From: Mustelus asterias
Lineage: Eukaryota
Assembly (NCBI RefSeq): GCF_964213995.1
Contig: NC_135808.1
Coordinates: 6,138,001 to 6,202,000 of the forward strand
Direction: 5' to 3'
Length of the DNA stretch: 64,000 bases
Shown here: piece after piece, positions 1 to 64,000 of the stretch
How the letters are laid out: every line of letters starts with the position of its first letter
Position numbering within the stretch: position 1 is the first letter of the stretch
Made by a program: the position numbers and the translations under genes
The notes under the pieces: model-generated
What the model saw: only the letters and a program-made list of their open reading frames with translations
Databases searched by the model: none
Told to the model about the DNA's origin: nothing

Positions 1-1784
1 AAATTTCCAAACCTCCCGAATTCTTTCACTCTTCACAGTAGTCGTGGTTGTCAGCGGTGAGTCTGACATTTACTTTGGTCGGTGAGGGAGGGGAAGGGGA
101 GGGGAAGGGGAGGTGGGAGAACAGCTGCTGAGATGATTTTCGGCTGTCTTGACTTTGAGCTCAGGCAGTGAATAAGTGCCGTTATCATGCTGCCTGGCCC
201 GCTGAGTATTCCCATCATTTTCTTTTTATATTAATCTCCAGTTGGTTTGTTTCTTGTAATTGTGATAAAGCTATCTGTCTGACTGACTTCAAACTCTCAG
301 CATGTTCCAATATGTAAATACTTTGCATGATTAAATAACACTTGACCAATTGGACTAGGTTTGCACAGCTCTGTAAATATTGCCCAAAATATCATGCTGA
401 AGTGGACACTCTAATTGGAGGGAAGAAAATGAGAGTTTTTATTTTCCATTAAAATAGGACACGTCCCTTTTATTGTTTCAAATGTAAATGATGTGACATT
501 GCTGTGAATACCGAATTAAAAGTCTGTCTGTATTGATCATTATGTGTGAACTGGTCGGGTTTGTATGACATTAATCGATAATGTCAAACCAGATGAAAAT
601 CAGTTCAGTTGCTGCACTGGAATGTTAGTGGAGCCACAGTTATCATTTATTTATGGTTTGTCTGGTCTGTCCACATCACTGAAATAATCCTTACATCACT
701 CGTGTTACCTGTTTATTGAAACATTATTAAAGATCCCTGTACATGTAACCTGCTCATATTATGGCTATTATAGAATTATAGTTTACATTGGTGGCTCCAT
801 GATTACATTTGTAAAATGATTCTTCAAACAAAACAATCTGAGAACCAGTGGAATAGAAACAGTTTTTCTCAAAGATTCCATAGTCCAACATTAAATCCTA
901 AGAGCAGAAACTCAACATGTTGTTTGTTTTTATTTTCAAATTGCTCCAGATTCTGGATCTTTACAGCGCCCATTTCAAATTCATCTGGATGAATTTAACA
1001 GCCTCCAATTGGAGTAGATATTTTGCGCGAAATAGTACTAACATTGACTCTGGTGGTGCTAACGTTTCATCTCGTCCTTCAGCGATTGACAACTTGGATA
1101 TAGTACTGAGATAGGCAGTGGGAATGCCAGTCAGTTTCAAATGGGAAGGATATAAGATCATAAAATCAGATGGTGGCAGAGATGGTGGGGAAATGGCCCT
1201 CTGTGTCTGTCAAGGTGCATTGATAGAGCGATGCAAGTGATCCCAACCCAGTGCCTATCCCACCCCCTAATATTTCTGCATTGCATTGTTCATTCAATTT
1301 ATATTTGAACGTTGATATTGAATTTTGCTTCCAACAGACTGACAGGCAGTGAATTTAAGATCATAACTTAAAAACCCTCTTAATCTCATTCAGGTTCTTT
1401 CTTCAACTCCCTTATATCTGTATTCGCTGTCTGCTGAACCCTCTACCACTGGGAACAGTTTCTGCTTCTGTGTTCTATCAAAACCCTTCGTGATTTTTAA
1501 TTCCTCTGTGAAATTTTTCATTCAGCTTCTCTGCAGAGGTACTGATACAGAGGATCTTCCAATCTTCTGAGGTATAGTGGTTGTGACAGGTGAGTGGAGA
1601 ATTGCTCTTAGAAATGATAATCTTGGAAGCAGTTAACAAACACTGAGAGAAGTGTGAATCAAAGAAAACCAGAGAAAATTGTTAAAAGCAAACCAAATCT
1701 ATTGACTATTTTCAGTAACTCAGTAACTGTAGCTGCACAAACGTGGTCTGCTGCCGAATTACTTGAAATATAAAATATACTTAA

Positions 1785-2390
1785 CCATGTCTATGAAGAG
1801 AAAAGTAAATAAAAATATCATGCATTTTGAAAGCAGCGGGAAAACCCATACGTATTTAGCGAAATAAATGGAAACCCTTTATGCTTAATTTATTTGCAAA
1901 AAAGAACATCGGTTGCCAAAGAATACGACATTAAAATACACATGAAACATGTCGCCCTGGTGCAAGTGGTAAGTAGACAGGCAAGCCACAAGAATTGGCA
2001 GAATTCGATCATGTGTTGAAACAACAACATTGTACGTTAATAAATGTGACATAAGCGAAAGCACATTAAAAGCAAGTTTTGTGATCGTTCAAGAAATTGA
2101 AGCTTTTTCAAAGTCATCTTCTGAATTCATAAAAATGCACATTGAAAGCTGTGAACTTGATAAGCAATAGTGTTTTCAAAATATTAGCTTTTTGCGAAAC
2201 ACAATTGTCGACAAAATTTCTGAATTATCGGAAAATTTGTCAAACAAGCTCCAGGACAATAAGCTCAATAATTATTGACAAAAGTATGGATAGAGATGAC
2301 AAAGCCCAGTTAGTGTTGCTTATTTGTGCGACTGATCAAAATATGAATGTGACAGAGGAATGTTTCTAGTGCCAGTGAATGACACCATGG
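1785..2390 (+). mobile_element. Decayed hAT (Charlie/SPIN/GTF2IRD2-like) transposase fragment
   Basis: MSMKRKVNK.., NGNPLCLI, KEYDIK, and IIDKSMDRDDKAQLVLLICATDQNMNVTEE resembling the hAT LDESTD..AQL.IFIR.VD....VTEE block. Confidence 0.68.
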
Positions 2391-2524
2391 CGGGTGGTGG
2401 TGGGGGGGGGGGGGGGGGGGGCGGGGGTGGCTGGTGGTGGGAGGTAGTGGAGGAGAGGCGGCGCTGCGGCGGCGGTGGTGGATATGGTATCTGCGATGTG
2501 AAGTATATATCCAGCTCCCGCAAC

Positions 2525-2710
2525 ACATCCTCACATCCTTGTGTTTAAATCTCCTCCCTTGACCTTGCTGCTTCCTAACTCTGTAAACTCCTCCAGCCCG
2601 ATAACTTGCAATGTGCTCTGAGCTTCTCCAATTCTGCCTCTTGCTAAAGCCCGATTCCCTTTACCCTAACATTGGCGTCTGTGCCTTCAGCTGCCCGGCC
2701 CCTGAGACCG
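2525..2710 (+). mobile_element. L2-type LINE 3' remnant
   Basis: ATCCTTGTGTTTAAATC..CTCCTCCAGCCC..GTGCCTTCAGCTGCC. Confidence 0.5.
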
Positions 2711-3029
2711 CGATTCCACGAAAATCTCCCGGCCTCAAAATGATTATTTTGTGGGCAGCATCAGGACTGCATCTAAGTGAACCCTGGCTATTCCACTGAA
2801 CACCGCCTGACAACTTGAGGATAACCTGTAGATTTTTCCTGTGTGTTTTGGGCAGGAATGATCTGAACAGAGGAATAACCAGATGAAGAGCGCAATGTAA
2901 TGTTGCAGTGTGGGTGTCAATCAGTGTGTGTGATGTGTGAATGGAGCTGGTGAATCAGTGACACTCAGGATCACAGAATGTGGTGAGGAAGCTGAATCAG
3001 CTGAATTTGGGACATTGTCACTTTCTAAA

Positions 3030-3300
3030 GCCCGGGGCTCCGAGGCCTTTCCCGGGCTCCCCTCCCCCACTCGCGCTTCCCACCACGTGATGCTGTGCTG
3101 AATCCAGCCCCTCCCCCTGCCCCCGCTGACGCTGCCTGATCCTCCAATCAGAGCCGCGCTTCATCCCGCGCTCTGACCTTGGGCTGAAGGTCAGCGCGCG
3201 GCCGCTCCTCGCGCTCTGGCCGGAGCTTTTCCTCCCGCGCGCCCGCTTTCCCCCCTCAGCCGCCCGGAGCCGCATCATGGGCGCTCATTCAACTCCTCCT
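3030..3300. promoter_or_regulatory. CpG-rich promoter-like segment upstream of TRIM gene 1
   Basis: High GC and CpG density in an otherwise CpG-poor background, CCAAT at ~3144, CACGTG E-box at ~3084; target transcript not established. Confidence 0.5.
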
Positions 3301-5582
3301 CTCATATGAGGCCAACACTTTCTCATGGGATGTCTAGTTTCACTCCATTCCATTGCCTCCTGAGAGTTTGCACCGAGGCTGCAATGAGGTGTGGAGCCGA
3401 GTGCTCCTGGAGGAAGCCAAACTGAACATCTCCCCGAGCCGGAGCAAAGAGCTGAATTCCAGAGGTGGAGTGAGAGTGACTGCCCTGAACATCAAGGCAG
3501 CATTTCACCCAGTGTGGCATCACGGAGCCCCAGCAAAACATAACTCAATGCAATCAGGAAAAACTCTCCACTGGTTAGAGTCTGGATTATTACTCCAGGA
3601 AAATTACCATAAGGCTGCCAAAGTCCCTGGTCTGGATACGCCAGCCAGGGTATCTTTTCAACATCTACGCTGTGTCAAACCTCTCATTTAAATTCCGGGG
3701 AATAGAGACCGGGTCAATTCAGTCTCTTTGCATAAAACAATTTTCAGTTGAAGTCAACTTTTAAATATGGATTTATCCAATCCAAGTGTTAGATTATTTA
3801 AAATCATAATGTGATCTCGCAATGGATTAGACCATTCGGTCCGTCCTACCAGTGATCCTTCAAAGACAGTCCCTACCTCTTGGACCGTTTGTATTAGGGA
3901 ATTATTTCCTGCAGCACTAAGATTCTGTCAGCAGGTGGCAGCGGTGCACTTTCTAACAGTGAAAGACTTGAGTTCACACAGATTCTCAACCCATCCCAGA
4001 AACTTACTGCACCCGCAATAAATTACTCACAAGTACAGGAACCGTCGTTAAGTAGGAAATGCAGAAGCCATTTTAAACGCACTAGTTCCTGCAAAAAAAA
4101 ATGAATGAGCAAATAATGCTTCATTGGTGGTGCTGATTGAGTGAGGACTGTTGTCCAGGGCGCCGGGAGAACTCACCTGCTGCTCTTTTCTGTGGGATCT
4201 GAAACATCCACTTGAGACCGACAGGGCTTCGGTTTAGTAACACACGGAAGAAGTGAACGTGTTGGACGAAGATAGGAACAGGAGTGGTCCATTCAATCCC
4301 TCGATCATGGTTGAGTTCTTCTCAACACCATTTGCCCATCCTATTCCCAATAACCCTTGACACATTGGGAAACTCCAATTGTACCAATATCAAAAGGCTT
4401 TGAGTGGAGAGAATTCCACATTTTTCCGACACTGAAGGTCATCAGTGTTCTGAAACTTGAAATATGAATTCTATTTCTCTCCACAGATGCTGCCTGACCT
4501 GGTGAGTATTTGCAGCATTTTTGTTTTTATTTCAGATTTCCAGCTCCCGCAGTATTTTGCTTTTATTCCTGTGTTATGGAGCTGTCTGGGAGGAACCGCC
4601 CACAACAGAAAACCGATTGCATCATCTCCCTAGACATGCTGGGCAAAGAAACATTCCAGGAACAGATGGGAAACTGCCTGGGCTCCAGTGGTTGGTGTCT
4701 CGTTATGTTTCAGTGGTAGCGCCCTTATCGCTGGGTGAGAAGAGTGTGGGATAGTGTTCCATCCCACAGACTTCAGCACATAGACTGGGGGAGATATTGC
4801 TGAATTCAAACTCGCTCAGGGACGCCAGCGGTTGGGGAAAGAAACGATTAAAATGCAAGCTTTGCTGCCCAGCAGATAACACCGAATCTCTCAGTTCCTT
4901 TAACTCTAAATATTTTCTCAGTCTGATGTGATTTTCTCAGTTTGCCTAAACCAAACCAGTGACTGAACCTCAAACCTATTCACTGTTCCTAAAGTGCTTT
5001 GAGAGGTCTTAGAGTGTTGATTAGCGCTATATAAATGCAAATGTTTGTGTCTCGTAAATAATATCGAAACTCACAAATGTAATCTCTCTAAATACCTTCT
5101 GTGTACCAGTCATCAAAATGTCTCCTTGGCATTTATAGTATTTTCTGTTTTAATATGAGCGGCTGCAGTCATGAACACTGTTAAGTTTCTGGATCGGGAT
5201 TTCACAACGAGTTTCACCAGAGTGGTTTTAAACAGGAGCAAGTTGAGACTGGAGAAAAATGCAATGGAATGTTGATCACGCCCATCTTCGGTTCTTCCTA
5301 CCCCCCCTTCCTCCCCACCCTCCCCTCCCCCTTCACTGTTAACATTTCCTGGAGCTTAGTTCACCCAGACAGGTTTCAAATTTTCCCGTCCCTGCTGTAA
5401 CGCTGCTTGCTTTTATAACGTACAAGTTTTATGTTCCAATGTGTGTCGATCGAATTACATAATTGGATTAGTTCAATTCCCTGAGTATTGGAATGAACTT
5501 TATCGGGGAACCACGGAACTGAAGGTTATCGGCAGCTCAGGAACATCCAAGGTAAAAGCGCTTTCAATCAGGAAGTGTGATC

Positions 5583-5993
5583 ATGGCTTCCAAACAGCAA
5601 GTCCAGAGTTTGACCGAGGAGGCAATTTGTCCCATTTGTTTGGATTTCTTCACCGAGCCGGTAACATTAGATTGTGGACACAACTTCTGCCGCTCCTGTA
5701 TCACCCACTGTTGGGAAAAGAAAGAGATAAACTCCTGTCCGGAATGCAGAGAGGTCTTTCCGGAAAGAAACCTCAGGATAAATCGGGCCTTAGCGAAACT
5801 GGCCGAGAAAACTCGAAAATTAACCATTCATCGGAAACAGAAGGAAAGTGAACTTCACTGTGAGGAACATCAGCAAGAACTGAAGCTGTTTTGTGAAACT
5901 GACAAGAAATTAATCTGTTACACTTGTAGAGATTCGCGGGAACACAAATCTCACAATTTCATGCCAATTAAAGAAGCTGTTGAAATATACAAG
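5583..5993 (+). CDS. TRIM gene 1 coding exon 1 (RING + B-box)
   Basis: ATG at 5583 ([19 protein letters not shown]), donor AAG|GTAAAG at 5993/5994. Confidence 0.92.
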
Positions 5994-8900
5994 GTAAAGT
6001 GGGACAATTCTATTCAGCCAATAGATTTATCATATTTTCATGGTCTAACATTTTCGTTCTGTGATTTTCTCTCCCAATCCCAGAAGCAGCTGAAATCCCC
6101 CTTAGATTTTCTCACAGAGAAGAAATCGGTGGTTCTAGAAATGGAACAGAATCAGAAAGGGAAGATTTCTGAAGTTAGGGTAAGGTCTCCCTGTGCTGGT
6201 TTTCTAGGATCTCGGTTAGTTTTGTTCCCTTTATCGCGGGACATTAATTACGTTTCACATTTCATTTGGTAGGAACAGTCGAGCAGTCTGCAGACCCACA
6301 TCACATCCGAGTTCACTAAAATGCGCCAGATTCTCACTGAGAAAGAGCAGCGTTTACTCAGCGATCTTAGGGAAGAAGAGGGGAAAGTTCTCAAACAGAT
6401 GACGAAAAACCTTGGGGAGATTCAGGAGAATTTAAATTCTATTGAGGAGAAACTCTCAAAGTTGCAGAAACAGATGGAACAAAAAGACGAGCTGATATTT
6501 CTGAAGGTGAATATTACGGATCAGTTCAGGGAAACTCCACATCGTCACTAAATAACTGATGATAACTGTGAAATCAATTAAAAAATCGAACTGATCTTAA
6601 CTGATTGTTTTGTCTATTTCGGGGAAGTTCTGTTGTCACAGGACTAAGCGATTTCCGCATTATCTGCAGAATCCCGGAAACAGCCATCACTTCCCTGGAA
6701 TGAGTTCGTGTTACCAACATTGGAAATCGGACCAGAAGTAGGCAATTCGACCCTTCGAGCCTGCTCTGCCATTCAATAAGATCATGGCAGATCTGTTTGT
6801 GTTTAGAATTGCACATTCCTATTTATCCCCCACTACCTTTCATTCCCTTGCTTAACAAGAATTTATCTACCTCCGCCTTAAAAGTATTCAATGAAACCGC
6901 CTCCACCGTTTCAAAGTAGCACAACCATCTGAAAGAAAAACGTTCTCCTCACCTTTGTCCAAAAACGAAAATCCCTTATTTTAAAACAGCGCCCCAAGCT
7001 CTGGATTCTCTCACAGCAGGAACCATCATCTTCAAGTACACCTTGTCAATATGGTACATGGTCTGACATACTTCAAGCAATCCCATCTCTCACTCTTCTA
7101 AACCGCAGTAGGGACAAGCCCTGTCTGTCTAACATACGCGCATTGCAGACAACAATCCAGTAAACTTTCTCTAAACTGGCTACAAGGCTTTGTTTTTATT
7201 TTTTTCTTTCATGGGATGTGAGCTATGTTGCCCATAATTGCCCCTTGAACTGAATGGGTGGTCAGGCCATTTCAGAGGGGCCATTTCAGACCGGGTAAGG
7301 ATGGCAGTGAAGGACATTAGTGAACCAGATCGGGTTTCACAGTGGCCTTATGGTCATCATTAGATTTTTGATTCCAGATTTTTAAAAACTAAAATACAAG
7401 TTAGAACCCGGGTCCCCAAAGCATTATGCTTGGTCTCCGGATTACTAGTCCAGCGACAGTATCCCTATGCCACTGCCTTCCCCTAAATAAGGAGACCAAA
7501 ACTGCGCCCAAAATTCGAGATATGGTCTCCCCAGTGCTCTGTGCAACTGAAGTATAATATCATTACTTAGATGTTCAATTCTTCTCGTAATAAATGATAG
7601 CATTTCATAAGCATTCTTGCAGTTCCTACATTCTAACTTTTTTGTGCCTTATAGACTTAGATCGTTCTGCACCTCGGAATTCTGCAGCCGTTTTCCATTA
7701 AGTAATACTCTGCTTTAATATACTTCCTGCCAAAGTGAATAACTTCACATTTTCCTGGTTTATTTTGACTCTTGTAATATCATCCCTTATTGCAAAAGTT
7801 TACTCATCTCCTGAAATACATTACATTTCTTCCTCTTTTCAAGTGCATATCCCAATTCCGTTTTGAAACTGATTACGGAGACTACTTCCTGCTCTGTGTC
7901 ACTATTTACATTCCAGAGCACTGGTCATTCTGGAAATAAATCCCTCATTCTCTCTTCCTGTCAATTATTCTAAAGCTATGTATGTATGATTCCCCCAAGG
8001 CTCTATGTTTCCACAATCTCTTTCAAAATTGGCCAACATGACACTGCATAAAATGTAATCTGTGCTCTCTTTTCATCTCACCAGCTGATAGCCACTTGAA
8101 GTCAGTTACTATAATTCACATTGTGCATTTTATTTCTTTTAGGAAGAAATTTGTCAGAAGAGAAGGTAAGACATCTGCTTGACTGGAACTCTACATGGTT
8201 CAGTGAAATAACTCAGAAAAGTGTTTAAGGTCAATCAATAACACCAACTGTTTAATGTTCACAGGATTAGTGAGGATGAACAAGTTTTGTCAGTGGCAGA
8301 TGTCACCCTTTGTGTCGAGAGGTTCAGTGGCCCTTTACAATACATAGCATGGAGAGAAATGATAGACTCCATTAATACCGGTAACATTTTTATATTCTCC
8401 TTCCTGGTTTCTAAATCTAGATCTAGGCTCCTGGACTCCAGTTTATATTTTCACCAATGACCGTGACTAATCTTGATTTCAGGAATCTTTGCAAAAGACA
8501 AGCGAGAAAGTGGGTGATCATATTGAAATATTCAAGTCCCATAATGAAGAGAAAAGATTTACAAAAGGTGTAAGAGAGTCACAAACTCTACAAAAAGTAC
8601 CTAAAATCCCAAACTTAGAAAATGCAGAGTGGAAATGCAGTTCAAAGTGAATGAGGTTGGGTTTTGAGAGACTCAATTGATCAGACAGGCAGTGAGCAAG
8701 GAAGCCCACTGCTCCAATAGGTTTGAGGTTCTTTCAGCTGGTTGGATGAGAGTAGGGGCCGCAGGGTGGATGAACTGAGTGACCATGGCACTGTGGTACA
8801 GAATGCCATTAAACTGGAGGGAAAACACCAATGTAGTGCTAGTAGAGAACATTATAGCGAGGAGAGAGACAAAGGGTCATCTGGACTCGAAACATCAGCT

Positions 8901-11900
8901 TTTCTTTCTCCTTACAGATGCTGCTAGACCTGCTTAGATTTTCAGCATTTTCTCTTTTGGTTTCAAATTCCAGCATCCGCAGTAATTTGCTTTTATCCAG
9001 TTATTATAGCGAGGAGAATTGACCCTGTTCATTGTAGCGAGGAGTGAGAGTCCAGATGGCGATGCTCCCTGCTCATGCCAGCGTTTTGGCATAGCTGCTC
9101 TGGGCTGGAGAGGAAAAGTAAAGTTTATTTATCAGTCACTAGTAAGGCTTACATTAACACTGCAATGAAGTTACTGTGAAATTCCCCTAGTAGCCACAGT
9201 CTGGCGCCTGTTCAGGTCAATGCACCTAACCAGCACTTCTTTCAGAATGTGGGAGGAAACCCACGCAGACACGGGGAGAACGTGCAAGCTCCACACAGAC
9301 AGTGACCCAAGCCAGGAATCAAACCCAGGTCCCTGGCTCTGTGAAGCAGCAGTGCTAATCACTGTGCTACCGTGCCACCCTAGTTGCAGTGGGAAGAGAA
9401 GAAGCCAGTGGTCGCGGTCTATGTATGTACCTGTGACATCGGTGGATGGGAAGTAGTTTCAGCATAGTCAGTATGAGAAGCTGGGCAACAAATATAACAA
9501 GCAGAACTTCGAAGTTAATAATTTCTAAACTATAACCTGAACCACGTGTAAATTGACTGAGGAAAAATAAGATTGTATAAATGAATGCGTACCTCAAAAA
9601 CTTGTGTTTGAGAAGTGGGTTCCAGTTCATGGGGCATTGACACCAGCGCTGAGAAAAGTGGCCTCTGTACTATTGGGGTGACCTATAGCTGAACTGTGCT
9701 GGGGCTGATGTTCTATTGAGCTGCAAAATGAGGGAAACTGAATAGTGTGGGCAAGGCATCAAATTGTAGAGGATGTGGCATAGCAAAGAATAGAGACAAG
9801 GCAAAAGAGAAAATATGAATATGGGAACTAATAAAAAGACCATGACAGGAAGGGACAGAAAAGTATAAATCTAAGAGTAGAGACGTTAGTGGCTACAACA
9901 ATAATAATAGGACAAAACCAATGGCTCTGTTTCTGAATATATATAGCATTTGAAACAAAAGAGGTGAACTGACAGTACAAATCGAAATTGATGAGTACAA
10001 TCTGATTGCTATTACAGAGTCATGGATACAGGAATACATAAATTGAGACATGAATAATGAAACCCATGTGACAATTCAGCAGAAATGGAACTTGCAAACA
10101 ATCTGAGGGGTGGCTCTGTCAATTAATGATGGAATTAGCACATTAGGGAGGGAAGACCTAGGTTCAGAAAACCAGGATGTAGAAGCACTTTGGGTTGAGA
10201 TGAGAAATTATAAAGGTAAAATGTCACTTGTGGGATAGAAAATACAGGCCACCAAATTCTAACTACACAGGAGGACAGAGGACAAGAGAAAAGATGATAG
10301 GAGGTTGCCGCAAAGGCACGGCAAGTGTCCTGGGGGATTCAAGTATACATATAGGTTGGAAAAATCAGATTGGCAAAGTTAGCATAAATGAAGAATTGAT
10401 GGATTGGATTGGCAACAGTTTCTTAGAGCTCCAGTTTCTGGAGCCAACCAAAGGACAGGGAATACTAGAGCTGGTACTGTGCAAAACCATAGGATGAATT
10501 GATTATTTCATGTTGAAGGCACACCTAGGGAGCAGCAAGCATGATGCGTATTGTAAGCTCAAATAAGGGCAATTATGAATGTATGAAAATGGAGCCAGCT
10601 AAAGTGAACCACTTAATGTGCTTGAAGGATACAACACAAGAGGTTCAGTGGCAGACATTTAAATGGATCTTTTAGAATACACAGAATAGAAACATTCTAA
10701 TGAGAAACAAAAGTTTCAAGACAGGTCCATATCTGTTGTTAACTAAAAACTTTAAAGACAGTGTTAAACTTAAAGAAAAATATATACATTTGCGCAAAGT
10801 TGAGTGACAGATCAGAATCAGATGGAAAGAATAAAAAGAATGTCGTAGAATATCAAGAAGATGGATTGCATTTATAATGAAAGTGCCTGGGATTGTAGTC
10901 GTGCATTGAAGTGGTAGAAAACTTATTGGCACAATTGGCGGATTAATTAAACAGATATTTGCACCTTTCTTCACTAGAGAGGACACAACTAACATCCCTG
11001 TAATAGAGGTAAATCAGGGAATGAAACTTGGGCGGGGCGGCGCGGAGGAAGTCAGGAAAATTACAATCATCAGGGAAATGTTAGTGAGCAAGTTATTTGG
11101 TCTGCGGACTGATAAATCCCCTGTTCTGGATGGACTTCACATTAAAGCCTTGAAAGAAATGGCTCATGAGATAGTTGATACATTGGCTTTAATTTTCCAA
11201 AATTCACTATACTCAGCGAAGAGTTCATTAGATTGGAAGAAAGAAAATGTACCTTCTATACTAAAAAAAAAAGGGAGAAAGCAGGACACGACAGGGAAGT
11301 TGAACTAACATCTGCCATATGGAAAATGTTAGAAGCCACTATTGAACCTGATATAGAAGGACACTTGGAAAATTCAAGGCAATAAGGCAGAGTCAACATG
11401 TGAAAGGGAAATCACGTTTAATCGTTTTATTGAAGTTAGAACATAGAACATAGAAAAAATACAGCACAAACAGGCCCTTCGGCCCACAAGTTGTGCCTGT
11501 CATGTCCCTACCTACCTAGGCTTATAAATAGACTTACCTATAACGCTCAATCCTATTAAGTTCCATGTACTCATCCAGAAGTCTCTTAAAAGACCCTAGC
11601 GAGTTGGCCTCCACCACCACTGACGGCAGCCGATTCCACTCACCCACCACCATCTGAGTGAAAAACTTACCCCTGACATCTCCTCTGTACCTGCTCCCCA
11701 GCACCTTAAACCTGTGTCCTCTCATAGCAGCCATTTCAGCCCTGGGAAAAAGCCTCCGAGAATCCACCCGATCTATACCTCTCAACATCTTGTACACCTC
11801 TATCAGGTCACCTCTCCTCCTTCTCCAAGGAGAAAAGACCGAGCTCCCTCAGCCTATCCTCATAAGGCATGCCAACCAATCCAGGCAACATCCTTGTAAG

Positions 11901-14900
11901 TTCTTCAAAGGAATCACGTGTGTTGTGAATAAATGGGAACTGCACTTAGTTTCCCAGAAAGCATTTAATAATTTGCCAGATCAAAAGATATTCCATCAAA
12001 TAAATGCTCATGGTGCAGAGGGTGACATATTGGCATAGAAAGAAGATTGGCTAATGAACTGGAATGGAGAGTTGACATAAATGGGTCATTTTGTGTTTGG
12101 CAGGATGTGATGAGTTGTGTGGTCGAGGTGTCAGTGCTGAGGCCTCAACCATTTACAATTTATATAAATGACTTTGATGAAGTATAGAACGTTGGTTCAG
12201 CCGCATTTGGAATACTGCGTCCAGTTCTGGTCACCACACTACCAGAAGGACGTGGAGGCTTTGGAGAGAGTACAGAGGAGGTTTACCAGGATGTTGCCTG
12301 GTATGGAGGGGCTTGGTTATGAGGAGAGATTGGGGAAACTGGGGTTGTTCTCCTTGGAAAGACGGAGGATGAGGGGAGACTTAATAGAGGTGTATAAAAT
12401 TATGAAAGGCATAGATAGGGTGAACGGTGGGAAGCTTTTCCCCGGGTCGGTGGTGACGTTCACGAGGGGTCATAGGTTCAAGGTGAAGGGGGGGAGGTTT
12501 AACACAGATATCAGAAGGACATATTTCACACAGAGGGTCGTGGGGGCCTGGAATGTGTTGCCGGGCAAGGTGGTGGAGGCGGACACACTGGGAACGTTTA
12601 AGACTTATCTAGACAGCTATATGAACGGAGTGGGAATGGAGGGATACAAAAGAGTGGTCTAGTTTGGACCAGGGAGCGGCGCGGGCTAATTGTTCCTGGT
12701 TTCTCGTTTCAAGGCTTCATTCTATGATCATCTTGCTGGTGCCAGTACAGAGTGAGACTGCGGATAGTTGGGAACCTGTCTCGGGGGCAGGGAATTCATA
12801 TGGTGTTCGTGGAAGTGGAAATGACTAGGGTTGGGAAGCATTTTCCGATCGGGGCCATTGTGATCTCCTGGACTCGTTTCGATCGCCTCAGGGGGTCGGA
12901 GAGGAATTTCCCAGATTTTTTTTCCCCATATTGGCCCTGGGGTTTTTCACTCTGGGTTTTCGCCTCTCCCTGGAGATCACATGGTCTGGAATGGGGGGGT
13001 GGGGGTAAGTTAATAGGTTGTAATGAACAAAGCATCGTAGCTGTGAGGGACAGCTCGGTGGATAGGATATTGGTATGTAGATAGGCTGGAAAATTGGGCG
13101 GGGATCCTGGATTCAGGATTCAATCCTGGACCGGGGAGCGGCGCGGGCTTGGAGGGCCGAAGGGCCTGTTCCTGTGCTGTATTGTTCTTTGTTCTTTGTT
13201 TGTTCTTTGAAGGGACTGAAGGTATGGTTGCTAAATTTGATGACAACACAGATAGTTAGGAAAGTACATCGTGAAGACGATGTAAGGAGGCTACATGGGA
13301 CTATATATAGATTAAGTGAGTGGGGAAATCTCGAGCAAATGGATCATAATCTGTGCAAGTGTGAAGTTATCCAGTTTGGCAGGAAGAATAATAAAAAGCT
13401 TATAATCTAAATTGTCAGAAATTGCAAAGCTCTGACATGCAGAGGGACCTGGCTGTCCCAGTGTATGATTAAAAAAGGCGAGTATGCAGGCACAGCAAGT
13501 AACTAGGAAAGCTAATAGAATGTTATCATTTATTGTTAAGGAAATTTATTACAAAAGTGGGAGGTTATGCTTCAGTTGTACAGGGCATTGGTCAGACCGC
13601 ATCTGAGTATTGTGTACACTACTAGTCTTCCTATTGGGGAACGATTCCGATGCTTTAGAAGCAGTTCAGAGAAGCCTACCAGACTAATATCTGGAATGGA
13701 GAGGTTGTTTTAAAAGTTTGCAGAAGTTAGGGTTGTATCCACTAGTGTTTCGAAGAGTCAGAGACAACTTTATGGAAACATTTAAGACCTGAGGAGTCTT
13801 GACAGAGTGAGTGTTGAGTGAATGAGGTGAGGTGAGAACACATTTCTTCACCCATGGAATTAATTACAACAGGAAGTAGTTGATGCCAAAACATTGAATA
13901 TATTCAATAAGCAACTAGATGTAGCACATGGGGCGAATGGGATCAAAGCTTATGGGGAGAAAGCAGGATTAGGCTATTGAGTTGGACGTCAGCCATGATC
14001 GTAATGAATGGTGGAGCAGGCTCGAAGGGCCAAATGGCCTCCTCCTGCTCCTATCTTCTATGTTTCTATGAATGTTGAGCCTGGAAATGGAGGGGGGAGG
14101 GTCACTGTTTACAATACAAGTCTCTCATTTATGACAGAGATAGGTGGGGGGGGAAGACATTTCCCTCAGAGTGTCGTGAGTCACTGCAATTCTCTTCTCC
14201 AAAAGACAGTGGACGCAAAGATGTTGAATATTTTTATGTCGGAGTGATGTAGATTATTGATTAACGGGGAGGTTGGTGATGGGGGGCGGTGGGATGAAAT
14301 GTTATCGCGGAGAGTCATGAATATGGGGTTCAAGTTAAAATCAGATCAGCCATGATCTTATTCAATGACGCAGCAGGCTTGATGGGCTGAATGGCCTACC
14401 CTGCTCCTATTTCATATCTTCGTATGTTCATGAGACGTATTTAAACAAAGCCCCAAATCATTCTCACGAATTCCCTTCAGGACAATATTGTCGTCGGCTT
14501 GTCCAGAGATCTGAGATGTTGAGAATGTGCTCATTGATCCAAGTTGAGGAGGTGAGAGAAGGGAAATGAGGGGATTTGTCACAGTGGTTAGGGGTGTGTG
14601 ATGAAGGAGTGAATACAGTGAGTGGGGGGTATGTGGGTAGTGGTGAATGCAGTGGGTGTGTGGGGAGGGGTGAGTGCATTGGGTGCGTGTGACAGAGGAG
14701 GTGGTGAATGTAGTGGATGAGGGTACGTGGAGAGAGTTGAATGCAGTGGGTGGATATATGTGTGGAGGGGGTGAATGCAGTGGGTGGGGATGGGTGGGGA
14801 CGTGTGGGGCGTGGAAAATGTAGTGGGTGGGGATCTGTGGTGAGGGGGTGAATGCAATGAGTAGGGATAAGTGTGTGGAGGTGGTGAATGCAGTGGGTGG

Positions 14901-17900
14901 GGAGGGGGTGCATGCAGTGGGTGGGGGCGTGTAGGGAGGAAGTGAATGCAGTCGGTGTGTAGGGAGGGCTGAATGCAGTGAGTGGGGGTGTGGGGGGAGG
15001 AGGTGAAAGCAGTGGATGGGGGTTGTGAAAAGGTGAGGAGCAGACACGGCAGGCAGGGCGCACGGTGGTTCAGTGATTAGCACTGCTGCATCACAGCGTC
15101 AGGGACCCGGGTTCGATTCCGGCCTTAGGTCACTGTTGTGTGAAGTTTGCATTCTCCCCTTGTCTGTGTGGGTTTCCTCTGGGTGCTTTGGTTTCCTCCC
15201 ACAGTCCAAAGATGTGCAATTTAGGTTGATTAGCCATGTTAAATTGACTCTAGTTTCAGGGGGATTCGCATGTTAAATATGTGGAGTTACTGGAATAGAA
15301 CCTGGGTGGGATTGTGGTTGGTGCCGACACAATGGGCTGAATGGCCTACTTCTGCACTGTAAGGATTCTATGTGATAATGCATGCAGCCTCCTGGACATG
15401 AACTGTTAGAAAGGAGAAGAAAAATGTTTTTTTTTTATTTCTATGGCGCCTTTCACATCCACATGACGTCCAACAGACAGTGATTTGTTCACAAAATTTA
15501 TGAACTGTTGAAATGACTTGATTTTTTTGTTTTAATTCTGTCACTGCATTATACTCTTTACCACACATATTGCTGCAAGATATTCAATCAGAAGTCAAGC
15601 TGCAAGGCTAAAGCAGAATTAAGTCCCAGTCTCCTCTGCTGTCTTTGAAATGCCTGTCTCTAAGAGTTAGTACACTTTAGCACAGGCAACAAAGGGTAAG
15701 CTACAACGTAAATCTAGGTACAGAACACACTGCCCGTCATCGACCCTGCCTGCTCTGTGTTTCACCTCTGCTCTTTTCAATAGCTGGACCTCTGCTCCCA
15801 TTAGATTTTCTGAGCTCCATAACCCCTGAGTCATTAGGATTGTGCTGCCCTGCTGAAAAATATTACGTCCATATAAATGAACATTGACCGGGACTCCAAA
15901 CAGACTGTACCCAATTGGGTAGCTGTTCTGTTCTCCACCCAGTATTCATGACATGGTGACACAGTGGTTAGCATTGCTACATCACAACACCAGAGACCCG
16001 GGTTGGTTTGCTGTCTGTGTGGAGTCTGCACGTTCTCCCCTTGCCTGCGAGGGTTGCCTGCATGGGTTTCCTCCGGGTGCTCTGCTTTTCTCCCACAGTC
16101 TGAAAGACATGCTAGTTAGGTGCATTGGCCATGCTAAATTCTCCCTCAGTGTACCCCAACAATCACCGGAGTTTGGCGACTAGGAGATTTTCACAGTAAC
16201 TTCATTGCAGTGTTAAAGTAAGCCTACTTGTGACACTAATAAATAAACTTTAAAAACACTGCCATTTATTCCAGTAGAACAGAATTCCGCCCTGTCATAT
16301 CGCTGTTGACAAATTTGATTCTGCAGTTTGCTGTCTCCATTGATTTCCAATATCCTTGATGTGGAGATGCTGGCGTTGGACTGGGGTAAGCACAGTAAGA
16401 AGTCTCACAACACTAGGTTAAAGTCCAACTGTTGGACTTTAACCTGGTGTTCCAATATCCTCCCAGTGTTCATTCGCTGCTTTGACTTGCTCTTCCACTC
16501 AATCTCTCTGATCCAGACACTTGCTGTCCTATTCAATCTGAAATTGTACTGCTGATTGTGATCAATCTAAGAGTGCCTGGGGTATTCTCTCCAGTGCACG
16601 CTGTATTCGGTCTTTCACATTTCCTTTGCAGGATTTTTTTAAAATTTAGTTTCCCTCGATTAATTTTCAGACTTCATATCTGCATTTGTTCCCCATCTCC
16701 TCTTTTTCCTTTCCTTCTCTGAGGTTGTTCGTTTCTTCCTCCCCCACCTCGACAGCACGGTGACATGTTGTTTACACCACCAGACACTGATTACAATTCC
16801 TCCGGATGGTAAAGAAACATGGGGGATAACAAATCAGTAGCCTACTTTACATGCACATTCCCACACCCACACATTCTTTTACCATTCCTCTGTGTTCCCT
16901 TTCCTCTCAACCACTGCACACTCTCCCACTCCCCTGTCCATTGGCATCAAGCCCCAGAGTTAACAGTGCCCAGTTCTGTTCTCCCTTCAAACTCTCCACC
17001 ACCACCTTGCACCAACTCCCTCAAATGAGCACACTGTCCAACCTCCAGAGCCCTGGGCATTCTATCCCATTCCCTTCCACACTGTACCCAACCCTAATGG
17101 AAATTTCCCCGCACTATCTTCCTCCCACCTGCTCACTCTCCCTTAGTCTCACTTTACGATCCACTTACCCCAATATTGTTCCAATTCCCTTCCCCACTGC
17201 GGAGTCATGCCTGCAACCTGACTTCCCCAAACCTCCACGCAATGTTTGCAGCAATTTAAATCCAAACATTCAGTGGCAAACTCTCCACCTCTCAAGCGGC
17301 AGCAATTTCAAAACTTTAAACTAAAACCAAAGTAAGAGATTTATAAGTAAAACTTTGAATAAATCACAGCAAGAAATTAAATCACTGACTGTATTATTTT
17401 AACTTTCCCCCAGCTCCAGCCTCTCTGACTCTCGATCCAAACACAGCGAATCCCCGGCTCGAGCTGTCTGAGGACCAGACCAGTGTCAAACTCGGAGACA
17501 AACGGCAGCCACTCCCTGATACCACGGAGAGGTTTGATCCCTGGGGCTGTGTCTTGGGATCAGAGGGATTCTCATCAGGCAGGCATTACTGGGAGGTGAA
17601 GGTGGGGAAGAAGACTTGGTGGGGTCTGGGAGTAGCCAAAGAGTCTGCCGACAGGAAAAGGAAGATCAACCGTAGTCCTGACATTGGATACTGGATTGTG
17701 TGGCGAGAACCAGGAAGGGGTTATTTTGCTGGAACCTCTCCCTCACTCACCCCCTTCACGCCCAGTGTGAAACCCCGGAAGATCGGTGTTTTCCTGGACT
17801 ATGAAGGTGGACAGGTGTCATTTTACAATGCGGACAACATGTCCCATCTCTACACTTTCACTGACACTTTCACTGAGAGAATCTTTCCCATCTTCTGCCC

Positions 17901-18015
17901 CGGATTGAATAACGACGGGAAAAATTCCGCCCCATTGACAATCTGCAGGATTAAAGGTCACGAACAGATCCATCCTATAGTTTCATACCATCTCCCTGCC
18001 TCCTGCCAGCTGTAA
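5583..18015 (+). CDS. TRIM gene 1: RING-B-box-coiled-coil-PRY/SPRY E3 ligase (TRIM39/zinc-binding protein A33/nuclear factor 7-like), 6 coding exons, 493 aa
   Basis: Exons 5583-5993, 6084-6179, 6273-6506, 8143-8165, 8265-8380, 17414-18015 (411/96/234/23/116/602 nt). All introns are GT-AG and the frame is continuous. C3HC4 [22 protein letters not shown]-box2 [71 protein letters not shown]. The 96/23/116-nt exons are typical of class IV TRIMs. Confidence 0.93.
6720..7760 (-). mobile_element. Degraded CR1 3' fragment in gene 1 intron 3 with a nested SINE (7200-7485)
   Basis: CR1 tail in reverse (CCCTTCGAGCCTGCTCTGCCATTCAATAAGATCATGGC) and ORF2 C-terminal remnants. Confidence 0.72.
8866..9002 (+). 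mobile_element. Short Penelope-derived repeat (terminal-repeat fragment) with 15-bp TSD
   Basis: ATTATAGCGAGGAGA at 8851-8865 and 9003-9017; the insert starts with a truncated hammerhead-like motif GACAAAGGGTCATCTGGACTCGAAAC. Confidence 0.7.
9113..9380 (-). mobile_element. tRNA-derived V-SINE, subfamily with ...TTGTGACACTAATAAATAAACTTT-type tail
   Basis: A-box TGGCACGGTAG..GTGATTAGCAC, B-box GGGTTTGATTCC, V-domain TCTGCGTGGGTTTCCTCC. Confidence 0.85.
11438..11897 (-). mobile_element. Young 5'-truncated CR1 3' fragment
   Basis: [30 protein letters not shown]; (TTCTATG)n tail; near-identical to 44234-44610. Confidence 0.88.
12183..13208 (+). mobile_element. Young 5'-truncated CR1 with an unusually long 3' UTR, nested in the older CR1 RT region
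   Basis: ORF 12168-12662 ([29 protein letters not shown]); (TGTTCTT)n tail; host frame IYINDFDE|GTEGMVAKF resumes after it. Confidence 0.88.
14585..15030 (+). repeat. G-rich degenerate minisatellite, unit core GTGAATGCAGTGGGTG
   Basis: About a dozen units of roughly 30-45 bp; source of the spurious His/Pro-rich minus-strand ORFs. Confidence 0.85.
15056..15372 (+). mobile_element. HE1-type V-SINE
   Basis: tRNA head (GGGTTCGATTCC), V-domain, CR1-like tail GGGCTGAATGGCCT..GCACTGTAAGGATTCTATG. Confidence 0.88.
15950..16255 (+). mobile_element. V-SINE (second tail type)
   Basis: Same head and body as HE1, tail CACAGTAACTTCATTGCAGTG..CTAATAAATAAACTTT. Confidence 0.83.
16357..16449. mobile_element. 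Penelope terminal-repeat fold-back mini-insertion with 12-bp TSD
   Basis: TTCCAATATCCT at 16345-16356 and 16450-16461; internal 20-bp inverted repeat around one nucleotide. Confidence 0.8.
17414..18015 (+). CDS. TRIM gene 1 terminal exon (PRY/SPRY, B30.2)
   Basis: Acceptor TTTCCCCCAG|CTCCAGCC, phase matches exon 5, in frame with ORF 17554-18015. Confidence 0.92.
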
Positions 18016-19352
18016 ACTGATGGGTGTGGGACTCAGTCACGGGTGGAGAGAGAAGCCAGGTTGACATTCCGGATATAAACCCTATAGGGGAACTAGGAAT
18101 TGAAAGATCAGCAAGGACCTCTGTAGGGCGGGAGGAAAGAAGAGGAGAGAATGAACAAAAAGAAGTCTAACTATGGAGATGAACTTACCAGATAGAATGC
18201 GCTTTGAACCGCAGGAACCTGGTCACCTACTTGCCTGTAATGTTGCTCCACAGGCGGAAGGTAGTGGGACATCAGTGAGATGAATCAGTGCAATGATTCT
18301 CAAAGTGGGTTCCAGGAAGGCATTCCAGCAGATCCAATAAAAAATTGAATTGGAGGGCAGGAGAGAGAAAAGCCCAAGAATTTTCATTCTACATTGAATA
18401 TGGGTTAGGACAGCAGTTACTGCCCAGAATATATAATAACCGTGAAATGAGGAGAGGCATACAAGGACACTGAGGAATGTAAGACTGGAAATTATAGCGG
18501 GACTGGTAATTATCTCCAAGTCCTCCGTAGAGTCTGTGTTTTGCCAGAGAACTGGAGAATTGTGAATGTTACAACCCTGGTCAAAAAGAGATGCAAGTAT
18601 AACACCAGCCACTGCAGTCCAGTCAGTCTGGCATTAGTGGTAGTGAACCATCTGGAGACTTTAGTAAAATCAGCAGTCACTTCGACAAGTGCAGCGTAAG
18701 TAAAGAGAGCCAGCATGACTTCATCAAGGGAAAAATCATGTTTAATTCATTTGCTGAATTTTTTGAGGACATGGCAGGGAAATGCTGTTGATGTGGTGTA
18801 TATGGATTTTTAAAAGGACATTTGATGTAATGCCACATCAGACTTGTGGGAAACTAAGAACTTCACAGAGTCTTATACAGTGCAAATGGGGCCACTCAGC
18901 CCAATCAGTCTGCACTGGTTCACTGAAAGAGCATTCTACTGAATTTCACTCACCTGCCTTACCACGTAAGCCTGCACCTTCCCTCTTTTCAGGCAGCAAT
19001 CCGATTTCCTTTTGAATAGCTCGACGGAACCTACCTCCCCACCCTTTTTGGAAGTTCGTTCCAGGTTCCAACCACCCTCTGGGTGAAAACAAACCCTCAC
19101 ATGCCTTTTACTTATTTTGTCCATTATTTTGATTCTGTCCTCCCTAGTTCGTTATCTACTCCTGACAGGGAACACTTCCTGATAATATACCCGTCAGGAT
19201 CTTGAATACTTTTATCAAATCTCCTGTCAACTTTCTTTTCTCGAATGAAAATAGACCCAAATTCTCCAATCTCTCCTCATATCTAAAGTTGCTCATCTCT
19301 TGAATCACTGCTGTGTATTTTCTCCAATGTCTTCACATCTTCTATGGCACAT

Positions 19353-19645
19353 AGGGCGGCCAGTCGTTAGCACGGCTGCCTCATAGCCCAAAGGACCTGG
19401 GTTCGATTCCTGGTTTGGGTCATTGTCTGTGTGGAGAATGTACATTTTCCCCTTGTCTGCATGGGTTTCTGTGGGTCCTCCAGTTTCCTCCCACAGTCTG
19501 AAAGACCTGCTCGTTAGGTGCATTGGCTATGCTGTACTCCCCCTCAGTTTACCAAACAGGCGCTGGAGTGGGGCGACTAGCGGATTTTCACAGTAACTTC
19601 ATTGCCGTGTTAATGTAAGCCTACTTGTGACAAACAAATAAATAA
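19353..19645 (+). mobile_element. V-SINE (second tail type)
   Basis: B-box GGGTTCGATTCC, V-domain, same tail as 15950-16255. Confidence 0.83.
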
Positions 19646-22329
19646 TTCATCTTTCTCATGTATGTATGTGTCAAAAATGGCGTGACTCAAAATGTCATAG
19701 TGAACAAGGTTTCATTTTCATTATTATTGTGATTTATTAGTACAGTGTTTAATGTTTAGCTCATTAGCCACTTGGCTGCATGTCATTCTTACTGTTTATT
19801 ATTCGTTAGGTAACTAACTCATCATAATCCCCATACTCATCATTACCCACAGCCAGAATCTTACTGCACCTTCCCAATTACATATTGGTCTTAACCAGTT
19901 TCTCTGACATCTCAGTTACTACCATCTCCATGACTAGGTCTCTGTTTTAGGCATTAGCGTTTGATTTAACAGAATGGTGGCACAGGTTAAAGGTCAATGT
20001 TCTATTACTGCTCCTGTAGTTTCACATTGTTGTTCCTTTCTCAAGTGTGTTTACAAGTGTTGTTCCTGTCAAGTGAATCTTACTGAACTATTTCTGATAT
20101 ATTTCTAACTTTTCTTAAATAAAGAAACTGAAACTGTACACAGTGCTCCAGAGGTCGTCTATCTTCACATTTATAACCCATCGCCTTGTAATAAATGCTA
20201 ACATTCAGTTGCCTTCTTAGTCACTTGATGTACGTGCATATTAACTGTTATGATTCACATATAAGGCATCCAGATAACTCTGCTCTTCAGTGTTCAGCAA
20301 TCTCTCTCCATTTAAATAATATACTGCTTTCTTTTTCTTCCTGCAAAAGTGAATACGTTGACATTTTCCCACATTACACTCCATCTCCAAAATTTTAGCC
20401 ATTCACTTAATGGCTCTTTGCTTTTGTGTTATCAGTAAACTTAACAATCACACATTCAGTCCTTTCATCCAAGTCATTGATTTAAATGACAATTAATTGA
20501 CTCCTTAGCACAAATTCCTGTGGCATTCCACTAGTCACGTCTTGCCAAACCAGAAATGACTCTGTCTAATCTCTGCTCTCTGTTAGCCAACTCAATCTGC
20601 TATCCATGCTAATATATTACCCCTGCGCCATGAGAAATTTCTTCTTTGCAGTTCTCTACCCCAGAGGGTTGTGGAAGTATTGAATCTATTTAAGGCTGAG
20701 GACAGATTTTTTTCCTCTCCTCGAATCCTGGCACATGGGGTATGGATGGAAAAATAGAGTTAATGCAGAATATCAGTGATGATCAAATTGAACGGTGGAG
20801 CAGCTTCTGAGCCCTCTGGGCCCACTCCTGGTTTTAGTGTTCTTCTAGTCAAATCACATTAATTCATTAAGAAGAAACACTGATCTCATTCAGTAAGCCT
20901 CTCACAGTGGGCTCTTCAATGGTTGAAAACTGAAATACTAATACAGATGGATATTCACAACTGATATGTCAAATGATTTTTGAATGGTAATGCAGAAAAA
21001 AGACTTGCAAAATAAAATATTCACACTTGGATTATTAAAATTTAAGAAATCGATTCGAAGGGTGTGGAACATGATGGAAGTTGAAAATATTTGATAACTA
21101 AATGAAGCCAATTAGGCAGTAATGGTTCACGTGTGGAATGTGTTTTTAAAACCTATAGGAGAGAGAGTTGGGGAAAGATCAGAGGTGAGAGGCTAAAATT
21201 TCTCCATCAATATGATATCAGTGGGTGACTGATATATTTTCACCTAAAGGAAGGACTGCAGTGTTGAGAGCTCAATGGTGGAGGTTCCCCACCACCAGTC
21301 CTTTACCACCATGAAGCCCTGGTGAGGAATCTGAGAAGTAATTAAATATCAAATCCTCTTTTTAGATTAAGTGCTGATTCTTGTATGCTTTAATAACAGG
21401 GCTCGACAACAAAGATATTTCTCAAACACCGTGATATCCCACTACCTTCTGCCTGTAGAGCAATATTACAGGTCATTTTGCAGATCAGTATTTCGCAATC
21501 TATCACTGTTGTCCATCGAAGTTTAAAAGATTAATACTCTTTAAAAGACAACCATCCTATTGACCAAAAGACAAAACAATATGAAGGTATAAAACAAGTA
21601 TTTTGACGGGGAGAAACACTTTCTGTTGAGTTAATGAATGACAACATGGAAGGAAATGGTCTTCAAACGCCTGTTCTATTTATCGTCTGTAGATTTAATA
21701 AGTGACATCATGGAAGGAAATGGCCTTTAAACAACTGTTCCATTTATCGTCAAAGTGCATGAAACCCACAAAAGGAAAGTCAGAAAAATAACATTCTGGC
21801 AAATTTATACAGTTGTGTTGACAAAGGAAATCTTTGGTAAAATATTATTTTTTTAACACTATTCACAAAGGCTCACCTGTCTGTGAGAATTAGGCTTCAC
21901 CCCATCATGTACGGTGATTGTATGCTTTGTCCTCCGGGCCTCTGAGCTCTCCTCCTGTTGTTTCCTAAAGGAATCATTCAGCGCTCGCCAACTTTCCCTG
22001 CCGGATTAAATTAGTAAATTCAGTGAATGAAGAAAAATGAGACCGTGAATCTGAATTTGGAAATACAATTCGAGAACCGTAATTAATTTATAAATTAAAA
22101 CATTTAAAATCAAATCAAATTAGTTGGTAAAATAAATATATTCATTACTTTGCAACGATGGAGGATACAAGTGAATAATCATTGTTTCATATGATTACAT
22201 TTTAAATCATTTAATTACATTGATTAAGAGACATGAGCATCGCTGCGTTCTGCTTCACATCAATGGCGGATCAACATACCCGGAATGCTCCGTACAGGTG
22301 AATACCATCTATCGAATGCAGAAAGGCTG

Positions 22330-22640
22330 AAACGCGCAAGCGTAGAAAAGCTCCTCCCCCTCCCCCACAATCCCTATCAAAACCAGGTAACCTGATTATA
22401 CAGGAGCATGCGCGGTCCGAGGCGAGAGCAAACTCAGGAATAGTGAGTGCAGCTCCGTGGAGCCGAGTCTGAGCCGCGAGGGCCCGGGGGGGGGGGGGGG
22501 AGATCGGTCGCCGTAAAGCGACGGTGCAGCGCCTCCCTCATCCGAGCCGTCACTTCCTGGCGTCTCATCCCTTTTTCATCGAGTCGGACTCACAACAAAG
22601 AAGCTGGTCGGTATGACCCTGGGGAGCATGCGCACTGAAG
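22330..22640. promoter_or_regulatory. CpG-rich promoter-like segment with NRF1-like (GCATGCGC) and ETS-like (CACTTCCTG) motifs
   Basis: GCATGCGC at ~22406 and ~22626, TCACTTCCTGG at ~22550, G14 run, local CpG enrichment. Confidence 0.5.
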
Positions 22641-23515
22641 ATGTGGAGATGCCGAAGTTGGACTGGGGTTAACACAGTAAGAAGTCTACCAACACCAGGT
22701 TAAAGTCCAACAGGTTTATTTGGGAGCAAAAGCCACTAGCTTTCGGAACAGGCTGTTCCTTCGTCAGGTGGGTGGGAGTTCTGATCACAAACAGGGCACA
22801 AAGACACAAACTCAATTTACATGAATAATGATTGGAATGTGAGTATTTACAGCTAATCAAGTCTTAAAGGTACAGACAATGCGAGTGGAGAGAGCATTAA
22901 GCACAGGTTAAAGAGATGTGTATTGTCTCCAGACAGGACAGCTAGTGAGATTTTGCACATCCAGGCAAGTTGTGGGGGTTACAGATAGTGTGACATGAAC
23001 CCAATATCCCGGTTGAGGCCGTCCTCATGCATGTGGAATCTGGCTATCAGTCTCTGCTTAGCAACTCTGCGCTGTCGTGCGTCGTGAAGGCCGCCTTGGA
23101 GAACGCTTACCCGGAGATCAGAGGCTGAATGCCCGTGACCGCTGAAATGCTCCCCAACAGGAAGAGAACAGTCTTGCCTGGTGATTGTCGAGTGGTGTTC
23201 ATTCATCCATTGTCGTACCATCTGCATGGTTTCCCCAATGTACCATGCCTCGGGACATCCTTTCCTGCAGCATAACAGATAGACAACGTTGGCTGAGTTG
23301 CAAGAGTATGTACCATGTACCTGGTGTTCTTGCGTGAGATGATGGCATCCGTGTCAATGATCCGGCACACCTTGCAGAGGTTACTGTGGCAGGGTTGTGT
23401 GATGTCGTGGTCACTGTTCTCCTGAAGGCTGGGTAGTTTGCTGCGGACAATGGTCTGTTTGAGGTTGTGCAGTTGTTTGAAGGCAAGAAGTGGGGGTGTG
23501 GAGATGGCCTTGGCA
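22637..23515 (-). mobile_element. 5'-truncated Penelope-like element (GIY-YIG end + terminal repeat) with 12-bp TSD
   Basis: Homologous to 61280-62136; PLLAFKQ..NLKQTIVRSK, RQWMNEH..LPVGEHFS..LNRD; AGCATGCGCACT at 22625-22636 and 23516-23527. Confidence 0.9.
22733..22771 (-). ncRNA. Minimal type I hammerhead ribozyme motif in Penelope terminal repeat
   Basis: CCAC-CUGACGA-A-GGAACA gcc UGUUCC-GAAA-GC-UA^GUGG; stems I and II pair and the core is intact. Confidence 0.75.
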
Positions 23516-25403
23516 AGCATGCGCACTATCAGGGCAAGGTTTAAATTATCATGTTGAATAGAGCGGCTTCTGGGGCACGGAGAATTCTGGGAACCATTGC
23601 CGCTATTATGCAGCTGGTTTGCTAACATTTACCACAGCCTGACGAAAGGTCAACTACCGAGGAAATTAACTGTGTTTCTCTCCACAGATGCTACCTGAGC
23701 TATTGAATATTTCCAGAATTTTCTCTTTTGATTTCAAATTTTCAGCATCCTCAGTAGATGTCCTTTGTTATATTGCAGGTGTTGCTCACAGAACTGAGTC
23801 CAAAATGCAGGCTGGCTGAGTAAGAGCGGATTATTATCAGGCAAGGAAGTTGAGCGCGGAAGTCGGTGCATTTATTTTGTGCAAGTATTTTTGTTACATC
23901 AGTTTGAACTGCAACGGAGATTGTGGAAATGCTGCTGATTTTAACTTTGGCTGCTTTTGAACCTAGTGTAGCTCAGTAATATTCAACGAGGGATTGTGAA
24001 GAAATGTAGATTCTAGGAGAGTTTAAGTTGTGAAATACAACATCTCCTTACAATGTAAAAGAGCGAGTAGGATATGAATTTGAGATGATAGTTTCCTTCA
24101 CCTTGCCTGGCCTGCATGTATTTCTAGACCTTCAGCAATGTGGTTGTACTATGGTTGACTGAAATGGCCTAACAAGCCGATCAGATGGCGAATAAATGCC
24201 TGCCCAGCCAGCAATGACAACATCCCATGAATGGAAAAAAAAAGATGTTCATAAGTTAAGAGAGTGGGCAAAAAATTGGCGATGGACTGTAATGTGGGAA
24301 AATGTGAATCTGTCCACTTTCACAGGAAGAATCAAAAAGTGTCATTTTATTATGAACACGCTGGGTCTGTATCCACTAGAGTTTAGAAGAATGAGAGATG
24401 ATCTGACTGAAATATTTATGATCCTGCGGGAACATGACAAGTTGGATGCTGCAAGATGGTTCCCCTTGTGAACGAGATTAATACTAAGAGGCACAGTTTA
24501 GAAATAAGGTGTCTCCCATTTAAGGTATTGAAGTTTTTCTCTGAGAGTGATGATTCTTTGGAATTCTCTTCTGCAGGGAGCAGTAGAGGAAAGGTCAAAG
24601 GATATTTTTTCATTTCGAATTAGGTAGATTTTAAATTAACAAGGGAGTCAGAGGGTTTATGGTGTAGACAAGAAATTTGAGTTTAAATCAGATCAGCCAT
24701 GATCATATTGAATGGAGAGCAGGTTGGATGGGGATATGGCCTATCCTTGTTCATAATTACTATGTTCATATGTCTTTTGTAATCGCAGATCAAGTAGCCG
24801 ATTCCATCACCTGAAGATCATGAAGGAACCAGTTGACATCTTTCCAGCTCTATTTTTCCTTGAACTGATCCTACAAATCCATTCAGCTCAAATTCACAAC
24901 CTGCCTTTTTTGTGTGTTCTCTCACTTTACATTTTCCTTTCTTTAATTACTTTCACAGGATATCAGAGAGAATTTTGAGACATGAGGTCAAATCAAGCAT
25001 CATACAAAAATCTGGCAATCAATCAATTTAGTGATATTGTCCTTTGAGCATGGAAGCAAAAAGCACCATCTCGAACAAGGGGATAACGTTGATGTATCCT
25101 GGGTGGGTGAGGCAAAAACCAATCATCTGGCTTGCCGATACACAACTTCAATCTGACTAACGAGTAACCCTGTCAATGTGGGGACCGTGGGAAATAATTT
25201 AATTTCCTGATTGAGCTGAGATTTCATAGGTTTGTTCACAACGTGGTGATTGGTGCTGTTCACCTTTTCCATGTGTGGAAAGTAATTCACTGATTCACCC
25301 GATCTGCTGAGACACCAGTGAGTTCACACTGGGCAGAGGCTATCAACCTGCTCCATTTGTGGGAAAAGTTCACTCCGTCATTCCATCTACTGAGGCACCA
25401 GCA

Positions 25404-25730
25404 TTATGGGTGGCACAGTGTTTAGCACTGCTGTCTCACAGCGCCAGGGACCCGGGTTCAATTCCAACTTCGGGTCACTATCTGTATGGAGTTAGCACAT
25501 TCTCTCCAGGTGTGCGAGGGTTTTGTCAAAGTGCTCTTAGTTCCTCCCACACTCCAAAGATATGTGGCTGAAGTTGATTGGTCATGATAAATTGCCCCTT
25601 AGTGTCAGGGGGAGTTGCAGGGTAAATAAGTGGAGTTGTGGGGATAGGAGATCTGTGGGATTCTGGTCATTGCAGACTCAAAGGTCCCTTTCTGCATTGT
25701 AGCGATTCTCTGATCTTCTATGTTCTATGT
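25404..25730 (+). mobile_element. HE1-type V-SINE inserted in the ZNF pseudogene
   Basis: GGGTGGCACAGTG..GGGTTCAATTCC head, TTCTATGTTCTATG tail. Confidence 0.85.
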
Positions 25731-26659
25731 TCATACTGATGAGACCTATTCAATATTCTGATTGTGAGAAGACAATTTAAAAACAAATCGCATTTGCTGA
25801 AATACCAATTCACCATCACTTGAAAATATCTGTTCATCTGTTCTGAGTCTGGGAAGGAAATCACTAATTCATCCAACCCGCTGAAGTGAGTTCACACTGA
25901 TGAGAGATATTTTACATGCCTGAACTGTGGAAAGTGCTATAAATATTCAAAGGAACTGACATGCCATCAACGTGTTTATACAAATATTGGAACATTCAGG
26001 TGTTCTCACTGTGGAACAGGGAATCACACTATCATTTCAATTCACAATATTGGCAAGAGGCTGTTCGCATGTTCCACATGTGGGAAGAGATTCAGTTGTT
26101 TATCTGACCTCAAGACACAGAAAATTATTTATGCCAATAACAAACCTTTTAAATACCTGTGAGGAGAGCTTCACAAGCAAAGATGAGCTGTTGACACAGC
26201 CCCATAATCACGCTGGTGACAGACTATTCACCTGCTCTGATTACAGGAAGGGATTCATTCAGAAATCCATCCTCCTGACACACCAGCAAATTATCACTGG
26301 GGAGAGACCATCATCTGTCCTGTGTGGGAAGAGATTAATCCAGTTATGCCATCTATTGACACGCCAGTTTCTTCACAATGCAAGAGACCTTTTAAATGTT
26401 TTGATTGTGAGAGGAGGTTTAAAATTAAAAGGGACCTGCTAACATGACAGTGAGGTCGCACTGGGGAGAGGTCATTCACCTGCTCCATGTGTGGGAGGGG
26501 ATTCACTCATTCACCCTACCTGTTGGCATAACAATCTGTTTACACTGGGGAGAGCCATTCAACTGTTCTGTGTGTGGGAAGGAATTCACCTGTACATCTT
26601 ACCTGCTGAGACACCAGAGGGTTCACACTGGGGGAAGCCATTCACCCGCTGTGCTGTAT

Positions 26660-27092
26660 TTGTCTTCCAAAAAGAGATTGGACAATTTTGGTTTATATTC
26701 CCTGGAGTTTAGAAGAATGAGAGGAGATCTAATTGAGGTGGTCAAAATGATAAGGGATATTGACAACGTGGAGGGGATGTCTCTTCTGGTAGCACAATCT
26801 AAAAAGAAACCATAGTTTCAGGATAAGGGCTGGCACATTTAAAACAGAGATGAGGAGAATATATTGATCTTAAAGGGTCGTGAGTCTGTTGAATTCACTA
26901 CCCAGAATGTGATGGATGCCGGGACTTTGAGTAAATTTCAAGAAGGGGTGGATAGTGTTTGAAGGGCTGTGGTGAACGAGCTGGAGAGTGGAGTTGAGAC
27001 CGACATGAGATCAGCCATGATCGTATTAAATGGCGGAGCAGGCTTGAGGCACTGAATTGCCTAATCCTGCTCCTCATTCTTATGATTCTTAT
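26660..27092 (+). mobile_element. CR1 3' fragment inserted in the ZNF pseudogene
   Basis: [16 protein letters not shown]; tail TCAGCCATGATC..AATGGCGGAGCAGGCTTGA..TTCTTATGATTCTTATG. Confidence 0.82.
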
Positions 27093-28274
27093 GAAGTGGT
27101 TTACTCAGTCAGCCCACTTATGGACATAACAGCGAGTTCACATGCCACAGCAGGGATTGGACTCTGCTGTTATTGTTGCTGTCAATCCCATCCAGGACTA
27201 AATCATGTCCATCCTAACAGCAGGGGTTTGTTTCTGTTGATGTTAAGAATCTCTCCAACTGGGCTGATGTTTAATATTCTGGATAAAGGTGAAATACATC
27301 AGTTTTGTTTCAAACACCTTCTTTTAATTTTTGTGTTTCCCACCTGAGTTTTAATAGCACCTGACTACAGTTCAGAACAGTCTAGGAGAGGATCTTACGG
27401 AGTGAACAGAGCTTCAGTCTGATGGATAAAATCAAACACAGCATTTATTTTTCATCAAGTTAGCTACCCTTTTCATTTGTACACTGATCTCCATGACACC
27501 ACAGATATTGCATTTTTTTGCTAAATAACAATTTAAGATTTAGTTTGCCCAGTTTATCCATAACATTATCTGAATCTTCCCAATTGACTTCCCAATTCCT
27601 TTTAAAAATATTTTAAACATTACCTGCCCCATGGGAGATGAAACAATGTAACAGCTTGGCTGGTTACTTCTGGAGGGTTGAAATGCATAGCACCCGTCTT
27701 CTTTGGTGCAAGTAGCGGAGAGGATGGTAAGGTTTATTGGAGTTTCTAGAGAAACTGGTATGAGTCTGGTGTAGCAATGGGGGATGAAATCCTGGTGGGA
27801 TGTACAGTCTGCATTTGCCGAATTGTCCTGAGCTGAAATGGGTTGTAAGCGGGAGAGTGAATTGGACTGGAGCAAATGGTCATTTAGATAACAGGCAAGG
27901 CAGTGACCCAGTCATTGGCCCTGAACAGACCATCAACTCCATTCCAGGCAGCTTTTCTCAGTGTCACTTCTTTAGAGTGATTGAAACACTCGACCATCTT
28001 GCTAATACCTGGGTGGTAGGGGATGTAGAAATGGTGTTCCATACTGTCAAGATGACAGAGATGTTTCATTATATCTGCTATGAAATGTGAACCATTATCA
28101 CTCTATCCTTTTGAGAAAGCCCCATGTGTTAAAGACCTGTTCCCAAAATATTTTCGCTGTTGGGACCGCATGATTATTATGGTCTGAGAAAACTTCAAGC
28201 GACTAGATAAACATATGTACATGTTCCAGGATATATCAGCCCCCACTAGGTTCCTTTCATACTTTATTTCCCCC

Positions 28275-28520
28275 TTCTGTCTGTCCGGAGTTTGCACATT
28301 CTCCTCGTGTCTGCGTGGGTTTCCTCCGGGTGCTCCGGTTTCCTCCCACAGTCCAAAGATGTGCGGGTTAGGTTGATTGGCTATGCTAAAATTGCCCTTT
28401 AGTGTCCTGAGATGCGTAGGTTAGAGGGATATGGGGGTAGGGTCTGGGTGGGATTGTGGTCAGTGCGGACTCGATGGGCTGAATGGCCTCTTTCTGTACT
28501 GTAGGGTTTCTATGATTTCT
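28275..28520 (+). mobile_element. 5'-truncated HE1-type SINE
   Basis: V-domain TCTGCGTGGGTTTCCTCCGGGTGCTCCGGTTTCCTCCCACAGTCCAAAGATG plus tail. Confidence 0.85.
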
Positions 28521-28569
28521 CAATCAATCCCTTGGTCATCCTTTGTTGAATTTCAAACTGGTCCCTATC

Positions 28570-29335
28570 CTCAGGTCTATTGTTTTTTCTTGCCAATTTC
28601 TATGCTTCTTCTTTGAATCTAATACTATCTCTTATTTCTCCTTGTACACCACTGTTTGGCCACAGTTCCCTTCCCAGTCTTGCACCAAATTGGAATAAAC
28701 AACTTTTGGAGTTCGCCTATTAGTTCCTTAAATGCCTACCATGATCTGTCTACTGTCCTTCCTTTCAGTAATGTTTCTCAGTATTTCAAGGCCAATTTAT
28801 GTTTCATACCATCATAGTTACCTTTATTGAGATTTAGGACCCTGGTCTTAGAATGAACTATGTCACTCTCCACCTTGACAAAAAAATCTATTATATTATG
28901 GTCACTCATTCCCAAGGGTTCACTCACAACTAGATTGCCAACTAACCCTTTTTGATTGCGAAATACCCAGTCCAAGATGGCCTTTGTTGATTCCTGAATG
29001 TATTTTTCCAGAAAACCATCCCATATACATTCCAGAAATTCCTCGTCTATTGTACTGTGACTAATCTTACTTGCCCAATTTATACGCAGATTAAAAACAT
29101 CCATAATCACAGATGTTTCTTTAACATATGCATCTCTAATTTTCTGTCTGATGCTATTCCAATCATTGCCACTGCAGTTTTCTGGTCTGTATACCACGTA
29201 CAAAAATGTTTTTTGCCAGTTGGTGTTTCTTAACTCGACACCTACAGATTCCACATTGTCTGTGCTAATATCTTTCCTCAATACTGTATCAATATATTAT
29301 TTAATCAACAATGCAACTCTGCCACTTTTTCCTTT
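28570..29335 (-). mobile_element. CR1 ORF2 endonuclease fragment
   Basis: ORF 28778-29281: VYRPEN..IMDVFNL..FLECIWDGFLEKY..AILDWVF..PLGMSDHNII. Confidence 0.85.
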
Positions 29336-29339
29336 TTGT

Positions 29340-29885
29340 TTGACTCCTGGAAGTTTGTCCACCATCTACAAAACTCAAATCAAGAGTATTATGGAATGCT
29401 TCCATTTTCCTGGATGCGTGCAGCTCAAACAACTCGACATTTTCCAGGACGAAACCGTGGCTGGGTCAGCACCCAAACCACCACCTTCAACGGTCACCCC
29501 ATCCACCATGGATCGACGGTAACTGCAGTGTATGCAGTGCAATTTACAAAATCTACTGCAGGAACTCACCAAATTTCCTTTATCAGCACCTTCCAAACCC
29601 ATCATCTTGTCCATCTGAAAGGACAAAGGCAGCAGGCACATGGGGGCACCACCACCTGGAAGTCCCCCTCCAAGCCACTCACCATCCCGACTTGGAATTA
29701 TATCGCTGTCCCTTCATTACCACTGGGAGAAAATCCCGGAACTCCCTCCCTCGCAGCATTGTGGGTGCCCCTGCACAACAGGGGCTGCAGTGATTCAAGG
29801 AGGTGGCTCATCACAACATATTTTAGGTAAGTTGTGGATGGGCAATAAATACTGAACTAGACAGTAACGCCCACATCTCCTGAAA
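29340..29885 (+). mobile_element. 3' fragment of an abundant L2/CR1-group LINE
   Basis: LSTIYKTQIKSIMEC; tail TTCAAGGAGGTGGCTCATCAC..GATGGGCAATAAAT; related fragments at 3440-3580, 56220-56900 and 57490-58500. Confidence 0.7.
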
Positions 29886-30880
29886 GGATATCTAAAAAAA
29901 AATCAGTATTTTTTTCACGTGTCTTCTGAGTTTGACTGTGACAGTATTTGTCCCACATCATCTTATCAGGCACCCTCTGCAAATGAACAGTCTCGAAACA
30001 ATGGAAGACTGTCTCAGTTCCAGTGCTAGGTTTCAGTTATAGTTCTGAATTTATCTCTTGAGTCAACATAACACAGATACCATGTGCTGCAGTAACGGGT
30101 AGTTATAAGTATCTGTACTGCAGCACATAACCTAAACTGAAGGCATCGGGCTGGTCTCAAGTTGCCTTTGGATGCTGAGAAATAAAATCAATGCAAGTCA
30201 CTCGTTCTTTATTTTCTAGCAAATGAAATGGAACTTCGGACTTCCCTTCCCTCTGAAGGTTTTATGTGTATGATGTGATGTACTTCCCTAAAGTAAACCA
30301 GTGACTGAATCTTATACTTACTGCCTGGTCCATAAAGGGCTTTGGGTCGTCCCAGAGTGGTGATAGGCGCTATATAAATGCAAATGTTTCTCTCTTTAGA
30401 TCGAACCCAGAGGTTCAATCCCTCCAAAATAAAATCTGTACCAGTCATCTGAAAAGTCTCCTTCATCTTTATAAGTGTTTTGTGCTGTATTTGTGAACAC
30501 AATTCAGTTTCTAGGCTTCGCTCTCGCACCGAGTTTCATCAGAGTGGTTTTAATCAACAGCAAGTCCAGACTGGAGAAAAATGGAATGGAATCTCGATCC
30601 CGCCCATCTCCATCTTTTCCCTCTCTCCGCACTGTCAACATTCCGTGAAGCTCTACCCGCCCCGACCGGATTCAGTCATTCTTCTGCGTGATATAAAATC
30701 GTTCCCACTTCATACCTTGCTAGGTTTTACATTCCGGTGCGAGGCAACGAAATGCACCCTTGGTTATAATAACATTTCTCTACATATTGCAGTGAATTCT
30801 GTCGCGAAATCGTGAAACAGGTGTTCGACAGCGCAGTTCCAAGTAAACTCCGGTTGAATCAAGAAGTGCTGATCGTGAAC

Positions 30881-31291
30881 ATGGCTTCCAGAGAGCTTTT
30901 CAAGAGTATAAGCGAAGATGCAATTTGTCCGAGTTGTCTTGATTTCTTCAATGATCCGGTTACACTGGAGTGTGGACACAGCTTCTGCCGCTCCTGTATC
31001 ACTCAGTGTTGGGAAAAGAAAGACGTATTCGCTTGCCCGCAATGTAGAGAGGAGTTTCCAGAAAGAAACTTGAGGGTAAACGGGGCCCTGGCGAATCTAT
31101 CCGAGAAGACACGAAACTTAACCGTCAACTGGAAAGAGAAGGAAAGTAAACTTCACTGTGAGGAACATCAGGCAGAACTAAAGTTGTTTTGTGAAACTGA
31201 CAAGAAATTGATCTGTTACACTTGTAGAGATTCGCTGGAACACAAATCCCATAACTTCATGGCGATTAAAGAAGCTGTTGAACTCTACAGG
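30881..31291 (+). CDS. TRIM gene 2 coding exon 1 (RING + B-box)
   Basis: [19 protein letters not shown]...EAVELYR then AGG|GTAAAC donor. Confidence 0.92.
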
Positions 31292-34200
31292 GTAAACGGG
31301 AAATGTATTTTCAGCTGATTACCTAATCACATTTTCATGGTTTAATACTTTAATTCTGTGATTTTCTCTCCCAATCCCAGGAGCAGCTGAAATCTACATT
31401 AGAATCTCTAACAGAAAAGAAATGGGCGATGCGAGAAAAGGAACTGAAACAGAAACTGAAGATTTCTGAAGTCAGGGTAAGGTCTCCCTGTGCTGATTTT
31501 CTGGGATCTCGGTTAGTTTTGTTCCCTTTCTCGCGGGACATTAATCATGTTTCACATTTCATTGGGTAGGAACAGTCGAGCAGTCTGCAGACCCACATCA
31601 CATCCGAGTTCACTAAAATGCATCAGATTCTCACTGAGAAAGAGCAGCGTTTACTCAGGGATCTCAGGGAAGAAGAGGGGTGGATTCTAGAATCAATGGA
31701 GGAAAACCTTCGAGAGATTCAGCGGAATTTGAATCATATTAAAGAGAGACTCTCAAAGTTTCACGAGCAGATGGAGCAAAAAGATGAATTGAAATTTCTG
31801 AAGGTAAGGGAATATATTGCAATTCAGCAAAACTTCACACTGAGAGAATATTTGATGATAACGAAAATAATGCAGCTTTTGATGGAGAATTCTATGTGAT
31901 TAAAATCGATTGTTTTGTCTATTTCGGGGAAGTTCAGTTGTTGTCACACAACTAGCCAACTTCCTCGTTTCTACAGAATCCTGAGAATAACTGCAAATTT
32001 TCTGGATTAAATTGTCATGATCTAGGCTCATGTAATTTAAATTCCTTGTTGCACAAGTTTAATCATCGCCTGGGACACTTTACATTGCTTCCACATTCCA
32101 AATGCACACCCAATTCCCTATTGAAATTGATTATGGAGCCAACTTCCTTCTCTATGTCATGGATCACATTCCAGACCATTGGTGCTTAATAATCTTCCTT
32201 TGTCAATTATGTTAAAGTGTTGTGTAGGTCATGCCCCAGGGCTCCTTATTTCTACATACCTTTAAAACTGTCTCACGTCACAATCTGCATAAAATTGTAT
32301 CCAACCTGTGTCTGTCCATTTCACCAGCCAAAGAACATCAACTCATGATCTATTTTATCCCATGTCTGGTTATATCGTCCTGAAGCCTGTTACTATACTT
32401 CACATTGGGTTTTTTTTATTTCAGGAAGAAGTTTGTCAGAAGAAAAGGTAGGAAATGCCCTTTACTGAAATTCTGCAGCCTTGTTAAAATAACCCAGAAA
32501 AGTGTTTATGATGTAGTTATTACAGCAACTGTTTAATACGTACAGGATTATTGAGGAGGAAGACCTGATCTCAGTACCAGATGTTTCCTTATCTGTTTGG
32601 AGGTTCCGTGGTCCTTTACAATACATAGCCTGGAGAGAAATGATAAACTCCATTAATTCAGGTAAAACTCTTTTTTTTCTTGGTTTATAAATCTAGATGG
32701 GAGTTGTCTAAACCGGCTCCCGGACTCGAGATTAATTTATCACTAATAACCGTGACTAGCCACAAATTCAAAAATTTTAGAAATAGACAAGGGAAAACGT
32801 GTGGTGTTATAGAACATAGAACATAGAACAGTACAGCACAGAACAGGCCCTTCGGCCCACGATGTTGTGCCGAGCTTTATCTGAAACCAAGATCAAGCTA
32901 TCCCACTCCCTATCATCCTGGTGTGCTCCATGTGCCTATCCAATAACCGCTTAAATGTTTCTAAAGTGTCTGACTCCACTATCACTGCAGGCAGTCCATT
33001 CCACACCCCAACCACTCTCTGCATAAAGAACCTACCTCTGATATCCGTCCTGTATCTCCCACCACGAACCCTATAGTTATGCCCCCTTGTAATAGCTCCA
33101 TCCACCCGAGGAAATAGTCTTTGAACGTTCACTCTATCTATCCCCTTCATCATTTTATACACCTCTATTAAGTCTCCCCTCAGCCTCCTCCGCTCCAGAG
33201 AGAACAGCCCTAGCTCCCTCAACCTTTCCTCATATGACCTACCCTCCAAACCAGGCAGCATCTTGGTAAATCTCCTCTGCACTCTTTCCAGCGCTTCCAC
33301 ATCCTTCTTATAGTGAGGTGACCAGAACTGCACACAATATTCCAAACCGGTTATTGAATTAAACAAGATCCCAAACTGATAAGATAGGATTAACAACGTA
33401 AATGTTTATTGGGGGTCACATAACAGGGTACCGAAAATCCCAAAGTTAGTAATTGGAGAGTGCAAATACAGTTGAGAGAGAATGAGGTTGAGTTTTTGAG
33501 AAACCTCATTTTCGGACATCCAGTGAGCCCACTGTTCACCACAGAAATTTGGGCAGAGGCCCAATCCATTCTCAGAATTGGACTTCAGTACAATGATGCT
33601 GACAATTTGTCCAGGTGAGGGCAGCAGAGCGCTGAAGGTGATTGGTGGTTGCAGGTCATATTTGCATAGGTGCAGTCACTGCGACCAGAAGGTGGGTTTC
33701 TGGAAGAGACCTTCCTACTGCGAGTGAAGGCATGTGTCCAGGTGAGGGCAGCAGAGTGGTGAAGGTGATTGCAGGTCACATTTGCATAGGTGCAGTCACT
33801 GCGACCAGAAGGTGGTTTGTGGAGGAGCTGCTGTTAAGCGACAGTTAAACCCCAAACACTACTTTAGTGTTTCCTTCCCTTGTCCTGTAACCAAACAAAA
33901 GTTGGTCTGCGGCCTTTTGGCTAAGATCAAGTGTAATATGGACAGGATGCTGCGCTTGGTTGAGGTCATTAGGTTACATTTAAGGTTCATGTTCATATGA
34001 AGCAAGTTTTAAAAGCAGCATCTCAGCCTTTTGGCTAAGATGCAAATGAGATCCAGCCTTGGAGGAGGAACCCTGCCCCTCCTCCAATCAGCTGGGCTCA
34101 TGTAGATCAGGCCCAAGACAGGTGTGAAGGCCCTGTCTTGTCAGCCTGGATTGGAAATGTCTCAACTTGTTGAGACTCTGAATTGGACTTGATTTGATTG

Positions 34201-37200
34201 AATTGGAAAAGTATTTTTAAAAAGTTGGTCCGCGACCGAAAAAAAATGTCGGTCGGCCTTTTGGCTAAGATCAAGTGTATCTGTTCTTCTTGGCCTTTTG
34301 GCTAAGATCAACTGTAGTGTCAACATGCTGTGCTTGGTTGAAGTCATTAGGTTACATTTTATCTTCATTTAAAGCAATTTTTTTAAGTGGCAGCTCGGCC
34401 TTTTGGCTAAGATGCAAATGAGATCAAGCTTTGGAGGAGGAGGTATTCCTACTCCAATCAGCTTGGATCATGTAGATCAAGCCCAAGACAGGAGGTGAGA
34501 GCCCTGTCTTGTCAGCTTGGATCGGGAATGTCTCAGCTTGTTGAGACTCTGAATTGGACTTGATTTGATTGAATTGGAATAAAAATACAAACAAAAGTCG
34601 GCAGGAGGACCACAAGCAAAGGAGAGGTGAGTTGCAATTCTTTTGTCCTTTTACCTGGAGAAGGGCAATATGGCAGCTAGGGCAGTGGCATGCTCCTCCT
34701 GCCAGACGTGGGCAATTAGAGAGCAATCTAGTCTCCCTGACAACTTTGTCTGCAGGACGTGTGTCCAGTTGCAGTTCCTCACAGACCGCATTGTTCGGTT
34801 GGAGCGGCAGGTGGATGCACCGCGGAGCATACAGGAGGCAGAGAGTGTGATAGACACTAGTTACAGGGAGGTTGTCACACCACAGGTTAAGACAGGTAGA
34901 CGGGTGACCACCAGAAGAGGCAGGCAAGTAGTGCAGGAGTCTCCTGTGGCCATTCCCCTTTCAACAGGTATACTGTTTTGGATGCTGTTAAGGGGGATAG
35001 CCTGTCAGGGGGAGATACCAGCAGCAGCCAGGCCTATGACAACACAGCTGGGTCTGCTGTGGGACAGGGTTGGGAAAAGAGCAAGCGAGCAGTAGTAATA
35101 GGGGACTCACTAGTTAGAGGCACAGACAGACGTTTCTGTGGCCACAATCGAGACTCTAGGATGGTGTGTTGCCTCCCTGGTGCCAGGGTCAAGGACGTCT
35201 CTGAGCGATTGCAGGACATTCTTAAGGGGGAGGGGGAGCAGCCAGAGGTCGTTGTACATTTTGGTACCAATGACATAGGTAGGAAAAGGGATGAGGTCCT
35301 GAAATGTGAATGTATAGAGTTAGGCAGAAGGCTAACGTGCAGGACCTCGAAGGTAGTAATTTCAGGACTACTACCAGTGCCATGTGCTAGTGAGCGTAGG
35401 AGTAGGAGGATTAGGCAGATGAATGCCTGGCTTGAGAGCTGGTGCAGGGGGCAGGGATTTAGATTTTTGGATCATTGGGATCTTTTCTGGGGAAGGTCTG
35501 ACCTGTTCAAGAGGGATGGGTTACATTTGAACTGGAGGGGGAACTAACATCCTGGCGGGGAGATTTGCTAGAGCCACTCAGGAGGATTTAAACTAATTTG
35601 GCAAGGGGGTGGGTTCCAAAGCAGTAGGGAGACAGAAGAGAAGTTTGAGGACAGCACAGAAGTTAAACAGAGCACATTAAGTAGTAAAGGCAGTGTCAGT
35701 AATCCTAGTACCAGACACATCAGGCAAAAGCAAGACAGAGAGCAAGGGAAGTCCAGATTAAACTGCATTTATTTCAATGCAAGAGGCCTGACAGGCAAGA
35801 CAGATGAACTCAGGGCATAGATGGGTACGTGGGACTGGGATATTATTAGCAATTACTGAAACATGGCTAAGGGAGGGTCAGGACTGGCAGCTCAATGTTC
35901 CAGGGTACAGATGCTATAGGAAAGATAGAACAGGAGGTAAGAGAGAAGGGGGAGTTGCACTTTTGATTAGGGAAAGCATACGGCTGTACTGAGAGGGGAT
36001 ATATCCAAGGGTTCGACCACTGAATCTATACGGGTAGAACTGAGAAATAAGAAGGGGGAAATCACTTTGATAGGTTGTACTATAGGCCCCCAAATAGTCG
36101 GCGGGAAATTGAGGAGCAAATATGTAAGGAGATTACAGATAGCTCCAAGAAAAATAGGGTGGTAATAGTCGGAGATTTTAATTTTCCCAACATTGACTGG
36201 GACAGCCATAGTATTAGAGGGTTGGATGGAGAGAAATTTGTTGAGTGTATTCAGGAGGAATTTTTCATTCAGTATGTGGATGGCCCAACTACAGAGGGGG
36301 AAAAACATGACCTCCTCTTGGGAAATAAGGAAGGGCAGGTGACAGAAGTGTTAGTGAGCATCACTTTGCGACCAGTGACCATAAATTCTATTAGTTTTAA
36401 GATAGCTATGGAAAATGATAGGTCTGGCCCAAAAGTTAAAATTCTAAATTGGGGCAAGGCCAATTTTGATGGTATCAGGCAAGAACTTTCAAATGTTAAT
36501 TGGGAGAGTCTGTGGGAAGGCAAAGGGACATCTGGTAAGTGGCACGCTTTCAAAAGTGTGTTAACCAGGGTTCAGGGTAAATACATTCCCCTTAGAGTGA
36601 AGGGCAAGGCTGGCAGAAGTCGGAAACCCTGGATGACTCGGGATATTGAGGCCCTGGTCACGAAGAAGAAAGAGGCACATGACATGCATAGACAGCTGGG
36701 ATCAAATGAATCCCTTGAAGAGTATAGAGGGTGTAGGAGTAGAGTTAAGAGAGAAATCAGGAGGGCAAAAAGGGGACACAAGATTGTTTTGGCAGATAAG
36801 GCAAAGGAGAATCCAAAGAGCTTCTACAAATACATAAAGGGCAAAAGAGTAACAAGGGAGAGAGTAGGGCCTCTTAAGGGTCAACAAGGTCATCTATGTG
36901 CGGATCCACAAGAGATGGGTGAGATCCTAAATGAGTATTTCTCATCAGTATTTATTGTTGAGAGAAGCATGGATGTTAGGGAACTTGGGGAAATAAATAG
37001 TGATGCCTTGAGGAGTGTACATATTACAGAGAAGGAGGTGCTGGAAGTCTTAAAGCGCATCAAGGTAGATAATTCCCGGGACCTGGTGAAGTGTATCTCA
37101 GGAAGTTGTGGGAGGCTAGGGAGGAAATTGCGGTCCCCTAGCCGAGATATTTGAATCATCGATAGTCATGGGTGAGGTGCCTGAAGATTGGAGAGTGGCA

Positions 37201-40200
37201 AATGTTGTGCCTTCGTTTAAAAAGGGCTGCAGGGAAAAGCCTGGGAACTACAGGCCAGTGAGCCTCACTTCTGTGGTGGGTAAATTGTTGGAAGGTGTTT
37301 TGAGAGACAGGATTTACAGGCATTTAGAGGCGCAAGGACTGATTAGGGACAGTCAGCATGGCTTTGTGAGTGGAAAATCATGTCTCACAAATTTAATTGA
37401 GTTTTTTGAAGGGGTAACCAAGAAGGTAGATGAGGGCAATGCAGTTGATGTTGTCTACATGGACTTTAGCAAGGCCTTTGACAAGGTACCGCATGATAGG
37501 TTGTTGCATAAAGTTAAATCTCGCGGGATCCAGGGAGAGGTGTCTAAATGGGTACAAAATTGGCTTCTTGACAGAAGCCAGAGAGTGGTTGTAGAGAGTT
37601 GTTTTTCAAACTGGAGGCTTGTGACCAGCGGTGTGCCTCAGGGGTCAGTGCTGGGCCCACTGTTATTTGTCATTTATATTAATGATTTGGATGAGAATAT
37701 AGGAGGCATGGTTAGTAAGTTTGCAGATGACGCCAAGATTGGTGGCATAGTGGACAGTGAATAAAGTTATCTCCAATTGCAATGGGATCTTGATCAATTG
37801 CGCCAGTGGGCTGATGAATGGCAGATGGAATTTAATTTAGACAAATGCGAGGTGATGCATTTTGGTAGATTGAACCAGGGCAGGACTTACTCAGTTAATG
37901 GTAGGGCGTTGGAGAGAGTTACAGAACAAAGAGATCTAGGGGTACATGTTCAAAGTGCCTTGAAAATGGAGTCACAGGTGGACAGAGTGGTGAAGAAGGC
38001 ATTCGGCATGCTTGATTTCATCAGTCAGAACATTGAATACAGAAGTTGGAACGTCTTGTTGAAGTTGTACAAGACATTGGTAAGGCCACACTTGGAATAC
38101 TGTGTGCAATTCTGGTCACCCTCTTATAGAAAGGATATTATTAAACTAGAAAGAGTGCAGAAAATATTTACTAGGATGCTCCCTGGACTTGATGAATTGA
38201 GTTATAAGGAGAGGCTGGATAGACTGTGACTTTTTTCTCTGGAGCGTAGGAGGCTAAGGGGTGACCTTATAGAGGTCTATAAAATAATGAGGGGCATAGA
38301 TAAGGTAGATAGTCAATATATTTTCCCAATATTTTCCTAAAACTAGAGGGCATAGGTTTAAGGTGAGAGTGGAGAGATACAAAAGTGTCCAAAGGGGCAA
38401 TTCTTTCACACAGAGAGTGGTAAGTGTCTGGAACAAGCTGCCAGAGGTAGTAGTAGAGGTGGGTATAATTTTATCTTTTAAAAAGCATTTAGACAGTTAC
38501 ATGGGTAAGATCGGTATAGAGGGATATGGGCCAAATGCGGGCAATTGGGATTAGCTTAGGGGTTTCAAATAAAAAAGGGCAGCATGGACAAGTTGGGCCG
38601 AAGGGCCTGTTTCCATGCTGTAAACATCCATGACTCTATGACATCTGGAGCATTGAGCTTGTGCTCAATGATGCATGATGGAGGAAGTCAGAGAAAAGTA
38701 ATGAGGAGATTTGTCCCCGGGTACAATTGTTAGGAGCTATTTAAAATGTGTGAGTGCAGGTTATGTTGGGGGTGCGGGCGAAGGCGTGAATTCAGCGATT
38801 GTGGGTGTGTGAGGAGGGGGTAAATGCAGTGGGTGTGGGAGGGGGGGGTTGTGGAAAGTTGAGGAGCAGACAGCAGCATGCTGGATAATTCTTGCAGCCG
38901 CCTGGACACAAACGGTTAGAAAAGAGAAAATAAAACAAATAACTTTGCATTACAATGGCGCATTTCACACCAAATGATGTCCCAAAGCATTAAACAACTA
39001 ATGAATTGTTAACTAAATCTATTAAATGCGACAATGTAGGAAACACAACCGTCAATCTATGTACATGTACGATAACAACCAGACCCCCTGTTTTTGTGAT
39101 GTTGTTTGTGTGATAATTCGTGACTAGGGCACTCACCATCACTCATTTCATCCTCGGATATCACCCATTTTTTCTGAGGTATTGTGTGCAGTTCTAACTA
39201 TCACATTGCAGGAAGGACACAATTGCTCTGGAGAGAGATTTACTAGAATGCTGTAAGGGGTAGAAAAGTGCAGCTACGAGGAAATATTGGATCGATTATG
39301 TTTTTTTTTCCCTTGAAACAGAAAAGCTGTGAGGTGACTAGATTGAGGTCTACAAAATTATGAGCGGCACAGTACCACAGTGGTTAGCACTGCTAACTCA
39401 CAGTGCCAGGGACCCGGGTTCAATTCCGGCCTCGGTTCATGTATGTGCAGTTTGCACATTCTCCCACGTCTGCGTGGGTTTCCTCCGGGTGCTCTGGTTT
39501 CCTCCCACAGTCCAAAGATGTGTGGGTTAGGTTGATTGGCCAGGCTAAATTGACCTTAGTGTCAGGGGATTAGCAGGGTTAATATGTGAGGTTACCAGAA
39601 GAGGGCCTGGGTGGGATTGTGGTCAGTGCAGACTCGATGGGCAGGATGGCCTCCTTCTGCACTGTAGGATTCTATGATGAGGGGAAGAGATAGAAGGAAA
39701 AGGATTTTTAAAAATTTCCCTTGGTGGAGAATTCTAGAAAAAGGGGACATAGATTCAAGATAAGCGAGAGAAGGTGTAGAAGGGACAGGAGGAATAATTT
39801 TTTTTATACAGAGGGTGGTGTGTGTCTGGAATTCGCTGCCCAAGGTGGTGGTGAAGGCAGGGACCCAAAACTCTTTTTAAAAGTACCTGGATCAGGATGA
39901 TCCGGAGTTGTGATGAATTGAAATGTTGGATCTATTCACTCTCCATAGATGTTGTCAGACATGCTGAGACTTCCCAGCATTTTCTGTTTTTGTTTCAGAT
40001 CCCAGCATCCACAGTATTTTGCTTTTATCCACGATTTCCTCCCTGGTTTCTTTCAGAATTCTGGGGTATATTTCATCCAGCCCTGAGGATTTATCCACTT
40101 TCAAGAATGCTGCTCCCCTTACTGCTGCCTACCTCCCTCTGTTTATCATATCCAGTGCTTCTCACCCTCCTCGTTACTGAACAGCATGTCTGTTTTGTGC

Positions 40201-41705
40201 CCCTCCTTTTCGAAGATGATGCAAAGAATTCATTATGAACCCCATCTAAAATGTGTGTCTCATATAGGCCACCTTCTTGCCTTTCATGGATCCTAATCTT
40301 TCATGTTGCACCTAATGTGTTGATAAAACATCTTTGGGTTTCTCTAGACTTTCTTGCCAAAGTTTTTTTTCATGCCTTCTCTTTGATTTACTGATTTCCT
40401 TTCACTTTCTAGACTCCTCTCAGCATTTTGCAGTATTGCGTTTTCTGTGTCTGATATAAGCAAATAGCTCTCTGAAGTTGTTAACTTCTCCCTCTCCCCA
40501 CCTCAATACCACTCATTAGTGACAGTCTGGTCATGACTCCAGGCAGTGATTACAGAATAAAATGTATCCGGGTAGTAAAACAGCATGCGTGACAGAAAAT
40601 CAGTAGTTCATTTTACATTATACACTCAAGGCCTCACACTCTTTTACCTCTATCCTTCCAGCATTCCCTCCCGTTCCCCACTGCACACACTTCCACTTTC
40701 CCAAGTACTCTACCACCCCTACATGTGCCCTCCATGTTAATATCTACTGTAACTTTCCCTAATCTCCCTCCAAACCCTTACTTTCCTCTTCCACTCCTTG
40801 CTCACATTTCCCTTCCCGCAACAGACTCTTACCTGCACCATCCTCATTACACATACACAGTCTCCCTGAGACCACAGTGCATTCCTCTTCCTTGTGCGCC
40901 CTCTTTTGCAGACTGTGCATTCCTACCCTCCATAAACACAGCGCTACTCTCTTCAATTGTTTCCATTGATTTTCTTGCCCATATCTTTCGACACACAGGA
41001 TGCAAACTTTCAAATGGCAGTAAATTCCATGTTTAAAACCAACAACTTCAGTTAGAACTGTAAAAAGTAAACTGTTCAAATAAATCAGTAAGAAACTAAA
41101 TCACTGACTGTTTTTTTTGTAACTTTCCCCCAGCTCCAGCTTCTCTGACTCTGGATCCCAACACAGCGAACCCCTGGCTCATCCTGTCCGAGGACCGGAC
41201 CAGTGTGAGACTGGGAGACAAACAGCAGCTGCTCCCTGACACCCCGGAGAGATTTGATATCTGGGGCTGTGTCCTGGGATCGGAGGGTTTCACATCAGGG
41301 AGAAATTACTGGGAGGTGAAGGTGGGGAATAAGACTTGGTGGGGTCTGGGAGTGGCCCAAGAGTCTGCTGAGAGGAAAAAGAGAATAAATCGGAAACCTG
41401 AAAGTGGATATTGGATTGTGTGGCTGGATCCACAAAGAGGTTACTTCGCTGGAACCTCTCCTTCATCAACACCATTCATCCCGACTGCGAATCCCAGGAA
41501 AATCGGGATTTACTTGGACTATGAGCGTGGACAGCTGTCATTTTACAATGCGGACAACATGTCCCATCTCCACACTTTCACCCACACTTTCACTGAGAGA
41601 GTGTTTCCAATCTTCAGTCCAGGGTCGAATGATGGCGGGAAAAATACTGCACCACTGACAATCTGTGCAACTGAAGATTACAAACGGATCCATCCCATAA
41701 TTTGA
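30881..41705 (+). CDS. TRIM gene 2: RING-B-box-coiled-coil-PRY/SPRY paralog, 6 coding exons, 483 aa
   Basis: Exons 30881-31291, 31381-31476, 31570-31803, 32425-32447, 32546-32661, 41134-41705 (411/96/234/23/116/572 nt). GT-AG introns, open frame, zinc ligands intact. Confidence 0.93.
32812..33345 (-). mobile_element. Young 5'-truncated CR1
   Basis: ORF 32893-33396 [30 protein letters not shown].. uninterrupted; (TTCTATG)n tail. Confidence 0.9.
33609..33820 (+). repeat. ~120-bp tandem repeat (2 units) at the CR1 5' end, each with an ATTTGCAT octamer
   Basis: GTCCAGGTGAGGGCAGCAGAG...GCAGGTCA(T/C)ATTTGCATAGGTGCAGTCACTGCGACCAGAAGGTGG occurs twice; octamers at 33660 and 33780. Confidence 0.85.
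33910..34419 (+). repeat. Array of five U2 snRNA 5'-end fragments inside a ~372-bp tandem duplication in the CR1 5' UTR
   Basis: GCCTTTTGGCTAAGAT core in copies starting at 33910, 34021, 34253, 34287 and 34394 matches U2 stem I; 33910-33935 equals U2 nt 10-35 exactly. No Sm site or 3' half, so not a U2 gene. Confidence 0.88.
39365..39680 (+). mobile_element. HE1-type V-SINE inside a CR1 fragment (39160-39890)
   Basis: Full head, V-domain and tail; CR1 frame (IEVYKIM|RGRDR) on both sides. Confidence 0.88.
41134..41705 (+). CDS. TRIM gene 2 terminal exon (PRY/SPRY)
   Basis: Acceptor TTTCCCCCAG|[32 protein letters not shown]..., stop TGA ending 41705. Confidence 0.92.
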
Positions 41706-42549
41706 CACCGTCTCCCTCCCTCCTACCAGCTGTAAACTGATGGGTGACTGTCAGTTGGAGAGAGAAGCTAGGATAACATTCTAGATTATAAAAACAATAC
41801 CTCCTTAAAAATGATCAATGTCTACTTATATCCAAGAAGCCTTCACAAGGGCATTGCGGTGCTAAACTACAGGTGGTATGGAAACTCCAGCATTTAGCAC
41901 TCGACACAATAATTCTTCCTTTTGGTGAAAATTTATTAGTCAACCACTTTCATGATATTGATCGAGAAATTATATCCTAACATCCCTGACCTCTCTCTCC
42001 TATCGGTTTTAAAAACACATTCCATACGTGAACTATTAATTTCTAATTTGCTTCATTTAGTTGTCAAAGTTTGATGTTTGTATTTTGCACCCTTCAAAGT
42101 CTTTTCTTATTTACTGATAGAATTGCAAGTACTTTAATTTGGGACTTTCTTATGTATTACTTGTAATGTGTCTGGCCAATTCAGTCTGCATCTTAATATT
42201 CCAATGTTAAGCCACTGAAGGACCCACTGAGACAGGCTTAATAACTGGGATTCTTAATGATTGCTTGGTTAGGTTAGACCGTAGAATCAGAAGAACGATG
42301 AGCAGCAATAGACCACAGGCCCCCTGGAGCTGCTCTGCCATTCCGTAAGTACTACCATCATTGACCTGTATTAACACCACTTTCCGATCAATTCCCCAAA
42401 TTCCTGAAGAGACCAAAGATATCGCGGCTTTAAATATATTCCATGATATAGCATCAATAATCTTCTGGGGTGCAGAATCCTTAATTAAATCACAATCCAT
42501 TGAAAATAAAATTCTGCATATTTCAACTTTAAATGAAAGGTCTCTTATT

Positions 42550-42838
42550 CAAAGCTTATTTATTAGTGTAAATAGGCATACATTAACATTGCAATGAAGG
42601 TGCTGTGAAAATCCCCTAGTCGCCACACTCCAGTGCCTGTTAAGATACACTGATGGAGAATTTAGCATGGCCAATGCATCTAACAGGTCTGTTGTACTGT
42701 GGGAAGAAACTGGAGCACCCGGAGGAAACCCGCGCAGACACGGAGAGAATGAGCAGACTTCACGCACAGTGGCCCATCTGGGAATTGAACCCGGGTTCCT
42801 GGTGCTGTGAGGCAGCAATGCTAACCATTACACCACCA
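42550..42838 (-). mobile_element. V-SINE (second tail type) inside a degraded CR1 3' fragment
   Basis: Reverse complement of head GGTTAGCATTGCTGCCTCACAGCACCAGGAACCCGGGTTCAATTCC. Confidence 0.83.
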
Positions 42839-43589
42839 ATATTCTGAGCCTCTCACTTTTCTGGACTCCCCAGACAGACACAACAACTTCTCAATGAATA
42901 CCCTGCCTTGCCCCTTCAACACAATCTTTGTTTCAATTAGGTCACCTCTGATTTTGTTTTCTAAACTCGAGAGAGTGTGGGCCCAATTTACTCAGCTTCT
43001 CATAATAGGACAAACAGATGGTCCATGGGACCTATCCTCTGCCAATAAATTGCTTCTAAAATAGTTATGTCTTAATTATTTCTGAAATAGTTTTCATTAT
43101 CATTTTCAATCAACGTCATTAATTATTTTCACGTGAGCATTTCATGCACTTTTAGTATGAATAAATAATACCTACATAAAAATACGTAATGGAAAAGTGT
43201 GCACTGTTATTAAGAATTCTACAAATTAGATGAGGATAGGTGCAACCATGTGCTGGGGTTGAGAAATAATTACATTATTTGTTCTATTTCATGTCTTCAG
43301 ACCTTTTATTGGGTGGCTCCTTTAAATATCCCCAGAGATAGATGTTTGAGTGGTGGTCTTCATGTTCATTTGTGTAGATAACTAACAATACTTAATATAC
43401 AAATATTATCACAAAAAAATTAATAATCCAGTAATTAAAATACTTTATGGTGTACTTAAAGGGAGAAAATAAAAAAAAGCAATGTATCACTTTACAATAT
43501 TGTTGGGTTATTTTTGGAGAACTTGCTGTATTTCTGCTTCTCCGATACACTCTCCTGAAATGGACATAAACATTAATGTTTTTCATCGA

Positions 43590-44610
43590 TTCAGAGACTA
43601 CAGCACAGAAAGAAGCCATTCAGCTCATCATGTCCACGGGGGTCCACAAAGGTCTGACTACACAAATGCAATTTCAAGCTCTTGCTTCACAGCCCTGGAA
43701 GTTATGGCAGCGCAAGTGAAAAGGCAAATACTCGTTAAATGTTACGGAGAGTTTCTGACTCAATCACCCTTTCAGACAGTGAATGACAGGCTTCCACTAT
43801 CCCCTCAGTTAAATGTTTGTCCTTAGCTCCTTTGGTAACCTTCTACCTCTTACCTTAAATCTATGCCTCTGATTATTGACCCCTGTACTAATGGAAAAAA
43901 GTGCCTTCCTATCCATTCCATCAATGTCCCTCATAATCCCATGCACCTCTATCAGGTCCTCGTCAACCTTTGCTGTTCCATGGCGCTGAACTCCAGCGTA
44001 CCCAATTTCTCTGCATAGCTCCAGCCCAAACAGTTTAGTGAATCTATTCTGCACCCTCTCCAGTACAATAACAGCCTTCCTATAACGTGGTGACCAGAAC
44101 AGGATGCGGTACTCCAGTTGTGGCTTAACCAGAGTTTCATACAGTTCCAGCAAGAACTGCTTGCTCTTGTGCCCCAGCTGAAAAGGCAACTATCATATAT
44201 GCATCCTTAACCACTTCACCTATTTGCCTGTGTCATAGAACATAGAAAAACTACAGCATAAACAGGCCCTTCAGCCCACAAGTTGTGCTGGTCGTGTCCC
44301 TACCTACCTAGGCTTATAAATAGACTTACCTATAACCCTCAATCCTATTAAGTCCCATGTACTCATCCAGAAGTCTCTTAAAAGACCCTATCGAGTTTGC
44401 CTCCACCACCACTGACGGCAGCCGATTCCACTCACCCACCATCCTCTGAGTGAAAAACTTACCCCTGACATCTCCTCTGTACCTACTCCCCAGCACCTTA
44501 AACCTGTGTCCTCTCGTAGCAACCATTTCGGCCCTGGGAAAAAGCCTCAGAGAATCCACCCGATCTATACCTCTCAACATCTTGTAAACCTCTATCAGTC
44601 TCTCCAAGGA
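43590..44610 (-). mobile_element. Two adjacent CR1 3' fragments (older 43590-44233, young 44234-44610)
   Basis: ORFs 43809-44189 and 44326-44700 give CR1 ORF2 C-terminal motifs. Confidence 0.85.
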
Positions 44611-45779
44611 GAGTCCATCAGGGATCTGTGGATGTACACTCCAAGGTTCCTCCGTGGGTAGCAGGACATTCAACCGCTGGGAACTTTGGTTGAAACCCAT
44701 GGAGATTTAGGTTATATGCTTAAAATGGGGTTGTTTTCCCCTAGCTCTTTGCGAAGTCCAACAGGAAGCTTTCGTCAAAATAATGGCATAACGGCGTTGT
44801 ATTGACACTTTCCGCCATCAAGTTTTGCCAATGTCTGTGAATGAAAAATCTCAAAATCCCCGTCTTCAGCACCATTTTTATCCTAATCTATGGGTTAGAA
44901 AAAACATTCACCATCATTCCATTCTACCTCTCATTTGATTATTTTGTAAGAGACATTCAATAACCTGTGATCAGCTTCAAAATTAGAGCTAGGAAATTTG
45001 AGATAAATTAACAAGCACTTGGCCACATGAAGTGAAATGTGGAGCTCTCTTCTGCAAACTTCTGTTAATACTGGGGCAATCGAGCTTCCAAGATATCAAG
45101 GGCTGTGGAATTAAGGCGGGAAAATGAAATTGCTATACGGATGGGGAGCAAAACTAGATAAAGTGAATGTCCATTTCTTCATCCAAGCTTGTCCCTCCCG
45201 GTGAAATATTAAACTAGGATTAAACCATCTGGCTCAACTGAATTTTCAGATCCCACGGCAAAGAGCAGCAAGAGAATTCTCCTGGAGTTCTCCAGAACAA
45301 CGTTCCTCCATCAATTAGCACCACCGATAGAGATTATCCAGTAGCACAGCTTATGTTCTTTCACCGGAGTCTTGCTGTGCATAAAATATCTTCTGCCTTA
45401 TCCTATGTAAGGATGGCGACTGCATTTGCGAGCACAGCTTTGCAGATCCAACTGTTTCTGTGATAAGTGAAAGGATGAATGATTCAGAGACTCGTTACAG
45501 CATAAAGGAGGCCATTTGGCTTGTCCTTACTGTTGCAAGAATAACTGACCGACTCCCACTCTCCTGCCCATTCTTTATGGCCCTCTAGTTCCTTTCTCAT
45601 CAGGTGGTTATCCGAATCTTAATCGAACCTACCACGCCCATAGAGTCGGACAGTGCATTCCAGATCCTAACCATTCACAACGCACGTTTTCATTGGCTGA
45701 ACTGCAATGTTGCCACTTGCTGGGACCATATCAGAACTGCATGAAAAGAGATTCCCCTATTCACTGAGAAAGGTGTCAA

Positions 45780-46330
45780 AGTTGCTGCTTGCTGATGCTC
45801 CGAGAAATAGTCAACCCGATATACAGGAAATCATATTGTGAGTAGTGAACAGCTTGCAATCAATACAAGAGTAAATAAATCGCAATTTCACTTGGAATGA
45901 GTATCTGGGACCTTGGATGATGAGAAGCAATTGTTAGGAATGGGTGAACAGACTTTCCAATTAAGTCCTAATTTGATGTCAATTATCCAATAGAAGTCAC
46001 TGATATATAAATGGGTTACAGATGACACTGGGTGTTGGGCAGAATTGTATGTGGACCTAATTCAAAGAAATAAAGGTCGTTTTGGAAGAACAAGAACTTG
46101 TGTCAACTGAACTGCAACTGAGAGGCTCAAACAGCAATGAGTAGAGGGACAGGAGTAAATCTCCTGCGCTTGGTTGGAAAGGTGTTGGCGGGAAGGAAGA
46201 GCACGATGGGGCTGATTGAACAATAAACCAGGGTGATATCGAGGGAACAGTCTCTCCCAAATCCCGAATGGGAAGGCCAGGGGAAGACGTCTTCTGTGGT
46301 GGCATCTGCGGGGAATGATGGGGTCCGTGG
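45780..46330 (-). mobile_element. Degenerate Penelope-like fragment, second family
   Basis: DATTEDVFPWPSHSGFGRDCSLDITLV..NTFPTKRRR resembles the PLE linker between RT and GIY-YIG. Confidence 0.55.
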
Positions 46331-47338
46331 TCTTAGTGTCAACGTTGAATGATCGTCTAACCCCAGAAACAGAGACAGAGATGGCAAAATGACAGAGATG
46401 GACAATATGAAGGCGAGAGTCATAGAGATATACAGCATGGAAATAGGCCCTTTGGTCTCACTGGTCCATGCCGACCAGGTTTCCTAGATTGTACTAGTCT
46501 CATTTGCCTGTGTGGCCCATATCCCTCTGAAGCTTTCCTATCTATTTTCTATCCAAATTTATTTTACGTGTTTAATTGTGCCTGTCTCTGCCACCTCCTG
46601 GCAGCTCATTCCATATAAGTGCCACCCTCTGCATGACAAAGTTTCTCTCAGGTCCCTTTTAGATCTTTCCCCTCTCACTTTAAACCTATATGCTCTACTT
46701 TTGGACTCCCCTACCATGGGGAAATGACCTTGGTTGATCATTTCATCATGATTTCATAAACCTCTACAAGTCACCCCTCATCCTCCTACACTCCAGGGAA
46801 AATAATCCCAGCCTATCCAGCAAACCCAGAGTTTTTTATCCAGTGGCGCTATCTCTGCCATCCAAGTCCCCTTTCCAGATAGTCACTTGGAATTGACAGT
46901 AATGTGTCCCTATAGAACACTTAAATTTATTTCCTATGTTAGTGACACGTACACTCACTTTGCCAGGCCTATTTGTTTATACTCGCCCCCTCTGACCATT
47001 CGATATTCAGACTCGTTCTAAATTGTGTTATTAACCTGATATCTGTCATGTGCATCTTTGCTGCTTTGTATTATTCTCTATCTAATGCGAGATCGAGGGA
47101 GTTGAGGATTTGTTTGTCTCTATCTTTCCCCGTTGTGTGGATGTACCTTACCTATATCCACGCTGAGAGTTTGGTAAAGTTCATGTTGGCTAGGAGATCA
47201 CTTTATAATTCCTGGTGTTCAGAGAAAGTCTCCCACTTTCCATTTTTTATATCAACAATTGTTGTACTTATTATTCTGTGTCAGCATTGATTTGTAGGTC
47301 ATTAGAATGGTGGAGTTTTAGTACAGAGGTGGCCATGG

Positions 47339-47437
47339 TGAAACCAAAAGAGAAAATGCTGGAAAATCTCAGCAGGTCTGGCAGCATCAAAGGAGAGAAA
47401 AGAGCTGATGTTTCGAGTCCAGACAACCCTTTGTCAA
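47339..47437 (-). mobile_element. Short Penelope-derived repeat with 14-bp TSD and a variant hammerhead core
   Basis: AGAGGTGGCCATGG at 47325-47338 and 47438-47451; same family as 8866-9002. Confidence 0.72.
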
Positions 47438-47984
47438 AGAGGTGGCCATGGAGTTGGTTTGGACCTTCAATTTGAAATAATTGTGCCCGCAACGGAAGGG
47501 GAGATGTTCAATTGTAAGCTATGTTATTGCTGCAAGGGAGATTTAAAATAGCGTTGGTGTGATGGTACACTCTGTTTGACACCTACGTTAAAGTGTAGAC
47601 TCTGAGATGGGAACATTGAATAGTACTGTTCCCTGCATATTAGCAAAATTGATTTTCGCTGCTCCCTATTTGAAACTCTCCATAACCGTGAAAATTTTGT
47701 TCAGTTTCATACCCTGAGTTTTGCAATGTTTCTTATACTCGCTCCTTTTGATTTCAGTTCTAGCTAGTTCCCTTTATACCTTTTACTTTCCCCGATTATG
47801 TAACTGGCCGGGTCTCAGTCGGTTTCCTTTCTCATGTCCTTCCCTCTGGTGTTCAATCCCATCCCAGATCCTCTACTCCTATTCCTTGTTACCTTTAAAT
47901 TCTCAGCCACAGCCTGTGATTATTTTAGTGTTTTTACTTATTTCCGGTCCGGGGATTAGTTCACATATTTACTGTTCCAGAGAT

Positions 47985-48295
47985 TTGGGGAGGCAATGTC
48001 CTAGTGGTTTTATCGCAAGACTATTGGGTTCAAATCCAGCCACGACAGGTGCTGCAATTTGAATTCAATAAAACATATCTGGAATTAATGATCTTCTGAT
48101 GACCATGAGACCATTGTCGGTTGTCGGAAAAGCCCCCCTGGTTCACTAATGTCCTTTAGGGAAGGAAATCTGCCGTCCTAGTCTACATGCGACTCCAGAG
48201 CTACAGCAATGTGGTTGACTCTCAACTGTCCTCAGGCAATTAGGGATGGACAATGAAGGCTGGCCAGCGATGGCAATGTCCCACAAATGAATGAA
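47985..48295 (+). mobile_element. tRNA-derived SINE, third family (other copies 7200-7485 minus, 51025-51380 plus)
   Basis: B-box GGGTTCAAATCC, body CTGGTTCACTAATGTCCTTTAGGGAAGGAAATCTGCCGTCCT, tail shared with the LINE at 29340-29885. Confidence 0.72.
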
Positions 48296-48699
48296 AGACA
48301 TTTAGTTTTGAAAGAATCTCTGGAACACTTGCCACGAGTTTGTGTTTCACTGAACTGATTAAGCAGATAAATATTCTCACCACACCAGTTTTGCAGGTTA
48401 AATTTTTTAACTTTTGTTTAGGAGCGAGGATGAAAAGACTCGCAAGACTACTGATTAACATTTAACAAACGAATAAAACATTTATTAAACATAATAATGC
48501 ACTACTCAGTCACTCCAACTATACCTTTACAAGTATGTACAGATTCGTAAGGATAACACCAGTTACGAAATGTATATTATACTCAAATGTTCTCAGTAAG
48601 TACATGAATAGGCAAAATGTCACTAGACACCACCCACTCTGAAAATAAGTGACAGATGCCACCCGAAACAGCTTCTGTGGATTTCTCATCAAATCTACC

Positions 48700-49095
48700 T
48701 GGTGCGGAGAGGGGTGGGTCGGGATGATGACCTCCTCGTGAACCTGCTCCTGGGTCTGGCAAAACGTGCCATTTACCGGTCCAGGCAGTGGGCGATCGAG
48801 GGAGCCGTCCAACCTGACTGTCTGCCCCTCTACCGCGGCTACGTTCGCGGCCAGGTGTCCCTGGAGAGGGAGCATGCGGTGTCCACGGGCACGGTTGATA
48901 CCTTCCGCGCCCATTGGGCACCGCAGGGGTTGGGGTGCGTTATCGACCCTAATAATCACATTTTAATTTGATGTTTTTAAGTTTCCTTTGTACGTTGATT
49001 TTTGTTCGGGCTGTTCCCCCTCCTTTTGGGGAGCTGCCCCTATTACTTTGTCCAGACTTAATTTGAGTTTGTTTATTTGGTTTGACCTTAAAAGA
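48700..49095 (+). mobile_element. 3' end of an L1/Tx1-like LINE
   Basis: GC-rich ORF end DLLVNLLLGLAKRAIYRSRQ..FRAHWAP resembling Tx1 ORF2 C-termini, T-rich 3' UTR; family assignment from memory. Confidence 0.6.
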
Positions 49096-50073
49096 GGCCA
49101 AGATACTTGCCACAGTGTTAGCCAAGTAGTCTCACTGGAACTCTTTCTTCTACACAAGTGCTTCCAAACACCATTCTCGAGGACACTTTGAAATGTTCTC
49201 CCACAAAAAGCATTCTCTCAGATTCCTTCACCAAGGCTTTACATCCGGAATTTCAAGCTCTCCTTTCTGCATTATTCTGCTGAGGATCAATGCGTGCATT
49301 CAAGTTTCCACACAATCTTTCAGGTATCCAGCCATGCTAACAGAACATCATTGCTTCACTGTCCCTAAAGTGTCACAAACCTCAGGATTACTTCAGCTGT
49401 CTGGCTCCTAGCTACCAACTTCTCTCGGTCTGCACTTTGGAGCTCTGCCTTCAACTGTGAGCCCATCACTGCTCTTTTCTCTAACTTCAAGGAACTGTAC
49501 CGTTTTTCTGATTCTGGTTCTTTGATCCCTTGAATTTAGTCTTCCTGCAACTCCCCTTTCATTTCCTGGTTTCAGAACAGTTTTCTTCTTCAGCTTCCTG
49601 AACTTGTTTCTGTCCTTTCTTTATCCTCCTGCCTGTATTGGTCGTTTCTTTGAGAGCTGCTTTTTTCTCAGTTCTACGGTTTGAAAAGAAAACAACTGCT
49701 TCTACTTTAGACTGTGAGCCTGTGGTCGCGAGGTAACATTTTTTAAAGGTTGCAGTTTTTTTTATGCAGTACACATTTAATTACAGTGCAGGCAAAGTTT
49801 AAAGTGAAATTTAAAACTATAGATATGCAGGCTCCTTTGTTTAATATGAAGCTAAACTGAAGTTTTAATCTATCACAAATGGAGAAACACAAATTAAACT
49901 TAACTTTATGCTTTTTTAATAATGCACACAACATAAAAGTTTTTTTTCAACCAGCTCTATTAGCTAACATTATCAGCAACACAATATTGTTCGTCAGCTA
50001 CCTCCCGCCTGATGTTCAGATGGACTCTTATAGAGGAGACAGGCAGATGCTGTGAAATTATGGGATGGCTCTG

Positions 50074-50624
50074 CTAGTGACCTCTAACCCCACAGATTGT
50101 CAGTGGTGCTGCATTTTTCCCATCAGTATTCAGCCCCGGAAAGAAGATGGGAAAGATTCTCCCAGTGAAAGTTTGGGTGAAAGTATAAAGATGGAACATG
50201 TTGTCCGCATTGTAAAATGACACCTGTCCACCCTCATAGTCCAGGAAAACCCCAATTTTCTGCGCTTTCAAATTCTGGGTGAGGCAGGTCTCAGAGGGTG
50301 AGGTACCAGCTACACATCCTCTTCCTGACTTCAGCCATACAATCCAGCAGCCAGTCTCAGGCCTGAAGTTGATTTCCCCTTTCCTGTTGATAGATCCTCG
50401 AGCCGCTCCCAAACGCCACTCAGTTTTCCCTCCCACGATCACCTCCCAATAATGTTTCCCTGACGTGAAGCCCTCTGATCCCAGGACACAGGCACACTGA
50501 TCAAACCTTTCCGGGGTGCCTGGGAGTGGCTGCCGTTTGCTTCCGAGTTTCACGCTGGCCAGGTCTTTGGACAGGAGGAGCCAGGGATTCGCTGTGTTCG
50601 GATCCAAAAGCAGTGAGGCTGGAG
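50074..50624 (-). CDS. TRIM gene 3 terminal exon (PRY/SPRY), open frame
   Basis: ORF 50074-50607 [51 protein letters not shown]; acceptor TTTCCCCCAG. Confidence 0.88.
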
Positions 50625-53600
50625 CTGGGGGAAAGTTAAATTAGAACATTCAACGACTCACTTTCTTGCTGTGATTTCAGCAAACACTTGCCTTTTCAGA
50701 TTTCCCATTTGGGCTCTGGTTTGTACTGATGGATTTTTCCAGCATTCCAAGAGTTGCAGACGGAATTGGCAAAGGAAACAAATTCTCTTGCATACTCACT
50801 CAAAATCCCTACAATCATAATACTTCTTTCAAATCACGCCTTAAAATTCCCTGCTCCCAGCTCAGCAATCCTAGCTTCTCCAGCCTATGAACATAATTGA
50901 ATTCCCTAATTCCGAATAGTATCCTGATAAACCTCCATCCAGTCTCTCCAAAGTCTTGATGTCCTCTGTAAAGTATGGGCCCCAGGATTCTATAAGCTCA
51001 GGAATGTTGCAAATGTCCTTTCTCACTGAGCTATTAATGCCGAGAGCCAGGCTAATGTTACGGGACGCAGGTTCAAATCCCACTATGACAACTGGTGGGA
51101 ACTTAATTCAATTAAGACATTTTAGAATATAAAGCTAACGCTGTTAATTGTGATCGTGGAAATTATTACCAATTGACGCAAAAACCATCAGGTTCACCAA
51201 TGAATTTTATGGAAGGAAGCCTGCCATCCTTACCAGATCTGGCCTAGATGTGACTCTCACCCCCAGTTGACTCTAAACTGCCCTCTGAAATGGCCGAGCA
51301 AACCGCTCAGTTCAAGGGCAATTATGGATGGGCAACAAATGCTGGATTTGCCAGTGACACCCGCATTCCAGGAAAACAATACACCCCAAGTTAGTCCTTT
51401 TCACAATTATAAAGCCGGCACCAAAAGCACCATTACCTATACTTTGATTCCCGAACCCAGAATGTGCGCAGGAATTTCTGACAGAAACACCCCGTGTAGT
51501 CTGGAGTAACCAAGGTTGAAATTCAACTTGAGCGGTTGTGTCACATAAACAATATTGAATTACCAACTCGTATCAGCCTCTGTGTAACCTCCCCTACTTT
51601 CAGTGTAAATTAATATTCGGTTCAATGTAAAATTAACTATTGATTCAGTGTCTCCAATTTTCCGTTACCATCCAGGCTACTATCCTTATGCTCTCTCTCT
51701 CCACGCCCAGGTTTAAATGAACTCAAAGTCTTTGCGAGTGAATTACGTCTCAATATTGCTGAGGTATCGTTGCAAAAAGTCACAAACGGTAGCCTTGTTC
51801 ACATTCATGCCCAGTTGGCCATTGTGTATCATTTAGAAGGTATTGAGAGATTCTGTAATAAATCGGGTGTTGTTTCATTCATGTATACAAACCATTTATT
51901 GCATGAGAATCCAACGCACTTGTGGTCTTCCATCGTAGAATCATAGAATCCTACAGTGCAGAAGGATGCCATTGAGCCAATTGATTCTGCACGGCCTCTA
52001 TGAACGAGTATCTTACCCAACCCTCCAGGGGGACTTCCTGAGGTCGCAAAAAGCGTGCATGTAATTATTTTTCGATTTTGTAACACTTGGTCAAGAGGTG
52101 CATTGATTGTCCTCTCTACTGTTGGATATCTCTCAACTTTTCATCTCTCCTTGACCCTCATTCCATTTCCCTGCGCCCCACCTTCATCGCTAAACAGTTT
52201 CTGCACAGATTAGGAGTGGCCAGATATCCTGTCTCTCACCACCGCTCTCTCTCTGTCGTGCAAATACTTTCCCAAGCTCCAAATTCGTGAACAATTCACC
52301 AGCAATGTTGGACTGGAGCCCGACACCGAAAGCAGAATGAGCCTCTGATCTAATTCATTCACTGGCTCCCTGCTTGCCTCGTCCATAAATTAAAAAACTT
52401 AACATGTTTCACACCAGGCTGTCTTCTCAACCACCTTTTTCTAAGGTGGAGACTATGGCTGCTTTGCTGTCCATGCTCTGGCCCTGTTTAACCTACAGTT
52501 ATTTATCTTCATTCTGAATATTAGAAGCTTGCACAATCCACGTCGATATGCCTAACCCCTAACTTATCCAGTGTAAATGCTTCCGAATTCAAGACGGGAA
52601 GAGAGCAACAGTGACTGTTTATCCTGGAGTTTGGGAACAGGTTATACCCCTGCCATTTCGACTTATCAATTAGGATAACTAAAATAAAAGCTCACCGGGT
52701 TTAATGGATCTTATCATCTCTCTCCAAGTCCTGTACTGTAAAAGACCGTTGAACTTTATGATAGACAGGGCGCCACATGTTACTGATAATACTTGATGTT
52801 CCTCACAAACCCTGTCAATGCGAAACAGGTTATAAATTGACCATAAACAATTTTCTGTGATATTTTACCAACATGTTCAGACAATCTGAATAAAAGGACT
52901 ATCCTACCTGCTCTTCCGAGATGCTTCCTCCTGAAATGAAACACAGAGAGTGAGGAGGATAGTGACAGATTTCAGAGAGGGCTGCCCAGACACACAGAAG
53001 AAGAAAATTAATGAAGAGGAGAGTGAGTTGGTGTAATTCGGAAGAACAGTAAGGCGAGGTAAACCAAATGCAACAATTTTAATTTGGCAACACTCAATGG
53101 TTGCGGATCAGGTACAGAACAATAATTGGTAAAAGAAGTGTGATTTTTAGTTTACAATTGCTTGTGACGATCTGAAATTCACTGACTTATAGGATGGTGG
53201 ACGTAGATTTCACAGTATTTTCCCTGAAGAGAAAACGCGGGATATTGGTGGCAATTGCAACATCTTCCAAACTACTGATACTAGCACACTGAGTCAAACT
53301 GCCTCCTTTTGGGAATTTTAAATTGAAAAATCTGATTTGTGCGCCAGATTATGGAATTCAATATTAATCTCACTCGCAAGGACATGGACCCTCCTTGCGA
53401 ACATGCTACACCCACACATTCACTAACTCGACTTTAGCTGGATTGTGTTATCAGTTTTTGGAAAAAAAATGAATTGTGAATACAGAAACACGGTATAAAC
53501 TGTCTATAAAAGTCACCACAACTTAGTCCCTTGATACTTAGGGATTTTGTTGAGAGTATGGAACCGTTAACTCGATGAGAAAACAGAACGAACTCGGAAT

Positions 53601-54242
53601 AGACCAATCAATTTAATTCAACTTTTCAGAAAACTTGCATTTTTATGTCGAATTTGTCACCAGTTATTTGTTGACTGTGTGAAGTTTCCCTGAACTGAGC
53701 TGCAATATATTCCCTCACCTTCAGAAATATCAGCTCGTCTTTTTGCTTCAACTGTTTCCGCAACTTTGAGCGTTTCTCCTCAATAGAATTTAAATTCTCC
53801 TGAATTTTCCGAAGGTTTCTCTCCATTGGTTCTAGAATCCTCTCCTTTTCTTCCCTGAGATCTCTGAGTAAACGCTGCTCTTTCTCAGTGAGAATCTGGT
53901 GCATTTTAGAGAACTCGGATGTGATGTGGGTCTGTAGACTGCTCACTGTTCCTATCAAATGAAATGTGAAACATAATTAATGTCCCGCGATAAAGGGAAC
54001 AAAACTAACCGAGATCCCAGTAAATCAGCACAGGAAGCCCTTACCCTAACTTCAGAAATCTTCTGCCTCTGTTTCAGTTCCGTCTCGAGAACAGCCCATT
54101 TCTTCTCTACGAGAGAATCTAGGGAAGATATCAGCTGACTCTGCGATTTATACAGAAAATTGCAGAATAAACGTTTTTTTAAAATAAAAATATGGAACTG
54201 TGTCGCAATAGTCAGGTGATAAAATACCTTCCTTTTCGTTAC

Positions 54243-54650
54243 CTTGTAGATTTCAACAGCTTCTTTAATCGGTAGAAAGTTGTGAGATTTGTGTTCCCGC
54301 GAATCTCTGCAACTGTAGCAGAGCAATTTCTTGTCGGTTTCACAAAACAGCTTCAGTTCATCCTGATGATCCTCACAGCGAAGTTTACTCTCCTTCGCTT
54401 CCGGATTCAACCCTAATCGTCGAGCTTTTTCGGCCAGGTTCGCTAAGGCCCTATTAGCCTTCAGGTCTCTTGCCTGAAACTTCTCATTACATTCCGGACA
54501 GGAGTTTAGCTTATGTTCCCAACATTGGGTGATACAGGAACGGCAGAAGTTGTGCCCACAATCCAATATTACCGGATCGGTGAAGAAATCAAGGCAAACG
54601 GGACAAATTGTATCCTCTGTCCAACTCTCGCCCTGCTGTCCGGAAGCCAT
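54243..54650 (-). CDS. TRIM gene 3 coding exon 1 (RING + B-box)
   Basis: [51 protein letters not shown], donor AAG|GTAAC. Confidence 0.88.
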
Positions 54651-57596
54651 GTTCCCACTCAGCAGTTGCTGAGTCCTTCCGCTTTCGCTTTGACTATCAG
54701 TGCTGCAGAATGACTTCCGTTCAATGATTTCTCCATTAACTTCACCGCCCTATACTGGATAATATTGTTATTCTACGCCACTCCACGTCTTGCCTGTGAA
54801 CTTGCCTATATTAGGGGAAACGGTGAAAACATGGTCACAGTTTGGCAGTGGGTGAAGGATTGTCGGGGCGGGGAAAGGATGCTGAGATGGGCGGAGATGG
54901 AGATTGGGTTGCACTTTTCTTCAGTCCGAATTTGTTGACCACTAAAGATTCTCTGGTGAAAAGCACCGCGTGATCCTAAAACGCGAAGTTTCTCAAATTT
55001 CACTGAATTAATTAAAAGGGCAGATACCGAGAAAATCTTGAGAAAAAGTTGACCTGTGGGACTCATTTTTACCTACTGAAAAAAAAGACATTTCTGTCGC
55101 ACCCTACTCCACAGCGGCAATTTCGAATCCACTTAAAAACGTTTGAAGAAGTGTGTGATGTGAGGAAACATGTCTGCTCAGAATGCTTGCCTCGAATAGC
55201 AATGAAAAAAATGGACAGAATATCATCCCCAGGTGCTAGATAAGGATATTTGGGAACCAGGACGCCGGCATGATATTACCCTGTTCATGGTACAGTAAGA
55301 AGTCTGACAGCGCCAGGTTAAAGTCCAACAGGTTTATTTGGAATCACACAGAGCGCTGCTCCTTCATCACTCAGCCAATGCCTTCACTCCCTCTCTCAAT
55401 CCTGCACATGGGCAATAGTCTGCAACATGCACTGCAAAACTCTCCAAGGTTCATTCGTATCACCTTAGATATCCATCTATAAGCACTAAGGCCAGCAGAC
55501 GCATGGAAGACCACAATCTGTACGGCCTATCCAAGTCACATATTATCCCAAGTTGCAGACGTAAAGTAACTTACACACTTTTGATTAGTAAAAATTATGA
55601 ATTTCCTTTCGTTAGATCAATCACTAGTTTGTAGTCAATTTTACAATTCCTAAATGCGCACACTCCATGATGTATACCATAGCGGAACCTCCTCTGCTCA
55701 GCCTGTTGTTCCAGTGGTGACAAGGTGATAGGAGTGGAGATATCTTGCACATTCCGTGTAAAGGGCAGATATGTGAGTCTATCAAGCTATCATTCGCCTA
55801 TTCTCTAGGAGAGCTCTCCCACGCTGACCAGACCTGCTAAAAACAGTACATTTCCTTCCCTGGAGAACAGTCTGGTTGTTTCGTTGTCAGTATTGCCGAG
55901 AATAGTTCATTTCCCGATTGATTTTTTTTAAAAATTTAAATTTCCAACTACTGTGTAGAGAATTGAACTCATGATTCCAGAGCATATACTGAGTCTTTGG
56001 ATTACTATTCCAGGAGCATTTATCATGGCGCTGATAAGCAATCTCATTCGGGTCAGCCAGAGGGAACATCCTCTCAGCATCTATCCTGTGCAACCCTCGA
56101 AGAATTGTATATGCTTCTTCGACATCACTTCACGTTCTTCTATATAAATTCAACGTAATATTGACCAAAACCTTTTATAATTCTTTCACTTGATGTGGGA
56201 TGCGTTCACTAGATTAGTATTTCACATCTATTTCTAATTGACCTTGAGCAGGTGATAACCTTGTTGAAACACTATGGCCCATGTACTGAAGAAACAGCCA
56301 TAGTCCTTTGAGGGTTGAAGTGTCAAAATGTTGACCGGGGCAATGAAAGGAAGGTGATATAATTCCGAGTCAGGGTCGTGTGCAGCTTGCAGAACTTGAG
56401 AGCTGTGCCATTTCTAGGTTTCTGCTTGTCCTTCTAGATGGTAGAAGCTGTGGGGTTGGAAAGCAGTACCAAGGGAGTCTTGGTGAGTTGTTGCAGTGCA
56501 TCTTGTAGATGGTAGATAATGTTGTGATATGCAGTGTTTTGGCGCTGAAGGTAGCAAATGTTGAAAGTGATGGATGGGCTGCCGAACCAGCAGATTGCTT
56601 TGACCTGGACCATGCCGAGCTTCTGAGAATTGTTGAAGTTACACATGGCTAGGCAAATGGAGAGTATCCCATCACTTCCTGGCTTGTAGATTAGGGACAG
56701 GCATGAGGATTTAGGAGGTGATTTATTGTCCACGGAATTCTCAACATCTCATCTGTTTTCGAGGCTATCGTATTTATATAGGTGGTGTAGTTCAGTTTCT
56801 AATTACTAGTAACCCATAGGATGTTGATAGTGGGGGACAGAGTGACTGTAATATTATTGAATGTCAAGGGGAGAATTTTGAATTCTCTTTCTTGGATTGA
56901 CTCATGCCATGCTCAGCGGACGCTCCCAGAAATCAATCCAGTAAACATTCTGCAATGGAATAGTAGATGGTCAGCTCTGAGCTGCTCAAATCCCAAGGGA
57001 GAAAAAAAACAGCAGCCAGAACGGTTTTGCAATTTGTGCATTGTGAGGAGGTTATCTAAAATCAGTAACCTCCTGGACCAATTGTGATGCTTTTATGTTA
57101 ACGTGAAACATTTGTTAAAACAAAGAAACAGAAAATATGTATTTATACACAGGAAAACCTTGACAGAATTAACAGCATTTAAAGAAAAATCGAACAGTTA
57201 ATTGCTTAACTCACCCGGGGCTAAGCTGTTCTTTCTTTGGCTGCAGTCCTTATAGATTTTCTGCACTATACAATTCCTGCAAAAATAAAACTGCCTAATG
57301 GTTTTTAATGTGTTCTTTGAATGTGACAACAACCTGGCTTTCCAGTCGTTGGCTTGTCAACATTCTGTCTTCACTGAGATATTACCAGCCACCACCACAT
57401 GGACTTTTCTCACTGTTTTGTTAAATCTGCTTTCCTCCTTTGATCTTACCCTCTATTGTCCCCTACATTTTAAAAAATTCAGTTATGGAGAGTGGGTGTC
57501 GCTGCCTGGGCCAGTATTTATTGGACATCCCTACCTGCCCTTGATAAGGTGGTGGTGAGCTGAGAGAACGAGCTCCAGGATTTTGACCCAACAACA

Positions 57597-57930
57597 TGGG
57601 TGACACAGTGGCACAGTGGCTAGCCCTGCTGCCTCACAGTGCCAGGGACCTGGGTTCGATTCTGGGCTTGGGTCACTGTCTGTATGGAGTTTGCGCATTC
57701 TCCCAGTGTCTGCATGGGTTTCCTCTGGGTGGTCCAGTTTCCTCCCACAGTCCAAAGATGTGTGGGTTCAGTGCATTGGCCATGCTAAATTGCCCCTTAG
57801 CGTCAGGGGGACTAGCTAGGGTAAATGCATGGGGTTATGGGGATAGGACCTGGGTGGGATTGTGGTCGGTGCAGACTAAATGGGCCAAATGGCCTCCTTC
57901 TGCACTGTAGGATTTTATGATTCTATGAAC
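57597..57930 (+). mobile_element. HE1-type V-SINE nested in a minus-strand LINE fragment
   Basis: Complete head, V-domain and TATGATTCTATGA tail. Confidence 0.9.
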
Positions 57931-58717
57931 AATGAAAGAGCAGTGATTTATTTCCAAGTCACGATGGTGAGTGACTTGGACGGCAGCTCCAGGTGATGGT
58001 GTTTCCAGGTTTCTGTAAGTGATGGTCGTGCATGTGGAAGGTACTACCTAATGAATCTTGGTGAGTTGCTATAGTGCATCTTGTCGATGGTACATATGGC
58101 TGCCACTGTTCAATGGTGATGGAAGGATTGAAAGGTTGTGGAAGAGACAGCAATCAAGCGGACTGCTTTGTCCTGGATGGTGTGAAGCTTCTTGAGCGTT
58201 GTTGGAACTGCACTCCAGGCAAGTGGAGAGAATTCCATTATACTCCTGCCGTTTGGATGATGGGCAGGCTTTGTGGAGTCAGGAGGTGAGTTACTCGTGG
58301 CAGGATTCCTAGCCTTTAACCTGTTCTGGTAGCGATATATTTATATGGCCAGTCCAGTTTTGTTTCTGGTCAATGGTAAACCCCAGGATGTTGATAGTGG
58401 GGATTCAGCGAAGGTAATGCCAATAAATGTGAAGGGCAGTGGTTTGATTCTCTTCTGTTGGAGCTGGTCATTGCCTGATTCTTGTGTGGTGCAAATGTTA
58501 CCTGTATCTTACTTTAGAAGCTTCCTTTTCCCAAACGTGTTTATCCCATTTTCAACACCATGGCTGCAACATTTAAAAAGTAAACCAACACTATCAGTCT
58601 TAATCGCATTTTCAATCTCCCAATTGCACGTTCCCTTCTGAAGTATAATACCAATTCAAAGCGATCCCATCTTTTGCCTTATGTCAATTCTTGGGTAAAT
58701 TGGCCTGACACCCTTGG

Positions 58718-58995
58718 TTCATAGAAACCCTACAGTGCAGAATGAGGCCATTTGGCCCATCTGATTTGCACCGACTATCCGAAAGAGCATCTTATTCAGG
58801 CCCTATCCCCGTAAACCCACGTATTTACCTCGCGAATCCCCCTAACCTACACATCTTCAGACACTAATGGGCAATTTAGCATGGCCAATCCACATAACCT
58901 GCACATCTTTGGAGTGAGGAAGGAAACCAGACTGCCCGGAGGAAACCCAGGCAGTCATGGGGAGAATGTGAAAACTCCACACAGTCACCCAAGGC
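58718..58995 (-). mobile_element. HE1-type V-SINE, 5'-truncated
   Basis: Reverse-complement V-domain and tail. Confidence 0.85.
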
Positions 58996-59615
58996 CGCAG
59001 GAGGAATGCTGTCCAGGACACTGGGACAACTCCCCTGCTCCTCTTTACCTTGGCATCAGGAACACCCACTTGAGAGCAGCTTCGGTTTAATATTTCACCC
59101 AAAAGACTGACCTAATGGTAGAAAGGCTGGAATAGGAGTGGGTCATTCAGCTGTTTGAACTATTCCCGCCTTCCAGTTAGATCATGACTGATCTGTACCT
59201 CAAGTAATTTTATCCCCCACCCCGCCCCAGCACCTCCACACCCACACACATATTCACATATCTGCATGGGAAAACGCCAACTGTCCCAATATCTACAACG
59301 TTCTGGGAAGGAAAATTGATCTTTTCTCAGAGCTTTATAGCGAGAACGTGCTTTCACCCCAGAATGACAATGCTGCTGTTGGGTGGGAGTATTTTTCAAA
59401 TCATGTAGAATTCCGTTCAACTGGGAGATTTTTGACAATGACAGAAATTTCCCAGGTTTCCTCCCGTTAAGAACTTCTGTGGGCTGTGTAACATGAGGTT
59501 TTCCTTCCGCTGCGGAACACAGAGGTTCTTAGCACTCAGACACAAATAATAAAAATACGCCTGGATGTTTCCTATTGCGAAACAAGTGAAACATTTTGCA
59601 AGACAGTATTACAAT

Positions 59616-59735
59616 GGACGGAATTTTACCGGCATGTCCACTCAAGGTTCCGACGATCCAGCCGGAGACCAACGAGAATGCCGTTTTCCTCGCCTCACCC
59701 GCCCTTGGGGCGGGCGTGTCGGTAAAATTCCGGCC
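59616..59735. mobile_element. 120-bp MITE with 19-bp TIRs and 3-bp TSD (PIF/Harbinger-like)
   Basis: GGACGGAATTTTACCGGCA ... TGTCGGTAAAATTCCGGCC (2 mismatches), AAT on both sides. Confidence 0.78.
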
Positions 59736-60412
59736 AATGTTTCTGAAATAGGACACGTTATTTATATGAAATTGACTTTTGGCTCTCCACACTTAGCTCA
59801 CTATGCGCGATAAAATGGCTTTGCAGCCCTCAAGTCAATCGAGTAAACATCTCAAAATGTCACAGTTTGTATTTTCTTCCTGATGGATTGCCATAATGTT
59901 GCTGTAGGTGAAGAGACGCATGATCAATCCTGGTAAGAGTGGTTTGCCTTTTCTATTGGTCTGTTCAAGCATCAACCCCTCCAACACCCTTTGAAGTATT
60001 TTCCCTTTATCAGGTTGTGGGAGAGTAGCACTGTCTGAATCGTGAATCTATAGCTGTTAAATAGATAGAGTTCAAGTGTCTCGTTTTTGTTTTCCATTTC
60101 GAAAATAAACCCATTAAAACAGATACCAAACAATTTCCAAATGCATCTGTATAGTATCAAGGCATTTTGGAATTCAAAGGTCCCTGTCGATCTATCAATG
60201 TTCTCGACCTCAATCACTTCAAGTGGCAGCAAGTTCCATATTCTCACCACTGACAAGAGAGTACTGATTACAGCAGAGATGAGATTCTGAGCTCTTTCAC
60301 CATCAGTTGATGGATTTTCCATCAGCCCCTGTCCTCGGGTACAATCCACTGCGTACAAAAGCTTGGGTTATGGAGGGGCAGACCTAGAAGGAAAATCCCT
60401 GATTCATATCCA

Positions 60413-62136
60413 GTGTGTGACACATGGAGCAGTTGAACCAGGAGCACTCCTCATCACAATGGATGTCTCGGCACTCACACCAGCATCCCCCACGATGATG
60501 GCATTGCTGCAACGGCCTCAGTACTCAATGCCGTCAACTGCCAGTTTCCAGATGCAATTTAACAACTCATTCGCTTCATCCTGGACCACAATATCTTCAC
60601 CTTCAACAACCAGTTCTTCATCCAGACACACGGAACAGCCATGGGGACAAAATTCACACCTCAATATGCCAACATCTTCATGCACAGGTTCGAACAAGAC
60701 TTCTTCACCGTACAGGACCTTCAACCGATGCTATACACTAGATACATCGATGACATTTTCTTCCTTTGGAGTTATGGTGAACAATCACTGAAACAACTAT
60801 ATGATGACATCAACAAGTTCCATCCCACCATCAGACTCGCCATGGACTACTTTCCGGAATCGGTTGCATTCTTGGACACACGCATCTCCATTAAGGACGG
60901 TCACCTCAGCACCTCACTGTACCGCAAGCCCACGGATAACCTCATGATGCTCCACTTCTCCAGCTTCCACCCTAAACACGTAAAAGAAGCCATCCCCTAT
61001 GGACAAGCCCTCCATATACACAGGATCTGCTCGGATGAGGAGGATCGCAACAGACACCCCCTGACGCTGAAAGATGCCCCCATAAGAACAGGATATAGCG
61101 CTCGACTCATCGATCGACAGTTCCGGCGCGCCACAGCAAAAAACCGCACTGACCTCCTCAGAAGACAAACACGGGACACAGTGGACAGAGTACCCTTCGT
61201 CGTCCAGTACTTCCCCGGAGCGGAGAACCTACGGCATCTCCTCCGGAGCCTTCAACATGTCATTGATGAAGATGAACATCTCGCCAAGGCCATCCCCACA
61301 CCCCCACTTCTTGCCTTCAAACAACCACGCAACCTCAAACAGACCATTGTCCGCAGCAAACGACCCAGCCTTCAGGAGAACCGTGACCACGACACCACAC
61401 AACCCTGCCACAGCAACCTCTGCAAGACGATGCCGGATCATCGACACGGATGCTATCATCTCACGTGAGAACACCATCTACCAAGTACACGGTACCTACT
61501 CTTGCAACTCGGCCAACGTTGTCTACCTGATACGCTGCAGGAAAGGATGTCCTGAGGCATGGTACATTGGGGAAACCATGCAGACGCTACGACAACGGAT
61601 GAATGAACACCGCTTGACAATCACCAGGCAAGACTGTTCTCTTCCTGTGGGGGAGCACTTCAGCAGTCACGGGCATTCAGCCTTGGATCTTCAGGTAAGC
61701 GTTCTCCAAGGCGGCCTTCACAACACATGACAGCGCAGAGTCGCTGAGCAGAAACTGATAGCCAAGTTCCGCACACATGAGGACGGCCTAAACCGGGATG
61801 TTGGATTTATGTCACATTATCAGTAACCCCCACAGCTTGCCCCCTGGTCTTGCAGAATCTCACTAGCTGTTCTGTCTGGAGACAATACACATACACATCT
61901 CTTTAACCTGTGTTGAATGCTCCCTCAACCCACATTGTCTGTACCTTTAAGACCTGGCTGGCTGTAGAGATTCGCATTCTAATTAGTATTCTGTAACTTG
62001 ATTTCTGTGTCTGTGCACTGTTTGAGAGCACATTTCCACTCCATCTGACGAAGGAGCAGTGCTCCGAAAGCTTATGGTATTTGCTACCAAATAAACCTGT
62101 TGGACTTTAACCTGGTGTTGTGAGACTTCTTACTGT
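60413..62136 (+). mobile_element. 5'-truncated Penelope-like retroelement (RT C-half, GIY-YIG endonuclease, terminal repeat) with 10-bp TSD
   Basis: GTAMGTKFTPQYANIFM, YTRYIDDIFFLW, FLDT, LYRKPTD, NVVYLIRC..WYIGET..LRQRMNEH; TTCATATCCA at 60403-60412 and 62137-62146; frameshifts present. Confidence 0.92.
62041..62077 (+). ncRNA. Minimal type I hammerhead ribozyme motif in Penelope terminal repeat
   Basis: CCAU-CUGACGA-A-GGAGC agu GCUCC-GAAA-GC-UU^AUGG; stems covary with the copy at 22733-22771. Confidence 0.75.
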
Positions 62137-62159
62137 TTCATATCCACAGCCCAGGTTTT

Positions 62160-63130
62160 TTGGCACACAATGAGTCTGGAAATCCAATCCCACTCCTGAA
62201 ATTTCAAAACACAATCAAGGTAGACACTCCACAGCAGGATTTAGGGGGAGACACAAAACGTGAGCTGCCGTTTTACGGATAAGAGGTTCAACCGGCACTC
62301 AGTTCTCACTCTCAGATGGATTAAAGTTGAAAATGTATTTATTAGTGTCACAAGTAGGCTTCCGTTGACACTGCAATGAAGTTACTGTGAAAATCCCTTA
62401 GTTACCACACTCCTGCGCCTGTTCGCATACACTGAGGGAGAATTTAGAATGGCCAATGCACCTAACCAGCGCATCTTTCGGACTTTAAGAAGTTTCACAA
62501 CATTAGTTTAAAGTCAAGCAGGTTTATTTGGAACCACGAGCCTTTGGAGCGCTGCTCCTTCATCAGATGAATCACTAGAGCTCCTGAAAGCTCTATCCCA
62601 AAAACCTCTCGTATTTATCCTGCTTGTGATTCCAAATAAACCTGTGAGACTTTAACCTGGTGTTGTGAGACTTCTTGCTGTGCCCAACCCAAACCAACGC
62701 CGGCAAGTCCACATCATCTTTCAGACTGTGGAAGGAAACAGGGGCACCTGGAGGAAACCCACGCAGACAAGGCGAGAATGTGCAGGCTTCGAATAGTCAG
62801 TGACCCAAGGAGGGAGTCAAACCCGTGTCTCTGGCACTGTGAGGCAGAAGTGCTGACCACAGTCCCACCGTGCCACCATGTAAATGTTTCTATAGCACTA
62901 TTCCCACAAGAGCAGAGAAATTCTCCAGGCGTCCCAGCTAACATTTCTCTCTTGAGCGATATCTAAAACTAAACACTCTGGACATTGATTTCGCAGTTGT
63001 TTGTGGGACGATGCCATGCTCAAATTGGCTGATGTGTTTTCCTAAATAATGTACACTTTATTCGTACTTCATGAAATCCTCTGGTCCTCCTGAGCGCTGA
63101 GAGGCTCCATCAAAATGCTAATGCTTTGTT
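62160..63130 (+). mobile_element. Deu-domain-type SINE remnant, interrupted by 62325-62880; other remnants near 4080-4240, 38940-39140, 45170-45430
   Basis: GCTGCCGTTTTACGGATAAGAGGTTCAACCG..GCACTATT..AAGAGCAGAGAAATTCTCCAGGCGTCC pattern; assignment from memory. Confidence 0.55.
62325..62880 (-). mobile_element. V-SINE split by an inverted Penelope terminal-repeat pair (62485-62714)
   Basis: SINE halves 62325-62484 and 62715-62880; TSD CATCTTTC(G/A)GACT at 62472-62484 and 62715-62727. Confidence 0.82.
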
Positions 63131-64000
63131 GTTTTGCTTTGGAGCAGCAAGACAGAATCTTACAGCTCTAATCCATAGAACCATAGAATTGGTACAGTGC
63201 AGAAAGAGACCATCCGGCCCATTGAGACTGCACTGACTCTCAGAAAGAGCAGCTTACCCAGGCATGGGCCCTTGGTGCTGCGAGGCAGCAGTGTTAATCC
63301 CTTTAAATATCTTCTCTGTACCTGTCATCCTTACCGATTCCTTGATCTTTCTTTTAGTTTCTGAGGTTCAGCGCCTGCAATCATTAGCGCAATCCAGTTG
63401 CGTAACCAGTAACTATAACCTGTCATTTAGGGAAATGCAAGAATGATTCCCTCAGACTCAAACCAACGTGACACTCATCCGACCCTGAGAAAATCCTTTT
63501 CTCTGCCTTGCACCTATGTTATCAGTTTTGAGTTGTATAGTTCTATTCATCAAACTGGCATTGGTAGCCATTTTGTAACCGACAACTGCTGATAAAGTGG
63601 CTGCATTCAGCAAAACCCCCATTGTCCTATGGAATGCAAGCTGTCTACTACCTCATCCCATCAAGCCCTGCTGTATCTTGCTGTTGGCTGAAGTTTCACA
63701 AAATGTATTCTAAAAGCAAACTGCATCCATTTTATAAATTCAAAATACATGTTTTAAATGAGAAATGCTTGTTATTCTGCTAGATCTGTCTTTAAGTGAC
63801 AGGTCTTGTCAGTGCTTTCTATAGTCTAAGGTAATTCACTCTTAAGTCATTATTGTGTTAGTGTTCTTAAACCATGATTATGTGTTTTCTATTAACCTAA
63901 TTTACCCCCCCTACCTCAGTCCCCCCTCTTGGCCATTGGCTAAAGACCAACTAAGGCCATTAAATAGATACAGCTTAGTAATTAATCTTGGTCCTTAAAG

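Follow-up and report, generated by a model that had tools for sequence, protein, structure and literature searches.

Retroposons headed by U1 or U2 small nuclear RNA sequence (SINEU-1, -2 and -3) are known from crocodilians; the study describing them found them in no other group and left their transcription open (Kojima, 2015, PMC4494074). Two kinds of LINE enter U2 genes at the same site: Keno, a U2-specific Tx1 LINE with an apurinic-type endonuclease (PMC6136364; PMC4640811), and Utopia, which is autonomous, carries a restriction-like endonuclease and inserts in tandem in U2 genes (PMC4640811). R2 SIDEs, in 28S rRNA genes, are passengers in a multicopy RNA gene, are co-transcribed with it and keep 5′ host sequence that can pair with the target; they are internal LINE deletions with a ribozyme, confined to rDNA (PMC3414825; PMC3774820).

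The window analyzed here, a 64,000-nt stretch of the genome of the shark Mustelus asterias (NC_135808.1, positions 6,138,001 to 6,202,000, forward strand), holds two copies of a U2-headed unit that is best read as SINEU-like in kind, the comparison with SINEU-1, -2 and -3 being drawn from their published description. Going by PMC4494074, the two share an snRNA-derived head, a length below 500 bp, an A-tail, repeated 5′ U2 additions, internal T-runs, tandem copies sandwiching a target duplication, one preferred site within another transposon and, in Tx1-Mar, a Tx1 partner LINE with an snRNA head. They differ in that the shark partner still targets the U2 site, units are seated inside U2 genes, some dispersed copies have brought U2-array spacer along, a predicted anti-U2 fold-back follows the head, and the hot-spot host is a CR1 5′ UTR instead of Mariner-N4. 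The shark partner shares with Keno the endonuclease type and the 3′ U2 flank, as far as these sources describe them, but is relaxed, with most copies outside U2, and has a U2 head and a non-autonomous passenger. Unlike the SIDEs, the shark unit is no visible deletion product of its Tx1 and occupies thousands of dispersed sites; 5′ and 3′ ends in common with the partner LINE, as in R2 SIDE-like deletion derivatives, were not found. A literature search whose scope left out most subscription papers and Repbase Reports returned no such family in cartilaginous fishes.

Two U2-headed units in one CR1 copy

An earlier note on this DNA had reported five sense U2 motifs, and all five were recovered as exact 16-nt matches at 33912, 34026, 34256, 34293 and 34398 (0.04 expected). 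They lie, as described there, between the 5′ end of a CR1 element and its ORF1 ATG (34670), all 3′ of the CR1 5′ monomers. Their placement inside the CR1 insertion also held: a paralogous intron without the CR1 joins both flanks at 14506, which places the CR1 copy at about 33612–38642. The features are as follows, with U2 positions from alignment to this genome's own U2 gene.

14425–14685, + strand: paralogous intron without the CR1, flanks joining at 14506
33605–33818, + strand: pair of ~120-bp CR1 5′ monomers; octamer motifs in reverse orientation at 33660 and 33780, one per monomer
33612–38642, + strand: host CR1-type LINE copy, full length, with broken frames; ends from the paralogous empty intron
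33893–33905, + strand: target duplication, left copy, in the A-rich hot spot of the CR1 5′ UTR; matches the empty site in other CR1 copies
33906–34223, + strand: unit A, a U2-headed non-autonomous element, 5′-clipped, with an A-rich tail at its end; solo copies elsewhere are 95–97% identical
33906–33939, + strand: U2 head of unit A (U2 nt 7–39), with one private change in the branch-point hexamer
33947–33978, + strand: anti-U2 segment; by prediction it pairs back with the unit A head in one long hairpin
34018–34048, + strand: unit A, internal copy of U2 stem I (U2 nt 4–33), then an octamer-like 8-mer (34040–34047)
34219–34252, + strand: two further copies resembling the target duplication (the second and third), separated by a short inverted piece
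34253–34288, + strand: U2 fragment (nt 9–47, 3-nt gap) added 5′ of unit B
34286–34590, + strand: unit B, the same element but of an older subfamily; head 34286–34321 (U2 nt 5–40), internal U2 copy 34394–34420 (U2 nt 8–33)
34587–34601, + strand: target duplication, right copy, where the CR1 5′ UTR resumes
34670–35547, + strand: CR1 ORF1, frameshifted, with a GDSL esterase domain in 34900–35547

The five motifs are two element copies, units A and B, plus one added U2 fragment. That fragment likely arose by a template switch onto U2 snRNA, and similar 5′ U2 additions occur at five other loci (L014, L026, L322, L324 and L338). The CR1 copy, whose esterase, endonuclease and RT domains stand in separate frames, is a mere landing site for U2-headed elements. 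Rfam found U2 alone in 33898–34480, weak matches to U6 and CRISPR (E 1.2 and 1.9) being chance.

The ~372-bp tandem duplication proposed earlier did not survive comparison: its halves are 84% alike, have closer relatives elsewhere (97% and 95–96%) and are both separated and flanked by short target duplications, observations that together exclude duplication within the window. Several of the 95–97% solo relatives of unit A carry target duplications; unit B is 95–96% identical to copies elsewhere and belongs to the older subfamily by tree position. The branch-point hexamer is indeed altered or absent in all five window motifs, but 102 of the 152 heads scored retain it unaltered, which rules out its selected loss as a family trait; two of the five motifs are internal U2 copies, which have other sequence at the hexamer in 156/161 units. 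The predicted hairpin of the unit A head (z = −3.35) was equaled in stability by none of 200 shuffles, and the same helix appears in the family fold.

The retroposon family and its probable Tx1-type partner

The U2-headed unit is a free-standing non-autonomous retroposon with thousands of genomic copies: an internal 25-mer had 4,844 exact matches in the genome and its reversed control none. Other CR1 copies do lack the array, which goes part of the way to the refutation that the earlier note had set for its leading idea. Copies also occur alone, several with target duplications of their own, and the note's second suggestion, that a non-autonomous element with a U2 head or a U2 target was carried within the CR1, proved apt on both counts. 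A complete unit of ~320 nt consists of a head of U2 nt 1–39, a hairpin body in which U2 stem I occurs a second time, an A-tail and target duplications (7–23 nt at 47 of 89 sites scored); 165 near-full copies could be aligned and form a subfamily ladder. In 123/147 units the head ends at U2 nt 37–40, the Keno/Utopia site as given in the consulted parts of PMC6136364 and PMC4640811.

The hallmarks of a classical Pol III SINE (tRNA, 5S or 7SL head, internal promoter) were not found, and T-runs lie within the head and body; the U2 snRNA-derived head, and a family of many short, non-coding, A-tailed copies with a body of their own, are those of SINEU. Predicted RNA folds of the unit had z-scores of −4.2 to −8.8. 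Against the life cycle proposed below, the antisense strands give stable folds too (z −4.6 to −6.7), and a common two-sided change was seen in one pair only. It also counts against that model that unit and Tx1 align just in the U2 head and over about 10 nt of tail, with no clear similarity in the rest of the body; derivation of the body from U2-array spacer or from Tx1 was rejected, there being no real alignment.

The candidate partner is a LINE in which Pfam identified a ZCCHC3-type ORF1, AP endonuclease, RT and zf-RVT domains; it has a Tx1-type ORF2, an architecture that, with the ZCCHC3-type ORF1, we take to be the mark of Tx1. Its head is U2 nt 1–35, it shares its U2 seat with the unit, and its 5′ end is likewise predicted to fold back on its own head, with sequence unrelated to that of the unit. 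The LINE uses the Keno site (about U2 nt 37/38 to 38/39, with the 3′ flank stated for Keno) and lacks the strict U2 specificity of Keno: none of the 30 best 3′ ends was followed by the full U2 flank, and exact A-tail/U2 joins number only 28 genome-wide against 953 candidates. Homologue searches returned no named Keno among the matches. By site and domains, it is best read as a relaxed Keno-type LINE. Tx1 3′ ends are 97–99% alike, both unit and Tx1 being young, and a unit follows within 30 nt of 7/29 Tx1 3′ ends (by chance, about 1e-4 or less). On the indirect grounds applied to SINEU in PMC4494074, shared targets and head, the unit would count as mobilized by this LINE. Detailed translation or mapping of three array Tx1 copies showed broken frames or rearrangement in each, which counts against this reading.

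A proposed life cycle through U2 genes

In two U2 arrays, C24 (locus L288) and C21 (L296), which contain full U2 genes (181.5 and 175.5 bits), units sit between U2 nt 1–39 and U2 nt 38 onward, and they are 96–98% like young dispersed copies. Among 19 matches to C21-type U2 upstream sequence off the C21 array, nine lay before a unit and two before Tx1 sequence (11/19). At locus L293, a 17-nt duplication encloses 1.7 kb of U2 array in which three units lie, and four unit-derived matches there exceed the Rfam cut-off; here and at L325, U2 sequence lies on both sides of a unit. Gaps in a 1,833-bp U2 array, considered as hidden insertions, were altered U2 copies.

We consider it probable from these comparisons that the ~320-nt retroposon, also seated at U2 nt 38/39 in U2 genes, is transcribed from the U2 promoter and moved by the U2-headed Keno-type Tx1. 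A copy at the Keno site directly behind U2 nt 1–38 would be transcribed into an RNA of U2 head plus body, in which the first ~35 nt of the body are predicted to pair with the head and cover it. The A-tail would serve the Tx1 ORF2 protein for priming at nicks, throughout the genome, that loosely resemble U2, and on re-entry into a U2 gene the head would match the left flank and rebuild a source copy. Used sites, and one A-rich site in the CR1 5′ UTR, would be struck repeatedly, giving tandem trains as in the window. Two observations count against U2 genes as the source: the arrays examined now hold only two unit-bearing U2 genes, their units all of one young subfamily and one of these units damaged, as against 31 representatives under 93% identity, and C24-type upstream sequence was found at 0/53 matches off C24. 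The spacer-plus-head joins could also have arisen by template switching onto read-through U2 RNA.

More tentatively, we suggest as a possible extension that this is a promoter-less SINE whose whole cycle runs via U2 genes: it would borrow the U2 promoter and the first 38 bases of U2, which its own antisense hairpin would hide, the same bases serving as the re-entry handle that rebuilds source copies; the antisense hairpin would have evolved separately in the Tx1 helper, and dispersed heads would act as landing pads drawing later insertions to the same nick.

It is unlikely, in our judgment, that the unit, still as a passenger of this Tx1, owes the transcription of its dispersed copies to an internal Pol II promoter (octamer plus CCAAT-like motifs) or to promoters in the flanks, for example in the CR1 5′ UTR, with most U2 seats leading nowhere and template switches to U2 snRNA renewing the heads. 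The octamer-like 8-mer is kept in 156/161 units, but it partly coincides with the stem by which the internal U2 hairpin is lengthened. The many subfamilies against few array seats, the additional U2 fragments 5′ of several copies and the position of the CR1 hot spot, 3′ of the CR1's own 5′ monomers, fit such transcription; the clustering of head ends at the Keno site, where variation would be expected, the U2 sequence flanking units at L293 and L325, and the presence of the window's 5′ junction in 0/22 other filled CR1 copies do not. Mobilization by a different LINE (another Tx1 or an L1 family), with common sites owing to similar endonucleases, appears quite improbable: unit and Tx1 have no long 3′ tail in common, and other Tx1-like 3′ ends occur at U2 (L259, L287 and L291), but the same U2 seat, the same head, mixed trains with shared duplications and the youth of both elements speak for the U2-headed Tx1.

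Re-used insertion sites

Units and Tx1 pile up in tandem at common sites, in mixed trains with shared duplications. The target consensus amounts to about 2.5 bits over 44 sites (three sites with the nick inside another element were dropped) and no long U2-like consensus was found; the strong re-use of sites goes beyond what the nick sequence can explain. Tethering by octamers was unsupported, with 2 octamers in 35 kb of near flanks and 14 in 70 kb of far flanks at 91 unit loci. Among Tx1 3′ flanks, three octamers occurred within 2/22. The order of ages within trains (22 to 8 by tree depth, 18 to 13 by neighbor distance) was counted against the model. That the trains arose by tandem duplication of DNA, as an incipient satellite, and not by repeated insertion is very improbable; an 8,035-bp U2-Tx1 repeat did amplify as DNA, and in the C2 train two neighbors differ by 3.5% and have the same unusual head, but most neighbors belong to different subfamilies (6–16% apart in 28/31 pairs), the duplications between them are of unequal length, and Tx1 pieces are mixed in.

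In the CR1 5′ UTRs sampled, 47 of 54 distinct copies are empty at the insertion site, at least 22 other CR1 copies are filled there, and the U2 array is not a feature of full-length copies of the CR1 family. The earlier note's leading idea, a working 5′ UTR module built from U2 sequence captured by the CR1, draws on these filled copies and on some clustering of them on the CR1 tree (2/500 shuffles as low), but retains next to no credence, being already largely refuted by the empty sites, by rejection of the filled copies as one clade (AU p = 3e-11; 10 changes needed on the tree) and by 5′ junctions and unit subfamilies that differ among copies, at a site also used by Tx1 and a tRNA-type SINE.

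The thousands of U2 look-alikes so produced are open to mis-annotation as U2 genes, and the partner shows a Keno-type LINE in a state intermediate between strict U2 targeting and spread throughout the genome. For snRNA-headed SINEs more broadly, the shark family likely offers a candidate answer to how they are transcribed, left open in PMC4494074: it is young, has copies behind U2 promoters that are candidate sources, and shows transduced array DNA at dispersed copies, and the question of SINEU transcription is therefore now directly testable.

U2-derived insertions in a CR1 element

A 16-nt motif from the 5' end of U2 occurs five times in the window, exactly and in sense orientation (at 33912, 34026, 34256, 34293 and 34398), against 0.04 in shuffled sequences, and Rfam returned two U2 matches across 33898–34480, both sub-threshold. 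The motifs are enclosed by a CR1-type LINE at ~33612–38642, whose ends could be fixed because a paralogous intron is empty at 14506. Its frames are broken across the ORF1 esterase, endonuclease and reverse transcriptase (RT) domains; the closest named relatives of a LINE protein from the genome include proteins of rays and sharks. Open frames at 30773–31318 and 41100–41705 resemble exons of a TRIM gene (RING/B-box and PRY-SPRY, respectively), an intron of which would then contain the CR1. On contig C72 (10.801–10.804 Mb, L076), a ~120-bp CR1 5' monomer stands in ~19 tandem copies. The U2-derived block in the window reads, 5' to 3':

duplication
33906..34223, unit A, a ~320-nt U2-headed non-autonomous element
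duplication-like pieces
fragment of U2 nt 9–47
34286..34590, unit B, of an older subfamily
duplication

Searches with CR1 sequence from both sides of this block yielded 54 distinct copies whose 3' side could be scored, one further locus being left unscored: 47 were empty, two held a unit, two the 3' end of Tx1 (a U2-headed, Keno-type LINE) and two other sequence, and one was the window itself. A junction-spanning search, with 40 copies scored, added 22 other filled copies. The 5' junctions and unit subfamilies of filled copies are not alike. A tree was built from 16 filled and 39 empty copies, without eight short rows and six filled copies having interrupted CR1 sequence. It requires 10 changes of the filled/empty label, and a test rejects a single clade of filled copies (p-AU 3e-11); the tree is poorly resolved and shows mild clustering of the filled copies. 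The U2 pieces are not part of CR1. The earlier note had offered two readings, a CR1 5' UTR built from a captured U2 module or a U2-headed or U2-targeting non-autonomous element inside the CR1. The first fails on the empty copies and the rejected clade; the second was borne out, the unit being both U2-headed and U2-targeting. Because CR1 copies are mostly empty and the filled ones differ in junction and subfamily and do not form one clade, the A-rich CR1 site is an insertion hot spot. L043 and L013 show two relations to a tRNA-type SINE (typed by eye): one of its ends lies at the same CR1 hot spot, and its tail has received two units.

The unit, its predicted fold and its probable Tx1 helper

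Solo units elsewhere share 95–97% identity with unit A, and an internal 25-mer has at least 4,844 exact matches (a lower bound) in the 3.68-Gb Mustelus asterias genome, its reversed control having none. Of 89 unit sites, 47 have target duplications of 7–23 nt, and a ladder of subfamilies emerges from 165 near-full copies. The unit is almost certainly a retroposon separate from CR1. From 5' to 3' it starts with a U2 head, to which the next segment is predicted to pair; after a hairpin and an AU-rich single strand come another copy of U2 stem I with an octamer-like 8-mer behind it (in 156/161 units), four more hairpins and an A-tail. The first base of the head is U2 nt 1 in 28/145 copies and nt 2–14 in the remainder; the last is nt 37–40 in 123/147, and the branch-point hexamer is intact in 102/152 heads. 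At the unit-like L252 and L253 (C1:112.24 Mb) the internal U2 copy continues as true U2 to ~nt 93 before other sequence follows, a possible hint at its origin.

Predicted folds of five natural copies reached z-scores of −4.2 to −8.8, and their reverse strands −4.6 to −6.7. Common variant pair types keep pairing in 22/28 cases vs. 56% expected for transitions (p = 0.012), weak evidence because the copies are related and the structure derives from the same alignment; paired columns vary less (0.044 vs. 0.131). For unit A, the predicted partner of the head is the 35 nt that follow it (z −3.35), and the window's unit B prefers U2 stem I. In all six Tx1 5' ends folded, the head pairs with the following sequence, which is unrelated to that of the unit; such a fold-back likely serves to mask the U2 head. 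Between two hairpins, an A-U-rich single strand (33990–34020 in unit A) is strongly conserved across all subfamilies; it occupies an Sm-site-like position and lacks the G that follows the U-run in Sm sites.

A second A-tailed 3' end, met at the CR1 hot spot and beside units, belongs to the Tx1. Full-length Tx1 (~5.3 kb) encodes a ZCCHC3-type ORF1 and an ORF2 with endonuclease, RT and zinc finger, which we take to be Tx1 architecture, and begins with U2 nt 1–35; such heads have 45 matches genome-wide, 17 of them on C24. A unit lies ≤30 nt downstream of 7/29 other Tx1 3' ends (chance ~3e-5 to 8e-5). In mixed trains L151, L169 and L178 the upstream Tx1's duplication contains the first bases of the unit head, so Tx1 inserted second, at the same nick; duplication lengths at L189 suggest that a later insertion occurred downstream. 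This Tx1 is very probably the unit's helper. At L259 (C24:41.74 Mb), L287 and L291, U2 sequence lies beside 3' ends belonging to another, more distant Tx1-like family; the genome may contain two or more U2-associated families.

The nick consensus (~2.5 bits, agreeing with the U2 site only from −3 to +1) is too weak to yield the 18 tandem units among the first 94 25-mer matches on C1, a seven-unit train or the ~4% occupancy of the CR1 site. The upstream train member is deeper in the subfamily ladder in 22/30 untied pairs (p = 0.016), pairs within a train being non-independent and some trains coming from a biased search; neighbour distance (18 to 13) does not support this trend. Tethering of insertions by the octamer was not supported.

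Units in U2 genes and the probable source of their transcription

Real U2 genes lie in three arrays:

C24, 1,833-bp array
C24, 8,035-bp array
C21, ~448-bp array

In the C24 gene at L288, the upstream region and U2 1–39 are followed by a unit (middle damaged), a duplication, a truncated Tx1, a duplication, a unit and the remaining U2; the C21 gene at L296 holds a single unit seated likewise inside U2. These array-seated units belong to one young subfamily and are 96–98% like dispersed copies. A stretch at ~−62 to −43 in both array types resembles the vertebrate snRNA proximal element, for which it is a candidate. All three arrays show A-tails and then U2 from nt 38/39 onward, the flank described for Keno in the excerpted text of PMC6136364 and for Utopia in that of PMC4640811.

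Other array features were also seen. At C24:43.018–43.059 Mb (L282–L285), short tandem head copies replace the bases directly after the Keno site in 9/21 viewed U2 repeats, and may be scars left by failed insertion, or alleles that lack the target and are spreading through the array. The ~8,035-bp repeat (C24:44.815–44.936 Mb; L286, L301–L315), amplified 16 times, pairs an intact U2 gene with a U2 copy that lacks a promoter and contains a full-length Tx1; the single Tx1 copy translated has broken frames. At C21:28.045–28.085 Mb (L317–L320), Tx1 has interrupted the ~448-bp array, of a second U2 type, at least six times, and several inversions break it as well.

The C21-type spacer end joined to U2 nt 1 has 19 matches, eight on C21 and 11 elsewhere; nine of the latter precede a unit (two on C14 being one locus, and two having identical flanks) and two precede Tx1 sequence. 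Units carrying this spacer belong to several subfamilies. At L293, a 1.7-kb U2-array piece with three units ends in the A-tail of one of them and is flanked by a 17-nt duplication, from which we infer retrotransposed read-through RNA of a unit-bearing array. C24-type upstream sequence was found off C24 in 0/53 matches, which counts against the C24 array as a demonstrated source; read-through capture may be rarer there, given its 1.8-kb period. The U2 promoter is probably the unit's main transcription source.

Relation to SINEU

A search of the published literature found no report of this unit family. Judged against the published description, the unit is a SINEU by kind. According to the consulted parts of Kojima (2015; PMC4494074), SINEU begin with snRNA sequence, stand in tandem on either side of a duplication, gain extra U2 pieces and have Tx1 partners that are themselves snRNA-headed. 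None are reported there from outside crocodilians, and their transcription is called an open question, flanking promoters being suggested. The unit resembles R2 SIDEs in its way of working but, as far as excerpts of PMC3414825 and PMC3774820 describe these, unlike them is not its helper's deletion product. Relative to crocodilian SINEU, this family is new in its lineage, in having a helper whose insertions still reach U2, in occupying U2 genes behind their upstream regions, and in its transduced spacer and fold-back.
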